Source of the DNA: Clostridia bacterium
Lineage (GTDB): Bacteria > Bacillota > Clostridia > Christensenellales > CAG-138
Length of the DNA: 64,000 nucleotides
Direction: 5' to 3'
Assembly: GCA_017514685.1 (NCBI GenBank)
Contig: JAFWJN010000040.1
Location: 5,056-69,055, forward strand
Shown here: positions 1 to 64,000 of the stretch, piece by piece
How the letters are laid out: each line of letters begins with the position of its first letter
How positions within the stretch are numbered: position 1 is the first letter of the stretch
Made by a program: the position numbers and the translations under genes
The notes under the pieces: model-generated
The model's input: only the letters and a program-made list of their open reading frames with translations
Database searches by the model: none
Told to the model about the DNA's origin: nothing

Positions 1-278
1 TTTGCAGAATGCCGTTCAAGCGGTTTCTCTGTGGCATCATCTTCAATGCTTTCATTTTTTTACTTCTGCTGTCACAGTACTGTCACATTTCGTCCTTGCA
101 GGATCATTTGAATATCGTTATAATAAAAATAAGGATAATCTATGTTGCTCTATTCATTCACAGAGAGCATTATTCTCTTGAAGAATTGTTCCAGCAAAAA
201 AACAGTAGAATCATAAAATAGCAGCTCTACTGAGAATAGAATCCTTTGTTTTCACTAATTTTAACAGGTTTGATTCAT

Positions 279-890
279 ATGGAAGCTGAACGCATACGAA
301 AAATCGTAGCCGCGCGTCTTTCCGCTTATCGGAAGCGTGCCGGCTTAACTCAGGTGGAACTTGCCGAAAAAGTTAATTATTCCGATAAGTCTGTTTCCAA
401 ATGGGAACGGGGAGACGGTCTTCCGGATCTTCTGGTCCTATGCAAGCTGGCCGAGTTATATGAGATACCGGTCGACGAATTCCTTCATGAAGGACCGTTG
501 AAGCGGCCTGCCAGTGAGCAGCGACGCAGACATTGGCTGATTTTCCTTTTATCCGTCGGCCTGACCTTTCTGATCGCAGGTATAGTTTTTTATATTTTTA
601 CGGTATTATCCATACCGTATGCATGGCTGAGTTTTGTCTGTGCTGTTGTTGTCAGTACGATTCTCGCTGTTATTTTCAGCCATATTTGGGCAAAGACTCT
701 TCTGCAATGTATCTCTGTCAGCGCTCTGGTCTGGTCTCTTGCCGTCCTGATTTATCTTTTACTGTATTTATTTGCGGCGTCTCTTTCCGGGAACGGACTG
801 TTGTTTTCTCTGGCAGGAGGCATGCAGATTCTTGTGCTGCTCTGGTATCTGCTTCAACATTATCGTAAAAAAAACAAGAAAGGAATCTGA
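279..890 (+). CDS. XRE-family HTH transcriptional regulator fused to a C-terminal multi-pass membrane domain
   Basis: HTH_3-like signature LTQVELAEKVNYSDKSVSKWERGDGLPDL at the N-terminus, then about 4 hydrophobic helices. ORF-track start 246 is TTG; the first ATG (279) is preferred. SD is weak, so the start is uncertain. Confidence 0.7.
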   Translation: MEAERIRKIVAARLSAYRKRAGLTQVELAEKVNYSDKSVSKWERGDGLPDLLVLCKLAELYEIPVDEFLHEGPLKRPASEQRRRHWLIFLLSVGLTFLIAGIVFYIFTVLSIPYAWLSFVCAVVVSTILAVIFSHIWAKTLLQCISVSALVWSLAVLIYLLLYLFAASLSGNGLLFSLAGGMQILVLLWYLLQHYRKKNKKGI

Positions 891-896
891 CTGTAT

Positions 897-1646
897 ATGT
901 TCTGTACAAATTGCGGAAGCGCTCTTCCCGAAAAAGGCGCAAAATTCTGTCCGAACTGCGGGGTACGCCTGTTTTCAGCGGAACCGCTTGTTCCTGCTGC
1001 CGAAGCCACGCCCGAACTGCCTTTAGAAGTTCCGGCGAACGAGCCCGTAGAAACAGCTTGCGAAGCTTCCGAAGTATTTGAAAAAGCACCGGAAGAGATC
1101 GAAAAAGTATCCGAAGAACTTCCTGAAGCCTTGGAAGAAGCGGTGGAAACCTTCGAAACCGTTCCGGAAGAACAGCCGGCGGAGGTCATCAGGACGGAGC
1201 CCGAAGAAACGGTTGCAAAGCCTTCTGTTCCCGTTTCAGAGCCCCTCGCCGCTCCGGCTTTGGAATCACCTGCGCCGGATCCCGCTCAGAAAGTTCCGGA
1301 TGAAATACCAGAACCGGTTTCCCCTGAAGCAGAACCTGTAAGAAAGCTTCACTTTACTGCAATTATCTCCATTGTTTTCACAGCCCTGAGCTTCCTGTTC
1401 TTCTTCCTGGCTCTCCTGGCTCTGCTTGTGAACATGCATCCGGTAATCATGATTCTCTCTTCCGTCTGCCTGCTTTGCAATACTCCTTTTGCTTTTGCTT
1501 TCGGAGTTGCGGCTTTTATCGTCGGACTGAAAAAGAAACATCCGGCAACATGGATCATTGGACTTGTTGCCGCAATTCTCGCTATCGTGAGTTTCTTTGC
1601 AGGCTTCGTTACACTCATCACCAGCATCGTATATGCTGCCATCTGA
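897..1646 (+). CDS. Zinc-ribbon membrane protein (CxxC..CxxC N-terminus, acidic Pro/Glu-rich linker, about 4 C-terminal TM helices)
   Basis: MFCTNCGSALPEKGAKFCPNCG motif. Starts 6 nt after the upstream stop, so likely co-transcribed with the XRE-TM regulator. Confidence 0.6.
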   Translation: MFCTNCGSALPEKGAKFCPNCGVRLFSAEPLVPAAEATPELPLEVPANEPVETACEASEVFEKAPEEIEKVSEELPEALEEAVETFETVPEEQPAEVIRTEPEETVAKPSVPVSEPLAAPALESPAPDPAQKVPDEIPEPVSPEAEPVRKLHFTAIISIVFTALSFLFFFLALLALLVNMHPVIMILSSVCLLCNTPFAFAFGVAAFIVGLKKKHPATWIIGLVAAILAIVSFFAGFVTLITSIVYAAI

Positions 1647-1661
1647 AACCCGTTTTTACAG

Positions 1662-1690
1662 CTCCCCCCGTTATTTCGGGGGAGTTTTTC
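1662..1690 (+). terminator. Rho-independent terminator after the zinc-ribbon gene
   Basis: CTCCCCC / GGGGGAG stem followed by TTTTTC. Confidence 0.65.
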
Positions 1691-1698
1691 TATCGAGA

Positions 1699-1730
1699 AA
1701 CCCCATTCAGTTTCTTTTCTGAATGGGGTT
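1699..1730. terminator. 12-bp hairpin between convergent genes (possible terminator of the minus-strand glycosidase gene)
   Basis: AACCCCATTCAG-8 nt-CTGAATGGGGTT. Only a short T run (TTTCTC) on the minus strand. Confidence 0.4.
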
Positions 1731-1770
1731 CATTACAATGATCTTTCTATCCGGTTTTGCAGCGGCTCCG

Positions 1771-2901
1771 TTACCGGACCGTCTCCGTCCCTGCATTTTC
1801 CTGCTGAGATGTGTTATCATGAGGATCGGAAGCCGGTTCTCCGCTGTCTTGTGCCGATTCGGCCATTATGACGGGTTCCGTTATATACAAAATGTCACAG
1901 ATCGAACGGTTCTTTCCCGGATTATTGATGCGGGTTTCGTTCCAGGTCATCTGCGCCGAAACGCCTCCGTCAAGATTATAGGCTGAAACGCATCCAAGGT
2001 CTTTCATTAACTCTGTGAGCTCCTTCAGAGTAAGCCCCACGCTGTATCCTTTCTGCCTTCCATCCACCAGGACGAAGCAGTAATGTCCGGGTTCATAATA
2101 CCCCAGAACCGCTCGGGGATTCTTTCCGTCAATGGAATCCGGGAGATTGTATTTTTTGGGGATAGCGCCGTCTGTATTATACAGAATCGGTCCGAAGTTC
2201 CAAGTCTGCCAGGGTTCTTTTGCGAGAATGGCTTCTTTATTGATTTCCTTTGCCGGAATCATTTCCATCGTGCCATCCTTGTATAAAACGCACATATCAT
2301 ACCGGTACCTTCTGGCATCATAGACCAATTCACCGTCAACCACCGTAAATGCCTTGTCGCCTTTTTCGCAATGATCTCCTGACATGGACAGAATCGCTCC
2401 ATATCTCTGAGCGAGGTCCTTAATCGGTTCATGCGCTTTCCCAAATGCTCCCTGTGACTGACCCCTGCGGAAACTCTCGATGTTCGTAATATAGATATCT
2501 GCGACAAAATACACCAGCGTATTCTTCGTACGCTTATCGTCCGCTACTCTCTTTAATGTAATCGAAACCCTGTCGCTCTTATATTCCGAATCCGTGTAGA
2601 TTACGTTTCCCTGCGAGAAAAACTCTCCGTATGTCCAGGGAAGCAAACCCATTGGCGTTGGAACGGGGCTCGGAGTCGGTGTCGGACTTGGAGTCGGAGT
2701 CGGTGTAGGCGTCGGGGTCGGTGTCGGAATCGGGGTCAGCTCTGCTGTAGGAGGCACCATATTGATTGCTTCAACAACCATGACAGGTGTTTGAGCAGCT
2801 ATTGTCTGACCGGTTGGAAGGACAGTTTCATTTTTCGGCTTCTCAATTGCCGCACAGCCGCAAACAAAGACAACCGTCAGCAAGAAAAAGATCCGTTTCA
2901 T
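1771..2901 (-). CDS. Phosphodiester glycosidase (NAGPA/DUF2233-like) family lipoprotein
   Basis: Internal start MKRIFFLLTVVFVCGC (signal peptide plus lipobox-like Cys) at 2901, a Pro-Thr linker, and a C-terminal AYNLDGGVSAQM-type motif. The longer ORF-track start (3117) would overlap prfB and lacks an SD. Confidence 0.65.
   Translation of the reverse strand: MKRIFFLLTVVFVCGCAAIEKPKNETVLPTGQTIAAQTPVMVVEAINMVPPTAELTPIPTPTPTPTPTPTPSPTPTPSPVPTPMGLLPWTYGEFFSQGNVIYTDSEYKSDRVSITLKRVADDKRTKNTLVYFVADIYITNIESFRRGQSQGAFGKAHEPIKDLAQRYGAILSMSGDHCEKGDKAFTVVDGELVYDARRYRYDMCVLYKDGTMEMIPAKEINKEAILAKEPWQTWNFGPILYNTDGAIPKKYNLPDSIDGKNPRAVLGYYEPGHYCFVLVDGRQKGYSVGLTLKELTELMKDLGCVSAYNLDGGVSAQMTWNETRINNPGKNRSICDILYITEPVIMAESAQDSGEPASDPHDNTSQQENAGTETVR
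2655..2738 (-). repeat. In-frame degenerate hexanucleotide repeat encoding a (Pro-Thr/Ser)n linker
   Basis: GTCGGN-type repeats on the plus strand; translates to PTPTPTPTPTPTPSPTPTPSPVPTP. Confidence 0.8.
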
Positions 2902-2972
2902 TTTTAATCTGTATCGTTTCCTGTCCATTCTGTCCAGCACTGTTATTCTATGCCCTCCAAAGGCGTTTTCCG

Positions 2973-4073
2973 TCAGGACTGAGTTAAATAAGCGGAAATA
3001 AAGTTGTCCAGATTTCCATCCATCACTGACTGGATATTGCCGTTTTCTTCTCCTGTTCTGTGATCTTTTACCAGCGTGTACGGCTGGAACACATAAGAGC
3101 GGATCTGGCTGCCCCATTCAATCTTTTTCATTTCGCCCTTAATGGATGCCATCTGCTCTTCCCTTTCACGCTCCTGCAGTTCCAGCAGCTTTCCTTTCAG
3201 CATTCGCATCGCCATTTCCTTGTTCTGCAACTGGCTGCGCTCATTCTGGCACTGCACTACGATTCCGGTCGCGAGATGCGTGATGCGGATCGCCGAACTG
3301 ACCTTGTTGACATTCTGTCCGCCTGCTCCACCGGAGCGGTATGTATCTACGCGGATATCATCCGGTTCGATTTTGATGGTATCGTTATCATCATCAAAAA
3401 TCGGTGTAACGTCCAAAGAAGAGAACGATGTATGACGCCTTGCCGATGCGTCGAAGGGAGAAATTCGGACCAGACGATGCACGCCCTTTTCCGCCTTCAG
3501 ATATCCGTATGCATTCTCGCCTTCCACTTCAAAGGTTACCGATTTAATGCCTGCGTCATCTCCGTCAAGCAGATCCAGTTCCGTGACCTTCCATCCTTTT
3601 TGATCACAGTAGCGCGTATACATTCGGTACAGCATCTCTGTCCAGTCCTGCGCTTCCGTTCCGCCTGCTCCGGCATGAAGAGACAGCACGGCGTTGCAGT
3701 TATCATACGGACCTTTCAGAAGCATTTCGAGCCGGAGCGCCGCAACCTTTTCATCAAAGTCCTTCAGTTCGCTCTTCAGTTCATCGATCAGGCTCTCGTC
3801 ATTTTCTTCCTCTGCCATCTCGATCAGGGTATCAAGATCTTCGCTCTGGGATTCCAGTTTCCCGAGCCGGTCAAGTTTGCTTTTGATTGTTTTCACGCGG
3901 GCGCTGACTTTATTCGCATTCTCGACATCATTCCAGAAATCAGCCGCCCCCATCTGTTCTTCCAGTTTTTCGCACTCTCTCGTAAGCGCATCCACATTCA
4001 TTTGCTTGTGTGCAAGCGCCAACGTTTCCTTGAGTGCGCCGAGCTGCATTTTATATTCATCTAAAACTACCAT
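2973..4073 (-). CDS. prfB: Peptide chain release factor 2
   Basis: SPF tripeptide (RISPFDA), GGQ motif (GGAGGQNVNK) and full-length colinearity with E. coli RF2. Single uninterrupted frame. Confidence 0.95.
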   Translation of the reverse strand: MVVLDEYKMQLGALKETLALAHKQMNVDALTRECEKLEEQMGAADFWNDVENANKVSARVKTIKSKLDRLGKLESQSEDLDTLIEMAEEENDESLIDELKSELKDFDEKVAALRLEMLLKGPYDNCNAVLSLHAGAGGTEAQDWTEMLYRMYTRYCDQKGWKVTELDLLDGDDAGIKSVTFEVEGENAYGYLKAEKGVHRLVRISPFDASARRHTSFSSLDVTPIFDDDNDTIKIEPDDIRVDTYRSGGAGGQNVNKVSSAIRITHLATGIVVQCQNERSQLQNKEMAMRMLKGKLLELQEREREEQMASIKGEMKKIEWGSQIRSYVFQPYTLVKDHRTGEENGNIQSVMDGNLDNFISAYLTQS

Positions 4074-4397
4074 TTTATGATATACTCCGTTTCTTTTTTC
4101 TTGTTCAGAAGAATTGATTGTTCATAAGTACCGCTTTCCGCGGTACGCCGAAAAGAGCCCCGCGGCGCAGGGAATCTGTCTTTTCTAACGTTTGTACAGC
4201 CCGAACTGTTTCATTTTATTTTCCTTCTTCCGTCAGAATCAGTGTATTATACCATAGCACTATCTGTTCATGCAAGCAGATTCAGCCGCTTCCGAAGAAT
4301 TCCAATCATTTTTGCACCCTTCCGTCTTTTCAGGCGGTTGCAACCATGCCCGATCAATGATATACTTTTTCACAGAACTGTTGGAGGTCGGTAAAGC

Positions 4398-4808
4398 GTG
4401 AATATTCTGGTAATTGACGGTCAGGGCGGCCGTATCGGAAAAGAAGTCATTGAACGCATCAAAGCGGAGAATCTTTCTTGCAGCATAACGGCTGTAGGTA
4501 CCAACACCCTTGCTACTTCCGCCATGCTGAAAGGCGGAGCAGATCAGGCAGCTACCGGAGAGAACGCTGTGGTTGTGAATGCCAGAAGCGCAGATTTGAT
4601 CATAGGACCGATCGCGATTGTGATTGCCGATTCTCTGCTCGGAGAAATCACTCCCAAAATGGCAGTTGCTGTCGGACAGAGTCCCGCCAAGCGGATTCTG
4701 ATTCCGGTAGGGCTCTGCAACAATACGGTGGCAGGCGTTCCTGATTTTTCCGTAAAGGCACTTTTGGGGTCTGTCGTTGAACAGGTAAAAAACTTTCTTG
4801 CCAGCTAA
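4398..4808 (+). CDS. DUF3842 family protein
   Basis: MNILVIDGQGGRIGKEVIERIK... pattern typical of this small Clostridial family. GTG start with GGAGG 10 nt upstream. Confidence 0.65.
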   Translation: MNILVIDGQGGRIGKEVIERIKAENLSCSITAVGTNTLATSAMLKGGADQAATGENAVVVNARSADLIIGPIAIVIADSLLGEITPKMAVAVGQSPAKRILIPVGLCNNTVAGVPDFSVKALLGSVVEQVKNFLAS

Positions 4809-4840
4809 TCAAAAATGCACGGCGGCAGCCGTGCATAATG
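4806..4840. terminator. Bidirectional hairpin terminator between convergent genes
   Basis: ATGCACGGC-GGCA-GCCGTGCAT. Clear T run on the minus strand (TTTTTGATT), weaker on the plus strand. Confidence 0.7.
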
Positions 4841-4895
4841 ATCTTCTGTTCTGTTTCCGGTGCTGCATTCAGTACCGGTTTTTCTGTTTCTGTAA

Positions 4896-5696
4896 TTACC
4901 AGTCCGAATCCCAGTCTGTTCCGCCGGAATCCCAGCTGTCATAGTCTGAAGAGCTGGAAGAGTTGCTCTCCTGCAGTGCTTCATACGTGGAAGAATCCTG
5001 GAAATTGCTGATGCCCCAGTCGGATTCATAATCAGTTCCGATGCTGTAATCCTGATATTCGGACACCGGTGCGTCTCCCGGATACCAGTATCCCGCATCA
5101 TTATCCGTATAGGTATAATACCAGTTATCTCCATAATGATAATAGACCGTACTGTCATCGAACTGATAGTATCCGTCATTTTTATGTCTGAGCCTGCTGA
5201 TCCCGCACATGACGGAAGAGAACGCAACGACAAAAGCCAGATAAATCAAAACGAAACGGAGAGCACCTTTGCCTCCTTTTTTTGTGTTGCCTGAACCTTT
5301 ACTTGGAGCTCCATCCGGATAGATTCCCCGGTTATGGCACTCATCCAGAAGTTTTAAAAACAGTTCGTTGACCGCATACTTCTCATCTGGTCCGCGGTAG
5401 CGGATCGCACGGGATCCGTCGGACTTGTTCTTATAAACAATAAACTCGTCCCCTTCGCGATAGATTCCGAACGCTTTCGGTTCCCTGAAATCTTCTCCGA
5501 TGAAGAAGCGCATTCGCAAAAGAGGCATGCCGCGCTGTGCGCAGTATTCCTTCAGTTCCTCAATTGTCTTCGGCAGAAAAATCTGCCGCTCTGTCGGTTC
5601 CACATAATTCGGATTCGGAGCCCCGCAGCTCGGGCATTTCTGATCTTCCGAACTGATGGTTGAACCGCAGTACTGGCATTTTCCAGTTGACGCCAT
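4896..5696 (-). CDS. Zinc-ribbon membrane protein with Asp/Ser/Trp/Tyr-rich C-terminal tail
   Basis: CQYCGSTISSEDQKCPSCG motif, one TM helix (LRFVLIYLAFVVAFSSVMCGI), tail ...DYDSWDSGGTDWDSDW. AAGGAGG SD present. Confidence 0.55.
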   Translation of the reverse strand: MASTGKCQYCGSTISSEDQKCPSCGAPNPNYVEPTERQIFLPKTIEELKEYCAQRGMPLLRMRFFIGEDFREPKAFGIYREGDEFIVYKNKSDGSRAIRYRGPDEKYAVNELFLKLLDECHNRGIYPDGAPSKGSGNTKKGGKGALRFVLIYLAFVVAFSSVMCGISRLRHKNDGYYQFDDSTVYYHYGDNWYYTYTDNDAGYWYPGDAPVSEYQDYSIGTDYESDWGISNFQDSSTYEALQESNSSSSSDYDSWDSGGTDWDSDW

Positions 5697-5843
5697 AACG
5701 TTCCTCCTTTTTCAGATGCATCTGCAGAGTCGATTCATTATAGAGAATTTGTGAAAAAAAAGTCAAGTCCGTCAATCATTTCTATTCTTTTTTGTGGCTA
5801 TCTAAAAAATTTTTGCTTGCGCTAAATAAATTTTATTTTACAG

Positions 5844-5872
5844 TTGCTTTTCATTTGAAAATGTTCTACAAT
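5844..5872 (+). promoter_or_regulatory. Sigma-A type promoter of serC-serA
   Basis: TTGCTT-17 nt-TACAAT, about 55 nt upstream of the serC ATG. Confidence 0.5.
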
Positions 5873-5928
5873 ACAAGTAAAGAGGGGGTATCCCTTCCAA
5901 TAATCAGCAATAATAAAGGAGATTGGGA

Positions 5929-7017
5929 ATGAAATACGATCGTGTATACAACTTTTCAGCCGGTCCGGCAACAATGCCTGTAGAAGTTCTCGAAGAAGTC
6001 GCTGCGGAAGTATTGAACTATCGTGGAAGCGGTATGAGCGTTATGGAAATGTCGCATCGTTCGAAAGTTTATCAGCAGATCATTGATGAAGCGGAAGCTG
6101 ATTTAAGAAAGCTGATGCATATTCCCGAGAACTACAAGGTTCTGTTCATTCAGGGCGGTGCAACCCTTCAGTTCTCGGCAATTCCCCTGAACCTTTGCAG
6201 AAACGGCGTATTCGATTATATCGTAACCGGTGCATGGTCCAAGAAAGCAGCAACCGAAGCGAAAAAGTACGGCAAAGTCAATATCATTGCCAGCAGTGAA
6301 GACCGCAATTACAGTTATATCCCCGATTGTTCGGATCTTCCGATCGATGAGGATGCCGACTATGTCTACATCTGTGAAAACGAAACCATCCATGGAACGA
6401 CTTACCCTGTCCTTCCGAACACCAAAGGAAAGATCCTCGTTTCCGATCAGTCCAGCATGTTCCTCAGCAAGCCCTGCAATGTTTCCGACTATGGCCTGAT
6501 TTATGGCGGCGTACAGAAAAACGTCGGTCCTGCCGGTCTCGCTGTTGTAATCATCCGGGAAGATCTGATCCGTGACGATATTGATCCGAAAACTCCGATT
6601 TATTTAAGATATGACACGCATGCGAACAATGGTTCCATGTACAACACTCCGAACTGCTGGGCGATTTATGTCTGCGGCAAGGTATTCAAGTATCTGCTCA
6701 AATACGGCGGACTGGAAGCCATGGCCAAGCGGAACGAGGAAAAGGCGAAAGTCATGTATGACTTCCTTGATTCTTCGAAGATGTTCCATGGAACCGTTGA
6801 CAAGAAGGACCGTTCCCTCATGAACATCCCCTTCGTGACCGGGGACAAGGAAAAGGATGCCGCAGTTGTCGCAGCTACCAAGGCCGCAGGTTTTGACAAC
6901 CTCAAAGGTCATAAGAGCGTCGGCGGTCTCCGCGCTTCCATTTATAATGCGATGCCCAAGGAAGGCGTCGAAGCGCTTGTCGAGTTCCTGACCAAATATG
7001 AAGCTGAAAACGCATAA
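5929..7017 (+). CDS. serC: Phosphoserine aminotransferase
   Basis: YNFSAGPATMP N-terminus, full-length SerC-like sequence. ATG at 5929 has AAGGAG 8 nt upstream (track start 5923 is TTG). Confidence 0.93.
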   Translation: MKYDRVYNFSAGPATMPVEVLEEVAAEVLNYRGSGMSVMEMSHRSKVYQQIIDEAEADLRKLMHIPENYKVLFIQGGATLQFSAIPLNLCRNGVFDYIVTGAWSKKAATEAKKYGKVNIIASSEDRNYSYIPDCSDLPIDEDADYVYICENETIHGTTYPVLPNTKGKILVSDQSSMFLSKPCNVSDYGLIYGGVQKNVGPAGLAVVIIREDLIRDDIDPKTPIYLRYDTHANNGSMYNTPNCWAIYVCGKVFKYLLKYGGLEAMAKRNEEKAKVMYDFLDSSKMFHGTVDKKDRSLMNIPFVTGDKEKDAAVVAATKAAGFDNLKGHKSVGGLRASIYNAMPKEGVEALVEFLTKYEAENA

Positions 7018-7031
7018 GGAGGATTGATCGC

Positions 7032-7952
7032 ATGGTACGAATTCTCGCATCTGACGGAATGGATAAGAGCGCGGTTGCCGCTCTGGAAGCAAAAGGCTGT
7101 GTTGTCGATCAGCAGTTCTATGATCCCGAAGCTTTGAAGGAAGCCGTAAAGCAGTATGATGTTCTGGTTGTACGCTCCGCAACCAAGGTGCGTGTTCCGC
7201 ATATCGATGCGGCAAAAGAAGCCGGAAAACTGCAGCTGATTATCCGCGGCGGTGTCGGTGTAGACAACATCGATGTCAAATATGCCGAGGAAAACGGAAT
7301 CAAAGTCCGCAACACCCCCGCGGCAAGTTCTCAGTCTGTCGCAGAGCTTGCTCTTGGACATATGTTTGCCTGTGCCCGTTTCCTCTCCATTGCAGGTCAT
7401 ACAATGCGTGAAGATAAATGGGAAAAGAAGGCCTATGGAAAAGGCATTGAACTTCAGGGCAGAACGCTCGGCATCATAGGCTTCGGCCGGATCGGTCAGC
7501 ATCTCGGCGTCATGGCCAAGGCTATCGGCATGAATGTCATTGCTTACGATATCTATCACATCGAAGGAATCGAGGAAAAACTCGGCATCCGTTATGTTGA
7601 GATGGATGAACTTCTGGAAAAATCCGATTTCATCAGCGTGCATGCTCCTGCCGTCGACGGAGGCGCGATTATCAACACCGATACGATTGCAAAGATGAAA
7701 GACGGTGTTTGCATCATCAACACCTCACGCGGTAAGAATCTGGACGAAGATGCTCTCCTTGCAGGGCTTGAATCCGGAAAGATCCGTGCTGCCGGACTTG
7801 ATGTCTGGGCCAGTGAACCTTCTTCGAATCACGCTTTGTACTCTCACCCGATGGTTTCCTGCACACCGCACATCGGTGCCGCAACAAGCGAAGCCCAGAA
7901 ACGTATCGGCGGGGAAATCGTCGACATCATTACAAAGCATTTCAATCTCTAA
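7032..7952 (+). CDS. serA: D-3-phosphoglycerate dehydrogenase, short form lacking an ACT domain (D-2-hydroxyacid dehydrogenase family)
   Basis: GFGRIGQ NAD-binding motif, 2-hydroxyacid dehydrogenase core, position directly downstream of serC, AAGGAGG SD. Confidence 0.82.
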   Translation: MVRILASDGMDKSAVAALEAKGCVVDQQFYDPEALKEAVKQYDVLVVRSATKVRVPHIDAAKEAGKLQLIIRGGVGVDNIDVKYAEENGIKVRNTPAASSQSVAELALGHMFACARFLSIAGHTMREDKWEKKAYGKGIELQGRTLGIIGFGRIGQHLGVMAKAIGMNVIAYDIYHIEGIEEKLGIRYVEMDELLEKSDFISVHAPAVDGGAIINTDTIAKMKDGVCIINTSRGKNLDEDALLAGLESGKIRAAGLDVWASEPSSNHALYSHPMVSCTPHIGAATSEAQKRIGGEIVDIITKHFNL

Positions 7953-7973
7953 TCAACCAACCCAATCTGACTG

Positions 7974-8004
7974 CAGGCTGCTTTCCAGGCAGCCTGCTTT
8001 TCCT
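7974..8004 (+). terminator. Rho-independent terminator after serA
   Basis: GCAGGCTGC-TTTCCAG-GCAGCCTGC followed by TTTTCC. Confidence 0.75.
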
Positions 8005-8104
8005 ATCCGCCGGGCTTGTTCATAATGCCGTGCAGGCCTTCCAGACGGCAGTATTTGCGCCTGCTAAATAATTTTTATTTGCATCAAAAATCTTTTTGAA
8101 ATCG

Positions 8105-8132
8105 TTGACTTATTTTCTGATTGTGATATGAT
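8105..8132 (+). promoter_or_regulatory. Candidate gdhA promoter
   Basis: TTGACT-16 nt-TATGAT. Confidence 0.45.
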
Positions 8133-8174
8133 GATTGTGGTAGCAAACCATATTTTTAATATATTGGAGGAACT

Positions 8175-9524
8175 ATGAACAGCTATATTGAGCGTGTATT
8201 GGCTGATGTAAAGCGTCGTGACAAAAACGAGCCTGAGTTTCTGCAGACGGTAGAAGAAGTTCTGACTTCACTGGAAGTCGTTGTTAACCAGCATCCGGAA
8301 TATGAAAAAGCCGGTCTGCTTGAGCGTTTAGTCGAGCCTGAGCGGGTCATTGAGTTCCGTGTTCCCTGGGTCGATGATTCCGGCAAGGTCAATGTCAACC
8401 GTGGATTCCGCGTCCAGTTCAACAGTGCGATTGGACCGTACAAAGGCGGCCTCCGTTTCGCAAGCCACGTCAACCTCTCCGTTATGAAGTTCCTCGGATT
8501 TGAGCAGACCTTCAAGAACAGCCTGACCACCCTCCCGATGGGCGGTGCAAAAGGCGGTTCCGACTTTGATCCCAACGGTAAGAGCGATGCCGAAATCATG
8601 CGTTTCTGCCAGTCTTTCATGACAGAGCTCTATCGTCATATCGGCAGCAACATCGACGTTCCGGCAGGTGACATCGGTGTAGGCGGCAGAGAGATCGGCT
8701 ATCTGTTCGGTCAGTATAAGCGTATCCGCAACGGTTTCGAAAACGGTGTTCTCACAGGTAAAGGCCGCAGCTACGGCGGAAGCCTTGTCCGTCCCGAAGC
8801 AACCGGCTGGGGTGCTGTTTATTACCTCGTAGAAGTTTTAAAACATCAGCATGACACGATCGAGGGCAAGACCATCGCAATCTCCGGATTCGGTAATGTT
8901 GCCTGGGGTGTCGCTATGAAAGCAAGTCAGCTCGGCGCAAAAGTCGTAACGCTTGCCGGCCCCGACGGTTATGTCTATGATCCGGATGGCGTCGGCACCA
9001 AGGAAAAATGGGACTTTATGCTTGAGATGCGTTCCTCCGGCCGCAACCGCGTCCAGGACTACGCGGACAAATTCGGTGTCCCGTTCTTCGCTGGCAAGAA
9101 GCCGTGGGGTGAAAAAGTGGATATTTGCATGCCTTCCGCCTATCAGAATGAAATCGGCATGACCGAAGCACAGCAGATGGTTGAAAACGGTGTCAAATAC
9201 TACATCGAAGTTGCGAACATGCCAACGACAAATGAAGCTCTTGGATTCCTCATGAAGCAGGAAGGTCTGATTGTTGCTCCGTCCAAAGCGGTCAACGCCG
9301 GCGGCGTTTCCGTTTCCGGTCTGGAAATGAGCCAGAACTCCGAGCGTCTGTCCTGGAGTGCGGAAGAAGTTGACAAGCAGCTGCACACCATTATGAAAAA
9401 CATCCATGACGCTTCCATGGAAGCTGCTGAAGAATGCGGCCTCGGTTACAATCTGGTAGCCGGCGCAAACATCGCGGGATTCAAGAAAGTAGCAGATGCC
9501 ATGATGGCACAGGGAATTGTCTGA
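8175..9524 (+). CDS. gdhA: NADP-specific glutamate dehydrogenase
   Basis: GPYKGGLRF and PMGGAKGGSDFDP motifs, 449 aa hexameric GDH type. Confidence 0.95.
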   Translation: MNSYIERVLADVKRRDKNEPEFLQTVEEVLTSLEVVVNQHPEYEKAGLLERLVEPERVIEFRVPWVDDSGKVNVNRGFRVQFNSAIGPYKGGLRFASHVNLSVMKFLGFEQTFKNSLTTLPMGGAKGGSDFDPNGKSDAEIMRFCQSFMTELYRHIGSNIDVPAGDIGVGGREIGYLFGQYKRIRNGFENGVLTGKGRSYGGSLVRPEATGWGAVYYLVEVLKHQHDTIEGKTIAISGFGNVAWGVAMKASQLGAKVVTLAGPDGYVYDPDGVGTKEKWDFMLEMRSSGRNRVQDYADKFGVPFFAGKKPWGEKVDICMPSAYQNEIGMTEAQQMVENGVKYYIEVANMPTTNEALGFLMKQEGLIVAPSKAVNAGGVSVSGLEMSQNSERLSWSAEEVDKQLHTIMKNIHDASMEAAEECGLGYNLVAGANIAGFKKVADAMMAQGIV

Positions 9525-9544
9525 TAACGAAATACGGATTCACG

Positions 9545-9574
9545 GCGGCGCACTCCTTTGTGCGCCGCTTTTTG
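9545..9574 (+). terminator. Rho-independent terminator after gdhA
   Basis: GCGGCGCAC-TCCTTT-GTGCGCCGC followed by TTTTTG. Confidence 0.8.
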
Positions 9575-9651
9575 TGAGCATTTCCCTTTGGAAACAAACC
9601 GATCACAGCTGGAACGGCAAATTATTGACTCGATTAATGAGCGTAAAATGA

Positions 9652-9680
9652 TTGCGCATAAAAAAGATTTATGGTATACT
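9652..9680 (+). promoter_or_regulatory. Candidate upp promoter
   Basis: TTGCGC-17 nt-TATACT. Confidence 0.5.
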
Positions 9681-9707
9681 GAAAAAAATCGTTAAGGGAG
9701 ATTTGTT

Positions 9708-10346
9708 ATGCAGTCAAATAACGTTTTTGTTTTTGATCATCCGCTGATTCAGCACAAGATTTCACTTCTTCGCGACAAGAATACCGGAACAAGAGATTTC
9801 CGTACCCTTGTAAAAGAACTGGCAACACTGATGGTTTATGAAGTAACCAAGGACTTCGAGCTGGTGGAAACCGAGATCGAAACTCCGATCGCCAAAACAA
9901 AAACCAAAGTCCTTTCGGATAAGAAGATCTCTTTGGTCCCGATCCTTCGCGCAGGTCTCGGCATGGTCGAGGGTGTTACCGATCTTCTTCCGAATGCACG
10001 CGTCGGGCATATCGGTCTTTACCGTCATCCGGAAACGCATGAACCGGTAGAATACTATTGCAAACTTCCTGCTGATGTAGCAGACAGCACGGTTATCGTT
10101 CTTGAACCTATGTTCGCTACCGGCGGAAGCCTGACCGCGACCATCGATATCCTGGAAAACCGTTATCACTGCAAGGATATCCGTCTGGTCTGCCTGATTG
10201 CTGCCAAGCCCGGTGTGGAACGCGTTATGAACGCTCATCCGAACATCAAGCTCTATTGCGCAGCAATTGACGAAAAGCTGAACGACCACGCCTATATCGT
10301 ACCCGGACTCGGCGATGCAGGCGACCGTATTTTCGGCACAAAATAA
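9708..10346 (+). CDS. upp: Uracil phosphoribosyltransferase
   Basis: [17 protein letters not shown]-terminus, PRPP-binding loop [14 protein letters not shown]-terminal [16 protein letters not shown]. Confidence 0.95.
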
Positions 10347-10355
10347 TAAAGGTTC

Positions 10356-10387
10356 AAACGAGGTCCGAAAGACCTCGTTTCTTTTTC
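10356..10387 (+). terminator. Rho-independent terminator after upp
   Basis: AAACGAGGTC-CGAAA-GACCTCGTTT followed by CTTTTTCC. Confidence 0.85.
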
Positions 10388-10413
10388 CAATTCCATTGAA
10401 AGGAGAATCCACC

Positions 10414-10878
10414 ATGGAACAATCTTCTCTTACTGTCATTCAGGACGATCTTGCCGCCCGCTCTAAAAAAGCCCTGATCCGCGGAATACTTTCTGTCGTG
10501 ATCCCTGTCGCTGTCATTATTTTTAGTTATATCATTTTTATGATCCTTACCTTTGGCCTTGGAATCGGCGCCGGTCTCTTTGACTCCAATCAGACAGCAA
10601 TCGTTTTAGTCGCTTCCCTGTTTACCGGTTACTTCTTCTTCTTGATTATCTCCGGTATCATCATGATGGTTTTGGGAAAGGGAACCTGGAACCGGGTAAA
10701 AGCAATCCGTCAGGATGCCATCAATGCCGGTGTCCGCCGGCCTGCAACATCTTTCGTTGCGCACGTCTTCGGCATTTATTCCTTTTTCTCCGGGCTCTTC
10801 CTGGTAATCTTCTTTACTGTGTTATTCCTGATTTTTGCCCTGGTATTCATATTTGCAGGCGTTATTTCTCTTGCATAA
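10414..10878 (+). CDS. Small integral membrane protein (about 4 TM), function unknown
   Basis: ATG at 10414 with AAAGGAG 8 nt upstream. The track start (10315) lies inside upp and its terminator. Hydrophobic composition. Confidence 0.5.
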   Translation: MEQSSLTVIQDDLAARSKKALIRGILSVVIPVAVIIFSYIIFMILTFGLGIGAGLFDSNQTAIVLVASLFTGYFFFLIISGIIMMVLGKGTWNRVKAIRQDAINAGVRRPATSFVAHVFGIYSFFSGLFLVIFFTVLFLIFALVFIFAGVISLA

Positions 10879-10896
10879 GCTATTTTACTTTATGAT

Positions 10897-10934
10897 GAAA
10901 GGCTCTGCCCCTTTTCTATGGGACAGAGCCTTTC
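10897..10934. terminator. Bidirectional hairpin between convergent genes
   Basis: GAAAGGCTCTG...CAGAGCCTTTC stem with T runs on both strands. Confidence 0.65.
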
Positions 10935-10959
10935 TTGAACATATAAATACTATCCGGAT

Positions 10960-12327
10960 TTAATCCACTTTCGGCAGGGAAGCCAAACTCTTCTGCAGTT
11001 CTTCATCTGTCGGAATATAATCCGTCATCTCTCCATTATGGAATTTCTCATATGCCACCAGATCGAAATAACCGGTTCCGGTCAGCCCGAAAACGATCGT
11101 CTTCTCTTCTCCGGTTTCCTTGCATTTCATTGCTTCATCGATTGCCACTTTAATCGCGTGTGCGCTCTCCGGTGCCGGAAGAATCCCTTCCACACGTGCG
11201 AACTGCTCAGCCGCCTTGAAGACATCTGTCTGGACCGCTGTTGTCGCTTCCATGTATCCGTCATCATACAGCTGGGAAAGAATTGAACTCATGCCGTGGT
11301 AGCGAAGGCCGCCTGCATGGTTCGGCGCGGGAATAAAACCGCTGCCAAGCGTATACATTTTCGCGAGTGGGCAAACCTTTCCGGTGTCGCAGAAGTCGTA
11401 TGCGTATGTTCCGCGGGTAAAGCTCGGGCAGGAAGCCGGCTCCACCGCAATGATTCTGTAATCTGCTTCGCCGCGCAGTTTCTCACCCATGAACGGCGCA
11501 ATCAGTCCTCCGAGGTTGGAACCTCCGCCTGCGCAGCCGATAATGATATCCGGTTTGATTCCGTATTTGTCAAGCGCTGCCTTGGTTTCCAGTCCGATTA
11601 CGCTCTGATGAAGCAGGACCTGATTGAGTACGCTTCCGAGGACATAACGGTATCCCTCCCTTGTAACGGCGGCTTCAACAGCCTCACTGATCGCACATCC
11701 GAGACTTCCTGTAGTTCCGGGGAACTCCTCCAGGATCTTCCGGCCGATCTGGGTCGTGTCTGACGGAGAAGGTGTCACAGTCGCGCCGTAAGTACGCATG
11801 ACTTCTCTGCGGAACGGTTTCTGCTCATACGAGATCTTGACCATGTATACTTTGCAGTCCAGTCCAAAATAGGAGCATGCCATGGACAGCGCTGTCCCCC
11901 ATTGTCCGGCGCCCGTCTCTGTCGTAACGCCCTTGAGCCCCTGCTTTTTCGCATAGTACGCCTGAGCAATGGAAGAGTTCAGCTTATGACTCCCGCTGGT
12001 ATTGTTTCCTTCAAATTTATAATAGATATGCGCCGGAGTCCCGAGTTTTTCCTCGAGGCAGTATGCACGAACAAGCGGCGAAGGCCTGTACATTTTATAG
12101 AAGGCACGGATTTCTTCCGGAATCGGGATCAGCCGGGTGTCATTATCCAGTTCCTGCTTGACAAGTTCATCACAGAATACGCCGCCGAGTTCTTCCGCTG
12201 TCATCGGCTTTCCTGTTCCCGGATTCAGCAACGGTGCCGGTTTATTTTTCATGTCCGCCCGGACGTTATACCATGCGGTCGGCATCTCTTGTTCTTCCAG
12301 ATAAATTTTATAAGGGATCTTTTCCAT
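10960..12327 (-). CDS. trpB2: TrpB-like PLP-dependent enzyme (tryptophan synthase beta chain, TrpB2 type), stand-alone
   Basis: Long N-terminal extension (PTAWYNVRADM), PLP-lysine context GSHKLNS, 455 aa length typical of TrpB2. No trpA adjacent. Confidence 0.88.
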   Translation of the reverse strand: MEKIPYKIYLEEQEMPTAWYNVRADMKNKPAPLLNPGTGKPMTAEELGGVFCDELVKQELDNDTRLIPIPEEIRAFYKMYRPSPLVRAYCLEEKLGTPAHIYYKFEGNNTSGSHKLNSSIAQAYYAKKQGLKGVTTETGAGQWGTALSMACSYFGLDCKVYMVKISYEQKPFRREVMRTYGATVTPSPSDTTQIGRKILEEFPGTTGSLGCAISEAVEAAVTREGYRYVLGSVLNQVLLHQSVIGLETKAALDKYGIKPDIIIGCAGGGSNLGGLIAPFMGEKLRGEADYRIIAVEPASCPSFTRGTYAYDFCDTGKVCPLAKMYTLGSGFIPAPNHAGGLRYHGMSSILSQLYDDGYMEATTAVQTDVFKAAEQFARVEGILPAPESAHAIKVAIDEAMKCKETGEEKTIVFGLTGTGYFDLVAYEKFHNGEMTDYIPTDEELQKSLASLPKVD

Positions 12328-12460
12328 TGTTATGATTTCCTTTCTGTTTTCAAATAGTCTTTCAGGTGAATTCTTCAGATACGGGATGTGATCTTATGAT
12401 TCACCATCGTCTGGATAAGAGATACATCGTTTTTTCCTCCGCGAGATTAATTTGCCGGGC

Positions 12461-12727
12461 CAAAATACAAACAGATCCTGCCCCTATTGCCGGGACAGGA
12501 TCAAATCTTCCTGCGGTGCCACCTGGCTTGACGCTTTTGCGCCCTCTCTGTGTATGCTGTCACATACCGGCTCTTTTTACGAGGAGCCATTCCGTCTCCC
12601 ATACTCTGCCAAAGGCATTTCCGTTCGCCCTCGAAAGTCCATTCAACCGGTCAGTTTCCACCGCGATTCCACCGTCCGCAGTTCTCTATGCAAAACCAGT
12701 TCCGATCTACTTCTCTTTCTCATCGGT
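12461..12727 (-). promoter_or_regulatory. T-box riboswitch leader, specifier codon UGG (Trp), with intrinsic terminator
   Basis: Minus strand reads GAUGAGAAAGAGAAGUAGAUCGG...CCGGUUGAA-UGG-ACUUUCGAGGG, colinear with the B. subtilis glyQS stem I. T-box sequence is CCAGGUGGCACCGCAG (12511-12526). Terminator GAUCCUGUCCC-GGCAAUA-GGGGCAGGAUC plus UGUUUGUAUUUUG (12461-12502). Confidence 0.85.
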
Positions 12728-12735
12728 TTTTCTAA

Positions 12736-12764
12736 ATCTTACACATTTCGCCGTGATTTGTCAA
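12736..12764 (-). promoter_or_regulatory. Promoter driving the T-box-trpB2 unit
   Basis: TTGACA-17 nt-TAAGAT on the minus strand, immediately downstream of the DAHP synthase stop. Confidence 0.6.
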
Positions 12765-12790
12765 CCGTTTTTATATATTATTTTTCCGTC

Positions 12791-13819
12791 TCACAGCATT
12801 TCCGCAATATCGTAAATCAACCGCTCTGTTTTATCCCATCCCAGACAGGCGTCCGTTATGGATTTTCCATAACATTTTCCGCCAACCGGCTGATTGCCGT
12901 CTTCGAGATAACTCTCGACCATGAACCCTTTGATCAAACCTTTGAGGTCTGCATTGTACTTTCTGCAGGTCAAAACTTCCCGCACGATCCGCGGCTGTTC
13001 AAACGGATCTTTTCCGGAGTTGGCATGGTTGGTATCGATTAATAAAGCCGGATTCACGAGATCGCTCTTCTGATACAGCTCATATACTTTCATCAGATCT
13101 TCGTAATGGTAGTTCGGCAGCATGTTTCCGTGCTTGTTCGTATATCCGCGAAGGATCGCGTGCGCATAGGGATTGCCCAGAGAATGCGCCGCCCATCCGC
13201 GATAAATAAATGTGTGTTTATGCTGAGCGGTGCGGATCGCATTCATCATGATGGAAAAATCACCGCTGGTCGGATTTTTCATGCCAACAGGCACTTCTAT
13301 TCCGCTGGCTGTCAGTCTGTGCTGCTGGTCTTCTACCGAACGAGCACCTACCGCGACATATGCAAGCAGATCGTCAAGATACTTATGATTTTCCGGATAA
13401 AGCATCTCATCTGCACACGAAAAGCCGTAATCCCTTACCGCCCGCATATGAAGATCTCTTGTGGCAATGATGCCTTTGTACAGATCCGGTTTCTCATTCG
13501 GATCCGGCTGATGCAAAAGCCCTTTATATCCGTCGCCGGAAGTGCGCGGCTTGTTTGTATAGATACGGGGGATGATGAATATCTTGTCCGCAACTTTATC
13601 CTGCACCAGGCGCAGCCTTCCGATATAATCCAGAACACTGTCCGCCCGGTCTGCCGAACATGGTCCGATGACCAGAATCAGTTTTCCGGATTCTCCCCGA
13701 AAAATGCTCTGGAGTTCCGCCTGACGTTTTTCCACGGTCTGCTCCATTTCTTTTGAAACAGGAAACCGTTTCTTGACTTCCATCGGAATCTCCAGTTTTC
13801 TCTCGAAAATCATATTCAT
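12791..13819 (-). CDS. aroG: 3-deoxy-7-phosphoheptulose (DAHP) synthase, E. coli AroG/F/H-like class I-alpha
   Basis: LVIGPCS, KPRTS, GARSVEDQQHR and C-terminal GKSITDACLGW motifs, colinear with E. coli AroG. The isozyme letter is arbitrary. Confidence 0.88.
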   Translation of the reverse strand: MNMIFERKLEIPMEVKKRFPVSKEMEQTVEKRQAELQSIFRGESGKLILVIGPCSADRADSVLDYIGRLRLVQDKVADKIFIIPRIYTNKPRTSGDGYKGLLHQPDPNEKPDLYKGIIATRDLHMRAVRDYGFSCADEMLYPENHKYLDDLLAYVAVGARSVEDQQHRLTASGIEVPVGMKNPTSGDFSIMMNAIRTAQHKHTFIYRGWAAHSLGNPYAHAILRGYTNKHGNMLPNYHYEDLMKVYELYQKSDLVNPALLIDTNHANSGKDPFEQPRIVREVLTCRKYNADLKGLIKGFMVESYLEDGNQPVGGKCYGKSITDACLGWDKTERLIYDIAEML

Positions 13820-13831
13820 AAAAACTTCCTC

Positions 13832-14695
13832 CTAGTTGTCAAAGTAGGCGCGGCGTTCAGTGGACAGTTTCATTTTTTCTTTCAATCCTTCCCTGTCTTC
13901 CGCTTCCAGAAGCGTTCTCATCTCGGAAAGTTCTCTGATAAACAGATCCATCTGCTCCAGCAGTTTTGCTTTGTTCATCAGAAACAGCTCGCTCCACATC
14001 GTTTCGTTGATCCGGGATATTCTGGTCAGATCACGGAACGAGTCTCCGGTATAATCCACCAGATGCCGGTTGTCATTGCATGTCATCAGGGTAACTGCAA
14101 TGCAGTGTGTCAGCTGCGATACAAATCCGATCATCTCATCATGCTCTTCCGGGGATAGTACAGCAATATGCCTGAAGCCAAGCAGTTTTCCGAGGGATTT
14201 GCACCACTCGATTGCTTCCGGCGTATTCTGTTCTGTCGGAGTCACGATATAATTCGCATTCAAAAAGATTCTTTCATCCGCATTCTTGATACCGGATACC
14301 TCGCGCCCGGCCATTGGATGCGCTCCGATAAATTCAATCCCTTTGGGCAGCGCTTTCTGCACTTCATATACGACGCACGATTTGACGCCTGTTACATCCG
14401 TCAAAAGCGTCCCTTCCTTGAATTGATTGCCATGTTCTTTGATCCAGCGGACAAACACCGATGGATACAGTGCAAAAATGGCAGCATCGGCTTTTTGAAT
14501 CAATTTGGGATCTGCTTCTGTGGATCCGTCTTCAATGATACCGTTTTCTTTCGCGTATGAAACAGCCTCCGCATCGGGGTCGATAGCATATACATGATAA
14601 CCCAGTCTGGTAAGCCCTTTTGCATAGCTCCCGCCGATCAATCCGAGTCCAACAATTAATATCTCACTGTTACTGATCCAGTTCACAGAGAACAA
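13832..14695 (-). CDS. tyrA: Prephenate dehydrogenase
   Basis: N-terminal Rossmann ILIVGLGLIGGSYAKG and PDH core (GAHPMAG). Start ambiguous: TTG 14695 or GTG 14686. Both overlap the aroA 3' end. Confidence 0.85.
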   Translation of the reverse strand: MFSVNWISNSEILIVGLGLIGGSYAKGLTRLGYHVYAIDPDAEAVSYAKENGIIEDGSTEADPKLIQKADAAIFALYPSVFVRWIKEHGNQFKEGTLLTDVTGVKSCVVYEVQKALPKGIEFIGAHPMAGREVSGIKNADERIFLNANYIVTPTEQNTPEAIEWCKSLGKLLGFRHIAVLSPEEHDEMIGFVSQLTHCIAVTLMTCNDNRHLVDYTGDSFRDLTRISRINETMWSELFLMNKAKLLEQMDLFIRELSEMRTLLEAEDREGLKEKMKLSTERRAYFDN

Positions 14696-15881
14696 CCCCC
14701 AATTCTTTCAGCTTTTCAAAAAACTCCGGAAAACTTTTTTCAACAGCTTCCGCTCCGTCTATCGTTCCTCCGACGTATGAACAAAGCAGCGAAAGCGCCA
14801 TAACAATCCTGTGATCATTGTGCCCGAACAGCGGAGCAGCAGGTCTCCTGATTCCCGGTCTGATCGTTACGGAATGAAGATCCGCGGAAAAATCCGCTCC
14901 GAACTTATTCAGTTCTTCCTGCATTGCTTCTATCCGGTCACTTTCTTTCAGGCGCAGCCGTTCTATCCCCGTAAAAACCGCTCCGTTCTGCGCCGCTGCA
15001 AGGGCAAAAAGCACAGGTCCGAGATCCGGGCAGTCAGACAGATCCAGCTTCGGTGTCCCGCTTTTCAGTTCCCCGAGCATCTTCCTGTAAACACGATCTC
15101 CCTGAAGGCTGTCTTCTTTCAGCCCTGTCACGCTGACATTACCGCCAATCAGATTCAGCCCTTCCAGAAACACCGCATTTGACCAATCGCCCTCGACCGA
15201 TGCGTTGTTTTTTAAGAACTGCTGTCCTCCCGGAATATACAATGTTGTTTCATTTTTCCATTCCGCTGTTACGCCGAACTGCTTAAGCGCGAATAAGGAT
15301 AAATCAATGTAGGACCGGCTCTCTACCGGCGGAATCAGTCTGACCGTACTGTCGCCGTCCAGAACCGGAAGAGCATACAGCAGACCGGTCACAAACTGAC
15401 TGCTGATATCTCCCCGGAAAGAAAAACACCCTGGATTTAACGGTCCGCAGACTTTTATCGCGTTCTTTGTCTTTTCAAACAGCAGACCCTGCTCATTACA
15501 GATGTTCTCATAAACGGAAAAAGGTCTTGAAAGCAGTTTTTCCGTTCCTTCCAAACAGGCAGGCATCCCGGACAGCAGGCACAGTGGCAGAAAGAATCGG
15601 ATCGTGCTTCCGCTTTCCCTGCATTTCAAAGCCGCAGCTTGCCCTCTGTTTTTCGGGTCGGTACCTGTTACGGCAGCAGTGTCTCCTTTGATTTCAACAG
15701 AGGCTCCGAGCGCTCTCAGGCAGTCAATCGTTGCCTCGATGTCTCTGCTGATCTTGATATTGGAAATGATGCTGGTTCCATCGGCAAGCCCTGCCGCAAG
15801 CAGCATTCTGTGTGCCATACTTTTGGATGGAGGTGCTTTTACCGTCCCTTCCGCTTTCGATGGCGTAAAAAAGACTCTCAT
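14670..15881 (-). CDS. aroA: 3-phosphoshikimate 1-carboxyvinyltransferase (EPSP synthase)
   Basis: MRVFFTPSKAEGTVKAPPSKSMAHRML N-terminus. Internal ATG at 15881 forms a TAATG overlap with the aroQ stop. The longer track ORF (15959) is rejected. Confidence 0.9.
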   Translation of the reverse strand: MRVFFTPSKAEGTVKAPPSKSMAHRMLLAAGLADGTSIISNIKISRDIEATIDCLRALGASVEIKGDTAAVTGTDPKNRGQAAALKCRESGSTIRFFLPLCLLSGMPACLEGTEKLLSRPFSVYENICNEQGLLFEKTKNAIKVCGPLNPGCFSFRGDISSQFVTGLLYALPVLDGDSTVRLIPPVESRSYIDLSLFALKQFGVTAEWKNETTLYIPGGQQFLKNNASVEGDWSNAVFLEGLNLIGGNVSVTGLKEDSLQGDRVYRKMLGELKSGTPKLDLSDCPDLGPVLFALAAAQNGAVFTGIERLRLKESDRIEAMQEELNKFGADFSADLHSVTIRPGIRRPAAPLFGHNDHRIVMALSLLCSYVGGTIDGAEAVEKSFPEFFEKLKELGVVLCELDQ

Positions 15882-16315
15882 TATTTTTCTCCGTCCAGCA
15901 AAAACTGCATCGCTTCTATATATCCTTCGATTCCGTGTCCTGAAATAGTTTTCACACACGCCAGCCTGATATAGCTGATCTGTCTGAATTCCTCTCTTTT
16001 TGACACATCGGAAATATGCACTTCGACGGTTGGTATCGAAACCGCTTTGACCGCATCTAAGAGCGCAATGCTTGTATGGGTATATGCCCCCGGATTGATC
16101 ACGATACCGTCCGTATTGCCGTATGCCTGCTGGATCCTGTCTACGAGATCGCCCTCATGATTTGACTGATACAATTCGACTTCGATCCCCCGGGAAGCGG
16201 CATACTCCCGGATGCGGTTCTGAAGTGTTGCATAGCTTTGCTCCCCGTAAATACCCGGTTCACGGATGCCCAGCATGTTAATGTTAGGACCATTGATAAT
16301 CAGCAGCTTTTTCAT
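15881..16315 (-). CDS. aroQ: Type II 3-dehydroquinate dehydratase
   Basis: LLIINGPNINMLGIREPGIYG and HISDV motifs. ATGA overlap with the upstream gene. Confidence 0.93.
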   Translation of the reverse strand: MKKLLIINGPNINMLGIREPGIYGEQSYATLQNRIREYAASRGIEVELYQSNHEGDLVDRIQQAYGNTDGIVINPGAYTHTSIALLDAVKAVSIPTVEVHISDVSKREEFRQISYIRLACVKTISGHGIEGYIEAMQFLLDGEK

Positions 16316-17595
16316 AACTTCTCCAATATCATATGTGCTGTTTCGTTCGCATTCTTTCCGGAATGAATATGCAGATCCGCTATTCTAATAAAAATCGGAT
16401 ATCGAACTTCAAAAAGTGCTCTTACCTTCTCACGATCGGTGGAAAGCGGCCGGTCTTTGGATGTTTTCAGTTCATCCACCGGTCTGTCCAGGAACACCAG
16501 GTGTCCGTTGCGTTTAACGGTTCTGACATTTTCCTCTCTCGTCATAGAACCCCCGCCGGTTGCAATCACTGCCCCGCTTAACTGGGAAAGTTCCTTCAGT
16601 ACTTCCGTTTCAATCAGGCGGAATGCTTCCTCGCCGTTTTGGGCAAAATATTCCGCGATCGGCATGTCGATCCGTTCAACGATTACTTTATCTGAATCAT
16701 AGAACGGCCGGTGCAGCAATTCCGCCAGAATTGATCCTACATGCGTTTTTCCGACTCCCGGCATCCCGATCAGAACGATATTTCTCTTTCCCGAAAGAAG
16801 ATTCCGGTACAGAGCATCAATGCGATCTTTTGAAAAAGCTTCCCCGGTAAAGAGTTCCGCTGCACGGACAGCCTGCGCTGTCAGCATATACAGTCCTCCG
16901 AATGCCGGAATGCTTCGCTCCTTTGCCGCCAGAATCAGGTTCGTACATAACGGCCGGTAGATTGCATCGAAAACACCGGAAAGATTGGTGAACCGGTCCA
17001 GATCCACCGGCATTTTTTCCGAATCCGGATACATTCCGCACGGGGTTGTATTGATGATCACATCCGCATCCGCATGCTTCTGATATGCCTGCTCATAGGA
17101 GAGCGCCCCATCTTTGGCGCTTCGGCTGACTTTATATACGGCTTTTGCTCCAAGTGCGGCCGCAACAGCTTTTGCGGTCTTACTTGTTCCTCCGGTCCCC
17201 AGAATCAGGACCTTTTTTCCCTTTACCGTGATGCCGGCTTTTGTCAGCCCAAGCCTCATTCCGTCGAAATCCGTATTGTATCCGTAAAGCAGTCCGTCTT
17301 TGCACACGATTGTATTAACCGCGCCGATTGCTTTTGCTCTCTGCGAGATCACATCAAGATAGGGAATAACTGCCTGTTTATATGGAATTGTCACATTGAT
17401 TCCGCAAAAATCTCTGCGTGACAAAAAATCATGAAGTTTATTCTCTTCAAGATCATGTATCTCGTAATGGTATCTTCCGAGCGCTTCATGAATTTCCTTG
17501 GAAAAGCTGTGTCCAAGAGGATGTCCTATTAATCCGTATTCCAAAGCAGTTTCTCCTCTTCTGTTTTTCTTGATTTCTTCTATGCTTCCGCCCAC
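16312..17595 (-). CDS. aroE/aroK: Bifunctional shikimate dehydrogenase / shikimate kinase fusion
   Basis: N-terminal half is AroE-like (YGLIGHPLGHSFS, GTGGTSK). C-terminal half is AroK-like (Walker A IGMPGVGKTHVG, YDSD). Start is either GTG 17595 or TTG 17544, the latter with AGAGGAG 7 nt upstream. Confidence 0.87.
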   Translation of the reverse strand: MGGSIEEIKKNRRGETALEYGLIGHPLGHSFSKEIHEALGRYHYEIHDLEENKLHDFLSRRDFCGINVTIPYKQAVIPYLDVISQRAKAIGAVNTIVCKDGLLYGYNTDFDGMRLGLTKAGITVKGKKVLILGTGGTSKTAKAVAAALGAKAVYKVSRSAKDGALSYEQAYQKHADADVIINTTPCGMYPDSEKMPVDLDRFTNLSGVFDAIYRPLCTNLILAAKERSIPAFGGLYMLTAQAVRAAELFTGEAFSKDRIDALYRNLLSGKRNIVLIGMPGVGKTHVGSILAELLHRPFYDSDKVIVERIDMPIAEYFAQNGEEAFRLIETEVLKELSQLSGAVIATGGGSMTREENVRTVKRNGHLVFLDRPVDELKTSKDRPLSTDREKVRALFEVRYPIFIRIADLHIHSGKNANETAHMILEKL

Positions 17596-18674
17596 CAGTC
17601 GGTCCCGTAACGTTCCGTCAGAAGATCCGCAAGCGTCAGCGCGGTCAGACTGTCTACCACGACCCGTGCGCGATGCACAATTGCAGGATCATGCCGTCCT
17701 TTCAGTTTCAGTTCAGCTTGTTCCATTGTTCTCAGATCGACCGTGTCCTGTTTTAAAAAGATCGAAGGCGTTGGCTTGACTGCTGTCCGGAACAGAATCG
17801 GCATCCCGTTTGTGATTCCCCCGTTGATACCGCCGTTATGATTGCTTCTTGTCTTTACAGCTCCATTTTCTATAACGAATGCGTCATTTGCTTCGCTCCC
17901 ACGCAGATCAGCCAGTGCAAAGCCGGTTCCGAATTCCACGCCTTTGACCGATGGGATGGAATATAACGCATGTGCCAAAAGTCCCTCCACGGTGTCGAAC
18001 CATGGTTCTCCGATTCCTGCCGGTATTCCCAATACCGCTGTTTCCAGTACTCCCCCGACGCTGTCCCCGCATCCTGCCGCTTCTTCAATAGCGCTTTGCA
18101 TTTCTTCCGACTTCTTTGGGTCCAGAACAGCGAAAAGGCTTTCCTCGAGGAGGCCGATATCCTTCTCATAATCTTCGAACGAACGGTCGGAGATTTTTGC
18201 GCAGCGCGCAATGTGCGTTCCGATTAAAATACCTTTCTTTTTCAGCATTGACAGTGCAATTGCTCCCGCCGCAGTCAGCGGCGCTGTCAAGCGGCCGGAA
18301 AAATGTCCTCCTCCGCGCGGGTCGGAAAACCCGTGAAACTTCTGCATCGCCGTGTAATCTGCGTGTCCGGGTCTCGGAAGGAACTGCTGTTCCGCATAGT
18401 CCGAACTGTGCTGCTCAGCGTTCTCAATTAAAATGCAGATCGGCGTTCCGGTCGTTTTTCCCTGATAGACCCCGCTGACCAGTTTCACCGTATCTGATTC
18501 TTTTCTCCCGGTTGAGATGGCTCCATACGGACGTCTCTGATCCATCTGATGCGCAATATAGGCCGCATCCACCAGAATCCCCGGCGCTATCCCGTCCAGA
18601 ACCGCTCCGATCATTTCTCCGTGGCTCTCTCCGAACAGTGTCACCGTCAATGCGTTTCCGAATGTGTTTTTCAT
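17580..18674 (-). CDS. aroC: Chorismate synthase
   Basis: TLFGESHGEMIGAVLDG, RPGHADY and GRHDP motifs. ATGA overlap with the aroB stop. Confidence 0.95.
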   Translation of the reverse strand: MKNTFGNALTVTLFGESHGEMIGAVLDGIAPGILVDAAYIAHQMDQRRPYGAISTGRKESDTVKLVSGVYQGKTTGTPICILIENAEQHSSDYAEQQFLPRPGHADYTAMQKFHGFSDPRGGGHFSGRLTAPLTAAGAIALSMLKKKGILIGTHIARCAKISDRSFEDYEKDIGLLEESLFAVLDPKKSEEMQSAIEEAAGCGDSVGGVLETAVLGIPAGIGEPWFDTVEGLLAHALYSIPSVKGVEFGTGFALADLRGSEANDAFVIENGAVKTRSNHNGGINGGITNGMPILFRTAVKPTPSIFLKQDTVDLRTMEQAELKLKGRHDPAIVHRARVVVDSLTALTLADLLTERYGTDWWAEA

Positions 18675-19696
18675 GCTTTTTCTCCCTGTTCCGTTACAAT
18701 GTTAATCAATGGCTTCAAGGATGATAAAGGAATCGTCCGGAAGGAAAAGGAACCGATCTCATCTACTGTAACCACCGACACTTCCCCGCCTGCTGCTTTT
18801 TTATCGTGAATGAGCGCCCTGTAAATTTCTTCCGCGTCAATCGGTGCGGAAACAGGCAGCTTCAGCTTTTTCAGAACAGGCATCAGTCTTTTTTGCACAT
18901 CCTTTGAACACATCGGAATCATTCCCATTGCAACACACTCCCCGTGATACAATCCGAGAGCATGCCCCGCGCTTTCAATCCCGTGTCCGATCGTGTGCCC
19001 GAAATTCAGAACTTTTCTGAGGTTCTGTTCCTTTTCATCCTGTTCGACCACGGCTTTTTTTATCATGACCGAACGGGTAATAATCTCATCCAGGCAGCAG
19101 TAAGGATCCTGCTGCTCAAAAACATCGAACAGTTCCGGATCGGAAGTGATTGACATTTTCAACGCTTCGCAAAGACCGTTTGAAACCTGTCTTCCGGGAA
19201 GAGTTTTCATCGTATCCGGATCGATCAAAACGGCTTTCGGCTGATAAAACGCCCCCACGATATTTTTGATTCCATCCAGATTCAGTGCTGTTTTTCCTCC
19301 GATTGAGGCATCTACCGCAGAAAGCACCGTGGTCGGCACCGAATAAAAATCGATTCCCCGCATATATGATGCCGCGGTAAACCCGGCAAGATCACTGACA
19401 ACGCCCCCGCCGACCGAAACGACACAATCCTTTCTGGAAAAGCCGCATGACAGCATTTTGCTGAGCAGTTTTTCAAAAGCCGAAAGGCTCTTGCTTTCCT
19501 CGCCCTGAGGAACGGTTACAAGATACGGTTCTTTTGCCGCCGCAGCGATTTCTTCAGCATAACACGCAGGAACTCCGCTGTCGGTAACAACCAGTACCTT
19601 CCGGTCAAGGCGGAACAGTTCTCTTGCCCTATGCAGCGCTCCGCGCTCAATCTCAATGGGATAGCTTCCCGTATCCAGATTGATGGGAATAATCAT
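18671..19696 (-). CDS. aroB: 3-dehydroquinate synthase
   Basis: GGGVVSDLAGFTAASYMRGI and NFGHTIGH motifs. ATG 19696 with AAGGAG 9 nt upstream is preferred over TTG 19717. Confidence 0.92.
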   Translation of the reverse strand: MIIPINLDTGSYPIEIERGALHRARELFRLDRKVLVVTDSGVPACYAEEIAAAAKEPYLVTVPQGEESKSLSAFEKLLSKMLSCGFSRKDCVVSVGGGVVSDLAGFTAASYMRGIDFYSVPTTVLSAVDASIGGKTALNLDGIKNIVGAFYQPKAVLIDPDTMKTLPGRQVSNGLCEALKMSITSDPELFDVFEQQDPYCCLDEIITRSVMIKKAVVEQDEKEQNLRKVLNFGHTIGHGIESAGHALGLYHGECVAMGMIPMCSKDVQKRLMPVLKKLKLPVSAPIDAEEIYRALIHDKKAAGGEVSVVTVDEIGSFSFRTIPLSSLKPLINIVTEQGEKA

Positions 19697-19726
19697 GTCG
19701 GCTTTCTCCTTGGACAATAATAGTAA

Positions 19727-19759
19727 GAAAAAACGGTTCCGTCCGAAAACAGAACCGCT
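19727..19759 (-). terminator. Intrinsic terminator (attenuator) inside the aroB 5' leader
   Basis: Minus strand (A)GCGGUUCUG-UUUUCGGA-CGGAACCG(U) followed by UUUUUUCUU. Lies 30 nt upstream of the aroB ATG. Confidence 0.7.
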
Positions 19760-19785
19760 GATAAATGCGCTGAGGTCGGACGGGA

Positions 19786-19863
19786 TTATCTGGTGCGATT
19801 ATAATAGCCCGCTTCAAAACGAACTTCCGCGTACAGATAGGAGCCGAAAAACAGATGTTTCAT
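19786..19863 (-). CDS. Candidate 25-aa aromatic-rich leader peptide MKHLFFGSYLYAEVRFEAGYYNRTR
   Basis: ATG preceded by AAGGAG at 7 nt. Contains 3 Phe and 4 Tyr codons, including FF and YY doublets. Its stop lies 2 nt before the antiterminator 5' arm. Confidence 0.55.
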   Translation of the reverse strand: MKHLFFGSYLYAEVRFEAGYYNRTR

Positions 19864-19896
19864 TTCTCTTCTCCTTTCCTGTCCTGCAATGCAGAA

Positions 19897-19926
19897 AATG
19901 TATCACCTTATATAGGTTTTTGTCAA
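19897..19926 (-). promoter_or_regulatory. Promoter of the aro operon leader
   Basis: TTGACA-18 nt-TACATT with TGn extended -10 (TGATACATT). Confidence 0.6.
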
Positions 19927-19980
19927 GCGTTTTCCCCTATTTCCCGCAGATTCCATCCCGCAGCAAAAGTGCGCTTATAT

Positions 19981-21363
19981 TCAGGCGTTTAAAAGAAACG
20001 CACGATACGCTTTGCAAGCTTCATACAGGTCTGCTTTTGAAATGATCTCCCAGGGCGCATGCATGGAAAGAACCGCCACACCGCTGTCGATTACTTCCAT
20101 TCCGTATGCAGCACAGATGTAAGCGATCGTTCCGCCTCCGCCGACATCCACTTTTCCAAGCTCCGCCGTCTGATACTGAACCCCCGCGTCCTCCATGAGT
20201 TTACGAAGCTTTGCCATATATTCGGCGTTCGCATCATTGGAGCCGCTCTTTCCGCGTGAACCTGTGTATTTATTGAAACAGACTCCCTTTCCGAGAAAAG
20301 CGCTGTTCTTCTTTTCGAAAACCCCGGCAAAATTCGGGTCAAAGCCGGCGCTTACATCGCAGGAAAGCATACATGCGTTTTTAAGAGCACGCCTCAACTT
20401 CAGTTCCGAATATTCTCCGGTCAGGTTCATCAGTTCCGCGATATTATTCTCAAAATATTTCGCATGCATTCCCGTGGCACCGACGGAACCGATCTCTTCT
20501 TTATCCGCAAGAATGCAGCAGCTTGTCCGTTCCGGGACATCTTCTATGGAAAGGATCGCCCTGATCTGTGCAAAAGCGCAGACGCGGTCATCATGACCAT
20601 ATCCCAGAATCATGCTGCGGTCCAGCCCGAGATCCCTTGCTTTTCCAGCCGGTACGACTTCAATCTCTGCAGACAGAAAATCTTCTTCCTCCACGCCATA
20701 CCTATCATTCAGAATTTTCAGAATATTCGCTTTGACAGGCTCCTTTTCCTCATCTTTGAGCGGAATCCCGCCGACGATAACATTCAGGTCCTCTCCCTCG
20801 ATTACCGTTGCGCCTTTTTTCTGGAGCTGCTCCCCGGAAAGGTGAATCAAAAGATCAGAGATGCAGAGCACCGGATCGTCTTCCTCTTCTCCAATGACAA
20901 CATCAATCTTCTCCCCGTCTTTTTTAACGATCACTCCATGCAGAGCAAGCGGAAGCGCTACCCACTGATACTTTTTGATTCCGCCGTAATAATGCGTATC
21001 CAGATAAGCGATTCCCGCATCCTCATACAACGGATTCTGCTTGAGATCCATTCTCGGGGAATCAATGTGTGCGCCGATAATGTTGAAGCCGTTTTCCATT
21101 GGGTTACTGCCGATGATGAACAGCATAATTGCTTTTCCCATGCAATCGGAATAAACACGGTCGCCCGGTCTGAGTGTTTCGCCTGTTTGAATCATTTCTT
21201 TCAAATCCCGGAAACCTGCGTCCTTAGCAAGCCGGATCGCGGCCGTTGTGCATTCCCGTTCTGTTTTTCCTCCGTTCAGAAACAGTTTATATTCTGCTGA
21301 AATCTGCTCCAGTTCTTTTTGTTCGGTTTCGTTATACGTGTTCCAAGCTACATTCCGTTCCAT
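19981..21363 (-). CDS. M18-family aminopeptidase
   Basis: IGAHIDSPR, GYGHDDR and HAPWE motifs, 460 aa. GGAGG SD 5 nt upstream. Confidence 0.82.
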   Translation of the reverse strand: MERNVAWNTYNETEQKELEQISAEYKLFLNGGKTERECTTAAIRLAKDAGFRDLKEMIQTGETLRPGDRVYSDCMGKAIMLFIIGSNPMENGFNIIGAHIDSPRMDLKQNPLYEDAGIAYLDTHYYGGIKKYQWVALPLALHGVIVKKDGEKIDVVIGEEEDDPVLCISDLLIHLSGEQLQKKGATVIEGEDLNVIVGGIPLKDEEKEPVKANILKILNDRYGVEEEDFLSAEIEVVPAGKARDLGLDRSMILGYGHDDRVCAFAQIRAILSIEDVPERTSCCILADKEEIGSVGATGMHAKYFENNIAELMNLTGEYSELKLRRALKNACMLSCDVSAGFDPNFAGVFEKKNSAFLGKGVCFNKYTGSRGKSGSNDANAEYMAKLRKLMEDAGVQYQTAELGKVDVGGGGTIAYICAAYGMEVIDSGVAVLSMHAPWEIISKADLYEACKAYRAFLLNA

Positions 21364-21399
21364 ACCTGCCTCCGAATATTATTAGCATTTATTTAAAAT

Positions 21400-21428
21400 A
21401 TTATATAGTTTTGCCAAATACAATTCAA
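21400..21428 (-). promoter_or_regulatory. Candidate aminopeptidase promoter
   Basis: TTGAAT-17 nt-TATAAT on the minus strand. Confidence 0.55.
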
Positions 21429-21579
21429 GTCCAAGTGGACTGGGGTGAAAAAATGACAGAGGGTATATAAAGAAAGATTCGGAAAAAAGTTCGTTAATTC
21501 CCATCGTAAATCCCGTTGTGGGACTTACTTTGGGAATTAACTCTGGAAAAAAGCTTTGCAAGGAATCTTTACTGAGGGC

Positions 21580-21608
21580 TTGAAAGATAACTGCGGTTCC
21601 GATAAAAT
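21580..21608 (+). promoter_or_regulatory. Candidate proS promoter
   Basis: TTGAAA-17 nt-TAAAAT, about 85 nt upstream of the proS ATG. Confidence 0.5.
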
Positions 21609-21693
21609 AGAAAGGTAAAGCAAAATGTTTTGCGGATTTGTCTGTTGAGATTATATGCAGACACCGCATACCGATTAAGAAAGGACGTCTTGT

Positions 21694-23433
21694 ATGAAAG
21701 TCAGTCAGCTTCTTGGAGAGCGGTTCAAAGACCGCGCTTTTGAGATTGAAAGTCAGAACCTCATGACCCGCGGCGGATATATGAAGCTTGTCGGAAACGG
21801 TATTTATTCTCTGTTTACACCGGCAAAACGAATTCAAAATAAAATCGAACAGATCCTTCGGGAAGAAATGGATGCAATTGATGGCCAGGAAGTCCTGTTC
21901 CCTGTCGTGATGCCTGCTTCTATCTGGCAGCAGTCCGGCAGATGGGATTCCATCGGTAAAGAGCTTCTTCGGTTCAAAGACCGCAGCGGAGCCGATATGG
22001 TTCTAGGTATGACACATGAAGAAGCCGCCGTCCATATGGCAATGAATGTCGCCGGCACCTACCAGAAATATCCCTTTATGATCTATCAGATCCAGACCAA
22101 ATTCCGTGACGAACCCAGAGCACGCGGCGGTCTGATCCGCGTCCGTGAGTTCACTATGAAGGACGCTTATTCCTTCCATACTTCTCAGGAAGATCTGGAG
22201 AAATACTATGAACGTGCTTACCGGGCATATGAACGCATCTATGCCCGCGCCGGTGTTCCCGAAGTCGTTGCTGTCAAATCCGACAGCGGCATGATGGGAG
22301 GTAAAGTAAGCCATGAATTCATGCTTCTGTGTGATATCGGTGAAGATTCCATCGTAATCTGCCCCGAGTGCGGATACCGGGCCAATATGGAAGCTGCGGA
22401 AACGCTTGTCCAGAATGAAAAAGACGAGATTTCGGAATCTCTGCAGGAAGTATTCACCGGAGACGCCAAAACAATCGATGAAGTCTGCGCACTCCTCGGC
22501 AAGGCTGCTGTTAAATCCTGCAAGGCTGTTGTCTATCAGAGAAATGCAGATGACAGTTATGTCCTGATCTTTACGCGCGGAGATCTGGAAATCAACGAAA
22601 CCAAACTGACCAATTATCTGAAAGCGGAAGTCCATCCCGCCGTCGATATCGATGCCGCAAATCTGACCGCCGGTAACATTGGTCCGGTCAATCTCAATAC
22701 AACTGCAACTGTATTGTTTGACCGTTCCATCCAGGATGCTTCCAATCTTGTCTGCGGCGCCAACAAAGAAGAATATCACTATACCGGATTCACGCCTTCC
22801 CGTGATCTCCCTGAAGATACGCTGTATCTGGATCTGAGCAAAACACAGAACGGGTTCGAATGCCCGAGCTGCCATAAACACAGCATCCGGATCAGCCGCG
22901 GTATAGAAGTCGGTAATATTTTCCAGCTTGGAAAACGCTATACCGAAGCTATGGGCATGACATTCGACGACGCCTCCGGCAACCGGATCAACCCCATCAT
23001 GGGCTGCTACGGAATCGGCGTCGGCCGTTTGATTGCCTCTGTCTGTGAAGTGCGCCATGATGACTACGGCCCCATCTGGCCGATCACGATCGCTCCCTGG
23101 CAGGTTGAAGTCTGCGCTCTGCGCATCGATAACCCGGATGTCCGCGCTGCTGCCGACCGGCTCTATAAAGAACTGACAGATGCCGGCATAGAAGTTCTGT
23201 ATGACGATCGTCCTGTTTCCGCGGGCGTCCTTTTCTCAGATGCAGATCTGCTGGGTGCTCCTATCCGTGTTGTTGTCAGTCCCAAGACCCTTTCCCGCGG
23301 GGGTTATGAACTGTCCGCGCGCGATAAATCATTCCGGGAAGATATCGATCCTCAGTTCGCTGTTTCCGAAGTGTTCCAAAAAATCGCCGCCCTTACGCAG
23401 GCGATCAATGAAAAGGTTCCTGAGCGAATCTGA
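21694..23433 (+). CDS. proS: Proline--tRNA ligase (bacterial type with editing insertion)
   Basis: Class II motifs (FRDE.RARGGLIRVREF, GCYGIGVGRL), 579 aa. Confidence 0.95.
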   Translation: MKVSQLLGERFKDRAFEIESQNLMTRGGYMKLVGNGIYSLFTPAKRIQNKIEQILREEMDAIDGQEVLFPVVMPASIWQQSGRWDSIGKELLRFKDRSGADMVLGMTHEEAAVHMAMNVAGTYQKYPFMIYQIQTKFRDEPRARGGLIRVREFTMKDAYSFHTSQEDLEKYYERAYRAYERIYARAGVPEVVAVKSDSGMMGGKVSHEFMLLCDIGEDSIVICPECGYRANMEAAETLVQNEKDEISESLQEVFTGDAKTIDEVCALLGKAAVKSCKAVVYQRNADDSYVLIFTRGDLEINETKLTNYLKAEVHPAVDIDAANLTAGNIGPVNLNTTATVLFDRSIQDASNLVCGANKEEYHYTGFTPSRDLPEDTLYLDLSKTQNGFECPSCHKHSIRISRGIEVGNIFQLGKRYTEAMGMTFDDASGNRINPIMGCYGIGVGRLIASVCEVRHDDYGPIWPITIAPWQVEVCALRIDNPDVRAAADRLYKELTDAGIEVLYDDRPVSAGVLFSDADLLGAPIRVVVSPKTLSRGGYELSARDKSFREDIDPQFAVSEVFQKIAALTQAINEKVPERI

Positions 23434-23478
23434 TTGTCTGCTTTCCGGCTGCACAGAACCATTTCACCATGCCCGCCC

Positions 23479-23512
23479 GGACTGCTGCCCGGCAGCAGTC
23501 CGTTTTTCTTTT
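23479..23512 (+). terminator. Rho-independent terminator after proS
   Basis: GGACTGCTG-CCCGG-CAGCAGTCC followed by GTTTTTCTTTTT. Confidence 0.85.
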
Positions 23513-23528
23513 TCCCCAGGAGGCACCC

Positions 23529-24464
23529 ATGAACGTACTGCATTTGAAATACGCTGTTGAAATTGCCAATACCGGTTCAATCAACAAGGCCGCCGAAGTC
23601 CTCTATATGGGGCAGCCCAATCTTTCCCGCGCAATCAAAGATCTGGAAGGAACGCTTGGCATTACGATTTTCGAGCGTTCAGCAAAAGGAATGGTTCCAA
23701 CAGCGGAAGGTGAACAGTTTCTGGAATATGCGCGTAAGATCCTGCGCGAGATCGATGCGGTAGAAGCAGTTTACCGGGATCGGAAAAAGCAGACGCAGAG
23801 ATTTTCTATTTCTGTCCCCCGGGCAAGTTATATTGCGGAAGCCTTTTCTCAGTTTTCAGGCAGTATTTCCGAAGATCCCGCTGAAATCTTCTATATGGAA
23901 ACCAATTCCATGCGAGCGATTGAAAACATTCTCCGTGAAGATTACCGTCTCGGCATTATCCGTTATTCGACGGAATATGAACAATATTTCCAGTCCATGC
24001 TGAAAGACCGGGGATTTACAGCGGAAACCATCACCGAGTTTTCTTATGTACTGATCATGCATCGCGATCATCCTCTGGCGAAAAAAGATTCCATTCAGAC
24101 AAGTGATCTTTCTCCTTATATTGAAGTGGCGCATGCCGACCCGTATGTTCCTTCCCTTCCGGTCAACGAGTTGAGGAAAAACCTTCTCGATCCCGGAATC
24201 GAGCGCCGGATCTTCGTATTTGAACGGGGTGGACAATACGATCTGCTTTCCGAGAACCACAACACTTTTATGTGGGTCTCACCGGTTCCTCAGAAAACGC
24301 TCGACCGTTATCATCTGGTTCAGCGTATCTGTCAGGATAACACGCGAGTTCACCGGGATGTTCTGATTCGGAAAAGCAGCTACCGGCTGACGGATCTTGA
24401 TAAACGTTTCCTGCAGGCATTATATGAGGCGAGAGACAAGTATATTCCTTATCCGGCAAAGTGA
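23529..24464 (+). CDS. LysR-family transcriptional regulator
   Basis: N-terminal wHTH (LKYAVEIANTGSINKAAEVLYMGQPNLSRAIKDLE). ATG 23529 with AGGAGG upstream. The track start 23469 lies within the proS terminator. Confidence 0.85.
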   Translation: MNVLHLKYAVEIANTGSINKAAEVLYMGQPNLSRAIKDLEGTLGITIFERSAKGMVPTAEGEQFLEYARKILREIDAVEAVYRDRKKQTQRFSISVPRASYIAEAFSQFSGSISEDPAEIFYMETNSMRAIENILREDYRLGIIRYSTEYEQYFQSMLKDRGFTAETITEFSYVLIMHRDHPLAKKDSIQTSDLSPYIEVAHADPYVPSLPVNELRKNLLDPGIERRIFVFERGGQYDLLSENHNTFMWVSPVPQKTLDRYHLVQRICQDNTRVHRDVLIRKSSYRLTDLDKRFLQALYEARDKYIPYPAK

Positions 24465-24482
24465 AAAGCTTCTCATAATATT

Positions 24483-24521
24483 ACATCCTGTCCATATACG
24501 GACAGGATGTTTCTTTCTTTG
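24483..24521. terminator. Hairpin terminator between convergent LysR and HAD genes
   Basis: ACATCCTGTCC-ATATAC-GGACAGGATGT followed by TTCTTTCTTT. Confidence 0.78.
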
Positions 24522-24534
24522 TGTTTATCTGTTT

Positions 24535-25188
24535 TCATAACAGTTTTTCTTTCAGTTCCTGTACAGAAGATACAATCATTTTCGCTCCCGCTTTCGTCAG
24601 TTCTTCGACCGATCCATATCCGTAAGAAACAGCGATTCCCGCAACGCAAAGCTTGTTCGCTGCCTCCACATCGAATTTCCGGTCGCCAACCATAACTGTA
24701 TCTTCTCTTCCCATACCGGATTTTCCAAAAAGCATCTGCAGTGCTTCTTCCAAAACTTCTTCTTTTTTATTCTTCGTTCCGTTCAGTTCCGAACCGCATA
24801 CTACGTCGAAAAAAGGACGAATCCGAAAGTATGCAAGAATATCCTCTACAAAAACAGTCGGCTTGCTTGACGCGATTCCGACAAAGCGTTTATCTGCTTT
24901 CAAATCCGAAAGAAGTTCATATATTCCCGGATATAATTCATTCTCATACTTGCCAACGACAGAAAACCGTTCCCGATAATACTGAACCGCCTGTTTTGCC
25001 TCAGGTTCCGACATTCCGTAAAACTCGGAAAAGCTGTCAGTCAGCGGCGGGCCGATAAATGGCTCCAACCGGTCCAGATCAGGTTCTTCGATTCCCATTC
25101 TGGAAAGCGCATATTGAACGGAGGTACAGATTCCGATTTTCGGATCACTCAAGGTTCCATCCAGATCGAATAATATTTGACGATACAT
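24535..25188 (-). CDS. HAD-superfamily hydrolase (phosphoglycolate phosphatase-like, subfamily IA)
   Basis: Motif I LFDLDGTLSD and distal GDRKFD motif. ATG 25188 with AAGGAG 7 nt upstream, 2 nt after the GNAT stop. Confidence 0.8.
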   Translation of the reverse strand: MYRQILFDLDGTLSDPKIGICTSVQYALSRMGIEEPDLDRLEPFIGPPLTDSFSEFYGMSEPEAKQAVQYYRERFSVVGKYENELYPGIYELLSDLKADKRFVGIASSKPTVFVEDILAYFRIRPFFDVVCGSELNGTKNKKEEVLEEALQMLFGKSGMGREDTVMVGDRKFDVEAANKLCVAGIAVSYGYGSVEELTKAGAKMIVSSVQELKEKLL

Positions 25189-25190
25189 CC

Positions 25191-25772
25191 TTATTCTCCT
25201 TCGCATTGCCGGATCATCGGATATGGGATAAACTCATCCGGAACATCCGTTTTCGGAGCCAGCTGTTTTTCCATCCAGATCACACTGTACCATCTTCCGA
25301 ATTTATAACCGCAGTTCTGAAAGGTTCCCTTTGTTCTGTATCCGATCCGAAAATGAAATTTCTCGCTGTCGTTGGACAGATAAGGATCGCCCTCCGGTGC
25401 GATTGTTATGCAAGCGTACAGCGTAAACACATTCTGTTTTAAAAGAATCATTTCCAGTTTCCGGTACAATTCTCTTCCGATTCCCTGCCTGCGGTAATTC
25501 CGGTCCAGATATATGGTCGCGACTGCGCAGTGCTTGTACGCTGGTCTCGGATGAAAAGGCGATGCATACGCATAACCGATAATGAGCCCGTCCTTTTCCG
25601 CAACAAGATAAGGATATTCCCTTTGCACTGTCTCCATTCTTGCATGAAATTCTTCAACGGAAGGACTTTCATATTCAAATGAGACTGCTGTTTCTGTCAC
25701 ATAGGGAGCATAGATTTCCAAAAGCCTTCCCGCGTCTTGTTCTTCTGCATTCCGGATAATTAAATCATTCAT
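25191..25772 (-). CDS. GNAT N-acetyltransferase, phosphinothricin/methionine-sulfoximine acetyltransferase-like
   Basis: IRNAEEQDAGRLLEIYAPYV...FEYESPSVEEF...RRQGIGRELY pattern of the PAT/YncA subgroup. 8-nt overlap with the upstream gene. Confidence 0.78.
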   Translation of the reverse strand: MNDLIIRNAEEQDAGRLLEIYAPYVTETAVSFEYESPSVEEFHARMETVQREYPYLVAEKDGLIIGYAYASPFHPRPAYKHCAVATIYLDRNYRRQGIGRELYRKLEMILLKQNVFTLYACITIAPEGDPYLSNDSEKFHFRIGYRTKGTFQNCGYKFGRWYSVIWMEKQLAPKTDVPDEFIPYPMIRQCEGE

Positions 25773-27156
25773 TCTTCTTTCCCGCCTTCGTCGCTTCCTC
25801 TTCCGCCTGTTTCAGGACCTTCTGATAAGGCATCAGCATTCCTTCCGTCATCTTTCCGCTGATCTTTTTCTGAAGCTTCTTGTTGGACATCATTGCGCCT
25901 ACCAGATACATTGCCGCAATCATGCCTTTCTTTTTCTGCGGGAAATCATAGAATCCATGCTGTTTATAGAATCGGTGATCTTCCCTCATGAGACCCTGCA
26001 TCTGATAAATCAAATCACGGAAAATCTTAAGTCCGCCAACCCCGTAAAAATTCTTTGGCTGTCTGTAATCGTTTGAAAGACAGTATTCCAGTCTTCTTGC
26101 AAGCTGTTCCGCTTCTTTTGCTGAGCAGGCGATTCCTGCAAGATAGTTTCCTCCCACCTGCGCCCGCGCTTCCATAACAGTGCGAAGATTTTCTTCCGAT
26201 TCCAGATTTCCATCCACCAGATACCCAACCGGTTTTCCCATCGTCACTGTCCTGTGCCCGTTACAGAATTGCCTGTCATCATACATTTTGAACCGTGAAC
26301 CCATTGAATGATCTTTGATCGTATATGCATAGATGATTGCATCCCCTTTTTGAATGTTCTCTCTCAGGTAGGTATCAAAGCCATCTTTATATACACAGAC
26401 TCCGTTTGAAGCGCAATGGAAACATCCCAGGCAACCGCCTGAAAATGGGAATGACCGGAGATTGACAACCTCACATGAGGCCGAAACGGCTTTTTGAAAC
26501 CGGCTTATTAGGCAGGATAGACGTGTACCGGCATTTTCCTCCATATCAGTCACGATTATAATTCTTTTGTCTGAGGCGGGAACTGCCGATTTTTCAAAAA
26601 ACTCCCGTGAAAGACTTTCTTCTATTATTTTTTCTTTTTGAGAATGTTCCGGTACATACCTGCGCGGCTCGCTGAATCCTTCCTTCATGTTCCATAGAAT
26701 ATACGCAAAGAAGTCTTCCGCTTCCTTTCTTCCTCTTGAAGAAAGGAGATCTTCCATGTCTGCAGACAGTCCTCTTAAATATTTCATTCCGAGGTCATCG
26801 CAGTTGTCCTGAATAAACTGATGCGCCGTAATATCATAGAAATGTTTGGATGTGGAAATCTGAGTCGCATATTTCCCGCGCATATCGATTCCGTGTTCTT
26901 TTATCAGCTCGATAAAGCGATGCAGCTGTGCCGGAACGAGAAAAGTATAAACCGGATAAGAAAACAGAATCAAATCTGCTCCTTTTAATAATTCTTCCGC
27001 CGCCTGAAAGTCTTTTTCAAGGCTGTGGATTCTCTGCCCCGCATGCAGATACAAAAATTCTGCACTTTCCTTATATTTTGTCTGCAGATAATAAACCGTC
27101 TGCAGCGTAACACTGTTTTCCCCTTTCGGAGAACCGTTCACAACTAGAACCTTCAT
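25765..27156 (-). CDS. Tandem flavodoxin-fold NAD(P)H-dependent oxidoreductase; second half resembles an iron-sulfur flavoprotein
   Basis: MKVLVVNGSPKGENS flavodoxin-like_fold N-terminus. Second module starts RIIIVTD and carries CLGCFHCASNGVC (Cx2Cx2Cx5C, nt 26395-26433). Confidence 0.68.
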   Translation of the reverse strand: MKVLVVNGSPKGENSVTLQTVYYLQTKYKESAEFLYLHAGQRIHSLEKDFQAAEELLKGADLILFSYPVYTFLVPAQLHRFIELIKEHGIDMRGKYATQISTSKHFYDITAHQFIQDNCDDLGMKYLRGLSADMEDLLSSRGRKEAEDFFAYILWNMKEGFSEPRRYVPEHSQKEKIIEESLSREFFEKSAVPASDKRIIIVTDMEENAGTRLSCLISRFQKAVSASCEVVNLRSFPFSGGCLGCFHCASNGVCVYKDGFDTYLRENIQKGDAIIYAYTIKDHSMGSRFKMYDDRQFCNGHRTVTMGKPVGYLVDGNLESEENLRTVMEARAQVGGNYLAGIACSAKEAEQLARRLEYCLSNDYRQPKNFYGVGGLKIFRDLIYQMQGLMREDHRFYKQHGFYDFPQKKKGMIAAMYLVGAMMSNKKLQKKISGKMTEGMLMPYQKVLKQAEEEATKAGKKNE

Positions 27157-27299
27157 TCTTTGTTCCTTCCCGTATTTCTGTCATCATTTCTTATGTGTCT
27201 GCTATTATAGAATCTTATCATATCAGCTCCAAAAAAGGAATGCTTAACAATCTGCGTTCGTTTTCTGCTTTCTTTCTCTTCCGGGTACAGACAAATTCC

Positions 27300-27328
27300 T
27301 TGATAAAGAGATAAAACTTTGCTAAATT
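27300..27328 (+). promoter_or_regulatory. Candidate promoter of the radical SAM operon
   Basis: TTGATA-17 nt-TAAATT. Confidence 0.45.
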
Positions 27329-27413
27329 ATTGTTGTATCGTCGGCATCATCCCGCCAGATTTACTATGACATCACAATCTTTCAGAATACAGTCTCTTAT
27401 TAAGGAGGAACGC

Positions 27414-28802
27414 ATGAAAACCACAAAAAGAGAATGGAACTATGCGGTGAAAAACTTCAATGAAGTTCACCATACCACGCTCAATCCGGAAGGCCCGGGC
27501 GTGGTACGGATTCATCTTGTGCCGCCCTTACTCCAGGATGGTGAATTCGGCGCCAGCTGCGCAATCATCAACGGGCAGGATTTTATTCCTGTCAACCGTG
27601 CCTGGAGCATTCTTCTTACAGAGTTTATCAAACAGGTGAATCAGTATGCCGGAAAGCCCATCAGTGAAGAAGACAATGAACGCATTCTCTCTGAAACAGA
27701 ATTATCGGTCCGCAAAGTCTATCCTCTGACCGGAAAGAAACGCCTGAGACAAGATCTTTACCGGATCATGCAGACATTTCAGCAGATAGCCCGCGGAGAA
27801 CCTGTCGAGGAGGCAATCGATTATTGTACCATTGGAGAATATGCTCCCTTTATGCGTGCCCCGCACCGTATGGATTTGATGGTCAGCGCGATGTCAAAAA
27901 ATGGAGCATGGCATTGCAACCAAAAATGTATCCACTGTTATGCCGCCGGTCAGCCGCAATCCGATGAACCCGAGCTCAAAACGGAGGACTGGAAGCATAT
28001 TATCGATAAATGCCGTGCCGCAGGAATCGCCCAGCTTACCTTCACCGGCGGCGAGCCAACACTTCGCGAGGACCTTGTCGAGCTGATCGATTATTCTAAA
28101 TGGTTTATCACAAGGCTCAACACCAATGGCATCCGCATCACCGAAGACTTTGCAAAAGCGCTTTGGAATGCCTCCCTTGACAGCATTCAGATCACATTCT
28201 ATTCTTCGGACAAAAATGTACACAACAGACTGGTCGGAGCAGAACGATTTGATGATACGCTTCAGGGGATTAAAAATGCGCTTGCTGCAGGGCTAAGTCT
28301 CTCTGTCAATACCCCTCTCTGCACATTGAACAGAGATTATATCAAAACACTTGAATTATTGCATCAGCTGGGCGTTATCTATGTTACCTGCTCAGGTCTT
28401 ATCACCACAGGCAACGCGGAAACAGAAGCGTCTGAAAATTTACAGCTTGATTCGGAAGAGTTGAAACTGATTCTGAAAGAAGCTGTCGATTATTGCTTCG
28501 CAAACGGTATGGAACTGAGTTTTACCTCGCCCGGGTGGATTGAAGATTCTTTCTTCTCAGAACTCGGTATCAGCACACCAACCTGCGGCGCTTGTCTCAG
28601 CAATATGTGCATAACTCCCGGAGGACATGTTGTTCCGTGTCAAAGCTGGCTTTCCGGCGAAGCGCTCGGCGACATGCTCCATGATGATTGGAGTACCATC
28701 TGGCAAGGCGAAAAATGCGCGGAACGCAGAGCATATTCAGCACTTATGGATGGCAAATGTCCTCTTCGCAAATATCGGGAAGGAGTTGAGAATCATGACT
28801 AA
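27414..28802 (+). CDS. Radical SAM enzyme with C-terminal SPASM/twitch-like Cys cluster and about 165-aa N-terminal extension
   Basis: CNQKCIHC (Cx3Cx2C, nt 27915-27938). GGEPTL SAM-binding motif. C-terminal CGACLSNMCITPGGHVVPC (nt 28584-28640) plus two more Cys. ATG 27414 with AAGGAGG upstream. Confidence 0.85.
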   Translation: MKTTKREWNYAVKNFNEVHHTTLNPEGPGVVRIHLVPPLLQDGEFGASCAIINGQDFIPVNRAWSILLTEFIKQVNQYAGKPISEEDNERILSETELSVRKVYPLTGKKRLRQDLYRIMQTFQQIARGEPVEEAIDYCTIGEYAPFMRAPHRMDLMVSAMSKNGAWHCNQKCIHCYAAGQPQSDEPELKTEDWKHIIDKCRAAGIAQLTFTGGEPTLREDLVELIDYSKWFITRLNTNGIRITEDFAKALWNASLDSIQITFYSSDKNVHNRLVGAERFDDTLQGIKNALAAGLSLSVNTPLCTLNRDYIKTLELLHQLGVIYVTCSGLITTGNAETEASENLQLDSEELKLILKEAVDYCFANGMELSFTSPGWIEDSFFSELGISTPTCGACLSNMCITPGGHVVPCQSWLSGEALGDMLHDDWSTIWQGEKCAERRAYSALMDGKCPLRKYREGVENHD

Positions 28803-30072
28803 CAGAAGACGTGTATTCGCAGGGCTGTTAAGTTTTCTACTTGTCCTCTTTGTCACCTTTGGCTTTGTTCCGACTGCAAAAGCAGACGCTTTGGATGAAA
28901 TACTGGAATATGCCATAACTGTAGATGTAAACGAAGATGGCACTCTCACCATGCTGTATCATCTTGACTGGAAAGTCCTTGACAGTACGAGTGAAGGTCC
29001 TCTTTCCTGGGTCAAAATCGGCATCCCAAATTCCCATGGTATCTCCGTGACAGCTCTCAGCGACACTATTTCGAAAATTGATTTTTATTCCGGCGGAGGA
29101 AACTACGTCCGTGTTGATCTTGACAGAAAATATTATGCCGGAGAGGTTGTTTCCTTCGACTTTGAGCTGATCCAGGATTATATGTATGAGATGAACCGTT
29201 TTACAGACGGGGAAACATATTATGAGTTCACGCCCGGCTGGTTTGATGCAAAGATTGATTCTCTTGTCATCAAATGGAACAGCGAAAATGTCCTGTCCGT
29301 CAATCCTGCATGTCTGTTAAGGGAAGATGGTTATTATACCTGGACATCTTCACTTGGTGCCGGTGATACGTATACGGTGTCTGTAACCTATCTGAACAAC
29401 GCATACTCTTTTGATGACAGTAAAACGATCGACTCTCCGGGCGGCAACGGGTCTGATGATTTCGTTTCCTGCGTTCAAACGGGTTTTTCAGTGCTTCTCA
29501 GCGGATTGTTTTTTCCAATCATCTTTGCGCTTCCGATTATTGCAATCATTCAAGCGGTGAAAAAAGCCAGCTACTCTGCGACCGGCAATTTTTCCGGCGG
29601 CAAGTCGAAAAAAGTCATCACCCGGGAAAAAATCGTCTATCATCCATCATGCCCCGGCTGCGGTGCACCGAGACCCGAAGGAAAGGATGTCTGCGAATAT
29701 TGCGGAAGGAGTCTCATTAAAAGCAAAGAAACTGTTTCCGAGAAACAAATACCTGAAGAAATGCGGAAAAAGGAGTCAGATGGAATCTACCGTTACAGTT
29801 CCGATCCCAACACCTTTATGAGGGTGCATGTGACGCACGTTCCGATCACCACAACAAAATCTTCAGGAAGTTCTTCACGTTCAAGTTCCTCACGTTCAAG
29901 TTCCTGCGCGCATAGTTCCTGTGCCTGTGCTCATTCCTGCGCCTGCGCGTGTGCATGCGCCTGTGCCGGTGGCGGAAGAGCAGGCTGTTCCACAAAAGAT
30001 TTCTACAACACTGATCTTAAGCTGGAAATGCTCGAAAAGAAAAAGAAAGCCCGGAGTAACAAAAGCAGATAA
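28795..30072 (+). CDS. DUF2207-like single-pass membrane protein with cytoplasmic zinc ribbon and Ser-rich / (Cys-Ala)n C-terminal tail
   Basis: Signal peptide MTNRRRVFAGLLSFLLVLFVTFGFVPTAKA. YAITVDVNEDGTLTMLYHLDW ectodomain. TM helix. CPGCGAP..CEYCG. Tail SSRSSSSRSSSCAHSSCACAHSCACACACACAGGGRAGCS. The ATG overlaps the radical SAM stop by 8 nt. Confidence 0.65.
   Translation: MTNRRRVFAGLLSFLLVLFVTFGFVPTAKADALDEILEYAITVDVNEDGTLTMLYHLDWKVLDSTSEGPLSWVKIGIPNSHGISVTALSDTISKIDFYSGGGNYVRVDLDRKYYAGEVVSFDFELIQDYMYEMNRFTDGETYYEFTPGWFDAKIDSLVIKWNSENVLSVNPACLLREDGYYTWTSSLGAGDTYTVSVTYLNNAYSFDDSKTIDSPGGNGSDDFVSCVQTGFSVLLSGLFFPIIFALPIIAIIQAVKKASYSATGNFSGGKSKKVITREKIVYHPSCPGCGAPRPEGKDVCEYCGRSLIKSKETVSEKQIPEEMRKKESDGIYRYSSDPNTFMRVHVTHVPITTTKSSGSSSRSSSSRSSSCAHSSCACAHSCACACACACAGGGRAGCSTKDFYNTDLKLEMLEKKKKARSNKSR
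29875..29967 (+). repeat. In-frame tandem 15-nt repeat (TCACGTTCAAGTTCC x2) followed by a TGY-GCN dicodon repeat
   Basis: Direct reading of nt 29875-29904 (two identical units), the related unit TGCGCGCATAGTTCC, then TGTGCC/TGCGCC/TGCGCG/TGTGCA repeats. Confidence 0.8.
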
Positions 30073-30079
30073 GAATATG

Positions 30080-30111
30080 AAAACTGCGTTTCCAATTGGA
30101 AACGCGGTTTT
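30080..30111. terminator. Bidirectional hairpin terminator
   Basis: AAAACTGCGTTTCC-AATT-GGAAACGCGGTTTT (one G-U pair), A/T runs on both sides. Confidence 0.75.
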
Positions 30112-30128
30112 AAAATACTACTGATTTG

Positions 30129-30788
30129 CTATGCTTGTTTTCTTCTGCAATACAGATAAAGGAAAAGAACCATCAGCAATTCCCCGAACATGCTGATAAA
30201 GAAAATCAGATCGGAGTTTCCGGTAGCAGGGCCAAGTGCTGAAAACGCAAACATAAAGAACCCGGAAAGGAACAAATGCGGTGTCTTCTGTTTTACCCAG
30301 ACAACAATTCCCGCGATCATCATCGGAATCACCGTTCCGAAAGATAAAATACGGCTGATTATATCCGCCCAACCGGGTGTGTTTTCGCTTGAGGCATAGC
30401 GGACAACTCCGGCTATCTTCTTTGGCTCCAGTACGGTTGCAATTCCTTCCGTGGCGCCGGCAATCATTAGCAGAACTGTGAACACCCAAACCCCGACCAT
30501 GACCGGCTTTTTCAGTTTCAGCGCATATCCGCAGATCGGGAACAGCAGCGGGATCAGAATGCCGTGGGCTACAAAACGGACCGGGCTGATTGCAGCAAGA
30601 ACACTCTCAGGCAAGAATGCCCCAAGCCCGATTATCACAGCATCAAGGATCAACCCGAATGTGACAAGTACAGAACAAATCACGATCGGTCTTTTCTTCA
30701 GCCGAAGCAGCATAATGGCAATCAGCAATTCTGCCGCTGCGATGCTCCATATGGCATAAGGACAAATTGTCAGCAGAAAATCTCTCAT
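30129..30788 (-). CDS. Integral membrane protein (about 7 TM), function unknown
   Basis: Hydrophobic throughout. ATG 30788 has GGAGG 5 nt upstream, whereas track start 30800 has none. Confidence 0.5.
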   Translation of the reverse strand: MRDFLLTICPYAIWSIAAAELLIAIMLLRLKKRPIVICSVLVTFGLILDAVIIGLGAFLPESVLAAISPVRFVAHGILIPLLFPICGYALKLKKPVMVGVWVFTVLLMIAGATEGIATVLEPKKIAGVVRYASSENTPGWADIISRILSFGTVIPMMIAGIVVWVKQKTPHLFLSGFFMFAFSALGPATGNSDLIFFISMFGELLMVLFLYLYCRRKQA

Positions 30789-31002
30789 CAGTACCTCCAT
30801 TTAATAATATAAATAAATATATATCCTGTTTTGCCTCAAACATTATATCTTCTCCTGCACACAATGTAAACTCCGATCTGATACTCTGTCAGTCTCTTCT
30901 CATGCAAAATGCTTGCTTTTTTCTATCAAATACGTTATCTATATTACAAGGTTTTGTGACCTTTCGTTATAATCCCATTCTCAAAAGGAGATCAAAGTAC
31001 TT

Positions 31003-31473
31003 ATGCCGCTTGTCAGAACTGCTGTTTCATCCGATATCCCCTCGTTAATGCATTTATTGGAACAAGTAAATCTTGTCCATCATCTGGGCCGTCCTGATCT
31101 GTTCCGGAAGGAAACCAAATACGGGCCGGAAGAACTTGCTTCCATTCTGTCTGATCCGGATACTCCCGTTTTCGTATGTGAAGAGAATGGGGTGGTGCTC
31201 GGTCATGCCTTCTGCATTATTGAACGAGTACGGAATAGCCGGCTGCTCTGTGACCGTGTTACCCTTTATATCGATGATATCTGCGTGGATGAAACCGCAA
31301 GGCATATGGGCGTCGGCAGTCTGCTGTTTAACGCCGCTGTTCAATACGCAAAAAGCATCGGTTGTTACAATATCACACTTAATGTCTGGGCCTGTAATCC
31401 GGGCGCTCTTGCTTTCTATGAAACTCTCGGATTAAAACCTCAGAAAATCGGAATGGAAATGATTCTCTCCTGA
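31003..31473 (+). CDS. GNAT-family N-acetyltransferase
   Basis: Acetyl-CoA motif A RHMGVGSLLFNAAVQYAKSIG, 156 aa. Confidence 0.8.
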   Translation: MPLVRTAVSSDIPSLMHLLEQVNLVHHLGRPDLFRKETKYGPEELASILSDPDTPVFVCEENGVVLGHAFCIIERVRNSRLLCDRVTLYIDDICVDETARHMGVGSLLFNAAVQYAKSIGCYNITLNVWACNPGALAFYETLGLKPQKIGMEMILS

Positions 31474-31511
31474 AGCCAGACGAACATTCGGTAATCGTTC
31501 CGCTATATAAG

Positions 31512-31540
31512 AAAGCCCTGCCGAAGCAGGGCTTTTCTGA
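31512..31540. terminator. Bidirectional hairpin terminator
   Basis: AAAGCCCTGC-CGAA-GCAGGGCTTT followed by TCTG; A run upstream. Confidence 0.78.
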
Positions 31541-31553
31541 TCAGTGGGCATGA

Positions 31554-32831
31554 TTACCGGATGCCTGTTATTGTGAGGTTATAGAGTCGCGTTTCTTTGG
31601 GAATCACCATATTATTGTATTGTTCGGTTTCTTTGGAGCAGCGCATGGATGGAATTGCATCCTGCATCGTTCCGGAAACGCTGCCGCCGGTAATGACATC
31701 GACTTTTCCATCATGATGCCAGTAACCGAGGCGGATCTCTCCGAGGACGTCCCCGCCGACCTCGTCGACCTGGAAGTCGGAAAACTCGACGAGCTCCAGA
31801 TAATCTCCGGCGTGCAGGACCGACTCGTCTGCCGTTCCGCCGGATACGACAAAGTTGTTCACGTCCGAACTGTTTTTATCCCCGAGATATTCGCTCATCT
31901 GACGATTGCCCCAGCTTTCTTCCGCCACGCCGTCACGGATGATATACCGTTCGCGGATCAATGCGCCTTCTTCATCTACCGGATAGGATTTGGAGGAATT
32001 ATCTAAAGACGCTTTTGCCAGAATCGAAATGCGGTCTCCTGTCGTATATTCCGCGACCGCTTCGCCCTTGCTCCAGTCGGAAAGCTTCCGGAACAGCAGG
32101 GCCGCGTTCATGCGATAAGCGAAATACGAATAGAGCTCCACTGCGTCCGCCGTGGAAAAGACAACGTCACTCTTCTGCAGTTTCGGGGTCGGCTCCGCAA
32201 TCAGGCGGTCTTTTCCGAAGCGGAGGGCGTCTTCCACGTCCCGGGTCAGTTTTTCGCCGTTGCAGACGCCGGATTCAAAATTCCGGTACAGTTCGATCTC
32301 ATGGTCTCCGCGGCTCGCGTTGACCACGACCTCGATCATGGACTCAGGATAGGTGACCTCGTACGTCACACCGTTCGAATTCTCAAAACGCTTATGGATC
32401 TCCCGGACGAAGATCTCATACGAATTGATTCTCTCCGTCTCCGTCTCATGCACTGCCTGCATCGCGTTCATGAAGCTTTCGGCAATCGCGGCATGGTCGA
32501 CGGGCTTCTGTTCCAAAACCGGAATAGGAACGTCAGTCAGGGTGTAAGCCGGGTTCTTGACTAGCGACGCCTGATAATACAGGTTTTTCAGTGCCTGATC
32601 CAGTTCCTCGTCCGAAGCGGTCGGATTGATGTCCCCGGAAGCGCTTCCGAGCATTTTTCCGTCTTCCAGAGGACGGTATACCTTGACTTTCAGTGTCTTG
32701 ACGCTGCTCGCGCGGTTCTGATCCAGTTTGTGCCGGATAAAGTAGAATTCCCATGCCTTGACGGTCTGCTCCGTCAGTTCATACATATCGCAGCCAATTG
32801 CCTGCAGTTTTTCTTTTACAGCCTTAAACAT
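31554..32831 (-). CDS. pmbA: PmbA/TldE-type partner of the TldD metalloprotease
   Basis: TldD/PmbA-family length and C-terminal beta-rich region without HExxxH. ATG 32831 forms a TAATG overlap with the tldD stop. Confidence 0.75.
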   Translation of the reverse strand: MFKAVKEKLQAIGCDMYELTEQTVKAWEFYFIRHKLDQNRASSVKTLKVKVYRPLEDGKMLGSASGDINPTASDEELDQALKNLYYQASLVKNPAYTLTDVPIPVLEQKPVDHAAIAESFMNAMQAVHETETERINSYEIFVREIHKRFENSNGVTYEVTYPESMIEVVVNASRGDHEIELYRNFESGVCNGEKLTRDVEDALRFGKDRLIAEPTPKLQKSDVVFSTADAVELYSYFAYRMNAALLFRKLSDWSKGEAVAEYTTGDRISILAKASLDNSSKSYPVDEEGALIRERYIIRDGVAEESWGNRQMSEYLGDKNSSDVNNFVVSGGTADESVLHAGDYLELVEFSDFQVDEVGGDVLGEIRLGYWHHDGKVDVITGGSVSGTMQDAIPSMRCSKETEQYNNMVIPKETRLYNLTITGIR

Positions 32832-34267
32832 TATCCAAGCCTCGCTTTCGTTTTCAGATAGGGACCGCCGTCTGCCACTTTGACCCATTCCTTGTAGCCT
32901 TTTCCGCAGCCGCCGTTTCCATCCACTCTGCGGTCTGTGCTCGCCATGCAGATGTTACCAAGCAGGTCCGGAACGTATCCTGTCATGATGACAGGGGATA
33001 CGACTTTTCCGGTCAGTTTCCCGTCTTTGATCTCGTATCCGCGGGAAACAATGCACTGGATCCCCCAGTGCTTGGGGTCCTCCATGCCGCTCTCCGTTCC
33101 GGAAAGCAGGTATCCGTGTTTAACGGACGCAATCATGTCATCCACGGAATCCGTGCCCGAATCGAAGATCGTGTTTGTCATACGGGTGTATGCCTTATGG
33201 GCAAAATTCTGCCGTTTGCCGTTTCCGGTCGGCTGTCCTCCGAGACGCAATGCCGCCAGGGCGTCGCAAATCCCTGTCTTTAAAATGCCGTGATCGATCT
33301 CGATGACGTCTCCTGCGATAATGCCTTCGTCGTCGAACGCGTATGCCGTAACGCTGTCTGCGCAGAGCGCGCCCTCATGCATTGTGACCTTGTCGCTTCC
33401 GACTCTTTGTCCAATGTATTTTGCGCCGAGTGCTCTTTCCTTGACGAACATATCCATCTCCACGCCGTGACCGAATGCCTCATGGGCAATCAGTCCAGTG
33501 ATGCCCGGATCCGTGATGATCTCGTATTCTCCCGGAACGATCTTTTCGGAACTCAGCAGATCCTGCATCAGCTTCGGGAATTCTTCCAGCGTTTCTTTCA
33601 GGCGGAAGAGGATCTCGGGACCGCCGAGGCCGGATACACCTTTGTACGCCATCTTCATTTCTCCCTCTTCATTGGGAGCAAACGATGCGATCGATCCTTC
33701 GGCATATACATAACTTTGGCGAAGGAAGCGGTTCTTCGAGATAAACATCTTTGAGATATGCGTGGACATTCCCCTTACGTTGCAGTCGCGCGCGCCGGGG
33801 ATGATCTCCATGCCGCGGTCGGAAAGCGACTGCAGAAACGATACCAGCTTTTCCGGATCTTCCGTCTCCGGAAGCTGTTCGGTCTCTTTCTCAACGAACA
33901 GTTCGAGCGGTTCGTCCGAAAGCAGTCCTGTCTCATATACCGGCGTTTTGGTCTTTTCCAGCACTTTTATCTGCCGGTCCAGTTCGTCCCGGATCTTTCT
34001 GACCGCCGCTTCGGGATCTTCCTGATCGATCTCGTTGAACGCGTATTCGCTGTAAAGACCGTTTTTCGCGACGCGGACGACATTGCCGCGCTCTGTTGTC
34101 ATGTTCGAGTTGGTCACAGACTTGCTGCGCTGTGACATCTGAATCGTAAAGCCGACGGAATCCGTGGACAGTACGCTGACATAGTCATACGTTTTGCCAA
34201 GCAGATCCACCAGCTGGTGCACCCACGGCACGATGCCGTTCAGATAGGGTGAAAACGGTGCCTTCAT
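32831..34267 (-). CDS. tldD: TldD-family metalloprotease
   Basis: HEAFGHGVE zinc motif and GxC-containing C-terminal region (GNGGCGKG). AAAGGAGG SD. Confidence 0.87.
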   Translation of the reverse strand: MKAPFSPYLNGIVPWVHQLVDLLGKTYDYVSVLSTDSVGFTIQMSQRSKSVTNSNMTTERGNVVRVAKNGLYSEYAFNEIDQEDPEAAVRKIRDELDRQIKVLEKTKTPVYETGLLSDEPLELFVEKETEQLPETEDPEKLVSFLQSLSDRGMEIIPGARDCNVRGMSTHISKMFISKNRFLRQSYVYAEGSIASFAPNEEGEMKMAYKGVSGLGGPEILFRLKETLEEFPKLMQDLLSSEKIVPGEYEIITDPGITGLIAHEAFGHGVEMDMFVKERALGAKYIGQRVGSDKVTMHEGALCADSVTAYAFDDEGIIAGDVIEIDHGILKTGICDALAALRLGGQPTGNGKRQNFAHKAYTRMTNTIFDSGTDSVDDMIASVKHGYLLSGTESGMEDPKHWGIQCIVSRGYEIKDGKLTGKVVSPVIMTGYVPDLLGNICMASTDRRVDGNGGCGKGYKEWVKVADGGPYLKTKARLG

Positions 34268-34317
34268 ACAAATCCTCCTTTGAATCGCATTGGAAAAAGT
34301 ATATCATATCAAATCTG

Positions 34318-34358
34318 AAAAAGAAAGAAAAAGTCCGTATCTTTGCTTTATACGGACT
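34318..34358 (-). terminator. Rho-independent terminator after the flavin reductase-like gene
   Basis: Minus strand AGTCCGTAT-AAAGCAAAG-ATACGGACT followed by TTTTTCTTTCTTTTT. Confidence 0.85.
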
Positions 34359-34386
34359 ATATAGGGTCTTCGCCATGTTTTACAGG

Positions 34387-34884
34387 TCATTCTTTCACAA
34401 GAACCTTTATTATCTCTCCATGATAGAGTGTATGAACACCATCCTTCAGATACCATTCTTTCACGCCATCATCACAACTGAAAGCATCAAAATCATTTCT
34501 GCCCATGATGCGGCAGATCACGACCGCCCTGCTCTCCGCAAAATACGGGACGCCGTCTTCTTCCAGTACCGTAAGCCCGCAGTTTTTCATCTTGTTCTCG
34601 TCCCTTCCGGACACGGTTCCGAAATAACCGAGAACGTTTTTCTGCTCCGGTTCCATAAAGCAGACAGAATAGTAATCAGCTCCATCGAAGATATGTTTAG
34701 AATACCGTGCTTTATGTACGTACACTGTCATTGCCGGCTTTCTCCAAAGCCTTCCGAACTCCGCCCATCCGATTGTCAGGCCATTGGTCTCCTTCCCGTC
34801 CGATGCCAGAGCAATTGCCGGCTCTGTATTCAGTTTCATAGGGTTAATATACTGAAACAGATTTTCTACTTTTATTTCTTTCAT
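34387..34884 (-). CDS. Flavin reductase-like FMN-binding domain protein
   Basis: 165-aa split-barrel-like pattern (ALASDGKETNGLTIGWAEFG...). Assignment rests on resemblance only. Confidence 0.6.
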   Translation of the reverse strand: MKEIKVENLFQYINPMKLNTEPAIALASDGKETNGLTIGWAEFGRLWRKPAMTVYVHKARYSKHIFDGADYYSVCFMEPEQKNVLGYFGTVSGRDENKMKNCGLTVLEEDGVPYFAESRAVVICRIMGRNDFDAFSCDDGVKEWYLKDGVHTLYHGEIIKVLVKE

Positions 34885-34942
34885 CAGTTCCTCTTTTTCG
34901 CTTTTTCAGAATCGTATCGGTTATTATTTTCCGACTCACTTT

Positions 34943-37093
34943 TTATATCTTTGTAAGGGGTACCCGGAAAGCGATCGTACGCGGAGTTGCCAGCGAATCA
35001 AACACAACCGTATATGCGTTTCTGTCAGGATCCACTCCCACAATTGTACCATTGCCCAGAATCGTGTGTCTCACTCTCGTTCCTACAGGCATCAAATCCG
35101 CTTTTCCTGCATCGCTTTGCATCTGATTTTCCGAATTTCGAATATAACTCCACGCATCGCGAATCAATCCTTCCCTCGGGATCTGGGTGTATTCCAGCAG
35201 ATCCTGCCTGATATCCAGGAGAAAACGGGAAGGATATTTCGGCGAACCATCCAAGTTCCTTCCTTCCGCTTCTGAAAGAAACAGCCTCTTTTCCGCCCGG
35301 GTCATGGCGACAAAAGCCAGTCTTCTCTCTTCTTCCATTCCCTCGATCGTTCTTACTTTTCTGGAGGGAAACACTCCTTCATTCATTCCGCAGAGAAATA
35401 CATAAGGAAATTCCAGACCTTTTGCTGCATGCACGGTCATGAGCTTTACTTTATCACCCGGTTCTTCCTTGTCACTGTTTGTAAACAATGCAATGTGCGC
35501 CAGATAATGAATAATCGTCGCTTCTTCTCCGCACGTTGTCTCATATTCATATACCGACTGTTTCAATTCGGCAAGATTATCCAGCCTCTCCTGGCTGCCT
35601 TCCGTACGCATCATCGCTTCATATCCGCTCTCATCAAGAATTGCCGAAAGCACTTCGGAGACCGGACGCCCTTCATAGCTCTGCCCGAAGGATTCAATCA
35701 GCCTGACAAAAGATGCCGCCTTCGTTCCTTTAAAAATCTCGTGATCCAGATTTCTTGTCAGCGCTTCATATAACGTACAATTGTTCAAAGCAGCATATTC
35801 TTCCAAAAATTTCAAACGTCGCTGGCCGATATTCCTCTTCGGGACATTGGCGATCCGTCTGAAAGACAGATCGTCCCGATATACGATCATTCGAAGATAG
35901 CTCAGAGCATCTTTGATCTCCATGCGCATGAAAAACTGCACTCCGCTGTAAATCGTATACGGAATTTTCTTTTTCAGAAGAATTTCTTCAATCTGACGGG
36001 TCAGATAATGTGCCCTGTACAGAATCGTCATATCTCTGTATTCTGTTCCTTTGTCATGAAGCTCTTTGATTTGTTTTGCAATCCATTTAGCTTCCTCTTC
36101 GGAACTTGCCGCATGATGGCAAAGAACCGTTTCCCCGTCAGGAAGCGTTGGAATCAGGTCTTTTTTGATCCGGTTTTTATTTCTGGAAATCAAAGAGTTC
36201 GCCGCAGCAAGAATCTGCGGGGTTGACCGGTAATTCTGATTCATCATGACCGTATGTGTGGGAACGAAACGGCTGTCAAACTCATTCAGATATTTCACAT
36301 TTGCCCCGCGCCAGGTATAGACTGTCTGATCCGGGTCTCCGACGATGAACAGATTTTTATGATATCCGCATAAAACGCTCATCAGCTCATACTGGATGGA
36401 ATCGATATCCTGGAACTCATCAATCATGATATATTCCAGCCTCTTCTGCCATTTTTCCCGAATATCCGGATGCTCCTTAAAGATATAAAGCGTGAATTTA
36501 ATCAAATCGTTATAGTCAAGACCAAAACACTTTTTCTGCTGATACAGATATCCGTAGAAAAGGATCTCATCCCGGTCCTGTGCCGCAAGATACTTTTCAC
36601 GCAGGCTGTCCAGCGATAATGTTATAAGATCCAGATAATATTCCGGTTTCCGGAACAGTTTCTGCATCTCAAACATGTCTCTGGCTGCAGAAAAAGTCAT
36701 ATCCCTCAATGTCAGGCCCCGCTCTTCATAGATCATTTTGAGCATATCGTCAATATCGGAATTGTCCAGAACCAGAAAGCTCTTGGGATAACCGACCGCA
36801 TGACTGTCTTCCTGCAGAATCGACACACAGAATCCGTGAAACGTGTTGATATATCCGGTATCATTGTCCCCTGTCAGAGCATGAATCCTCTGTCTCATTT
36901 CATTCGCTGCTTTGTTTGTAAATGTTACACAGAGTATATTTCCGGGAAGAATGCCGAAATCATTCACCAGATAAGCAAACCGATGAGAGAGAGCCCGCGT
37001 TTTTCCGGAGCCGGCTCCTGCGACAACCCGGATAAAACCTTCCGTGCTTGTAACGGCTTCTTTTTGCGCATCATTCAATTTCTCCCAGATCAT
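34943..37093 (-). CDS. UvrD/PcrA-family ATP-dependent DNA helicase
   Basis: Walker A AGAGSGKT, motif II IDEFQD, later SF1 motifs (VGDPDQTVYTWRGA, MTVHAAKGLEF). ATG 37093 preferred over track start 37225. Confidence 0.88.
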   Translation of the reverse strand: MIWEKLNDAQKEAVTSTEGFIRVVAGAGSGKTRALSHRFAYLVNDFGILPGNILCVTFTNKAANEMRQRIHALTGDNDTGYINTFHGFCVSILQEDSHAVGYPKSFLVLDNSDIDDMLKMIYEERGLTLRDMTFSAARDMFEMQKLFRKPEYYLDLITLSLDSLREKYLAAQDRDEILFYGYLYQQKKCFGLDYNDLIKFTLYIFKEHPDIREKWQKRLEYIMIDEFQDIDSIQYELMSVLCGYHKNLFIVGDPDQTVYTWRGANVKYLNEFDSRFVPTHTVMMNQNYRSTPQILAAANSLISRNKNRIKKDLIPTLPDGETVLCHHAASSEEEAKWIAKQIKELHDKGTEYRDMTILYRAHYLTRQIEEILLKKKIPYTIYSGVQFFMRMEIKDALSYLRMIVYRDDLSFRRIANVPKRNIGQRRLKFLEEYAALNNCTLYEALTRNLDHEIFKGTKAASFVRLIESFGQSYEGRPVSEVLSAILDESGYEAMMRTEGSQERLDNLAELKQSVYEYETTCGEEATIIHYLAHIALFTNSDKEEPGDKVKLMTVHAAKGLEFPYVFLCGMNEGVFPSRKVRTIEGMEEERRLAFVAMTRAEKRLFLSEAEGRNLDGSPKYPSRFLLDIRQDLLEYTQIPREGLIRDAWSYIRNSENQMQSDAGKADLMPVGTRVRHTILGNGTIVGVDPDRNAYTVVFDSLATPRTIAFRVPLTKI

Positions 37094-37119
37094 GCGGTTT
37101 CCCCTTTCGCGTTTGCTAT

Positions 37120-37148
37120 ATTTTACCATATCAGCGCACAAATAACAA
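37120..37148 (-). promoter_or_regulatory. Candidate helicase promoter
   Basis: TTGTTA-17 nt-TAAAAT on the minus strand. Confidence 0.5.
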
Positions 37149-37174
37149 TATTTTTTTATCGCAGAAGCAAACAG

Positions 37175-37211
37175 ATTGAAAAACGCGCCCGGTTCCTGCC
37201 GGAAACCGGGC
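37175..37211 (-). terminator. Rho-independent terminator after the hydrolase gene
   Basis: Minus strand GCCCGGTT-9 nt-AACCGGGC followed by GCGTTTTTC. Confidence 0.7.
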
Positions 37212-37238
37212 ACATCCTTATACAACTTATTTCTTTTT

Positions 37239-39224
37239 TTACAGCATTGATGATCCGCCTGTCACAATCCACGCTGCAAGTGATGCAACCGTCAGCGCTC
37301 CGACCCAGACACTGCCTGTCCGGCGATACATGTATGTACAGAGCACGCTGAATACGATGACCTGCGGTACAAACAGAATCATCAGGGACATGAACGGCCC
37401 GCCGAAAGTCGATCCGAACAGAACATCCGCGCCCGGTCCTATTCCCAGGAAGAATGGGATATACTCAATCAGGACGATAATCAGGATTCCTCCGACCATC
37501 ATCAGGGCATTTCTCCACCAACTTCCTATAAACCCTTTAAATCCCTTCTGATAAGTCGCTTCTGTCCGCATGGAAGCCATGATTTTGGAGTTGTTCAGAA
37601 GGAAGAACAATGCGAAAACCGGAATGTAAACAAAGAACTGTCCGAATCTTGCCCATGTGAAGGTTTTGAAGAACGGCCATATGAATCTCAGATCCAATCC
37701 ATGGAACAGTCCGCAAAGCGCAACGATAATATAGAGTATAGCAAGCAGACAAAGGACGAGCAGGCAGGCACGGAAAAGATGCTTCCAGCCGATCCGGTTC
37801 GGCTGTTCGGCTGTTCCGAGTCCCATTCCGTAATAACCGTCATACGTTCCCTTCTTTTTTGCTCCCCGTGTTCCGATCAGGGTCGTAATCAGCATGACAA
37901 GGATCAAAAGCAGATACCAGCTGATAAAACCGTTGCCGACCGTCATCCGGAAGATACCCTCCGGAAGCGGAAGCAGCCCATGTCCAAGCTGGGTCATAAA
38001 GGGGTAAGAGAAACCTGCGATCAGCATCGTGATCAGAACCCCGCGCCACCACGCTCCTTTCGGTTTGATACCTGTCTTCGGCGGAAGCGGCTGTACAATT
38101 GCTTCGAAGAACGGAATCGTCAGAAGAAGTTCCATTGCCGGCAGCAGTGCCGCGACAGCACAGAGCATTGCAAGAAGTACCAGCCACTCTTTGATCATCG
38201 CAATCTGATTCGTTGCCGGAACACTGTTTTTATAGGACAACGCATCCGCGAACCAGTCCAATGCAACAGCAAGACCGTGAGCATGATGTGTAGTCAGGCG
38301 GTGATTGGTATACAGCAGTTCCATTCTTCGCGCTGTTCCTTCAGCAAAACTCCCGAAGGTGGTATTCCAGGCAGCATCGTTCACAGATGTTCCAAGGAAC
38401 TCCGCACGAAGAGGCGTATGCAGAAGTTTGTCATCCACATTCTTTTCATAGTCGCGGAAATAGCTGAATTCGTCCCATTTTGCCTGAAGTAAAAGAACAT
38501 TATTGAAATGAATTTTGCTGCTGTCATAGGCATCTTTGGTAAACAGTTCACCGCACTGCAATACGGTCGCTTTCGGCTCAATCTCCGTTCCGGAATATGC
38601 CGCTGCTACCGACCAGCTGGACCATGTCCCCATCGAATGGCCGGACAATCCCAATCGGGAATTGTCTACAAAAGGAAGACTTGCCAGCCAGGCATATGCT
38701 GCAATGCCTCCGCAGGAACTGTCTGTAATTTCATTTCCCTGGTCATCTTTTGTATATCGCTCATCAAAGAAACTGAGGTTGGAGAAGTTCATCATCAGCC
38801 GGTAACGTGTTGCGCCTCCGACAGAAACGAAAGTTCCATTCTCTTTGCTGTCCAGACCGAAATTAACCTTCACTCTCTGGTTCACGTATCCGCGATTGAT
38901 CAATCCGGGTTCTGAAGAACCGTGTCCATACTCATCGATGGAAAGAACCACTACTCCGCGCCTTGCAAGTTCAATCGCATATGCCGCGCAGGTCTCTTTA
39001 TCGTTCTGATATCCATGCAGCAGAAGTACACCGGGCGCTTTGACAGCATCTTTCGGCTTGTAGAGTTTATACGTAATATCACCGACATTGGTATCAATCA
39101 CGCCTTGTGTGATTTCAACAGTTCCTCCTGCAGTCTGGATCCTGTCCGCGATTGCCATGCAGCAAAAAACTGCCGCCAAAAGCACCGCCAGCAGAATCCC
39201 CGCTGTTTTTCTGGTCTTCTTCAT
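37239..39224 (-). CDS. Alpha/beta-hydrolase domain fused to a large polytopic membrane domain
   Basis: Signal anchor, LLLHGYQ oxyanion region, nucleophile elbow GHSMG, then about 9 predicted TM helices over the C-terminal 330 aa. Confidence 0.68.
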   Translation of the reverse strand: MKKTRKTAGILLAVLLAAVFCCMAIADRIQTAGGTVEITQGVIDTNVGDITYKLYKPKDAVKAPGVLLLHGYQNDKETCAAYAIELARRGVVVLSIDEYGHGSSEPGLINRGYVNQRVKVNFGLDSKENGTFVSVGGATRYRLMMNFSNLSFFDERYTKDDQGNEITDSSCGGIAAYAWLASLPFVDNSRLGLSGHSMGTWSSWSVAAAYSGTEIEPKATVLQCGELFTKDAYDSSKIHFNNVLLLQAKWDEFSYFRDYEKNVDDKLLHTPLRAEFLGTSVNDAAWNTTFGSFAEGTARRMELLYTNHRLTTHHAHGLAVALDWFADALSYKNSVPATNQIAMIKEWLVLLAMLCAVAALLPAMELLLTIPFFEAIVQPLPPKTGIKPKGAWWRGVLITMLIAGFSYPFMTQLGHGLLPLPEGIFRMTVGNGFISWYLLLILVMLITTLIGTRGAKKKGTYDGYYGMGLGTAEQPNRIGWKHLFRACLLVLCLLAILYIIVALCGLFHGLDLRFIWPFFKTFTWARFGQFFVYIPVFALFFLLNNSKIMASMRTEATYQKGFKGFIGSWWRNALMMVGGILIIVLIEYIPFFLGIGPGADVLFGSTFGGPFMSLMILFVPQVIVFSVLCTYMYRRTGSVWVGALTVASLAAWIVTGGSSML

Positions 39225-39243
39225 TGCCCTCTCCCCCTCATGA

Positions 39244-40566
39244 TCATTTGTTTTTATGTGCTTCCTTCCACTCCTTGATCTGCTGAAGCCGTTCTTTAAA
39301 ACGGGATTCCAGGCCCTGATCAGTTGGTCGGTAGTACTCTCTCCCGAGCAGTGAATCCGGCAAGCACTGCATGTTCGTCAGTTTATCTTCCGTGTCATGC
39401 GCATATTGATATCCCTTTCCGTATCCGAGGTCTTTCATCAGTCTGGTCGGCGCATTCCGGATAACAAGGGGAACGGGTTCAGCAAGCATCTTTGATGCAT
39501 CTTCCTTTGCGGACATATACGCTACTTCCATCGCATTTGATTTCGGCGCCAGGGAAAGATAGGTAACCGCCTGGGTCAAATGCACAGTACACTCAGGCAT
39601 TCCGATAAAATGACACGCCTGGTAAGCTGCGACACAGAGTTCAAGGGCTCTCGGATCAGCCAGTCCCACATCCTCGCTTGCGAACCTCACAATCCGCCTT
39701 GCAACGTACAAAGGATCCTCTCCTGCTTCCAGCATTCTTGCAAGCCAATAGACTGCCGCATCCGGATCGGAATTCCGCATTGACTTATGAAGAGCTGATA
39801 TCAGATTGTAATGCTCCTCTCCGCCCTTATCATAAAGCAGGGATTTTTTAGAAATGCACTGCTCTACAGTTTCCTTTGTGACAGTAATCGTTTCGCCGTC
39901 CATTTCTCCGTTGAGAACCACCATTTCCAATGTGGAAAGAGCTGTTCTGGCGTCTCCGTTCGCAAAACCGGCTATCGTTTCAATCAGTTCCTCCGGGATC
40001 TGTACTTTCAACGTTCCGAATCCTCTCGGGTCCCTGAGTGCCCGGTTCAGCAATTGCGACAAGTCATCCTGGGAAAGCGCCTGCAGTACAAAGACCTTGC
40101 ATCTGGACAATAAAGCGCTGTTTACTTCGAAAGATGGATTTTCTGTTGTCGCGCCGATCAAAATGATGCTTCCCTTTTCTACAAATGGAAGAAACGCATC
40201 CTGCTGCGCTTTGTTGAAACGATGAATTTCGTCAATGAACAGAATCGTTTTCTCCCCGAACCGAAGGTTATCTTCCGCTTGCTGCATGACCTGTTTGATT
40301 TCCTTTATTCCGCTTGTAACAGCAGAAAAATCGATAAACCGCGCTTTTGTTGAGTTTGCGATGATTCGGGCAAGTGTTGTCTTTCCGACTCCCGGAGGTC
40401 CCCAAAAGATCATAGACGAGATTCTGTCGCTCTCAATCAATCTGCGAAGAATTTTTCCTTCTCCGATCAGATGTTTCTGTCCGACAAACTCCTCCAGTGA
40501 AACCGGCCTCAGTCTTGCGGCAAGGGGTCTCGAAGTATCGGTATTAAAAAAGGTATATTGTTCCAT
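39244..40566 (-). CDS. rarA: Replication-associated recombination protein A (AAA+ ATPase)
   Basis: FWGPPGVGKTTLARIIA Walker A, FIDEIHRFNK Walker B/sensor, MgsA C-terminal domain. Confidence 0.92.
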   Translation of the reverse strand: MEQYTFFNTDTSRPLAARLRPVSLEEFVGQKHLIGEGKILRRLIESDRISSMIFWGPPGVGKTTLARIIANSTKARFIDFSAVTSGIKEIKQVMQQAEDNLRFGEKTILFIDEIHRFNKAQQDAFLPFVEKGSIILIGATTENPSFEVNSALLSRCKVFVLQALSQDDLSQLLNRALRDPRGFGTLKVQIPEELIETIAGFANGDARTALSTLEMVVLNGEMDGETITVTKETVEQCISKKSLLYDKGGEEHYNLISALHKSMRNSDPDAAVYWLARMLEAGEDPLYVARRIVRFASEDVGLADPRALELCVAAYQACHFIGMPECTVHLTQAVTYLSLAPKSNAMEVAYMSAKEDASKMLAEPVPLVIRNAPTRLMKDLGYGKGYQYAHDTEDKLTNMQCLPDSLLGREYYRPTDQGLESRFKERLQQIKEWKEAHKNK

Positions 40567-40584
40567 TTAAACTCCTCAGTCAAC

Positions 40585-40610
40585 ACGGGAGGGGACTAGC
40601 CCCTCCCCGT
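40585..40610. other. GC-rich bulged hairpin between the TPM gene and rarA
   Basis: ACGGGAGGGG-ACTAGC-CCCTCCCCGT. No U tract on either strand, so not called a terminator. Confidence 0.5.
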
Positions 40611-40652
40611 AAACAATCCCTCTATTGATCTGTTAATCGGGAACATCCCGGA

Positions 40653-41894
40653 TCAGAATTTTCCGCTGTGACCGCCGTGTGAAACACCGGACGATGAAAA
40701 ATGACTGCTGCTATGTCCTCCGCTGCTTCCACTCCTTCCGCTGTCCGTACTGCGCAGCGTCTTTGAAACACTGGCGTAAAGGAACAGATCTTCGTGCTCA
40801 TTGATCTGGAGACTGTCTCTCTTCAGATAATCCGATGCCTGCAGCTGCTTACCGACAGATCTCAGTTTTGCCTTCATGGAACCGGTCACAATCATAGCGA
40901 CAATCAGTCCGATAAAACATGAGAACAGCAGTCTTGAACCGGACAAAGGCTGAAAAGTCCTTATTACCGGATCCGGACCCGTATGTTTTCTCATGTAATA
41001 GTTTTCTGCCAGCTGCTTTGCTTCGCTGCAGAAACTCTGAACTGCTGAAAGCGCAGTATCTCCGGAAAGCTTTTCCGCAAATGTCTGCTCCAGAGCCTTC
41101 CGCTCCGTTTCAGCAACGGCACTCGTCATTTCGCCGCCTGTTACACAATAACAAGTGGAACCGGCTCTGTCGATCACCATCACGATCTTGTCGTCATAGA
41201 TGCTGTGACGATAATCTCCGGAATCGTATGTCGCTTTGACATAATCGGATGCGCTTTGTCCGTTCAAATCATCGACCGTCAGAACCACAATATCACATCC
41301 GGCAACGTGACTGTAACTTTCCAGCGTTCGTAAAGCTGTGGTTTTTGAGTTATCATCTGTAAAGAAATTGCCCTGATCGCTGAGATACAGCACGCTTCTT
41401 CTGTCAGCGGTTTTCAGAACATCCTCACAGCGCGACGCAAACGCCATAAACGCTTTCAGATAGTTACCGGAAGATAAATAGGGAAGAAATTCATCTTCAA
41501 TACTGTATAGAACGCTGTCATTAAACCAATCCTGAGCGGCCCCGGCGGTCGAAGTTGCCCAATCACGTTCTTCCATGCAGACCATCAGCAGAATTCCGTC
41601 ATGAGTTGTTCCATACCCATAACCGTTCAAATCATAGAAATCATCCGCAAACTGAGTTGCGCTTTTATATCCCAGAGAGGCGGGGATAATAACGGCTACA
41701 TCGCAGGCATTCTCCGAGCTGATGCGTTCCAGTTCTGAAAGCAACTGTGCTTCTTCACTGTCCGTAAGAATGTCTCCCTCGTCCACTAAAAGCGGCATTT
41801 GCCTTTCCGACGGAAGATCTCCGATATCTGCAAAGGCAAAAACGGGGAGAAGGAGAATCATGAAAGCGATCAAAGCAGAAATGATTTTTTTCAC
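40653..41894 (-). CDS. Secreted/membrane-anchored protein with two TPM (TLP18.3/Psb32/MOLO-1) domains and Gly/Ser/His-rich tail
   Basis: GTG 41894 with GGGGGTG SD. Signal peptide KKIISALIAFMILLLPVFAFA. Two LxD.A..L...E...L-type TPM modules. TM helix. Tail SGRSGSSGGHSSSHFSSSGVSHGGHSGKF. Confidence 0.72.
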   Translation of the reverse strand: MKKIISALIAFMILLLPVFAFADIGDLPSERQMPLLVDEGDILTDSEEAQLLSELERISSENACDVAVIIPASLGYKSATQFADDFYDLNGYGYGTTHDGILLMVCMEERDWATSTAGAAQDWFNDSVLYSIEDEFLPYLSSGNYLKAFMAFASRCEDVLKTADRRSVLYLSDQGNFFTDDNSKTTALRTLESYSHVAGCDIVVLTVDDLNGQSASDYVKATYDSGDYRHSIYDDKIVMVIDRAGSTCYCVTGGEMTSAVAETERKALEQTFAEKLSGDTALSAVQSFCSEAKQLAENYYMRKHTGPDPVIRTFQPLSGSRLLFSCFIGLIVAMIVTGSMKAKLRSVGKQLQASDYLKRDSLQINEHEDLFLYASVSKTLRSTDSGRSGSSGGHSSSHFSSSGVSHGGHSGKF

Positions 41895-41907
41895 TGTCTT
41901 CACCCCC

Positions 41908-42999
41908 TTAGATAAACATATAGGAGAACAGTGACAGAAGCAGATACGCGCCTGCCGCAACACCCAATCCCGTCAGAATCCACCATTTCGCATATGCGCC
42001 TTTATCCAGCGGAAGATCTCCGACAAACTTTCCGGTTTGGCCGTTCATAGCAAACGTATACTTCTTTCCGTTCCAGGTCGTATTCAAAAGCCAGACCGGA
42101 AGAAGAGCATATTTGGAAAAACTGCGCTCTGTCTGCAGATTACCGCTTTCCCAGGTCAGCGTCTGATATCCGGAAACAGCATTTCTCAGCACGTTCTCAG
42201 TACTGGTACGGATTCTTTCCGTTGCTCTCGGAATGCTCTCCTCCGCTGATACATCATATCGATCGGCAAAATAGCCGGACAGATAGGCAGTCTGGAAAGA
42301 AACTGCTTCCGAAAGATCGAATGGCTCCAGCGACTCCATCATCGCATCATCCATCTTTTTGGAGCCGTCAACCGGAATTCCCGCAAATCCGAGGTTCCCA
42401 CCGCGCACAACTGAATAATGGCTGGTCTCAACATAATTGTATCGCATATCTGACCATGCGCGCGTTTTTGTCCCATGGAACCGGACATTCGCATAAACAT
42501 CCGCGTCATACAGCCAGAACGGTACATAAATTCCCTTGATCTCATCAATGTGGTTCTCACTTCTGAACACCTTGGGAAGTAATCTTTTTTTCAGTAAATG
42601 TTTCTCAAATGCGGCCTTCGCTGCTTTTTTATCCAGTTTAAACGGAATCACAAGATCCGGCTTTAAATCCCCGGCAAACTGCTGTTTCATGATAACAGGA
42701 TTGCCGCAGAACGGGCACGCGCTGGCACCCAGCGTTTCATCTCCGATAACCTGTCCTCCGCAGGACTGGCAGCTATACACGTTAATGCCGCTTTGTTCCC
42801 CATATTCCCACGTTGCGCCGTTCGGCTTGGCAACTTCAGCATCCTTTGCTTCCGTTTTTTTAAGCGCTTCATCGTATGCACGCAACGTTTCCATATCAAA
42901 TTCAGAATCGCAGTATTCGCATTTCATTTTCTGCAGCGCACTTGAAAATTTCAGGCCTGCGCCGCAGCATGGGCATTTATACTCCATTAAATCATCCAT
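41908..42999 (-). CDS. Double zinc-ribbon protein with C-terminal TM anchor, function unknown
   Basis: CPCCGAGL..CEYCDSEF and CQSCGGQV..CPFCGNPV motifs, C-terminal WWILTGLGVAAGAYLLLSLFSYMFI. ATG 42999 with GGAAGGAGAG SD; track start 43212 rejected. Confidence 0.6.
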   Translation of the reverse strand: MDDLMEYKCPCCGAGLKFSSALQKMKCEYCDSEFDMETLRAYDEALKKTEAKDAEVAKPNGATWEYGEQSGINVYSCQSCGGQVIGDETLGASACPFCGNPVIMKQQFAGDLKPDLVIPFKLDKKAAKAAFEKHLLKKRLLPKVFRSENHIDEIKGIYVPFWLYDADVYANVRFHGTKTRAWSDMRYNYVETSHYSVVRGGNLGFAGIPVDGSKKMDDAMMESLEPFDLSEAVSFQTAYLSGYFADRYDVSAEESIPRATERIRTSTENVLRNAVSGYQTLTWESGNLQTERSFSKYALLPVWLLNTTWNGKKYTFAMNGQTGKFVGDLPLDKGAYAKWWILTGLGVAAGAYLLLSLFSYMFI

Positions 43000-43295
43000 G
43001 CTGAACTCTCTCCTTCCGGTCTTCGCTGTGCAGAATGGTTTCTGCTTATATGAACTCATGATAAGTATATCGGAAACAGAGGTAAAAAGCAAGAAACACA
43101 CGCTATTTTTCCTCTTTTGTTCCCTGCCGGAATCCGAGCTTTTCCGTGTTCTATCAGGCACAGCATTTCCGTGCTTACTCTGTTCCGCCGCAAATTCCTT
43201 TCTATTGTCCATTGGTAAAACAATTCCCGGATTTGGGGTTGCGGATCTTCCTTTTTCGATTTATCATGAAGAAAAAAACTTCAGGAGATAACCCC

Positions 43296-44180
43296 ATGCA
43301 GGTTTCCATCAGCAACTCTTTTCTTCATATTACAGCTCAAACAGAAGGCGCGGAACTGCAGTCTGTCCGATCGGCAGATGGAACCGAATACCTATGGCAG
43401 GGGGATCCTGCATACTGGGAAGGACGTTCCCCTATCCTGTTTCCTTATGTTGCCAGACTGACAGACGGGAAGTATTATCTCGATGGTTCCGTGCATCAGA
43501 TGCGGATCCATGGTTTTGCTCCGTATTCTGTGTTCCGCCTTGCTTCGTGCACGGATACTGAAATAACCTTTGAACTGTCGGACACTCCCGAATCCCTTAT
43601 ACAGTATCCAAGGTCATTTGTCTTCCGGATTACCTACCGGCTGGAAGAAAAAACCTTGTTTATCAGGTATGAAGTTGCGAACACCGATGACCGCACCCTG
43701 TATTTCGGTCTCGGAGGACATCCCGGATTTCGAGTCCCGAACGTAACGGGAAAATCTTTTGAATCGTACCGGCTCCGGTTTAGTGAATCATCAGAACCGG
43801 TTCGCATCGGCTTTTCTGAAGATTGTTTCAGAGACGGCACAGAAACTGCCTTCCCCCTGGAAAACGGAACCATTCTTTCTTTGACCCATTCTCTCTTTGA
43901 CGATGATGCCATTGTTCTGAAAAATGTTGCAAGAGAAGTTGTTCTGGAAGCGGAAGGAGACGAGCACAGCATTACCGTCCGATATCCTCAAATGCCCTAT
44001 CTGGGACTCTGGCATGCTCCCAAAACAACTGCGCCCTATCTTTGCATTGAACCTTGGTGTTCTCTTCCTTCCGAAAAAGGAAAGATTTCAGTGTTTGAAA
44101 AGCAGAATGATCTGATCCGGGTTCTTCCCAAAGAACAGTATCGCAATGAATGGTCCATTTGTTTCGGTATGCCGGATTAA
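43296..44180 (+). CDS. Aldose 1-epimerase family protein (LacX-like)
   Basis: GAELQSVRSADGTEYLWQGDPAYWEGRSPILFPYV and GGHPGF motifs. ATG 43296 with AGGAGA SD. Confidence 0.75.
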   Translation: MQVSISNSFLHITAQTEGAELQSVRSADGTEYLWQGDPAYWEGRSPILFPYVARLTDGKYYLDGSVHQMRIHGFAPYSVFRLASCTDTEITFELSDTPESLIQYPRSFVFRITYRLEEKTLFIRYEVANTDDRTLYFGLGGHPGFRVPNVTGKSFESYRLRFSESSEPVRIGFSEDCFRDGTETAFPLENGTILSLTHSLFDDDAIVLKNVAREVVLEAEGDEHSITVRYPQMPYLGLWHAPKTTAPYLCIEPWCSLPSEKGKISVFEKQNDLIRVLPKEQYRNEWSICFGMPD

Positions 44181-44270
44181 TCGCACCGTGGATCTCCTGC
44201 GTGCATTCGGATGCAGATCAAGTCAGCGTTTAATCTGCATTCTGATTGTTTCTGCTTAAGAAAAAAATGC

Positions 44271-44299
44271 TTGACAGAAAAAGGATTCTTCGATATTAT
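44271..44299 (+). promoter_or_regulatory. Promoter of the tRNA-Glu gene
   Basis: TTGACA-17 nt-TATTAT, ending 10 nt before the mature tRNA 5' end. Confidence 0.65.
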
Positions 44300-44309
44300 T
44301 ATCTAGCCT

Positions 44310-44385
44310 GCTCGATTCGTCTAGTGGCCTAGGACACCGCCCTCTCACGGCGGTAACACGGGTTCGACTCCCGTATCGGGTACCA
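44310..44385 (+). tRNA. tRNA-Glu (anticodon CUC), CCA encoded
   Basis: Cloverleaf folded by hand: acceptor GCTCGAT/ATCGGGT (two G-U pairs), anticodon arm CCGCC-CTCTCAC-GGCGG, T arm ACGGG-TTCGACT-CCCGT. Near-identical core to B. subtilis tRNA-Glu. Confidence 0.9.
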
Positions 44386-44391
44386 ACTTGA

Positions 44392-44425
44392 AAAACGCCT
44401 TCAATGAGGCGTTTTTCTGTTTTTC
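44392..44425 (+). terminator. Rho-independent terminator after tRNA-Glu
   Basis: AAAACGCCT-TCAATG-AGGCGTTTT followed by TCTGTTTTTC. Confidence 0.85.
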
Positions 44426-44527
44426 TCTTCTTGCCTGTTAGGGCAATTGTCGTCTGGCACTTTTCCTTGCCTTCTTCTCGCTTTTTCTATATAATTATAT
44501 ATTATTCAAAAACATCGAGGTGTTATC

Positions 44528-45604
44528 ATGCTTTTCAGATGCAAAAACTGCGGAGGTCTTGTTGCGTTCCAAAATGGCGATGCCGCTGGTACCTGCAAAG
44601 GCTGCGGTCTGAAGCAGGAAATAAACGAACACTTCATCTACGAGCAAGCCAACCTTTTTGCTTTGGAGAATACGGAAGAAAGCCTGGAACAGGCGATGAA
44701 TCTTTACCGTGCCGTTCCAGGGTGGAAAGACGCGAATCAGAAGTATAAAGATTGCCGGACACAGCTCGGCAGGATGAGATGGCAGAAAGAATCCGCTCTG
44801 CTGAAAGCTGAAGAAACCAGATTTGAAGCAAAAATTTCAAAGTTGAAGAAAGCCGGAATTGCCGTTCTTGCCGTATTACTCATTTGCATAGCAATCGTAA
44901 CGATTGTTACATTGTATCAATTTAAAAAATATAATACAGCGGCAGAGTTCTTTGTTTCTGCGCAGTATGCACGTTCTGCGGAAGCTTTCCGGGAATTAAA
45001 CGGATATAAGGATGCAAAAGCAAAAGTCTACATTTCGGCTTTGGAATTATATAAAGCGAAACGGTATAAAGAAGCTGCCCCCTATTTTGCCTGGCTGCGT
45101 GGATACACAGACAACGGCTACTATTTGAAAAAATGCTGGGAGCGGATTGCTGTTCTGGATTCTTCTGCGTCAAGTGCGTCTCATAAAGTTGAATTGAAAG
45201 AAGACGGAACCGTAATTGCTTCCGGCGAAAATGATAAAGGTCAATGCAACGTGTCCGACTGGACGGATATCGTATCAGTTGCTGCCGGAGATCGATATAC
45301 AGTAGGACTGAAAAAAGATGGAACGGTTGTGGCTGTAGGAGAAAATGAAGATGGACAGTGCAATGTTGAGAGCTGGACAAATATCATTTCCATCTCGGCA
45401 AAGAACGGACATACTGTCGGACTAAAAGCAGATTGCACGGTGGTTGCCACCGGTAAAAATACTGACGGTCAATGCAATGTTTCCGATTGGGCAGATATCG
45501 TTTTTATTTCAGCGGGCGAAAATTATACTCTCGGTCAAAAGGGAGATGGATCGACTGTGATAGCGGGGAAAGACGACAGCGATCTGAAGAGCACATCTGA
45601 CTGA
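44528..45604 (+). CDS. Zinc-ribbon / single-TM protein with C-terminal RCC1-like beta-propeller repeats
   Basis: CKNCGGLV..CKGCG. TM IAVLAVLLICIAIVTIVTLY. About 4-5 repeats of the form GxNxxGQCNVSxWxxIVxISAGxxHTVGLKxDGTV. Confidence 0.68.
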   Translation: MLFRCKNCGGLVAFQNGDAAGTCKGCGLKQEINEHFIYEQANLFALENTEESLEQAMNLYRAVPGWKDANQKYKDCRTQLGRMRWQKESALLKAEETRFEAKISKLKKAGIAVLAVLLICIAIVTIVTLYQFKKYNTAAEFFVSAQYARSAEAFRELNGYKDAKAKVYISALELYKAKRYKEAAPYFAWLRGYTDNGYYLKKCWERIAVLDSSASSASHKVELKEDGTVIASGENDKGQCNVSDWTDIVSVAAGDRYTVGLKKDGTVVAVGENEDGQCNVESWTNIISISAKNGHTVGLKADCTVVATGKNTDGQCNVSDWADIVFISAGENYTLGQKGDGSTVIAGKDDSDLKSTSD

Positions 45605-46123
45605 TCAAAAAAGTCCTCCGCGCAGAAAATCCATTAAAATACTTTCCAGCGTCTCCTGCTCCATGAAGAACTTCTTCCCGCAATTATCAAGCACAACTCC
45701 TGTCAGCGCCCCCGCCAGATAATGCGCCCGTAAAGAAGCTCTTGTTTCATCCGCATCAAAACCCATGCGAAACGCTTCATATAGGCTGCTGTAAATCAGA
45801 TAAGCCGCCTGCTGCTCCGATAAAAGTATCAGTATATCACGGTTTGACCGAATATAATTGCTGCAGTAAGAACAGACCTTCTCCGGTGTATCATAAAAAG
45901 TTCTTTCTTCTGCCGGCTTACAATTGTTTTCCTGCAGTATAAAAAGAATCACATTTTCCAGGGAGCTGAACAGCGAATAAAACGTCTGTCTGGAAACGCA
46001 CGCTTCCCTGCAGAGTTCACTGACGCTGATTGTTTCATACGGTTTCCGGCGCATCAGCCTTTGAAGCGCATTAGAAATCTGTTTCTGAGATCGGTAAGCG
46101 ATTGGATTGCAGCCACAATACAT
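45605..46123 (-). CDS. TetR/AcrR-family transcriptional regulator
   Basis: N-terminal HTH ISVSELCREACVSRQTFYSLFSS. Its stop abuts the stop of the convergent gene (no spacer). Confidence 0.78.
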   Translation of the reverse strand: MYCGCNPIAYRSQKQISNALQRLMRRKPYETISVSELCREACVSRQTFYSLFSSLENVILFILQENNCKPAEERTFYDTPEKVCSYCSNYIRSNRDILILLSEQQAAYLIYSSLYEAFRMGFDADETRASLRAHYLAGALTGVVLDNCGKKFFMEQETLESILMDFLRGGLF

Positions 46124-46190
46124 TTCAGCTTTTCTCCGCTTTCATTTAAAAATATGGACAAAACTTTCACACTGGGTTCACATGGGGAAC

Positions 46191-46222
46191 TTGACTTTCA
46201 GTAAACTTATGTTAAACTGAAA
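46191..46222 (+). promoter_or_regulatory. Candidate promoter overlapped by an inverted repeat (possible TetR operator)
   Basis: TTGACT-16 nt-TAAACT. Inverted repeat TTTCAGT-13 nt-ACTGAAA at 46196-46222. Confidence 0.4.
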
Positions 46223-46285
46223 TCAACTTGGACAGTTGTAAAGTCTTTATCATTATATCAATCTGAACTTACTTGTCAAGAAAGA

Positions 46286-46316
46286 GCTTCTTCTGAAGAA
46301 GGAGCATCTTTTTTCC
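46286..46316 (+). terminator. Terminator-like hairpin in the lon 5' leader
   Basis: GCTTCTTC-TGAA-GAAGGAGC (one G-U pair) followed by ATCTTTTTTCC, 38 nt upstream of the lon ATG. Confidence 0.5.
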
Positions 46317-46353
46317 AGGCACTAATACTCTGGTTCTAAAAGGAGGTTATCTT

Positions 46354-48627
46354 ATGGCTGTCGTTCCCGTTTACCGGATGATTACCCTTCCGGATTCAAA
46401 CATCTATCTTCAGACAGACCTTTATAAAAACATGACCGGCCGTTCTCCGATTGAAGGCGAAAAGGTCACGATTATCATATCCAAAAAAGAAACTGCTCGT
46501 AAGGATCTCGGAAGTGAAAGCTTCTATCCGATCGGAGTTTCCGGAAGGATTATCGAAATCAGCGATCAAGGTTATGTGCTTGTTCATCTATCCACTCGTG
46601 TCAATCTGGATGAAATCTATTTCTATCCGGATAATACGATCGAGCTGACAGTTTCCCGCCGTGAGGAAATCAATGATCTGGATGAACAGGAAGCCATGGC
46701 AAAGCTTGCCGCGATCAAGCATGAACTCTCCTCTTTCTCAAAGGGTTTCGAGTGGGGAGAAGCACTCCGCAATTATATCCAGTCCTGGAATACGATCGGC
46801 GATATCGGCGCCGGTATGTCCCCATGGATGTCTGAAAGCAATGAGGAGCGATATGCTCTTCTAGCGGAAGACAGCAAGAAACTCCGGTTTGAAAAGCTTG
46901 AAGCCATGATTTACCAGAATCTTGAACTGCTTCGGGTTCGCTTAAAAGCGCAATCGGTACAGCATCAGAACAATCAGAAGCTTTATCATGAGCAGGCAAT
47001 CCGGAAGCAGATCAGCTACCTGCAAAAGGAACTCGATGAACTCCATCCGGAAGAACTGGACGATATCCGAAAGCTTGAGCTGAAAATTGAAAACGCGGGC
47101 ATGAACGAAACGGCATTAAAAGAAGCCCGAAAGCTTATGAACCGTCTGAAAGCAGAAGGAACGGACGGTCACGAAAGCGGATTGATCATGGATTATCTGG
47201 AATTTGCTTCCTCTCTTCCCTGGAAGAAAGAGCCCCTGAAAGAAATTGATCTGTCAGAAGCGGAAGCGATTCTTGACGCAGATCATTTCGGATTGGAAAA
47301 AGTCAAACGCCGTATTCTGGAACAGATTGCCGTTATGCGCTTAAAGAAGAAGCAATCCGGTTCCATTCTGCTGTTTGTTGGCGCACCGGGCACAGGAAAA
47401 ACCAGCATCGGACAGAGCATTGCAAAAGCACTCGGACGTGAATATGTTCGCGTCAGTCTGGGCGGCATCCATGACGAAGCGGATATCAGAGGCCATCGCC
47501 GTACGTATATCGGAGCTATGCCGGGACGGATTATGGACGGAATTCACAAAGCAGGCGTTTCCAACCCCGTTATGGTTCTGGATGAAGTAGATAAACTTTC
47601 TGCCTCCTTTAACGGAGATCCCGCAAGTGCTCTGCTGGAAGCTCTTGATCCCGAACAGAACTTTTCTTTCACGGATCATTATATGAATGTTCCTTTCGAT
47701 TTGAGCGATGTGCTTTTTATCTGCACTGCCAATACGATCGATACGATTCCGGAACCGCTATTCAACCGTATGGAAATGATCCGGTTCCAGGGATATACAC
47801 CTATCGAAAAGAAGGAAATTGCAATTCAGCATCTCCTTCCGAAAGCCCTGGAATCCGCCGGGCTCGGAAAAGAAGACCTTACTCTCGAAAATGGGGTGAT
47901 TGAGCAAATCATCGATGAGTATACACGGGAAGCAGGTGTCCGCGGGTTGAAAAAGCGCATCGACACTCTCTGCCGAAGTGCTGCAATTCAGTTGGTCAAA
48001 GGGACAACATCCCCAATCGAAGTGAAAAAAGAACAGCTCCGGGAATATCTGGATATGAGTCCGATTCATCAGAAACTGGTTAAGGATTCTGCCGAACCCG
48101 GTGTTGTGACCGGTCTCGCATGGACAGAGGTCGGCGGTGATGTACTGTATATTGAAACGATGAAAACGAACGGGAGCGGTAAACTGACCATTACCGGTCA
48201 GTTAGGTGATGTGATGAAAGAATCCGCTCAGATAGCAATCAGCCTTGTTAAGTCCATGTATCCTGAGCAGGCCACACAGCTGGAACACCAGGACCTGCAT
48301 ATTCATGTTCCGGACGGTGCAACCCCCAAAGACGGTCCCTCTGCCGGGATTACCCTGACGACTGCTCTCGCTTCTTTGGTCAGCGGCATTTCTGTCAGTC
48401 CGGCAATTGCCATGACCGGTGAAGTATCTCTTCAGGGAAATGTCAATCCGATCGGCGGTCTTCCGGAAAAACTCATGGCCGCACAGCGCTCCGGGGTGCA
48501 GAAAGTCTTTATTCCTGCTGACAATGTTGATGATCTTAACGATGTCGCTGAAGAAGTCAAAGATCAGTTGACGATTATACCGGTTCATACCGTCAGCGAA
48601 GTCCTTCATAATCTTTCTCTCGAATAG
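46354..48627 (+). CDS. lon: ATP-dependent Lon protease (LonA type)
   Basis: N-terminal LON domain, Walker [10 protein letters not shown], catalytic PKDGPSAG Ser and downstream Lys region. AAAGGAGG SD. Confidence 0.95.
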
Positions 48628-48649
48628 TGCAAAATCATTCACCAGATTG

Positions 48650-48680
48650 GAAGACCCGCTCCTTCGGATCGGGTCTTCTT
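48650..48680 (+). terminator. Hairpin after lon
   Basis: GAAGACCCG-11 nt-CGGGTCTTC followed by a weak T tract (TTGCATCTCTTC). Confidence 0.5.
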
Positions 48681-48762
48681 GCATCTCTTCTGCAATAGCA
48701 ACAGCGGGTTGCGTGTAATATCCGCATTTTCATGCTATAATTTCCGATAAGGAGGTGATCCT

Positions 48763-49527
48763 GTGAATACTAAAGACATCTTATTTGAGCTCCGAACCAA
48801 AAAAGGCCTTTCCCAGGACGAACTGGCAGAAAAAGTTTTTGTAACCAGGCAAGCAGTATCCCGCTGGGAAAACGGTGAAACGGTTCCGAGTACCGATACG
48901 TTAAAATTGCTTTCCAATCTTTTTCATGTTTCTATCAACACGCTGCTCGGATCACCGCGTCAGCTTATATGCCAATGCTGCGGAATGCCGCTCGAAGACG
49001 CCATCATCAGCAGCAACCGGGACGGTTCTCTGAATGAAGACTATTGCAAATGGTGCTATGCTGACGGAACCTATACATACAGCAGCATGGACGATCTGAT
49101 CGATGTCTGCATTCCTCATATGATTAATGAAAACTTTTCCGAAGCGCAGGCCCGCTCTTATATGAAGCAGACACTTCCGAAGCTTGATTACTGGAAAAGA
49201 TATGAAGAACTCAGTGATAACGGTCAGTTTGAAGCTTTCAAAAAGAAACTGACAGAAGAGATCAACGGCCTGCACATTGAAGGGATGCCCAAGGTAGAGA
49301 AACTAAACGCTCTTGTAGGCAGTTTTGTCAATCTGAAGTACAGGCTTCCAAGTGGTGCTGAAGTGAAATTTCTGAACGATCAGACAACCTACCTCGGAAC
49401 TCAATTGAAGTCAGAACTATGCGAAGATCTGTGCTTCGGTGTTCTTGCCAATATGGATTTCATTCTGATTTGCACGTATGAAGCAGACGGTGCTAATTCG
49501 GAACTGATTCTGTATAAAAAACGATAA
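48763..49527 (+). CDS. XRE-family HTH regulator fused to a putative zinc-ribbon and C-terminal domain
   Basis: LSQDELAEKVFVTRQAVSRWENGETVPS HTH, then CQCCGMPL...CKWCY. GTG start with AAGGAGG SD. Confidence 0.75.
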   Translation: MNTKDILFELRTKKGLSQDELAEKVFVTRQAVSRWENGETVPSTDTLKLLSNLFHVSINTLLGSPRQLICQCCGMPLEDAIISSNRDGSLNEDYCKWCYADGTYTYSSMDDLIDVCIPHMINENFSEAQARSYMKQTLPKLDYWKRYEELSDNGQFEAFKKKLTEEINGLHIEGMPKVEKLNALVGSFVNLKYRLPSGAEVKFLNDQTTYLGTQLKSELCEDLCFGVLANMDFILICTYEADGANSELILYKKR

Positions 49528-49555
49528 TTCTGAATTCTTCTATGAGGTACTAAAA

Positions 49556-49600
49556 AACGGCACTGTCTTTCGGTTAGCAGTGCCGTTATTTGTTGTTTCT
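49556..49600. terminator. Bidirectional hairpin terminator
   Basis: AACGGCACTG-12 nt-CAGTGCCGTT. TTTTTTAG on the minus strand, ATTTGTTGTTT on the plus strand. Confidence 0.8.
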
Positions 49601-49612
49601 TGACTTCAATTT

Positions 49613-49864
49613 TCAGCCTTTCAGTCCTCTTGACTGGCGGTCCATGTCCTCCACCACGATATCATAGATTTCACCGAGAGACGCGCAGTACTCCAAGACT
49701 TTCCAAGGTTCATTCGTATGATAATGGATTTTGATCATTTCGGAAAAACCCACAGCCAAAAGGCTGTCTCCGTCAAAGTGCTCTGTAAAATAATCATTGA
49801 TTGCATCTTCATCCAGATCATGTCCGTCAATCAGCAACTGTGTATCATAACGATATTCCAGCAT
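49613..49864 (-). CDS. Stand-alone 83-aa protein resembling the middle region of DAK2/YloV-type proteins
   Basis: GDSLLAVGFSEMIKIHYHTNEPWKVLEYCASLGEIYDIVVEDM resembles the YloV internal segment. AAGGAG SD. Confidence 0.55.
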   Translation of the reverse strand: MLEYRYDTQLLIDGHDLDEDAINDYFTEHFDGDSLLAVGFSEMIKIHYHTNEPWKVLEYCASLGEIYDIVVEDMDRQSRGLKG

Positions 49865-49888
49865 TCTAATAATCTCCTTACTTTATAG

Positions 49889-50827
49889 TTAATTCTCTTC
49901 TGTTTGTTTGTCCGAACAGGAATCCATGCTTTTTCCTTCCGGAAAACCTTTCTCATCTTCTGTCTCTTCTTCCGAAGCAGTCTCCGTTTTGATAAAAAGA
50001 TCATATCTTTCGACTTCAGGATCAAATGGATCCGGGGGAAGCGGTTTCACGATTTTCTTTTTCTTCAATATCCATGCGAGCATAACACCGAACAGAATAA
50101 ACAGACTAACGACCTGTGAAAAAGAGAATATCCCGTAGGCACCGCGCACTTCATCGCCACGGAAAAACTCAATGATAAAACGGAACACAGCATATGCTAT
50201 CAGATAGATACGAATCAAAGACCCTCTTCGTTTTTCTTCATGATCCGTCAGGAGCAATGCAAGCAGAATCCCAAACAGAAGGAAATTGAATCCCGACTCA
50301 AACAGCTGAGTTGGAAACCGACTGTCCCAGAAATGAGAGCAAAAAGCGTTTTCCATGTGAATTCCGTAGCAACATGGTCTCCATACCAGCTGTCCGTCAA
50401 CCATCTCATGGCCAAAGTAACAGCCGACCCTGGCAAATCCGTGAAACAAAGGAGTCGATACCGCAACGATATCCCAGGCAAGCCTTTTTTTCGGGAGCAG
50501 TTTCCAGAACAGCAACCACATCATTCCGAAATATCCAAGCAAGCCTCCGTAAAAGACAATCCCGGAATCATTAAAAAGACGTTTGATTGTAATATCCTGT
50601 ATTCCGACAGATCTCAGATACCTCTCATACGAAATCATTCCAAACAGTTTCGCCCCGGCGATCAGTCCTACAAGGGACAGCAGCATAAGGGGGATCTGCC
50701 GCACCCAATTCTGCTTCATTTTAAAGCATAATATGACAGCGGCAGCAAAAGCCGCAACCAATCCGATTGCCGCAAATGTCCCGTAAGCCAGAATATGTTC
50801 TGTTATGAATGTCCTGATAGCGTCCAT
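49889..50827 (-). CDS. lgt: Prolipoprotein diacylglyceryl transferase
   Basis: Polytopic membrane protein with GGLLGYFG, RVGCYF and FPTQLFES motifs, plus an acidic C-terminal extension. Confidence 0.85.
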   Translation of the reverse strand: MDAIRTFITEHILAYGTFAAIGLVAAFAAAVILCFKMKQNWVRQIPLMLLSLVGLIAGAKLFGMISYERYLRSVGIQDITIKRLFNDSGIVFYGGLLGYFGMMWLLFWKLLPKKRLAWDIVAVSTPLFHGFARVGCYFGHEMVDGQLVWRPCCYGIHMENAFCSHFWDSRFPTQLFESGFNFLLFGILLALLLTDHEEKRRGSLIRIYLIAYAVFRFIIEFFRGDEVRGAYGIFSFSQVVSLFILFGVMLAWILKKKKIVKPLPPDPFDPEVERYDLFIKTETASEEETEDEKGFPEGKSMDSCSDKQTEEN

Positions 50828-50833
50828 ATTTCG

Positions 50834-50870
50834 ATTATATCCGCAGCCTCTCCTTTTGACAATGTCAAAA
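50834..50870 (-). promoter_or_regulatory. Candidate lgt promoter with overlapping 17-bp palindrome
   Basis: TTGTCA-17 nt-TATAAT on the minus strand. The -10 ends 6 nt before the lgt ATG. Palindrome TTTTGACAATGTCAAAA at 50854-50870. Confidence 0.45.
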
Positions 50871-50999
50871 TCCCGGCTGAAAAAGACTTTTCACGTGTTT
50901 TTCACAAAAGAAATCAGCCAATCAAAGCCTCAAAGCATCGGTTCCGGTCTCTTTTCCCGCGACAAATACGTTCTTTCTCCTTTCGCAGGAGTTTTTGCT

Positions 51000-53804
51000 T
51001 TACCGGATTCCCTTTACCGTATATCCTTTTTCTTCCACAGCGGTTATCAGGCTGTTCTTATCAACAGGTCCGCTCAGTGTTACTTTTACTGAATTCTGTT
51101 CATGATTCGCAACGGCTTCCTTCACATTCGGAATTGCTTCCAATGCCTTTTTGACATTTGCTTCACAGTGTGGGCACATCATTCCTTCAACATTCATAGT
51201 GATGACTTCCGGAATGTCTGACTTGTTTTGTAAAGTGATCGCTTTTACTTCATAACCGCTTGCTTCAACCGCTTCCTTCAGCGCAGATTCTTCCACCGCA
51301 GACGAAAGAGTTACAACAGCAATGTTTTTTGTATGATCCGGTGCAGCATTTTCCACTTCCGGAATCGCTTCAAGAGCCTTTTTCACTCTTGCTTCACAGT
51401 GCGGGCACATCATTCCCTCGATCTGCATCTCATAAGTCAGGGTTTTCTTTGTTTCCATAGGAATATCCTCCTTTATCATTTCATTCTTTATTGGTACCGG
51501 ACATGCTTCTTCGCTGTCCGAGATCTTCCTTTTCCGTTTTGCCCGGTCACGGGAGGCGTCATACAGTTTGAACAGATTCAGCCGCAGTGCATTTGATACC
51601 ACGCAGAAACTGGAGAGACTCATCGCTGCTGCTCCGAACATCGGATTCAGTTCCCATCCGAACAGGCTGATAAAGGCACCTGCTGCAAGGGGAATCCCGA
51701 TCGTGTTATAGAAAAATGCCCAGAAAAGATTCTCGTAGATATTCCGTAAGGTCGCGCGCGACAACCGGATTGCGGCTGAAACATCCGTCAGTTTGGAATT
51801 CATCAATACGATATCCGCCGCGTCGATTGCAACATCGGTTCCTGCCCCGATTGCAATTCCAATATCCGCTCTGGTCAATGCCGGAGCATCATTGATTCCA
51901 TCACCGACCATGGCAACTTTTCCATATCGTCCAAGATCACGGATTACAGCTTCTTTTCCTTCCGGAAGGACGCCGGCAATGACTTCGTCCACTTCCGCAA
52001 ATGCTCCGATTGCTTTTGCTGTTCTCTCATTGTCCCCTGTCAGCATGACTGTTCGGATTCCCATATTCTTTAATTCCCGGATTGCCTGCGGACTTTCCTC
52101 TTTTATAATATCTGCCACAGCAATGATTCCGCAGAGTATTCCGTCTTCCATAAACAGCAGCGGTGTTTTTCCTTCATCGGAAAGACGCCGGGATTCTTCA
52201 AGGATCTGCGGTGAAACTGATGTTTTTGATTCGATGAAAGCCAGGCTCCCTCCGAAGATTTCCCTGCCGCTGCACACAGCTCTGACGCCGCTTCCGACCA
52301 AAGCGGAGAAATCTGATGCCTCCGGTACTTTGATATGCATTTCTTCTGCTTTCTGGATAATTGCTTTTGCAAGCGGATGTTCACTTCTCTGTTCAACCGA
52401 TGCGGCAATCGCCAGAAGTTGGTCCCGTTCAATCCCGATCGGCAGAATATCCGTCACTTTTGGCTCTCCAAGCGTAATGGTCCCTGTTTTATCTAATGCT
52501 ATCACGTCAATCTTTCCCGCCTGTTCCAAAGAAACCGCTGTTTTGAAAAGAATTCCGTTCCTTGCTCCGACACCATTTCCAACCATGATGGCAACCGGCG
52601 TTGCCAGACCAAGCGCGCACGGACAGCTGATTACCAGAACGGAAATCCCCCTTGCCAGAGCATACCCGAAAGATTGTCCGATAATCAGCCAGATCAAAAG
52701 TGTCACGACAGCTATGGAAATGACTACCGGAACAAAAACACCGGAAACCTGGTCCGCAATCTTGGCAATCGGCGCCTTTGTTGCGGCAGCATCACTGACC
52801 ATTTTGATAATCTGAGAAAGCGTTGTATCCTCCCCGACACGAGTAGCCCTGCATCGTAAATAACCAGACTGATTTACTGTTGCTGCAGAAACGGTATCCC
52901 CTGCCTTTTTATCGACCGGAATGCTCTCGCCGGTCAGTGCCGCTTCATTTACCGCGCTCATTCCTTCCAGAACAATCCCGTCCACCGGAATGCTTTCTCC
53001 TGGTTTTACCGCAAACACATCTCCCTTTTTAACAGATTCAATCGGAACCTCTGACTCTTTTCCATCCAGGAGAACCGTTGCTGTTTGAGGTGCCAGCTTC
53101 ATCAGTCCCTTCAACGCGTCCGTCGTTTTGCCTTTTGCTTTCGCCTCCAGCATTTTTCCGACCGTAATTAACGTCAGAATCATCGCTGCTGACTCAAAAT
53201 AAAAGCTCATCATGAGTTTGGATACCATCTGCGTATCCCCATCCGTTACAGCACGGGTCATAGCAAATAAAATCCCGACGCTCCAGATAAATGAGATTCC
53301 GGAACCAAGCGCGACAAGAGTATCCATGTTCGGAGCTTTGTGCCAAAGAGCTTTTGCGCCGCTGATAAAAAACTTTCGGTTGACAATCAGTATCGTCAGT
53401 GAAAAAAGCATCTGCGCAAGTCCCATAGCAACATGATTGTCATCAAAGAAAGAAGGCAAAGGCCATCCCCACATCATATGTCCCATGGAAATATACATCA
53501 AGGGAATCAAAAGAGCCACCGACAGAATCAGTCTTTTTTTCAAGAGGGGCGTCTCCTTATCCTGAAGAGCCTCTTCCTGCTTTGTTATACTTTCAGATAC
53601 TTTTTCGCCTATTACGGACGCTCCGTATCCGGCATTCTCTACTGCAGAGATAATTTCATCCTCAGATGCTGTCCCCTCTACCCCCATTGCATTTGTCAAA
53701 AGGCTGACAGAACAGGCTGTAACGCCCGGAACTGCAGTAACAGCCTTTTCAACACGTGACGCACAGGCTGCGCAGCTCATTCCCGTGACATGATATTGCT
53801 TCAT
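51000..53804 (-). CDS. copA: Copper-translocating P1B-type ATPase with one N-terminal and two C-terminal HMA domains
   Basis: GMSCAACASRVEKA (N-terminal HMA), CPC (SCPCALGLATP), DKTGT, GDGINDAP, and two C-terminal GMMCPHCEA.VKKALEA domains. Confidence 0.95.
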   Translation of the reverse strand: MKQYHVTGMSCAACASRVEKAVTAVPGVTACSVSLLTNAMGVEGTASEDEIISAVENAGYGASVIGEKVSESITKQEEALQDKETPLLKKRLILSVALLIPLMYISMGHMMWGWPLPSFFDDNHVAMGLAQMLFSLTILIVNRKFFISGAKALWHKAPNMDTLVALGSGISFIWSVGILFAMTRAVTDGDTQMVSKLMMSFYFESAAMILTLITVGKMLEAKAKGKTTDALKGLMKLAPQTATVLLDGKESEVPIESVKKGDVFAVKPGESIPVDGIVLEGMSAVNEAALTGESIPVDKKAGDTVSAATVNQSGYLRCRATRVGEDTTLSQIIKMVSDAAATKAPIAKIADQVSGVFVPVVISIAVVTLLIWLIIGQSFGYALARGISVLVISCPCALGLATPVAIMVGNGVGARNGILFKTAVSLEQAGKIDVIALDKTGTITLGEPKVTDILPIGIERDQLLAIAASVEQRSEHPLAKAIIQKAEEMHIKVPEASDFSALVGSGVRAVCSGREIFGGSLAFIESKTSVSPQILEESRRLSDEGKTPLLFMEDGILCGIIAVADIIKEESPQAIRELKNMGIRTVMLTGDNERTAKAIGAFAEVDEVIAGVLPEGKEAVIRDLGRYGKVAMVGDGINDAPALTRADIGIAIGAGTDVAIDAADIVLMNSKLTDVSAAIRLSRATLRNIYENLFWAFFYNTIGIPLAAGAFISLFGWELNPMFGAAAMSLSSFCVVSNALRLNLFKLYDASRDRAKRKRKISDSEEACPVPIKNEMIKEDIPMETKKTLTYEMQIEGMMCPHCEARVKKALEAIPEVENAAPDHTKNIAVVTLSSAVEESALKEAVEASGYEVKAITLQNKSDIPEVITMNVEGMMCPHCEANVKKALEAIPNVKEAVANHEQNSVKVTLSGPVDKNSLITAVEEKGYTVKGIR

Positions 53805-53823
53805 AAAACAATCCCTTTTTCCT

Positions 53824-54132
53824 TCATTTCATCAGTTTTTGCAAAACTGCGACCAATTCATCGACCGCTTCTTCTTTTCCGGCTCGGATATCTTCTGACA
53901 CACAACTTTTGATATGGCAGGCAAGCAACGCTTTGTTAAAGCTGTTCAAAGCGCTGGTCACGGCAGAAACCTGAATCAGAATATCCGGACAGTACGCATT
54001 TTCTTCTACCATTTTTTCAATTCCGCGAATCTGTCCTTCCGCCCTTCGAAGCCTGATCAATAATTCCTTTTTTTCTTCCTGGGTCCGTTCCTTATGACGC
54101 TCTCCGCAGTGCGGGCAAGAATTGTTCTCCAT
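53824..54132 (-). CDS. csoR: CsoR-family copper-sensing transcriptional repressor
   Basis: DUF156 pattern RLRRAEGQIRGI, YCPDILIQ (Cys) and HIKSC (His/Cys) ligands. Lies directly upstream of copA. Confidence 0.9.
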   Translation of the reverse strand: MENNSCPHCGERHKERTQEEKKELLIRLRRAEGQIRGIEKMVEENAYCPDILIQVSAVTSALNSFNKALLACHIKSCVSEDIRAGKEEAVDELVAVLQKLMK

Positions 54133-54149
54133 ACACTCTTCCTCTTCTT

Positions 54150-54207
54150 ATACCCCCTTGGGGTATGTTTCTTGTATTACTATATACCCTCCGGGGGTAT
54201 TTGTCAA
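54150..54207 (-). promoter_or_regulatory. csoR-copA promoter with two CsoR-type GC-tract palindromes
   Basis: ATACCCCCTTGGGGTAT (54150-54166) and ATACCCTCCGGGGGTAT (54184-54200). TTGACA (54202-54207) -17 nt- TATAGT (54179-54184) on the minus strand. Confidence 0.7.
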
Positions 54208-54293
54208 CAAATTAATACCAGGAGTATTTGTAAAAATAGCACTCTTTTTTGTTGTGCTTGCAGCCATTTATAAATAATGATATACTTTCTGGT

Positions 54294-54962
54294 ATGAGCA
54301 GAAACACTCGGAAAATTAAAAAAAGGATTGCCGCAGGAGCCGCGACTGCTGTCACCGCAGCGAGTATCCTGACCAATTCCGTGGTATCGAATCCGGCGGA
54401 TCTTTTAAAGTCCTCCTCTCCTGATGCCTCGGATAATTCTCATGTCCTTATTTTAGAGAATGAGTCTCCCCACAGTTATATCCTCGAAACAGACCAGTAT
54501 GAACCTTATACCTGGAAAGAGCAGCTTTGCATCCGAATGCAAAAGCTTCCTCTGCCGGTCAAGTCTCTTGTTCTTCTTCCGCTCTGGGGAATTGGAGAAG
54601 TCATTACCGTTCTGCTTTCTTCCCTTTGGTCCAGTCCGATTGGCCAGGCAATTTTTCATTTTTTATTGGAAGCCGCCGTTCTGATAGGTCTGTTCGTGCT
54701 TGTTTTCAAGTTGCTATTCCCTGATGTTCCTCTTAAATCGCTCTTTTCCAAAAAGAATCTTCTCTGGATCATTCTCGGCGCAGTTCTTCTTACAGCTGCC
54801 GATTTGGTTCTCGGAATCCTTTGGGATCAATGGCATGTTGTCCGAATCATACTCATGATTGTCTGTGCATTGATCGTTCTGATGATTCTCTGGGTAAAAC
54901 TTTGCGGAAAGTTTCCCCCGCCGAAACGTATCAAAAAAAGAGTCGAGCTGGTCATACAATGA
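54294..54962 (+). CDS. Membrane protein, function unknown
   Basis: Basic N-terminus MSRNTRKIKKR, TM helix, then about 4 further TM helices. Start uncertain because there is no clear SD (track start 54249 is TTG). Confidence 0.45.
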   Translation: MSRNTRKIKKRIAAGAATAVTAASILTNSVVSNPADLLKSSSPDASDNSHVLILENESPHSYILETDQYEPYTWKEQLCIRMQKLPLPVKSLVLLPLWGIGEVITVLLSSLWSSPIGQAIFHFLLEAAVLIGLFVLVFKLLFPDVPLKSLFSKKNLLWIILGAVLLTAADLVLGILWDQWHVVRIILMIVCALIVLMILWVKLCGKFPPPKRIKKRVELVIQ

Positions 54963-54991
54963 CCGATATTTGAGTATAACGGAGGCTTTTC

Positions 54992-55474
54992 ATGTCAAAC
55001 ACCGATCAAAAACTTTTCCTATATAAACCTGCATTTGCCGATCTGGATATGAGGCAGGCTTTATTGGCAGATCCTGAAACCATGTCTTACAACAAAGCAT
55101 ACGGCGGAACGATTGACTGGCCTGAAACTGAATGGCGCCAGTGGTATTCCCGCTGGGTTGCGCAGGACCGGGAACAATGTTTTTACCGTTATCTTATGAC
55201 CGCCGATAAGGAATTCGTCGGAGAAGTCGCCTATCATCTTGATCCCAAACTCGGCGGATATATGACTGACATCATTATTTCCGCCAAGCATCGCGGTCAC
55301 GGCTACGGAAAAACCGGTCTCAATCTTCTCTGTGGTGCAGCCAAAGCGCGCGGCATTAAGGTTCTGTATGACAACATTGCTCTTGACAATCCATCCATCA
55401 ATCTGTTTTTAGCCGCCGGTTTTATAGAAGTGATCCGTACAACAGAAAGCATACTATTAAAGAAAGAGCTCTGA
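54992..55474 (+). CDS. GNAT-family N-acetyltransferase
   Basis: HRGHGYGKTGLNLLCGAAKARG acetyl-CoA motif; GGAGG SD. Confidence 0.8.
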   Translation: MSNTDQKLFLYKPAFADLDMRQALLADPETMSYNKAYGGTIDWPETEWRQWYSRWVAQDREQCFYRYLMTADKEFVGEVAYHLDPKLGGYMTDIIISAKHRGHGYGKTGLNLLCGAAKARGIKVLYDNIALDNPSINLFLAAGFIEVIRTTESILLKKEL

Positions 55475-55478
55475 ATCC

Positions 55479-55982
55479 ATGATCCGTCGCTCAACCCCAG
55501 ATGATTTTTCCGATCTTATCCGCATTTATGCCGCTGCCCGTTCCATTATGGAGCAAAGCGGCAATCCTTTTCAGTGGGGAAAATCTAAGCCCTCTTTGGA
55601 GTTAATCCAATCCGACATTGTGAACGGTACAGGCTACCTCCTCGAAGAAAACGGTCGCCCTTACGGCGCGTTTGCTCTTCTTTTTGATCCGGACCCCACC
55701 TACTCAGAGATCGAAGGAAGCTGGAAAAACAATGCCCCTTATGCGGCACTTCACCGGGTGGCCAGCGATGGCTCCCACAAGCAGGTGCTTTCTGAAATCC
55801 TTATTTTTTGTCGGGCAATTTCCAAAGAGCTCCGTATCGATACCCATGAAGATAACTGCATCATGCGAAAACTTCTAACCCGGGAAGGTTTTGAATATTG
55901 CGGTGTGATTCATCTGGCAGACGGGTCTCCCCGTCTTGCCTTTCAATGGAGCGCTCATTCCTCCAACCGTTGTCTCACCTGA
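55479..55982 (+). CDS. GNAT-family N-acetyltransferase
   Basis: GNAT-like fold pattern, 4 nt after the preceding GNAT gene. Weaker motif A. Confidence 0.7.
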   Translation: MIRRSTPDDFSDLIRIYAAARSIMEQSGNPFQWGKSKPSLELIQSDIVNGTGYLLEENGRPYGAFALLFDPDPTYSEIEGSWKNNAPYAALHRVASDGSHKQVLSEILIFCRAISKELRIDTHEDNCIMRKLLTREGFEYCGVIHLADGSPRLAFQWSAHSSNRCLT

Positions 55983-56036
55983 GGCATATGCAAAATCGAC
56001 TCTTCTTATATTAATGTATTTTGCTGCGGTATAAGA

Positions 56037-56077
56037 TACAGACCCGATCGGATCCGATCGGGTCTGTTATGATTTTT
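56037..56077 (+). terminator. Rho-independent terminator after the GNAT pair
   Basis: ACAGACCCGATCGG-AT-CCGATCGGGTCTGT perfect palindrome followed by TATGATTTTTTG. Confidence 0.85.
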
Positions 56078-56090
56078 TGATCCTGTTTCT

Positions 56091-56843
56091 TCAGACAGCT
56101 CCTGTCCGGCTGCGGTAATCAGCTGCCGTTTCAAAGGTATCCAGCATGCCCTGCAGAACCGGCTCTGCCTCAGAGAAGCCATCCTCCACACCTATCAACT
56201 GTCCCAGATAAACCCGTGTTCCCGCTTTCCAAATGAGAACTCTTCCTTTCAGCAAAATGCCAATATAGCTGATATCTGCATCCTGCATCCGTCCGCTGAT
56301 CCCGTTTACATCTATTTCCGTGATTTCCGTTTGAACAGTGACTCCGGAAGCACCATAGGCATTCTTCCAGGCGTTAATGACACTTTCGACCATATCTTCC
56401 ATTGAAATATAATCGATCGTATCTCCGGCATCTATTGAGTATAGTACGATCTGCGTTGTTCCATACGAATCATTTTCGTGAATAAACGCAATTCCGCCAT
56501 TCGCAGGGGAGCCCTTCCAGGCCGGGTCATTGATTACCACATGGAAATCATAGTCATCGCTCAGATAATCAGCCGTGTCCGGTTCCGGCTCTTCTGTCGG
56601 TTCGGGGGTTGGTTCTTCGGTCGGTTCTTCCGTCGGTTCGGGGGTTGGTTCTTCGGTCGGTTCCGCAGTTTTCTCCGGGGCAGGCGCTTCTGTCTTATTA
56701 TTGACGGAAGTTTCTTCTGTCTTTGATTCTGCGACAGATTCTACCGTATCTTTCTTTTCTTCCGCAGAAGACTTAACACGGATACATCCCAAAGTACTTA
56801 CCACCATCAAAACCGCCAGAATGATTGCTAATATACGTTTCAT
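56091..56843 (-). CDS. Lipoprotein with Glu-Pro-Thr repeat linker, function unknown
   Basis: Signal peptide plus lipobox MKRILAIILAVLMVVSTLGC; EPTEEPTPEPTE repeats; AGGAGA SD. Confidence 0.6.
   Translation of the reverse strand: MKRILAIILAVLMVVSTLGCIRVKSSAEEKKDTVESVAESKTEETSVNNKTEAPAPEKTAEPTEEPTPEPTEEPTEEPTPEPTEEPEPDTADYLSDDYDFHVVINDPAWKGSPANGGIAFIHENDSYGTTQIVLYSIDAGDTIDYISMEDMVESVINAWKNAYGASGVTVQTEITEIDVNGISGRMQDADISYIGILLKGRVLIWKAGTRVYLGQLIGVEDGFSEAEPVLQGMLDTFETAADYRSRTGAV
56596..56663 (-). repeat. In-frame 36-nt tandem repeat (about 1.9 copies) encoding EPTEEPTPEPTE
   Basis: Plus strand GTCGGTTCGGGGGTTGGTTCTTCGGTCGGTTC occurs at 56596 and 56632. Confidence 0.85.
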
Positions 56844-56881
56844 CTTTTTCTCCTGATAGAATTATAATTATTCGTTCGCAG

Positions 56882-57304
56882 TTATTTCCGTTCTGCCCGA
56901 GAACATATGATCTTATTTGCCTCGTCCAGAATCGTTTTCAGTTCATCAAGCCATAGAAGTTCCTTTGCCTGATCAAAAGGAACGTTTTTCATCCGCTTGA
57001 TCTCATGTCTTGGGGAGGGAGTTTCTTCTTCAGGATAAGTAGCAATGAAAAAAGTAATCTTCTTACAAGTATCCTTCTTCTTCAATACAGGATATTCCAC
57101 GCTTCTGCAGAAACTCTGATCCACAACAGCATGAACTCCTGTTTCCTCCCAGATTTCCCTTACAGCCGTCTGTATTTCGCTTTCATTTGCTTCCATGTGT
57201 CCCTTCGGAAAACCGAATCCGCTGGATCCTTCCACCAGGATATAGTACGGTTCTCCGTTCTTTAATTGATACAGAACTGCCCCGCAAGAATGTTCCCAGT
57301 TCAC
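56882..57304 (-). CDS. NUDIX hydrolase
   Basis: Nudix box GHMEANESEIQTAVREIWEETGV. ATGA overlap with the nitroreductase stop. Confidence 0.85.
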   Translation of the reverse strand: MNWEHSCGAVLYQLKNGEPYYILVEGSSGFGFPKGHMEANESEIQTAVREIWEETGVHAVVDQSFCRSVEYPVLKKKDTCKKITFFIATYPEEETPSPRHEIKRMKNVPFDQAKELLWLDELKTILDEANKIICSRAERK

Positions 57305-57816
57305 AGCGTCTTCACCGTATCTTCCAGCGGTTTTCTTTTTCCGTGATTGGGTGAAACACCCGCTTCCGGAGCAGGATAACCCATCGGCATCAGCAAAACG
57401 ACTTTCTCATTTTCAGGAAGCTCAAATGCTTTTTCCACTTCGCTGTTCGGGAAATAATTAACCCAGCAGGAACCGATACCCTCATCCCATGCTGCCAGCA
57501 TCACTTGTGTGGCAACAATGCTCACATCCTGCTGACCGGATACAATTTCCTGCTCGAACGGATTTCTCCACTGAGCTTCCGCATCATATGCGAAAATTAG
57601 AACGACCGGTGCATTGAAAGCACAGCGCGTGATAGCACGTATCTTTTGAATCGCTTCTTCACTTTTCAGAACATAGATTCTTTGCGGCTGCTGATTCTTC
57701 GCTGTCGGTGCGGCATTCCCCGCTTCAAGAATCCTGGTTAATTTTTCGTCCTCAATCGGTCTTGAATCATAGATTCGAACCGAATAACGTTCTTTCAATA
57801 CTTTCTGCAGTTCCAT
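57301..57816 (-). CDS. Nitroreductase-family protein
   Basis: RYSVRIYDSRPIEDEKL...NQQPQRIYV pattern, 171 aa. Confidence 0.83.
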   Translation of the reverse strand: MELQKVLKERYSVRIYDSRPIEDEKLTRILEAGNAAPTAKNQQPQRIYVLKSEEAIQKIRAITRCAFNAPVVLIFAYDAEAQWRNPFEQEIVSGQQDVSIVATQVMLAAWDEGIGSCWVNYFPNSEVEKAFELPENEKVVLLMPMGYPAPEAGVSPNHGKRKPLEDTVKTL

Positions 57817-57842
57817 TTTATCTTTGTTCTCCTCTTTCTTTA

Positions 57843-59663
57843 CTATTCCCAGCCTTCCATACGGTCCATAATCGCATATAAAGGCAAATATTGTTCTTCC
57901 ATCATTGCAACCGTCTCGTCAAATCTCAGCAGCCTGGTACCTCCGTTGCTGTCTTCCCAGACCGGAAGGCCCTCCCTGTTCGGATTCCCTTTTACAGAAA
58001 AGTCATATACATACGACATGATCATTTTTGATAATTCCCGGTCCACCTGATCAAAGAGCGGTGATTTTTCAGGAATATTCCCATATACATAAATCATCTC
58101 CCCGCTGTGCCAGGCCGACAGACGTCCGTTCTGCTTGGAAAAATAATACTCGTAACTTGGAATGCCGTTCTTTTCTGCAAGTCTGCTCAGACAATAATGC
58201 GGATAATTGAAAAATACCGCACTGTAGATCTGCGCCCACATGGAGTCTGCTTCCTGATCGGTCTTCGGGTGATACAATTTCAACACATCGTCTGCATATT
58301 CCTGAAAATATGCCCGGACCTTAGATTCATAATTTTTCAGGTTCGCGCGACCGAACAGAATAAACGGAGCGCTCTCATCAGAATTATAACCGTGCAACAG
58401 TGCTTCTCCGTTGAAAATTCCTTTTTGATAAGATTCATAAGGTGTTTCCGTCAGAACATATCCGTCCACCGTCATATGGTGCTGTGTATCAGCCTCTCCC
58501 ACAAGTGCCTTGGCATCCAGCTGACGAAGTTCTTTGACATTCGATGCCCCGTAACGGTCTTTCAATTTTTTCCCTGAAGCAAGCGCGTCTTCCAGCAGTC
58601 GGAACGAATGAGGCGGCTTTACAGAAGCGACCGTTGAACTTTCCAGGATTGCGCGTCTGAACAGACCTTTTGCAAGTGGCGAAGTACAAAGCGCACTGAC
58701 ACTTGCAGCTCCTGCAGATTCTCCGGAAAGAGTCACATTCTCAGGGTCCCCTCCAAAGGCTGCGATATTGTCCCTGACCCATTCAAGCGCTTTGATCTGG
58801 TCAAGAAGTCCGTAATTGCCTGTGGTATGGTTCTCAGACTCCTCTGCCAGTTCTTCATCCGCGAAGAATCCGAAAACACCAAGCCGGTAGCCCATATTAA
58901 CGACAACCATCTGCTTTTCTTCAGCGATTCCCGCTCCGGCATAATCACCATACCACGGCTGTCCGGTTTGCAATGAGCCTCCATGCACGTATACGAGCAC
59001 CGGAAGGTTGGCAACATCTCCGGCAGGTTTCCAGATGTTCAGATATAATCCGTCCTCCGATACCGGCGGAATATAATTATCTCTCAAAGAAATACTGTAC
59101 TCATGGTATCCGATAATCTGTCTCAGATTATTGTAGATAGGAATATTGGTCGGCTGCATGTTCATCGGGCCGAAATGATCTGCGTCCAGAACGCCTTCCC
59201 ACGGATCCGGGTCCTCCGGTTCCTTCCATCTTAATTCCCCTACAGGCGGTTTCGCATACGGGATACCGGCGTATAGTTCGATTTTTCCGTTTTTAATCAG
59301 AACCCCCCGAACTTTTCCGTCCTTGACAGAGATGGTCTCAGTATACTCCGGCTTCAATCCTTCATATGCCGGAACTGCTTTTACCGGTGGCCAGGTCAAA
59401 AACAGAATCGCCACGAAGCATCCAAGCCATAAAAGCCATGCAATCACTTTTCCGTACCATTTTCCTTCTCTGAGAAACTTTACAAAGAGAAAGACAAATC
59501 CTGCTGTAACAGCCAGAAGAAGAATGAATCCCAAAATTGTATTTTTGTTTAACTCCAGTACTGCCAGCATGAGAAGGAAAAGCAGCCCTGCACCGATTCC
59601 GAATCCGATCATATTCTTTTCCCCGGGATAAATGTGATTTTGCTTGCGTTTTCGCATTTTCAT
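57843..59663 (-). CDS. Type-B carboxylesterase/lipase with N-terminal membrane anchor (about 3 TM)
   Basis: GESAGAASV nucleophile elbow, YVHGGS oxyanion region, WVRDNIAAFGGDP. Start ATG 59663 preferred over 59705. Confidence 0.83.
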   Translation of the reverse strand: MKMRKRKQNHIYPGEKNMIGFGIGAGLLFLLMLAVLELNKNTILGFILLLAVTAGFVFLFVKFLREGKWYGKVIAWLLWLGCFVAILFLTWPPVKAVPAYEGLKPEYTETISVKDGKVRGVLIKNGKIELYAGIPYAKPPVGELRWKEPEDPDPWEGVLDADHFGPMNMQPTNIPIYNNLRQIIGYHEYSISLRDNYIPPVSEDGLYLNIWKPAGDVANLPVLVYVHGGSLQTGQPWYGDYAGAGIAEEKQMVVVNMGYRLGVFGFFADEELAEESENHTTGNYGLLDQIKALEWVRDNIAAFGGDPENVTLSGESAGAASVSALCTSPLAKGLFRRAILESSTVASVKPPHSFRLLEDALASGKKLKDRYGASNVKELRQLDAKALVGEADTQHHMTVDGYVLTETPYESYQKGIFNGEALLHGYNSDESAPFILFGRANLKNYESKVRAYFQEYADDVLKLYHPKTDQEADSMWAQIYSAVFFNYPHYCLSRLAEKNGIPSYEYYFSKQNGRLSAWHSGEMIYVYGNIPEKSPLFDQVDRELSKMIMSYVYDFSVKGNPNREGLPVWEDSNGGTRLLRFDETVAMMEEQYLPLYAIMDRMEGWE

Positions 59664-59817
59664 TGTATTCTTTTTACCTCTTTCAGTCAATGCGGGAAGT
59701 TGCATAATAGCGCAGGAAAGCTGGTTTTTCCTCTAATTCATTGACACCGTTTTTTTCTTCTTATATACTGAATTATATCAATCAGACAGTTTTTTTCTTT
59801 CTATATTTTATAAAGAG

Positions 59818-60705
59818 GTGAATCACTCCATGAAAAAGCATCATCATCTGCTCCGGCTCCTGATTCTGGTTATTATCGGTATTCTGGTTTTCGTGATCGG
59901 ACTTCATACCGGTCTGGTTCAGACGCTCCCGAAGTTTGCTTTGAATTCTCAGGCCTTTATCAACGGGCTTTTGATTCTTATCCTGCTTCTTATCTCAGAA
60001 GCGCTCGCCAGTTTTGTTCTCGGACTCATCAAGCCCGCCAACAACCGTGGCAAAACGCTGCTTGCCCTTACTAAAAACATTATCCGCTACGCCGTCATCA
60101 TTGCCTCCATCTGCATTATCCTGACCATGTTCAATGTTGATGTCGTGACGATCCTCGCCGGTCTCGGAATCGTTGCCCTGATCATCGGGTTTGGCGCTGA
60201 AAGTCTGATCGCAGATGTTGTTACCGGTATGTTCATCTTGATTGACAACCAGTACAACATAGGAGATATTATCGAGGTTGCCGGTTTCCGTGGAACGGTG
60301 ACCGATATCAGTGTCCGTACGACCGTTCTGACCGACCCCGGTGGAAATGTCAAGATCATCAACAACTCCGATATGACCAATATCCTTAACCGTTCCGACA
60401 ACTCCTCCCGGGCTCTTGCTGATTTTCCGATTCCGTATGAGACCGATCTGGAGGCTCTGGAAGCCAAGATTCCGGAACTGTTGAAAAGCATCTATAATCT
60501 GCGGTCTGAACTGTATAAAGATGTCCCTCTCTATCTTGGGGTTGATCAGCTCGGCGACAGTTCAGTCGTTCTGAAATTTGTTGTTGAAGTAGCCGAATCC
60601 GATATCTATGCAGGTGCGCGTATGCTCAACCATGACCTTTTAATCGGAATGCGTCATCTCGGAATCGAAGTGCCTTTCCCGCAAATGGATATTCACCAGA
60701 AATAA
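59818..60705 (+). CDS. Small-conductance mechanosensitive channel (MscS family)
   Basis: 3 TM helices plus beta domain IGDIIEVAGFRGTVTDISVRTTVLTDPGGNVKIINNS. Start is GTG 59818 or ATG 59830. Confidence 0.85.
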   Translation: MNHSMKKHHHLLRLLILVIIGILVFVIGLHTGLVQTLPKFALNSQAFINGLLILILLLISEALASFVLGLIKPANNRGKTLLALTKNIIRYAVIIASICIILTMFNVDVVTILAGLGIVALIIGFGAESLIADVVTGMFILIDNQYNIGDIIEVAGFRGTVTDISVRTTVLTDPGGNVKIINNSDMTNILNRSDNSSRALADFPIPYETDLEALEAKIPELLKSIYNLRSELYKDVPLYLGVDQLGDSSVVLKFVVEVAESDIYAGARMLNHDLLIGMRHLGIEVPFPQMDIHQK

Positions 60706-61722
60706 ATGGTCAAAAAAGTTCACCAAATCATGGGGATCCCTTCCCAGTTTTCCGGGAACGATACCCCTGAATATCCCCATCTTCCCGACGAGGACAACCG
60801 TAACGCGCCGGTCATGGAACGCGCCGAAAAAAGTACTGCTTCCAGGATCCGGAGAATCATGCTCCTGCTTGGCACCGCAGGCCTTACCACGCTTGGGATT
60901 CTGTTCCCTTCCTCTTCCGGTATAAAAGCGGAAGCGGAAGCAGAGGTAACACCTTCCCCTGTTGTCACCGTCTCTCCAACCGCCACCCCGAAGGAAACTG
61001 CCGTTCCAACCTCCGTCCCGACTCCTGTTCCAACCGATTCTCCGGCACCGACGGCAACGCCTTTGCCGCTTCGTGATTCCGGGACGATTCATATAGTGGT
61101 TTACGCTGATCTGAATAATCCCGATTATGACTGGTTCAATCCGGATCCGGCCTTGAGTCCGCTGATGATTCTTGCGGACGACACGGTTGAAGAATCCTCC
61201 TTTGAGTCCTATACGCTTCCTCCCCTTCCGGCTTTGGAAGACTATACTGCTGTCGGTTATGTTATGCAGACCGTCGAAACCGAGGCATTTATCTACGATG
61301 AAGTTCCCCTGCAGGTGTATCCTTTAACTGATATACTCCTGCCGGAACATGTATTGAATGTTCCCGTTGGATCAGATGGAGAGCGTTATGTTGAGATTCA
61401 TACCCTCTGGCGTTACAACAAGGACTCTGATCGAACTGTGATTCTTGACGGTGTCCCCTACAGTTATAATTCTCCGATTGCCTCCGAAGGCTTGTGCTAT
61501 CTTGCGGCCTATCCGGTTCCCTCCCGTGAAAACATGACATTCTTAGGCTGGTATGACGAAGAAGGTAACCGGGTGGATGTTCTCACATACTTCGACTTTT
61601 ATCCGCCGTCTGACGGTGAACCTGCCTGGTGGCTGGAAGGGGCGTCTGAACGAGTACTTTTCCTGGAAAACCGCGATTGGTCCAATCCGCAGCCTGTTGT
61701 ACTGCATTCGGAATGGAAATGA
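60706..61722 (+). CDS. Single-pass membrane protein with Pro/Thr linker and repeat-like ectodomain, function unknown
   Basis: TM IMLLLGTAGLTTLGILF, PT-rich linker, FLGWYDEEGNRV motif reminiscent of Listeria-Bacteroides repeats. The ATG abuts the MscS stop. Confidence 0.5.
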   Translation: MVKKVHQIMGIPSQFSGNDTPEYPHLPDEDNRNAPVMERAEKSTASRIRRIMLLLGTAGLTTLGILFPSSSGIKAEAEAEVTPSPVVTVSPTATPKETAVPTSVPTPVPTDSPAPTATPLPLRDSGTIHIVVYADLNNPDYDWFNPDPALSPLMILADDTVEESSFESYTLPPLPALEDYTAVGYVMQTVETEAFIYDEVPLQVYPLTDILLPEHVLNVPVGSDGERYVEIHTLWRYNKDSDRTVILDGVPYSYNSPIASEGLCYLAAYPVPSRENMTFLGWYDEEGNRVDVLTYFDFYPPSDGEPAWWLEGASERVLFLENRDWSNPQPVVLHSEWK

Positions 61723-61737
61723 AGCCAAAATAAACTG

Positions 61738-61767
61738 AGGCGGATCAAATGTGATCCGCCTTGTTTA
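61738..61767. terminator. Hairpin terminator between convergent genes
   Basis: AGGCGGATCA-AATG-TGATCCGCCT followed by TGTTTAATT. Confidence 0.78.
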
Positions 61768-61793
61768 ATTATTATAGCTGTCCTGATTGATAT

Positions 61794-62162
61794 TCAGTTT
61801 TCCGAATCAACAAATCTGCGAATCGCTTCAAACGTTTCATCACAGATATCATGCTCAATCCGGCATGCATCCGCTTTCGCACTTTCTTCCGAAACTCCGA
61901 TCTTTAAAAGAATTTTTGTCAGGATACGATGCCGTTCATAGATGCGCTGCGCAATTGTCTCGCCTTTTTCCGTCAATGTAATATGACCGTCCTGGTTCAT
62001 CAACAAATAATCGTTCTCCCGCAATCTTTTTACCGCATAGCTGACTGACGGTTTTGTGACTCCCAGTTTATCTGCGACATCAACCGAGCGTATATAGCCT
62101 TTCTGCTCACGAAGCATCAGCATTGCTTCCAGATAATCTTCTGCTGATTCTCTTATGGTCAC
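61794..62162 (-). CDS. DtxR/MntR-family metal-dependent transcriptional regulator (short form)
   Basis: SAEDYLEAMLMLREQKGYIRSVDVADKLGVTKPSVSYAVKRL wHTH. GTG start with AAGGAG 7 nt upstream. Confidence 0.85.
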   Translation of the reverse strand: MTIRESAEDYLEAMLMLREQKGYIRSVDVADKLGVTKPSVSYAVKRLRENDYLLMNQDGHITLTEKGETIAQRIYERHRILTKILLKIGVSEESAKADACRIEHDICDETFEAIRRFVDSEN

Positions 62163-62257
62163 GTTTTTTCTCCTTAATTTACCGATTATATACTATGCTA
62201 CCATATTGCTTTGTCTTTGACAAGCAAACTGTTTCACAATTGGAGAAGTATTCCGTT

Positions 62258-63457
62258 TTATTCTGCCTGAGGAGTTTCCTGACAATCCTCAGCCGCCGTA
62301 TTCTTCTCAAACCGGCGTGTCCAGCCTGGAAGCAGTAAAACCGTCAAAATTGCGAGCGTTATCGGGATCAGTTTTAAAAGAGGCAATGCACTTCCGGAGG
62401 AGATTATCGACATGGTCATCATCAGCAGATCAGTTGATACCAGCGATACGAGCCCCAGAATTCTTGCCAGCATCATTCCGACGTTCTTCCATGTTGCACG
62501 TGTTGCATCCGGAACCTCAGACTGCTCCGGGAACTTTGGCAGATGCTTTCTGCCAAACAGAATGACCGCCCATCCGATTGCTGCCAGTACAAAGATTCCG
62601 ATCATAAATTCTGTGTCGATTGTAATTCCTGCCATCTGGAGGAAATTGGGAATGGTAGCCGTCAGATTGATCATAGCGTGCAGAATCATAGTATAAATGA
62701 TTTTCCCCGTCCTTAAATATACCACCGCAAACAGTGCTCCGAGCAGAAATGCCAGGAAAAACTGTCCGCTGTTTCCATGAATGATTCCAAACAGCAAAGC
62801 CGTCACTGCTACAGCATAGCCTTCACCATACGGATGCAGCCTGTCAAGCAGGAATTTTCTGCAGACCAGTTCTTCAAAAACCGGCGCGCCTATAACCATA
62901 TACAGATACATCGGAAGTGCTTCATATGTCAGCCCGTTAAGCAGCTGATCAAGAGAGTTCTGCTCTTCCACCCCAAAAAATGACGGGAAATTTCCAATCA
63001 AAACGCCAAGTCCCCAAAGGCTATAGGCAGCCAGAGCAATCAAAACAAACTGACCGAAAGTCAGTTTTTTCTTTTCTATCGGGATTCTTTCCGTAAGAAT
63101 CTTTCGCATAACGATCAGACCGACCGTCATGCCCACGCACATGCCGACCGCATACGCAAGAACAACCCAACCTATTACGCCGCTGTCCTGCATCGCCTCG
63201 ATAACATCCCGTATCATATCGCTCCCGAAAGCAATGGTTTTTATTCTCGGGACCAATACCGCAACCGAAGCGATCACCGCCGCTAAAATCATGACCATTG
63301 AGCCAATCTGCTGAAAAATACCGAATTCAGCGATAAGCCCAAGCCCTCCACGATTATATGCTCTTTTCATTTGTAATGTCTGCTCCGAAAGACTGCTCTG
63401 AGCAATCTGAGAGCCATCCTGAACTGTATCTGCCATAATGACTGTATTCTGTTCCAT
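62258..63457 (-). CDS. CPBP-family intramembrane glutamic endopeptidase (CAAX protease/Abi-like)
   Basis: EELVCRKF (EExxxR) and FGIIHG (FxxxH) motifs in a polytopic protein. ATG 63457 with AGGAGA SD preferred over 63475. Confidence 0.8.
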   Translation of the reverse strand: MEQNTVIMADTVQDGSQIAQSSLSEQTLQMKRAYNRGGLGLIAEFGIFQQIGSMVMILAAVIASVAVLVPRIKTIAFGSDMIRDVIEAMQDSGVIGWVVLAYAVGMCVGMTVGLIVMRKILTERIPIEKKKLTFGQFVLIALAAYSLWGLGVLIGNFPSFFGVEEQNSLDQLLNGLTYEALPMYLYMVIGAPVFEELVCRKFLLDRLHPYGEGYAVAVTALLFGIIHGNSGQFFLAFLLGALFAVVYLRTGKIIYTMILHAMINLTATIPNFLQMAGITIDTEFMIGIFVLAAIGWAVILFGRKHLPKFPEQSEVPDATRATWKNVGMMLARILGLVSLVSTDLLMMTMSIISSGSALPLLKLIPITLAILTVLLLPGWTRRFEKNTAAEDCQETPQAE

Positions 63458-63493
63458 GTTCTCTCCTATAACCATCTATATGTGAACCTGGTC

Positions 63494-64000
63494 CTAAATA
63501 ATACGGAGCAGGATCACGTTTGCCATCGCATAAAGCAACAGCAACGATGCTACGTCTATCATTGTTGTAATAAAGGGTGCTGCCATAACTGCCGGGTCAA
63601 ACCCGATTTTTTTGGCTACCATCGGCAGCATGCTTCCTGAAAACTTCGCTACCAGAATCGTCAGCAGGATTGTGATCGAAATTGTCAGTGAAGCGATCAG
63701 ATAGATATGCAGTTCTTCTCCCTCGTAATGATATAGAACCGCATTGACAACCAGCATTTTGATAAAATTCAGCAAACCAAGAGCCGTCCCGCTCATGGCC
63801 GCAACCGACAGTTCTTTTCCTATTACCTGGAAAAAGTCGGAAAACTCGATTTCTCCCAGCGAGATGCCACGGATAACCGTTGCCGAAGACTGTCCTCCTG
63901 CGTTTCCTCCCGTATCCATCAGCATCGGGATGCAGGCAATCAACATTGCTCCCGCAAGCGCTCCGAAAACATTCATTTTATCGGTAAACATGTTGATGAT
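63494..64000 (-). CDS. mgtE: Magnesium transporter MgtE, C-terminal TM domain only (5' part lies beyond the window)
   Basis: MLMDTGGNAGGQSSATVIRG and C-terminal MAAPFITTMIDV motifs. The reading frame is open to the window edge. Confidence 0.85.
   Translation of the reverse strand: MINMFTDKMNVFGALAGAMLIACIPMLMDTGGNAGGQSSATVIRGISLGEIEFSDFFQVIGKELSVAAMSGTALGLLNFIKMLVVNAVLYHYEGEELHIYLIASLTISITILLTILVAKFSGSMLPMVAKKIGFDPAVMAAPFITTMIDVASLLLLYAMANVILLRII

Follow-up and report, generated by a model that had tools for sequence, protein, structure and literature searches.

A candidate ribosome-mediated leader-peptide attenuator upstream of the shikimate operon of an uncultured gut Clostridium

The 64-kb stretch of DNA analysed here (the window) carries on its minus strand a seven-gene operon that runs from aroB to a DAHP synthase gene, with neighbouring genes overlapping or nearly abutting (Table 1). 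Its products lead to chorismate and Tyr, to which Phe is added in those relatives where pheA is present; a pheA search of the whole window was negative. The tyrA and DAHP synthase genes at its distal end had not been mentioned as part of the regulated operon in an initial annotation, which was made by reading the sequence. A trpB-like gene lies next to the operon and has a separate Trp T-box. Directly 5' of aroB we found a compact leader unit that extends from a promoter to an intrinsic terminator. Since aroB lacks a separate promoter and only 30 nt separate the T-run of the terminator from the aroB ATG, transcription of the operon must pass through this terminator.

Table 1. Coordinates of the operon, its neighbour and the elements of the aroB leader (positions in the window)
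Feature	Position	Strand	Remarks
Leader unit, promoter to terminator		minus	directly 5' of aroB; ATG of aroB at 19696
Operon under putative control	12791..19696	minus	7 genes; Pfam and NCBIfam assignments
aroB	19696-18671	minus	Pfam/NCBIfam
aroC	18674-17580	minus	Pfam/NCBIfam
aroE/aroK fusion	17595-16312	minus	Pfam/NCBIfam
aroQ	16315-15881	minus	Pfam/NCBIfam
aroA	15959-14670	minus	Pfam/NCBIfam
tyrA	14695-13832	minus	Pfam/NCBIfam
DAHP synthase gene	13819-12791	minus	Pfam/NCBIfam
Trp T-box	12732-12488		UGG specifier; directly downstream of the operon, before the trpB-like gene
Promoter -35, TTGACA	19926-19921	minus
Promoter -10, TACATT	19902-19897	minus	18-nt spacer; TG at -15/-14
Region 1 (predicted anti-antiterminator strand), GGACAGGA	19884-19877	minus	5'UTR, directly upstream of the Shine-Dalgarno sequence
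Shine-Dalgarno sequence, AAGGAG	19876-19871	minus	7 nt before the leader ATG at 19863
Leader ORF, MKHLFFGSYLYAEVRFEAGYYNRTR	19863-19786	minus	25 codons and TAA
ORF-internal hairpin, AGTTCGTT-TTGA-AGCGGGCT	19806..19825	minus	codons V14-G19
Region 2, TCCCGTCCGA	19785-19776	minus	begins 1-2 nt past the stop codon
Antiterminator 5' arm (in region 2), CCGTCCGA	19783-19776	minus
Partner of region 1 (in region 2), TCCCGTCC	19785-19778	minus
Antiterminator 3' arm, TCGGACGG	19746-19739	minus	inside the terminator hairpin (loop and 3' half)
Intrinsic terminator, stem AGCGGTTCTGTT/GACGGAACCGTT	19759-19732	minus	UUCG loop; with its tail, the feature spans 19725..19759

The promoter matches at 10 of 12 positions and has a TG-extended -10 element. 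It is followed by a Shine-Dalgarno (SD) sequence, a 25-codon ORF, a segment just past the stop codon that we call region 2, and the terminator, whose stem ends in the tail TTTTTTCTT (T6CTT); the predicted terminated transcript is ~165 nt long. The initial annotation had described the promoter, SD sequence, ORF, pairing arms and terminator, and each of them was recovered at the same minus-strand coordinates. Its distance of 30 nt between terminator and aroB ATG was likewise correct, but the 7-bp stem with an 8-nt loop that it had drawn was not: the actual stem comprises 11-12 bp, is capped by a UUCG tetraloop and is stronger.

The ORF was described as rich in Phe and Tyr and lacking Trp, which was borne out. 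Seven of its 25 codons specify Phe or Tyr (codons 5, 6, 9, 11, 16, 20 and 21) and none Trp, and the enrichment is confined to the ORF frame, with 7 such codons against 2 and 2 in the other frames. Dinucleotide shuffling gave a mean of 2.6 (P=0.0012), and a binomial test against the 7.3% F+Y background gave P=0.0016. Frame-specific enrichment was also seen across seven leaders, the window's and six others, with P values from 0.0008 to 0.035. Eight ORFs were scored for F/Y codons, including the window's own and the uncertain L018, and seven of the eight contained 6-10; the exception, L041, has only 4 and is not significant alone. The counts across leaders were 7, 7, 8, 6 and 4 of 25, 9 of 39 and 10 of 40. 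The aromatic codons are dispersed, with no tandem run, and their positions shift among lineages, with swaps between Phe and Tyr.

The same leader was found in at least seven further lineages in which AroB is 65-79% identical and synonymous sites are near saturation (homologous ORFs in L026, L036, L020-23, L025, L031/32, L040, L041/42, L030 and L037), giving a small comparison set of eight lineages, all metagenomic. In all eight an SD sequence and an ATG or GTG start are kept, and the GGAG core of the SD lies 6-9 nt before the start in all homologous leaders. The ORF is exactly 25 codons long in five lineages and 39-40 in two, and all length differences are multiples of three, so that the mini-ORF persists with in-frame indels only. 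Conservation starts abruptly at the -35 element, as TTGAC(A/T)-17/18-TACATT or TACAAT in L020, L031, L040, L041, L030 and L037, and the leader unit as a whole is conserved far above the neutral level. Compared with L020, AroB is 76% and four-fold sites are 48% identical, whereas the ORF is 86% and the segment from stop codon to T-tract 95% identical. Compared with L031, AroB is 66% and four-fold sites are 31% identical, whereas identity reaches 100% in CCCGTCCG and in the 25-nt terminator core. Only 3 of 21 synonymous ORF positions differ from L020, where about half would be expected to change under neutrality, and the nucleotides GUUCG...GCGGGC, third codon positions among them, are conserved across the window, L020, L031, L030 and L037. 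Synonymous sites are thus conserved far above neutral expectation, which argues that part of the ORF conservation reflects RNA structure, not coding.

The hairpin arms downstream of the ORF are kept as well. Region 2 is invariant in the window, L026, L020-25, L024 and L031, and the 25-nt terminator core down to 65% AroB identity. The terminator stem contains one double compensatory change, from U-A to C-G in L030/L037, as well as several G-U transitions, and the antiterminator is register-shifted yet preserved in L030, L037 and L040. As its arms are invariant in the closest lineages, they offer no covariation, and comparative evidence for the antiterminator comes from these three register shifts only. 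With about six distinct sequences available and region 2 misaligned by MAFFT, the pair changes were read by hand. The persistence of the hairpins in relatives, which the initial annotation had asked to be checked, is seen in the compensatory pair, the G-U transitions and the shifted antiterminator.

The leader always lies immediately upstream of aroB or of pheA-aroB, in neighbourhoods that otherwise differ. In L031, L040 and L041 it sits between divergently oriented genes, which rules the hairpin out as terminator of an upstream gene. This constant linkage bears on whether the promoter-to-terminator unit might be an independent small RNA or a gene for a 25-aa small protein that merely happens to sit upstream of aroB. 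Such a gene would be expected to have its own promoter and terminator, as the ~165-nt unit does, and several non-aromatic residues are indeed conserved among the leaders (G7, A12, V14, R15, A18, G19, R23 and T24). The codons of these residues, however, fall on RNA helices, aroB would be left without a promoter behind a T-run only 30 nt from its ATG, and no database relatives of the peptide turned up apart from these leaders; we therefore regard an independent gene as very unlikely. In a profile search of 5.8 billion proteins the leader peptide retrieved a single near-identical ORF of 39 aa, a result to be expected given that gene calling seldom picks up ORFs this short. A metagenome scan with the pattern CCCGTCYG-N-TGTTTTCRGACGGAAC likewise returned only one near-identical contig (L036), along with three unrelated hairpins between haem-biosynthesis genes (L033-35).

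The distribution of the leader is patchy. No leader ORF was found in the AroB relatives L027 and L028 (64-67% identical), which do have promoters, and no convincing F/Y leader upstream of pheA in the Lachnospiraceae-labelled loci L004-L017. In the more distant relatives L001, L006 and L009, pheA is preceded by F/Y-rich leaders of a second family, unrelated to the first and also with terminators, for example MFFNAYFYYFTKDCSSALNV. In L030 and L037 the leader described here precedes an intact pheA, which is followed by aroB, and these two loci largely refute the idea that the mini-ORF is a decaying 3' remnant of pheA (ACT-domain motif ...RSRPMKDLPWHYYFYAEVEG...) with inherited aromatic residues and a fortuitous hairpin. 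That idea draws on the gene order in the GTDB relatives, of which 19 were retrieved and 16 have pheA abutting aroB. In addition, the M of MKDL and the window's leader ATG lie at equal offsets from the aroB ATG, and 10 of 25 residues, including YAEV, are identical without gaps. Yet the offset is not kept in the other leader-bearing lineages, the PheA motif shares no more than two of the seven aromatic residues, and PheA, used as an unbiased tblastn query on the window, matched the leader stretch only at E=3.4. Moreover, the strong purifying selection on the leader region shows that it is not decaying. A pheA relic was accordingly rejected and would now be a most improbable origin.

The 200-nt leader of the window folds better than its shuffles (z=-2.1). 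As had been proposed, CCGTCCGA and TCGGACGG are perfect complements with 8 Watson-Crick pairs; their duplex is predicted at -16 kcal/mol and, as it overlaps the loop and 3' arm of the terminator, is mutually exclusive with it. The alternatives are of similar energy, as anticipated, with -19.1 kcal/mol for the antiterminator domain and -15.5 kcal/mol for the terminator. Region 2 has a double role, since besides supplying the 5' arm of the antiterminator it can pair with region 1 in the 5'UTR. This pairing of GGACAGGA with TCCCGTCC, which was not mentioned in the initial annotation, has a duplex energy of about -11 kcal/mol and appears in the MFE structures of the window. Equivalents occur in L020, L040 and L031, in the last as UUCGGACGGG/CCCGUCCGGA, which is stronger at -21.4. 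In the folding models the region 1:2 helix is an anti-antiterminator that completes the classical three-way design, and the three pairings (region 1 with region 2, region 2 with the terminator, and the terminator itself) were recovered in six of six lineages tested despite their differing sequences. L030 and L037 have no such 5'UTR helix; there, region 1 lies inside the ORF at F/Y codons, the classical trp/phe layout. The hairpin inside the ORF was part of all MFE structures in three sets of folds and may have a pause or structural role.

We further modelled the position of the ribosome. In truncated transcripts mimicking transcription in progress, the antiterminator was the MFE structure whenever region 2 was uncovered. 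A ribosome modelled with the stop codon in its A site covers region 2; in the window this abolished the antiterminator and made the terminator the MFE structure, reproducing the proposal that a ribosome at the stop codon occludes CCGTCCGA. The converse proposal, that a stalled ribosome leads to antitermination, held for the window, where the antiterminator remained the MFE structure with a stall at Y20/Y21 even when the full terminator was available, but not for L020 and L031, where equilibrium folding predicted the terminator at every stall position. The dependence of the antiterminator on ribosome position was thus only partly reproduced. In these two lineages either the region 1:2 helix or the terminator has a small advantage in stability, which implies that the switch must be kinetic or rely on queued or initiating ribosomes that mask region 1; such masking is a conjecture.

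Taken together, the leader has its own SD sequence and start codon, an enrichment of codons for the amino acids that the pathway produces, a terminator between the ORF and the first gene, an antiterminator exclusive with that terminator, and a predicted anti-antiterminator pairing. We consider it probable that this is a ribosome-mediated transcription attenuator that senses charged tRNA-Phe and tRNA-Tyr and governs read-through into the seven-gene operon. The attenuator first proposed in the initial annotation thus gains support from the relatives, the F/Y enrichment and the predicted alternative structures. Transcription would start ~7 nt after TACATT, and the ORF would be translated as it is made. 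With Phe and Tyr plentiful, the ribosome would reach the TAA and cover CCGTCCGA, which starts 2 nt past the stop codon, so that the UUCG-capped terminator could form and transcription would end at the T-run near 19727. A ribosome stalled at F/Y codons, best modelled at the Y20-Y21 doublet, would leave CCGTCCGA free; provided that region 1 does not occupy region 2 while the ribosome stalls, CCGTCCGA could pair with TCGGACGG once the latter has left the polymerase and before the 3' arm of the terminator is complete, blocking the terminator and allowing transcription of aroB. If the leader were untranslated, GGACAGGA in the 5'UTR could sequester region 2 and favour termination.

The same helix can be read differently, as the P1 of a structured cis-regulatory RNA in which the ORF is incidental. 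P1 would then enclose an aptamer-like domain, and a ligand or protein (responsive to Phe, Tyr or prephenate, for example) would stabilise it and favour the terminator. A P1-like helix whose 3' strand also builds the antiterminator does resemble the topology of an OFF riboswitch; the synonymous sites and internal hairpin of the ORF are conserved at the nucleotide level, and the motif (U)UCGGACGG is repeated three times in L031. On the other hand, the 5' half of the supposed aptamer is not conserved (between SD and stop, the window and L031 are 62% identical), in contrast to the length and aromatic content of the ORF, which are maintained. Properly spaced SD sequences and start codons in all eight lineages, exclusively in-frame indels and F/Y enrichment specific to the ORF frame also speak for translation, and L030 and L037 dispense with a 5'UTR P1 and place region 1 on F/Y codons. 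Nor did Rfam 15 provide a matching family: region 19400-20300 gave no relevant match at E<=10, T-box included, the only matches being SR6 antitoxin (E 0.82) and RAGATH-35 (E 9.3), both at chance level. A scan of the window and 16 related loci at gathering thresholds gave no match for the leader either, the leader families considered being Phe, Trp, His, Thr and Leu leaders, the Lactococcus leu/phe leader, the T-box and others. A riboswitch or protein-binding leader is therefore unlikely.

Within the attenuator reading, the 25-codon subgroup has two features of its own. Its antiterminator-neutralising strand lies in the 5'UTR against the SD sequence and not inside the ORF, and the ORF is exactly 25 codons long despite saturated synonymous divergence. 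Both would fit a "ribosome-queue ruler", in which a stall at distal F/Y codons would stack following ribosomes back to the start site, and a queued or initiating ribosome would mask region 1 and free the antiterminator arm. If true, attenuation would respond to ribosome traffic, not to where a single ribosome stands. Another possibility is that G7, A12, V14, R15, A18, G19 and R23-T24-R25, which are conserved, mark a nascent-chain arrest element. We hold either elaboration to be doubtful.

The T-box is the usual tRNA-sensing terminator/antiterminator switch of aromatic amino acid genes in Firmicutes, for which the initial annotation had named T-box or TRAP control. The aroB leader differs from it in being too short (~165 nt) and in having a translated-looking ORF in place of a specifier loop. 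The initial annotation had overlooked that leader-peptide attenuation has precedents in Firmicutes and for shikimate genes of Gram-positives. Eubacteriales, Erysipelotrichales and the B. cereus group have predicted His-leader attenuators (PMC9413887), and a Leu-rich attenuator peptide belongs to the ilv-leu operon of S. aureus (PMC5794164). Classical leader-peptide attenuation of amino acid operons thus exists in Firmicutes, including Clostridia, although these cases sense other amino acids, control other operons and are unrelated in sequence. In pheL-pheA of E. coli and other gamma-proteobacteria, ribosome stalling acts through a Phe-rich short ORF and alternative hairpins (PMC3082878; PMC11802643). 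As there, a short ORF with aromatic codons and then antiterminator/terminator hairpins precede an aromatic biosynthesis gene, and in L030 and L037 the first gene is likewise pheA. Unlike pheL, which has runs of Phe codons, the aroB leader has a dispersed Phe/Tyr mix, shows no similarity in sequence or Rfam model, precedes the whole common pathway plus tyrA, and occurs in a Clostridium-class Firmicute. In members of the 25-codon subgroup, the strand that opposes the antiterminator sits in the 5'UTR beside the SD sequence, not in the ORF, and the antiterminator arm directly follows the stop codon and has its partner in the terminator's loop and 3' half.

The closest functional analogue is the aroR leader peptide (Phe-Tyr-Phe) of C. 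glutamicum, which attenuates the aroF operon (Neshat et al. 2014, via PMC11802643); in the account given there, only Phe limitation is reported to act. Both are Gram-positive leaders with a Phe- and Tyr-containing peptide before a shikimate-pathway operon, and the likeness is functional only; aroR is actinobacterial, has a shorter aromatic motif and precedes a DAHP synthase gene. The Acholeplasma uORFC-13-1 motif 5' of aroF (PMC8632094) also precedes a shikimate-pathway gene in a Firmicute-related lineage; it combines a promoter, an RBS and a predicted uORF containing Phe codon(s) with an adjacent intrinsic terminator. Here too the likeness is functional only. That motif, in another lineage and before another first gene, is described with a U-run coding for at least one Phe, whereas aroB leaders have 6-10 dispersed F/Y codons.

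With analogues known in E. coli, in Corynebacterium and, by prediction, in Acholeplasma, no principle is overturned. Rather, a known type of control, ribosome-mediated attenuation, is probably at work in a group where it was undescribed for genes of the aromatic amino acid pathway. The two new leader families could serve to build covariance models for genome annotation, and the aroB leader is a compact candidate Phe/Tyr-responsive switch for synthetic biology in anaerobes. For the uncultured gut and rumen Clostridia, the shikimate operon gains a regulatory element that is well conserved and had not been annotated. Judging from sequence and folding models, the common aromatic pathway with tyrA (pheA in relatives) would be under leader-peptide attenuation by a peptide that contains Phe and Tyr but no Trp, next to a Trp-branch gene under a T-box. 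Most likely, a shortage of Phe or Tyr turns on the aromatic amino acid pathway of this uncultured gut Clostridium.

On the minus strand upstream of aroB, all elements of the Phe/Tyr (F/Y) leader-peptide attenuator proposed in the initial annotation were read directly from the sequence where that annotation had placed them (table below). The terminator is likewise present in the described position, but its stem is longer than described.

Features of the aroB leader, its neighbourhood and related leaders (L numbers, loci or contigs of relatives compared with the window; AT, antiterminator)
Feature	Position	Strand	Details
Promoter -35	19926-19921	minus	TTGACA
Promoter spacer		minus	18 nt, ends TG-A
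Promoter -10	19902-19897	minus	TACATT; promoter scan 10/12, extended -10
Region 1	19884-19877	minus	GGACAGGA; directly 5' of SD; pairs with region 2 (TCCCGTCC)
SD	19876-19871	minus	AAGGAG, then 7-nt spacer
Leader ORF	ATG at 19863, TAA 19788-19786	minus	25 codons; encodes MKHLFFGSYLYAEVRFEAGYYNRTR
Hairpin within ORF	19825-19806	minus	AGUUCGUU-UUGA-AGCGGGCU
AT 5' arm	19783-19776	minus	CCGTCCGA
AT 3' arm	19746-19739	minus	TCGGACGG; perfect complement of CCGTCCGA
Terminator stem	19759-19732	minus	AGCGGTTCTGTT / GACGGAACCGTT; 11-12 pairs, UUCG tetraloop
Terminator hairpin and T-run	ends 19727	minus	30 nt before aroB ATG (19696)
Operon	end 12791	minus	aroB, aroC, aroE/aroK fusion, aroQ, aroA, tyrA, DAHP synthase gene
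aroE/aroK fusion	16312-17595	minus	shikimate dehydrogenase and shikimate kinase in one 427-aa protein
Promoter-like sequence	12764-12736	minus	TTGACA-17-TAAGAT
T-box	12732-12488	minus	RF00230, 71.8 bits, E 1.3e-15
Terminator-like hairpin	12502-12474	minus	after T-box
TrpB-like PLP enzyme gene	12327-10960	minus	downstream of T-box
tRNA gene	44310-44382	plus	
Leader, L026, L036			near-identical to the window's
Leader, L020-23, L025			AroB 76-78% identical; synteny with peptidase gene kept; peptide MNGLFFGSYLYAEVRYEAGYYCRTR
Leader, L024			AroB 79%; contig holds only the leader's 3' part
Leader, L031/32			AroB 65%; GTG start; peptide VLRTDFGFDSFAAVRFYAGFYYRTR
Leader, L040			peptide MQSYCSGSYTGFSAYLYAGRFCRAD
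Leader, L041/42	L041:2341-2418		peptide MRSLRSGSYTGFTACAFACRYCRAC
Leader, L030, L037			before pheA-aroB-aroC...; peptides MNCMQNQITFEGSFYFAQVRFFAGYYFSTKISGVRSAKC and MNKITNNVSNVSFSGSFYCAQVRFFAGYYFSTYNYQKDRA
Second-family leaders	L001:~1740-1895, L006:~140-312, L009:~1715-1889		Phe/Tyr-rich ORFs

As the initial annotation had noted, the mini-ORF is rich in F/Y codons and lacks Trp. The enrichment is confined to its own frame (7 F/Y codons versus 2 and 2 in the other frames; dinucleotide-shuffle mean 2.6, P = 0.0012; binomial P = 0.0016 with a background of 7.3% F+Y, taken from nine neighbouring proteins). GTDB species representatives offer the window AroB no close relative (best match 60% identical), and nearer relatives were obtained by AroB protein search and contig look-ups. 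All homologous leaders found there have a TTGAC(A/T)-17/18-TACATT or TACAAT promoter, an SD with a GGAG core 6-9 nt ahead of ATG/GTG, an open frame and a terminator. Their ORFs differ in length by whole codons, with a GAA insertion and extensions at the N and C termini among the changes. F/Y positions shift and F and Y swap, but the in-frame count remains high (7/25, 7/25, 8/25, 6/25, 9/39 and 10/40, each significant versus shuffles), with the L041 leader (4/25) as a weak exception. The mini-ORF is thus kept in relatives together with its SD, start codon and aromatic enrichment. The 25-codon L041 leader also carries five Cys codons, a composition that could reflect TAY-to-TGY drift or an altered sensing target. 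In L018 a terminator accompanies a 33-codon ORF containing 8 F/Y codons; no leader ORF of this kind was found in L027, L028 or the Lachnospiraceae-labelled loci.

Between the window and L020, AroB is 76% identical and its four-fold degenerate sites 48% identical (45% in the peptidase gene), compared with 86% for the leader ORF and 95% (56/59) for the segment from stop codon to T-tract. Against L031, at which four-fold sites are saturated (31%), CCCGTCCG and the 25-nt terminator core GCGGTTCTGTTTTCGGACGGAACCG are unchanged, and conservation starts abruptly at the -35 hexamer. Judged from these comparisons, the non-coding control region is under strong purifying selection. Only 3 of 21 identical-residue codons of the leader ORF differ at the third position between the window and L020; since synonymous positions are conserved too, RNA structure inside the ORF is under selection as well, and the in-ORF hairpin arms GUUCG/GCGGGC recur in L031, L030 and L037.

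The leader peptide resembles a PheA ACT-domain motif (MKDLPWHYYFYAEVEG). pheA adjoins aroB in 16 of the 19 GTDB relatives retrieved, and tblastn of PheA found none in the whole 64-kb window. The C-terminal ACT motif of PheA (...RSRPMKDLPWHYYFYAEVEG...) and the mini-ORF align without gaps and share 10 of 25 residues (window 19786-19863; L004:2834-2910 and further 3' ends of pheA), and both stand equally far from the aroB ATG, as would be expected if the mini-ORF were a pheA remnant. However, an unbiased tblastn assigns the match a non-significant E value (3.4), other leader-bearing lineages show a different offset, L030 and L037 carry a homologous leader upstream of an intact pheA, and the leader region is constrained rather than decaying. 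We therefore regard the resemblance as coincidental; an ancient derivation from a pheA fragment is possible. The simplest history is an ancestral leader-pheA-aroB... order from which pheA was lost in the window lineage; a gain of pheA in the L030 lineage is the alternative.

The 200-nt leader folds more stably than shuffles (z = -2.1); without constraints, the AT form is its MFE structure. Three pairings compete: region 1, the anti-antiterminator strand, with region 2 (~-11 kcal/mol); region 2 with the terminator loop and 3' half, giving the AT (duplex -16 kcal/mol, whole domain -19.1 kcal/mol); and the terminator itself (-15.5 kcal/mol). Co-transcriptional folding was mimicked with truncated transcripts carrying a 28-nt ribosome mask. 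Once the AT 3' arm had emerged, the AT was the MFE in all states except with the ribosome on the stop codon, where the terminator alone formed. With the complete terminator present, stalls at Y20/Y21 still gave the AT, and for stalls at F5-F16 the combination of terminator and region 1:2 was slightly more stable.

Three equivalent pairings with comparable energies and different sequences were recovered in L020, L031, L040, L030 and L037. The L031 version of region 1 pairs with region 2 over 10 bp without a mismatch (UUCGGACGGG/CCCGUCCGGA). L030 and L037 follow the classical trp/phe layout: their region 1 falls within the ORF, on S-F-Y-F/C-A-Q codons, and their AT arm within the final codons of the longer ORF. 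The AT arm of L037 and of L040 binds the 5' arm of the terminator rather than its 3' half. Terminator pairs, compared by eye among relatives, differ by one double change, U-A in the window group against C-G in L030/L037, and by several G-C/G-U or U-A/U-G transitions. The L031 leader contains three copies of the motif (C)UUCGGACGG (2310-2345; 5'UTR, ORF codons 2-4 and terminator); each is complementary to region 2, giving it three alternative partners. Equilibrium folding of L020 and L031 yields the terminator at every stall position, so the decision must be kinetic or involve ribosomes masking region 1. The fixed 25-codon length and the anti-antiterminator in the 5'UTR would also be compatible with a less conventional mechanism, based on ribosome queues, in the lineages with exactly 25 codons, which we consider unlikely.

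An unrelated second leader family lies upstream of pheA(-aroB) in L001, L006 and L009 (AroB 53-59% identical), MAGs labelled Eubacteriales, Acutalibacteraceae and Ruminococcus. Each of these leaders, with peptides MFFNAYFYYFTKDCSSALNV, MFFNTNFSYFYFFIKDCSCTLNV and MFVFINQYFYYFKKDCSSALNA, has a promoter, an SD, an in-ORF GGACUGC complementary to a downstream GCAGUCC, and a terminator. Neither a T-box nor another Rfam family was found upstream of pheA or aroB in the 16 loci scanned. The pattern scan also matched an unrelated conserved hairpin (CCCGTCCGCGAA...TGTTTTCGGACGGAAC; L033:2921-2972, L034:661-712, L035:226-277), presumably in a spacer between hemB-like and hemL-like haem-biosynthesis genes of another organism.

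The proposed mechanism is that of E. coli pheL-pheA, classical ribosome-mediated attenuation (PMC3082878). Functionally, the aroB leader comes closest to the C. glutamicum aroR leader (Phe-Tyr-Phe), which precedes the aroF operon (Neshat 2014, as summarised in PMC11802643), and to the uORFC-13-1 motif predicted ahead of aroF in Acholeplasma (PMC8632094). The premise that such architecture is foreign to Firmicutes was too strong, because his-operon leader-peptide attenuators are predicted in Eubacteriales (PMC9413887) and an ilv-leu attenuator was shown in S. aureus (PMC5794164). The literature searched yielded no account of a Phe/Tyr leader for a Clostridia shikimate operon, and no Rfam model matches the aroB leader, placing it in no curated RNA family. 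Every feature of a leader-peptide attenuator that can be tested in silico is present. The original observation is confirmed and its interpretation supported. The aroB leader is a real, conserved and previously unannotated element, and it probably acts by leader-peptide (ribosome-mediated) attenuation.

Upstream of the leader, an M18 aminopeptidase gene ends at 19981; downstream, seven same-strand genes overlap or abut (Pfam, NCBIfam). The space after the terminator is too small for a separate aroB promoter, so the operon is necessarily transcribed through the hairpin. An aroE/aroK fusion (about 410 aa) is also found in L020, L024, L027, L031, L040 and L041, and L037 has a 47-aa ORF called between aroB and aroC (3490-3633; 4-nt overlap with each; no Pfam match). 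Directly after the operon lies a T-box with the specifier UGG (Trp; GAA-UGG-A), preceded by promoter-like sequence separate from the aroB leader promoter. Its score is below the Rfam gathering score of 93 and the default gathering-threshold scan missed it; the sole gathering-level match in the window was the tRNA gene. Given the gene order, the leader heads the entire common pathway and the Tyr branch, and its Trp-free peptide fits a division of labour with the Trp T-box before the TrpB-like gene.

Follow-up and report, generated by a model that had tools for sequence, protein, structure and literature searches.

The locus described here raises the question of what a radical SAM/SPASM-type enzyme does beside a membrane protein that ends in a repetitive Cys-Ala tail. 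Both genes lie within a window of 64,000 nt, by which is meant the whole stretch of DNA that was analysed, and an earlier note on this sequence had proposed the tail as a possible substrate of the enzyme. Radical SAM/SPASM maturases are a main source of new peptide chemistry and, to our knowledge, with few exceptions their substrates known so far are either short peptides that are exported or one of a handful of soluble proteins; at this locus, the one plausible substrate is a tail on the cytoplasmic side of a membrane protein, and the two are encoded in a fixed two-gene unit. The system is small, and is directly testable by co-expression and mass spectrometry.

Organization of the two-gene unit

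The coordinates, the CX3CX2C motif and the 8-nt gene overlap recorded in the earlier note all agree with the sequence. The unit and its borders are as follows.

27300–27328, + strand: promoter-like site TTGATA-17-TAAATT, TG-extended (consensus match)
27414–28802, + strand: radical SAM/SPASM-type enzyme gene, 462 aa (Pfam matches, AGGAGG site, homologue N-termini)
28795–30072, + strand: partner gene, coding for a single-pass membrane protein (type I, 425 aa) with Cys-Ala tail (sequence, AF2 model)
30086–30105, unstranded: GC-rich hairpin flanked by T-runs on either side, bidirectional terminator

The radical SAM open reading frame starts with an ATG at 27414, with AGGAGG just upstream, and ends with TAA at 28800–28802. 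A TTG at 27330, the start given in the ORF list, was rejected because homologues begin with MKxxKRE. The stop of this gene and the ATG of its partner share 8 nt (28795–28802, + strand), an arrangement denoting translational coupling, and the partner gene, which is preceded by the ribosome-binding site GGAAGGAG, extends from ATG 28795 to TAA 30070–30072. The putative promoter lies ahead of the unit, in an intergenic region of 257 bp, and is weak, as it is a consensus match only; 7 promoter-consensus sites were found versus 5.1 expected in shuffles. At the other end, the terminator sits between the partner gene and a convergent gene (30129–30800).

Features of the radical SAM enzyme

27414–27791, + strand: family-specific N-terminal domain, residues 1–126, candidate peptide-recognition (RRE-like) domain (AF2 model)
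27915–27938, + strand: CX3CX2C cluster motif, C168/C172/C175, invariant among homologues
28584–28760, + strand: C-terminal auxiliary-cluster region, spacing non-canonical for SPASM, with conserved C391, C394, C409, C435 and C449

Pfam places the enzyme in the radical SAM superfamily (PF04055 Radical_SAM, 80.2 bits against a gathering cutoff of 29.5), and the SPASM model is passed marginally (PF13186, 24.2 bits against 21.5); for the distant homologue L085 the SPASM score is 46 bits. The C-terminal cluster noticed earlier is present, with CGACLSNMCITPGGHVVPC found at 28584–28640, but its middle Cys is not a general feature of the family. This residue, C399 (the +5 position of CGACLSNMC), is Ala in most homologues, such that the enzyme clade conserves a CX2CX14C spacing, with C435 and C449 further on, and not the canonical seven-Cys SPASM motif with its CX2CX5CX3C. 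The distant homologues L085, L087 and L088 have retained that canonical stretch. Further conserved Cys residues (C303, C326 and C361) lie upstream of the auxiliary-cluster region. Judged by sequence, the enzyme appears to carry a remodelled SPASM/twitch-type auxiliary Fe-S region behind its radical SAM core. The CX2CX14C spacing is MoaA-like, and the auxiliary cluster of MoaA binds a small molecule.

Beyond the generic Radical_SAM and SPASM models, Pfam and NCBIfam scans placed neither protein, nor their distant homologues, in a curated family. The top NCBIfam match of the enzyme is NirJ2 (108 bits against a cutoff of 500), and the maturase models do not confer membership either (SkfB, 56 bits against 300; StsB, 53 against 625), with no anSME-type model nearing its cutoff. 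It had been considered that the enzyme might belong to a characterized family with another substrate; it joins no characterized family. Amongst PDB sequences its best relatives are SkfB, Tes, PqqE, MoaA, BtrN, BlsE, SuiB, CteB and anSME, the second of these, Tes, being a lipid-modifying enzyme. Relatives by fold (Foldseek) are SkfB, SuiB, anSME and CteB, with SuiB aligned over 419–451 columns, N-terminal domain included, and anSME matched with an E-value of 3e-11 and an rmsd of ~4 Å over ~320 columns. On the predicted model, the nearest structural relatives are peptide and protein maturases.

Within the N-terminal domain, which the earlier note had read as a PqqD/RRE-type element, the AF2 model displays a helix, four β-strands (residues 19–23, 31–36, 48–52 and 56–60) and three helices (62–78, 85–102 and 108–126); the RRE winged helix consists of three β-strands then three helices. 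The RRE reading draws on this predicted topology and on the Foldseek alignments to SuiB and CteB, which extend over approximately the full length of the whole enzyme. Sequence and profile comparisons do not bear it out: PF05402 gave no Pfam match at E ≤ 10, a profile of the domain recovered no RRE proteins from the PDB sequences, and a PqqD sequence validated by Pfam was aligned by hhalign with a probability of 0.6 %. When set against 1.84 billion representatives, the profile retrieved nothing but members and fragments of this radical SAM family, always at the N-terminus, and the domain is kept even in the distant branch. It would seem to be RRE-like in predicted topology, without detectable PqqD sequence similarity.

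Features of the partner membrane protein

28795–28884, + strand: signal peptide, residues 1–30, with RRR, a hydrophobic core and AKA/DA (seen in sequence; AF2 helix 2–21)
28885–29409, + strand: extracytoplasmic β-sandwich domain, residues 31–205 (AF2 pLDDT above 90)
29485–29583, + strand: transmembrane helix, residues 231–263, then a K/R-rich segment (AF2 model, positive-inside rule)
29596–29850, + strand: cytoplasmic zinc-ribbon β domain, residues 268–352 (AF2 pLDDT above 90)

The layout first proposed for this protein, comprising a signal peptide, a single transmembrane helix, a cytoplasmic zinc ribbon and the Cys-Ala tail, is confirmed by the sequence together with the AF2 model. As a K/R-rich stretch follows the transmembrane helix, the tail is cytoplasmic, and hence in the same compartment as the enzyme. 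The description of the ectodomain as DUF2207-like comes down to a generic β-sandwich fold and a sub-threshold Pfam match: PF09972 scores 16.0 bits against 24.4 (E 0.014), with just the initial 59 positions of the 172-position profile covered, and has no Pfam match on the distant partners. Foldseek matches to this domain are the lumenal domain of ribophorin I/OST1 and the N-domain of M1 aminopeptidase/LTA4H (E 5e-8 to 1e-5). The zinc ribbon (CPGC...CEYC, 29650–29703) has invariant Cys residues at C286, C289, C300 and C303; the domain as a whole is missing from Treponema and some Acetatifactor versions of the partner and is thus dispensable. We take this ribbon to resemble the FmdB-type CxxC_CxxC_SSSS (TIGR02605), although NCBIfam yielded no family for the partner at E ≤ 0.1, with that model included.

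The Cys-Ala tail

29868–29905, + strand: 15-nt tandem repeat, 2.5 copies, 95 % matches, SSRSS units of a variable Ser/Arg/Gly linker (repeat analysis)
29905–29988, + strand: Cys-Ala core, residues 371–398, CAHSSCACAHSCACACACACAGGGRAGC, candidate substrate or cofactor site (conservation)
29989–30030, + strand: post-core segment [ST]xKDFYxTxLKLxxL, residues 399–412, candidate docking ('follower') sequence (majority frequency 0.81)

The core follows the pattern (CA)n-GGG-R-AGC and is predicted to be disordered, with pLDDT below 50 in the AF2 model. Its conservation in orthologues had been raised as a point of doubt; in fact, no other region of the partner is as well conserved, the majority frequency being 0.87 for the core versus 0.69 for the folded ectodomain. 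A 13-aa block, CACACAGGGRAGC, is identical across 77 distinct DNA versions, in which all synonymous codons are used. Of the 258 X positions in the CX repeats, 249 are Ala, and the number of tail Cys residues among homologues ranges from 5 to 11. That an invariant, disordered motif of 13 residues persists under full synonymous variation argues for a precise requirement, be it chemical or structural.

At the DNA level, the 15-nt repeat that had been assigned to the tail is real, but resides in the Ser/Arg linker and not in the Cys-Ala core. The suggestion that its length may vary between strains likewise holds for the linker, where variants sharing over 90 % identity are exactly one 15-nt unit apart, but not for the core. 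Across the latter, a period-6 DNA signal is only 66 % matched, and it is due to this imperfect repeat, along with freely varying codons, that conservation as a DNA-level repeat artefact was rejected. In the partners of L084 and L086, a GGGFGGG-type linker stands ahead of the core.

The post-core segment opens a C-terminal helix in the AF2 model of the partner. In the distant branch it is replaced by KPxHxCPVC, giving an extra CPVC pair after the core, and the enzyme N-terminal domain is also divergent there; the post-core motif and this domain thus change together between branches. Identities of enzyme and partner are correlated (r = 0.60), although adjacent genes co-vary whatever their functional relation. 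A glycyl-radical site reading of R-A-G-C (compare RVxG[YF]) was dropped on account of its different spacing and because the enzyme is no PflA-type activase.

Conservation and genomic context of the pair

The tail-protein gene is found directly 3′ of the radical SAM gene, on the same strand and usually with an overlap of 1–11 nt, in 72 of 72 genome loci from Bacillota, Actinomycetota and Treponema. These are species-representative loci (69 parsed, plus L037, L049 and L066), in all of which the sequence continues for more than 1.3 kb beyond the enzyme gene; in the 8 loci scored as lacking a tail, the sequence ends less than 1.2 kb past that gene. Stop/start offsets in the homologues are −4 (23 loci), −8 (10), −11 (7) and −1 (6), or there is a gap of a few nucleotides. 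When metagenome loci were found via the tail protein, the radical SAM gene was upstream in 8/8, as it was in 3/3 reverse look-ups (P0224, P0155 and P0193). The metagenome scan was saturated by a low-complexity CACACACA pattern, with only these 8 loci confirmed, and the distant-type tail alone returned nothing as a homology query. The pair is retained in branches with an ectodomain identity of just 25–34 %. Pairing is therefore conserved in every testable homologous locus, far beyond chance, and the concern that this enzyme subfamily might usually occur without such a neighbour is not borne out.

The unit is present in no fewer than 587 genome stretches from species representatives, with enzyme homologues of 63–99 % identity, the carriers being mostly gut and rumen Lachnospiraceae and Oscillospiraceae, together with Eggerthellaceae, Coriobacteriaceae, Atopobiaceae and Treponema. 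A cultured carrier of the two-gene unit is Lachnospiraceae bacterium YSD2013. Annotation of the unit extends no further than 'radical SAM protein' and 'hypothetical/zinc ribbon protein', and literature searches for the pair (motif strings, DUF2207 with radical SAM, SPASM with membrane or Cys-rich tail) returned nothing relevant.

Clustering the neighbours of 71 loci revealed no third conserved gene, protease, transporter or small gene, and no conserved sulfatase; Qhp genes are likewise absent nearby. In keeping with the earlier note, no short Cys-rich precursor ORF is present in the window, where the sole Cys-rich candidate is the 425-aa protein. The unit is flanked in the window by a flavodoxin-like gene and a TldD/PmbA pair, neither of which is conserved across loci; the TldD/PmbA peptidase genes lie 1.5 kb downstream of the unit. 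As the enzyme keeps its neighbour throughout, the tail is conserved, no characterized family claims the enzyme and no other conserved gene accompanies the unit, there is good support for viewing the pair as a dedicated enzyme and its tail-bearing partner.

Possible roles of the enzyme and the tail

On balance, we believe that the enzyme is a dedicated maturase modifying the cytoplasmic Cys-Ala tail of a full-length membrane protein, with thioether cross-links as the leading guess. The two-gene cassette would be self-contained, translation of the second gene being coupled to that of the first. The enzyme may dock on the conserved post-core segment, which would serve as a follower-type recognition sequence, and its 5′-deoxyadenosyl radical chemistry would then modify the Cys-Ala repeat iteratively. 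Cys-to-carbon thioether cross-links, of the sacti- or ranthi-type, appear the likeliest product, and would convert the flexible, Cys-rich tail into a fixed structure tethered to the membrane, or into a protein-derived cofactor. A bolder and rather doubtful proposal is that the repeat of this integral membrane protein is made into a protein-derived structure of a new kind, either a ladder of thioether rings or a metal/sulfur centre built by the radical SAM enzyme. If true, this would be the first RiPP-type radical chemistry in which the product is still attached to a transmembrane protein, and a device by which strict anaerobes link an extracellular β-sandwich domain to a redox- or metal-active cytoplasmic tail.

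The main alternative, which we consider less likely but plausible, is that the tail is no substrate at all, but a partner or scaffold that binds metal ions or Fe-S clusters in the manner of a metallothionein. It might act as a membrane anchor, as a donor of electrons, sulfur or clusters, or as a NifB/HydG-style platform for assembly of a cofactor or cluster; in a variant weighed jointly with it, the enzyme is held at the membrane and acts upon a membrane lipid or envelope precursor. Obligate pairing is accounted for equally well in this way. CXC repeats are classic metal-thiolate ligands, and a variable number of 5–11 Cys suits simple metal binding as well as an iterative substrate, whilst the disorder of the tail in an apo AF2 model, the CPVC pair added in the distant branch, the MoaA-like auxiliary spacing and the presence of Tes and MoaA amongst the sequence relatives all lean the same way. 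The Cys count, the CXC repeats, the auxiliary spacing and the match to Tes tell against the maturase view as well, as does the want of PqqD/RRE sequence similarity in the N-terminal domain. Set against this are the invariant non-ligand residues (Ala in the CX repeats, and GGG-R-AG), which go beyond the usual demands of metal ligation, the private N-terminal domain of RRE-like topology that the enzyme has kept, and structural relatives that are foremost peptide and protein maturases, in alignments covering that domain.

Other readings fare less well. Oxidation of tail Cys residues to formylglycine, dehydroalanine or another oxidized form, in place of cross-links, is suggested by the rank of anSME amongst the fold matches, and by the fact that anSME works on Cys of full-length proteins without a leader peptide; the tail, however, has no C/S-x-P/A-x-R sulfatase motif, there is neither a conserved sulfatase nearby nor an anSME-type model near its cutoff, and several adjacent cytoplasmic aldehydes would be unusual, making this improbable. 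We hold it to be more improbable still that the modified tail is cleaved off to yield a Cys-rich peptide for release or export, as in a classical RiPP. A radical SAM maturase next to a Cys-rich core resembles such a layout, and the TldD/PmbA pair could be enlisted as peptidase, but that pair is not conserved, the 71 loci share no protease or transporter, the tail is C-terminal and cytoplasmic, and the ectodomain and transmembrane helix are conserved too. Mere adjacency of two functionally unrelated genes merits hardly any credence and is effectively refuted by the neighbourhood census, given that pairing, order and start/stop overlap are invariant over three phyla and deep divergence, whereas flanking genes differ.

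Comparison with known systems

The RRE-bearing SPASM or twitch maturases SkfB, SuiB and CteB, of the sacti-, ranthi- and streptide type, which provide the best sequence and fold matches, share with this enzyme an N-terminal domain (here a candidate recognition domain), a radical SAM core and a C-terminal auxiliary Fe-S domain, and likewise have a Cys-rich candidate substrate encoded beside them. The present enzyme differs in having no near-cutoff NCBIfam equivalog, no PqqD/RRE-like sequence in its N-terminal domain and a non-canonical auxiliary spacing. Its candidate substrate is, moreover, no short leader-core peptide but the tail at the C-terminus of a 425-aa membrane protein, and no conserved protease or exporter travels with the unit.

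Radical chemistry on Cys residues of a protein that stays functional is known from anSME/AtsB, which convert Cys or Ser of a full-length sulfatase to formylglycine, and from QhpD, which introduces thioether cross-links into QhpC, a subunit of quinohemoprotein amine dehydrogenase. Whilst anSME is a top fold match, it is without the extra N-terminal domain carried here; in contrast to both systems, neither a sulfatase motif nor Qhp genes are present, and the target would be a repeat in the disordered cytoplasmic tail of a membrane protein. In PapB/freyrasin (CX3D repeats) and the NxxC family, both thioether RiPPs, repeats are processed iteratively by one radical SAM enzyme. The likeness is that of one enzyme and a short repeated Cys unit in variable copy number, but the unit here has two residues, Cys-Ala, with an invariant GGG-R-AGC end and a membrane-protein carrier. 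Finally, the partner shares with DUF2207/TPM-type proteins, which have Gly-rich cytoplasmic tails, an N-terminal β-sandwich ectodomain, a transmembrane helix and a low-complexity tail, together with a weak PF09972 match; it differs in its sub-threshold Pfam score, in its single transmembrane helix and in bearing an invariant Cys-Ala motif tied to a radical SAM gene.

Cassette architecture

The gene for the radical SAM/SPASM enzyme (462 aa) and that of its partner, a single-pass membrane protein of 425 aa, form a cassette on the same strand. The description of both genes in the earlier note agrees with the sequence as regards coordinates, the 8-nt overlap and motif position.

27414-28802, +: enzyme gene; start ATG at 27414, stop TAA at 28800-28802, AGGAGG seven bases before the ATG
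27915-27938, +: CX3CX2C motif of the enzyme, read in the sequence
28795-30072, +: partner gene; ATG at 28795 within the 3' end of the enzyme gene, 8-nt overlap
29868-29905: 15-nt tandem repeat in the Ser/Arg linker of the partner
30086-30105: GC-rich hairpin between the partner gene and a convergent gene

A longer, TTG-initiated ORF does not represent the enzyme gene, as homologues start MKxxKRE. For the partner, many public gene calls use an upstream in-frame ATG at 28750 (440 aa, within the enzyme gene); the start at 28795 is preferred due to its ribosome-binding site and the N-termini of homologues. No second Cys-X repeat ORF is present elsewhere in the window.

The partner itself is arranged as follows.

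N-terminus: signal peptide (RRR, hydrophobic core, AKA/DA)
Residues 31-205: beta-sandwich ectodomain, confident in the AF2 model
Residues 231-263: single TM helix, followed by K/R-rich sequence
Residues 268-352: zinc-ribbon beta domain, confident in the AF2 model
Residues 355-408: tail, disordered in the AF2 model, with a short helix at the end

Due to the K/R-rich sequence that follows the lone TM helix, the tail is predicted to be cytoplasmic, in the same compartment as the enzyme. The zinc ribbon is wholly absent from the partners of Treponema and some Acetatifactor, which are short variants of 305-317 aa (L053, 9361-10293; L054, L057 and L058, about 9354-10323, in the respective fetched loci) with the TM helix leading almost directly into the Cys-Ala tail. 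This leaves three constant elements: ectodomain, TM helix and Cys-Ala core.

Pairing of the two genes across genomes

Alignment of enzyme homologues against one genome per species reveals relatives in at least 587 genome stretches, of which the best 80 were fetched. In every locus extending more than about 1.3 kb past the enzyme gene (69 parsed loci, plus L037, L049 and L066 inspected by hand), the next same-strand gene ends (CA)n-GGGRAGC-[ST]xKDFYxTxLKL; the eight loci without a tail gene all stop less than 1.2 kb downstream of the enzyme gene. An enzyme lacking such a neighbour, which the earlier note would have counted against its proposal, was thus not encountered in any sufficiently long locus. 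In 46 loci, the partner starts at an offset of -4, -8, -11 or -1 from the enzyme gene end; in most of the remainder the distance is no more than a few bases. In the reverse direction, the enzyme gene lies upstream in 8/8 metagenome loci found via the partner, and also in three look-ups of partner homologues, in all of which independent gene calls place the two genes in a 4-nt overlap; one of the three is from the cultured Lachnospiraceae bacterium YSD2013. ORF clustering around 71 loci identifies the enzyme and partner as the only conserved genes, with no protease, transporter, short precursor or third partner conserved amongst the neighbours, which bears out the earlier note's failure to find a short precursor ORF.

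Conservation of the Cys-Ala tail

Amongst 58 aligned partners, the majority-residue frequency is 0.87 for the Cys-Ala core and 0.81 for the segment after it, compared to 0.69 for the folded ectodomain and 0.71 for the zinc-ribbon domain; a tail not conserved in orthologues, the other result that had been named as adverse, is therefore not what is seen. The 48 distinct tails contain 5 to 11 cysteines (mode 9), with alanine as the intervening residue in 249/258 cases, and 44 of them end GGGRAGC. Tails of actinobacterial partners bear a characteristic CACACGCACACACA.

For the 13-aa block CACACAGGGRAGC, 77 different coding sequences occur, in which both Cys, all four Ala, all four Gly and all six Arg codons are in use. 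Conservation therefore acts on the protein and not on a DNA repeat, and such free synonymous codon use rules out a DNA-repeat origin for it. The 15-nt repeat noted previously does exist, but it lies in the Ser/Arg linker rather than in the Cys-Ala core, and the strain-level length variation predicted from it is likewise confined to the linker. Amongst strains that cluster with the window partner at >90 % identity (homologous proteins P0407, P0409 and P0418 compared with it), some are one SSRSS unit shorter: the linker reads either SSSRSSSSRSSS or SSSRSSS, a difference of exactly one unit, with an unchanged core.

Family and fold of the enzyme

Pfam detects Radical_SAM in the enzyme at 80 bits and SPASM marginally (24.2 vs 21.5). 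All curated NCBIfam models score far below their cutoffs, with NirJ2 the best (108 bits vs 500). The best sequence matches amongst solved structures are SkfB, Tes, PqqE, MoaA, BtrN, BlsE, SuiB, CteB and anSME, and the best fold matches of the AF2 model (pLDDT 81.8, pTM 0.79) are SkfB, SuiB, anSME and CteB, with alignments to SuiB and CteB covering about the whole length. The conserved auxiliary-cluster cysteines (C303, C326, C361, C391, C394, C409, C435 and C449) are non-canonically spaced.

The model shows residues 1-126 as one helix, then four strands, then three helices, the same order of elements as in RiPP recognition elements (RREs). The PqqD/RRE-type element proposed in the earlier note would agree with this predicted element order, but homology to PqqD is unsupported in every sequence-based test, and a profile of this domain matches only this enzyme family amongst 1.84 billion representatives. 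For these reasons it is termed RRE-like in topology only. In two Acetatifactor loci (L054, 7485-9353; L058, 7476-9368), the enzyme open frame reaches approximately 160 codons further upstream and opens with a hydrophobic, TM-like segment, which could be a fusion, or an in-frame upstream gene with no intervening stop.

Distribution and flanking genes

The best 80 loci, whose enzymes are at least 63 % identical to that of the window, derive mostly from rumen and gut Clostridia (Lachnospiraceae, Oscillospiraceae and others). Also included are Eggerthellaceae, Coriobacteriaceae, Atopobiaceae and a Treponema (L018, L041, L043, L044, L076, L051, L064, L068, L059 and L053), whose enzymes share 64-67 % identity with their clostridial counterparts, which suggests that the cassette spread horizontally among gut and rumen anaerobes. 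Distant environmental pairs (L083-L088), with ectodomains just 25-34 % identical, keep the gene order, the enzyme N-terminal extension and the beta-sandwich/TM layout, and their tails end SCACAC.SCACACACAGGG[RGA]AGC. In three of these, the enzyme has a canonical SPASM CX2CX5CX3C and the tail runs on as KPxHxCPVC, replacing KDFY...LKL.

Other features of the window include:

25765-27156, -: divergently transcribed gene for a 463-aa protein with an N-terminal FMN_red/flavodoxin-like fold and a CLGCFHCASNGVC motif
31554-34267, -: TldD/PmbA-type metallopeptidase pair, 1.5 kb downstream of the cassette
44310-44382, +: single tRNA gene, the sole Rfam match in the window

The flavodoxin-like protein is conceivable as an electron donor for the enzyme; its gene is not conserved beside the cassette in other genomes. 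Some RiPP precursors are processed by pairs of the TldD/PmbA type, but in 71 related loci this pair is not a conserved neighbour of the cassette. Genes immediately upstream in single loci, a SAM synthetase (L094, 2431-3600) and a second small radical SAM gene (L089, 3640-4545; L092, 2015-2863), are similarly not conserved.

Proposed function and relation to known systems

The data fit an enzyme that would be the dedicated maturase of its co-translated partner. Pairing and coupling are obligate and the two proteins are predicted to share a compartment; the best conserved part of the partner is a disordered segment, alanines and glycines included; structurally, the enzyme is closest to modifiers of Cys-containing peptides or proteins; and its private N-terminal domain varies in step with the post-core motif between branches. 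The enzyme would dock on the post-core segment and then modify the Cys-Ala repeat iteratively, with thioether formation, by analogy, the most likely chemistry. In the main rival reading, the tail would bind metal or Fe-S clusters and serve as a partner or scaffold for the enzyme; its CXC repeats, the varying number of cysteines and the MoaA-like auxiliary motif of the enzyme are all compatible with this. In view of its topology and the lack of a conserved protease or exporter in 71 loci, the tail is unlikely to be released as a classical RiPP.

Public annotations list the enzyme as 'radical SAM protein' and the partner as 'hypothetical' or 'zinc ribbon domain-containing protein', and full-text literature searches retrieved no description of the cassette. 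It is well defined, widespread and open to direct testing, and appears to comprise a radical SAM maturase with the tail of an integral membrane protein as its apparent substrate. It does not pass the membership tests of any named family. The cassette would work in like manner to the RRE-bearing SPASM/twitch maturases, and to the protein-modifying anSME and QhpD.
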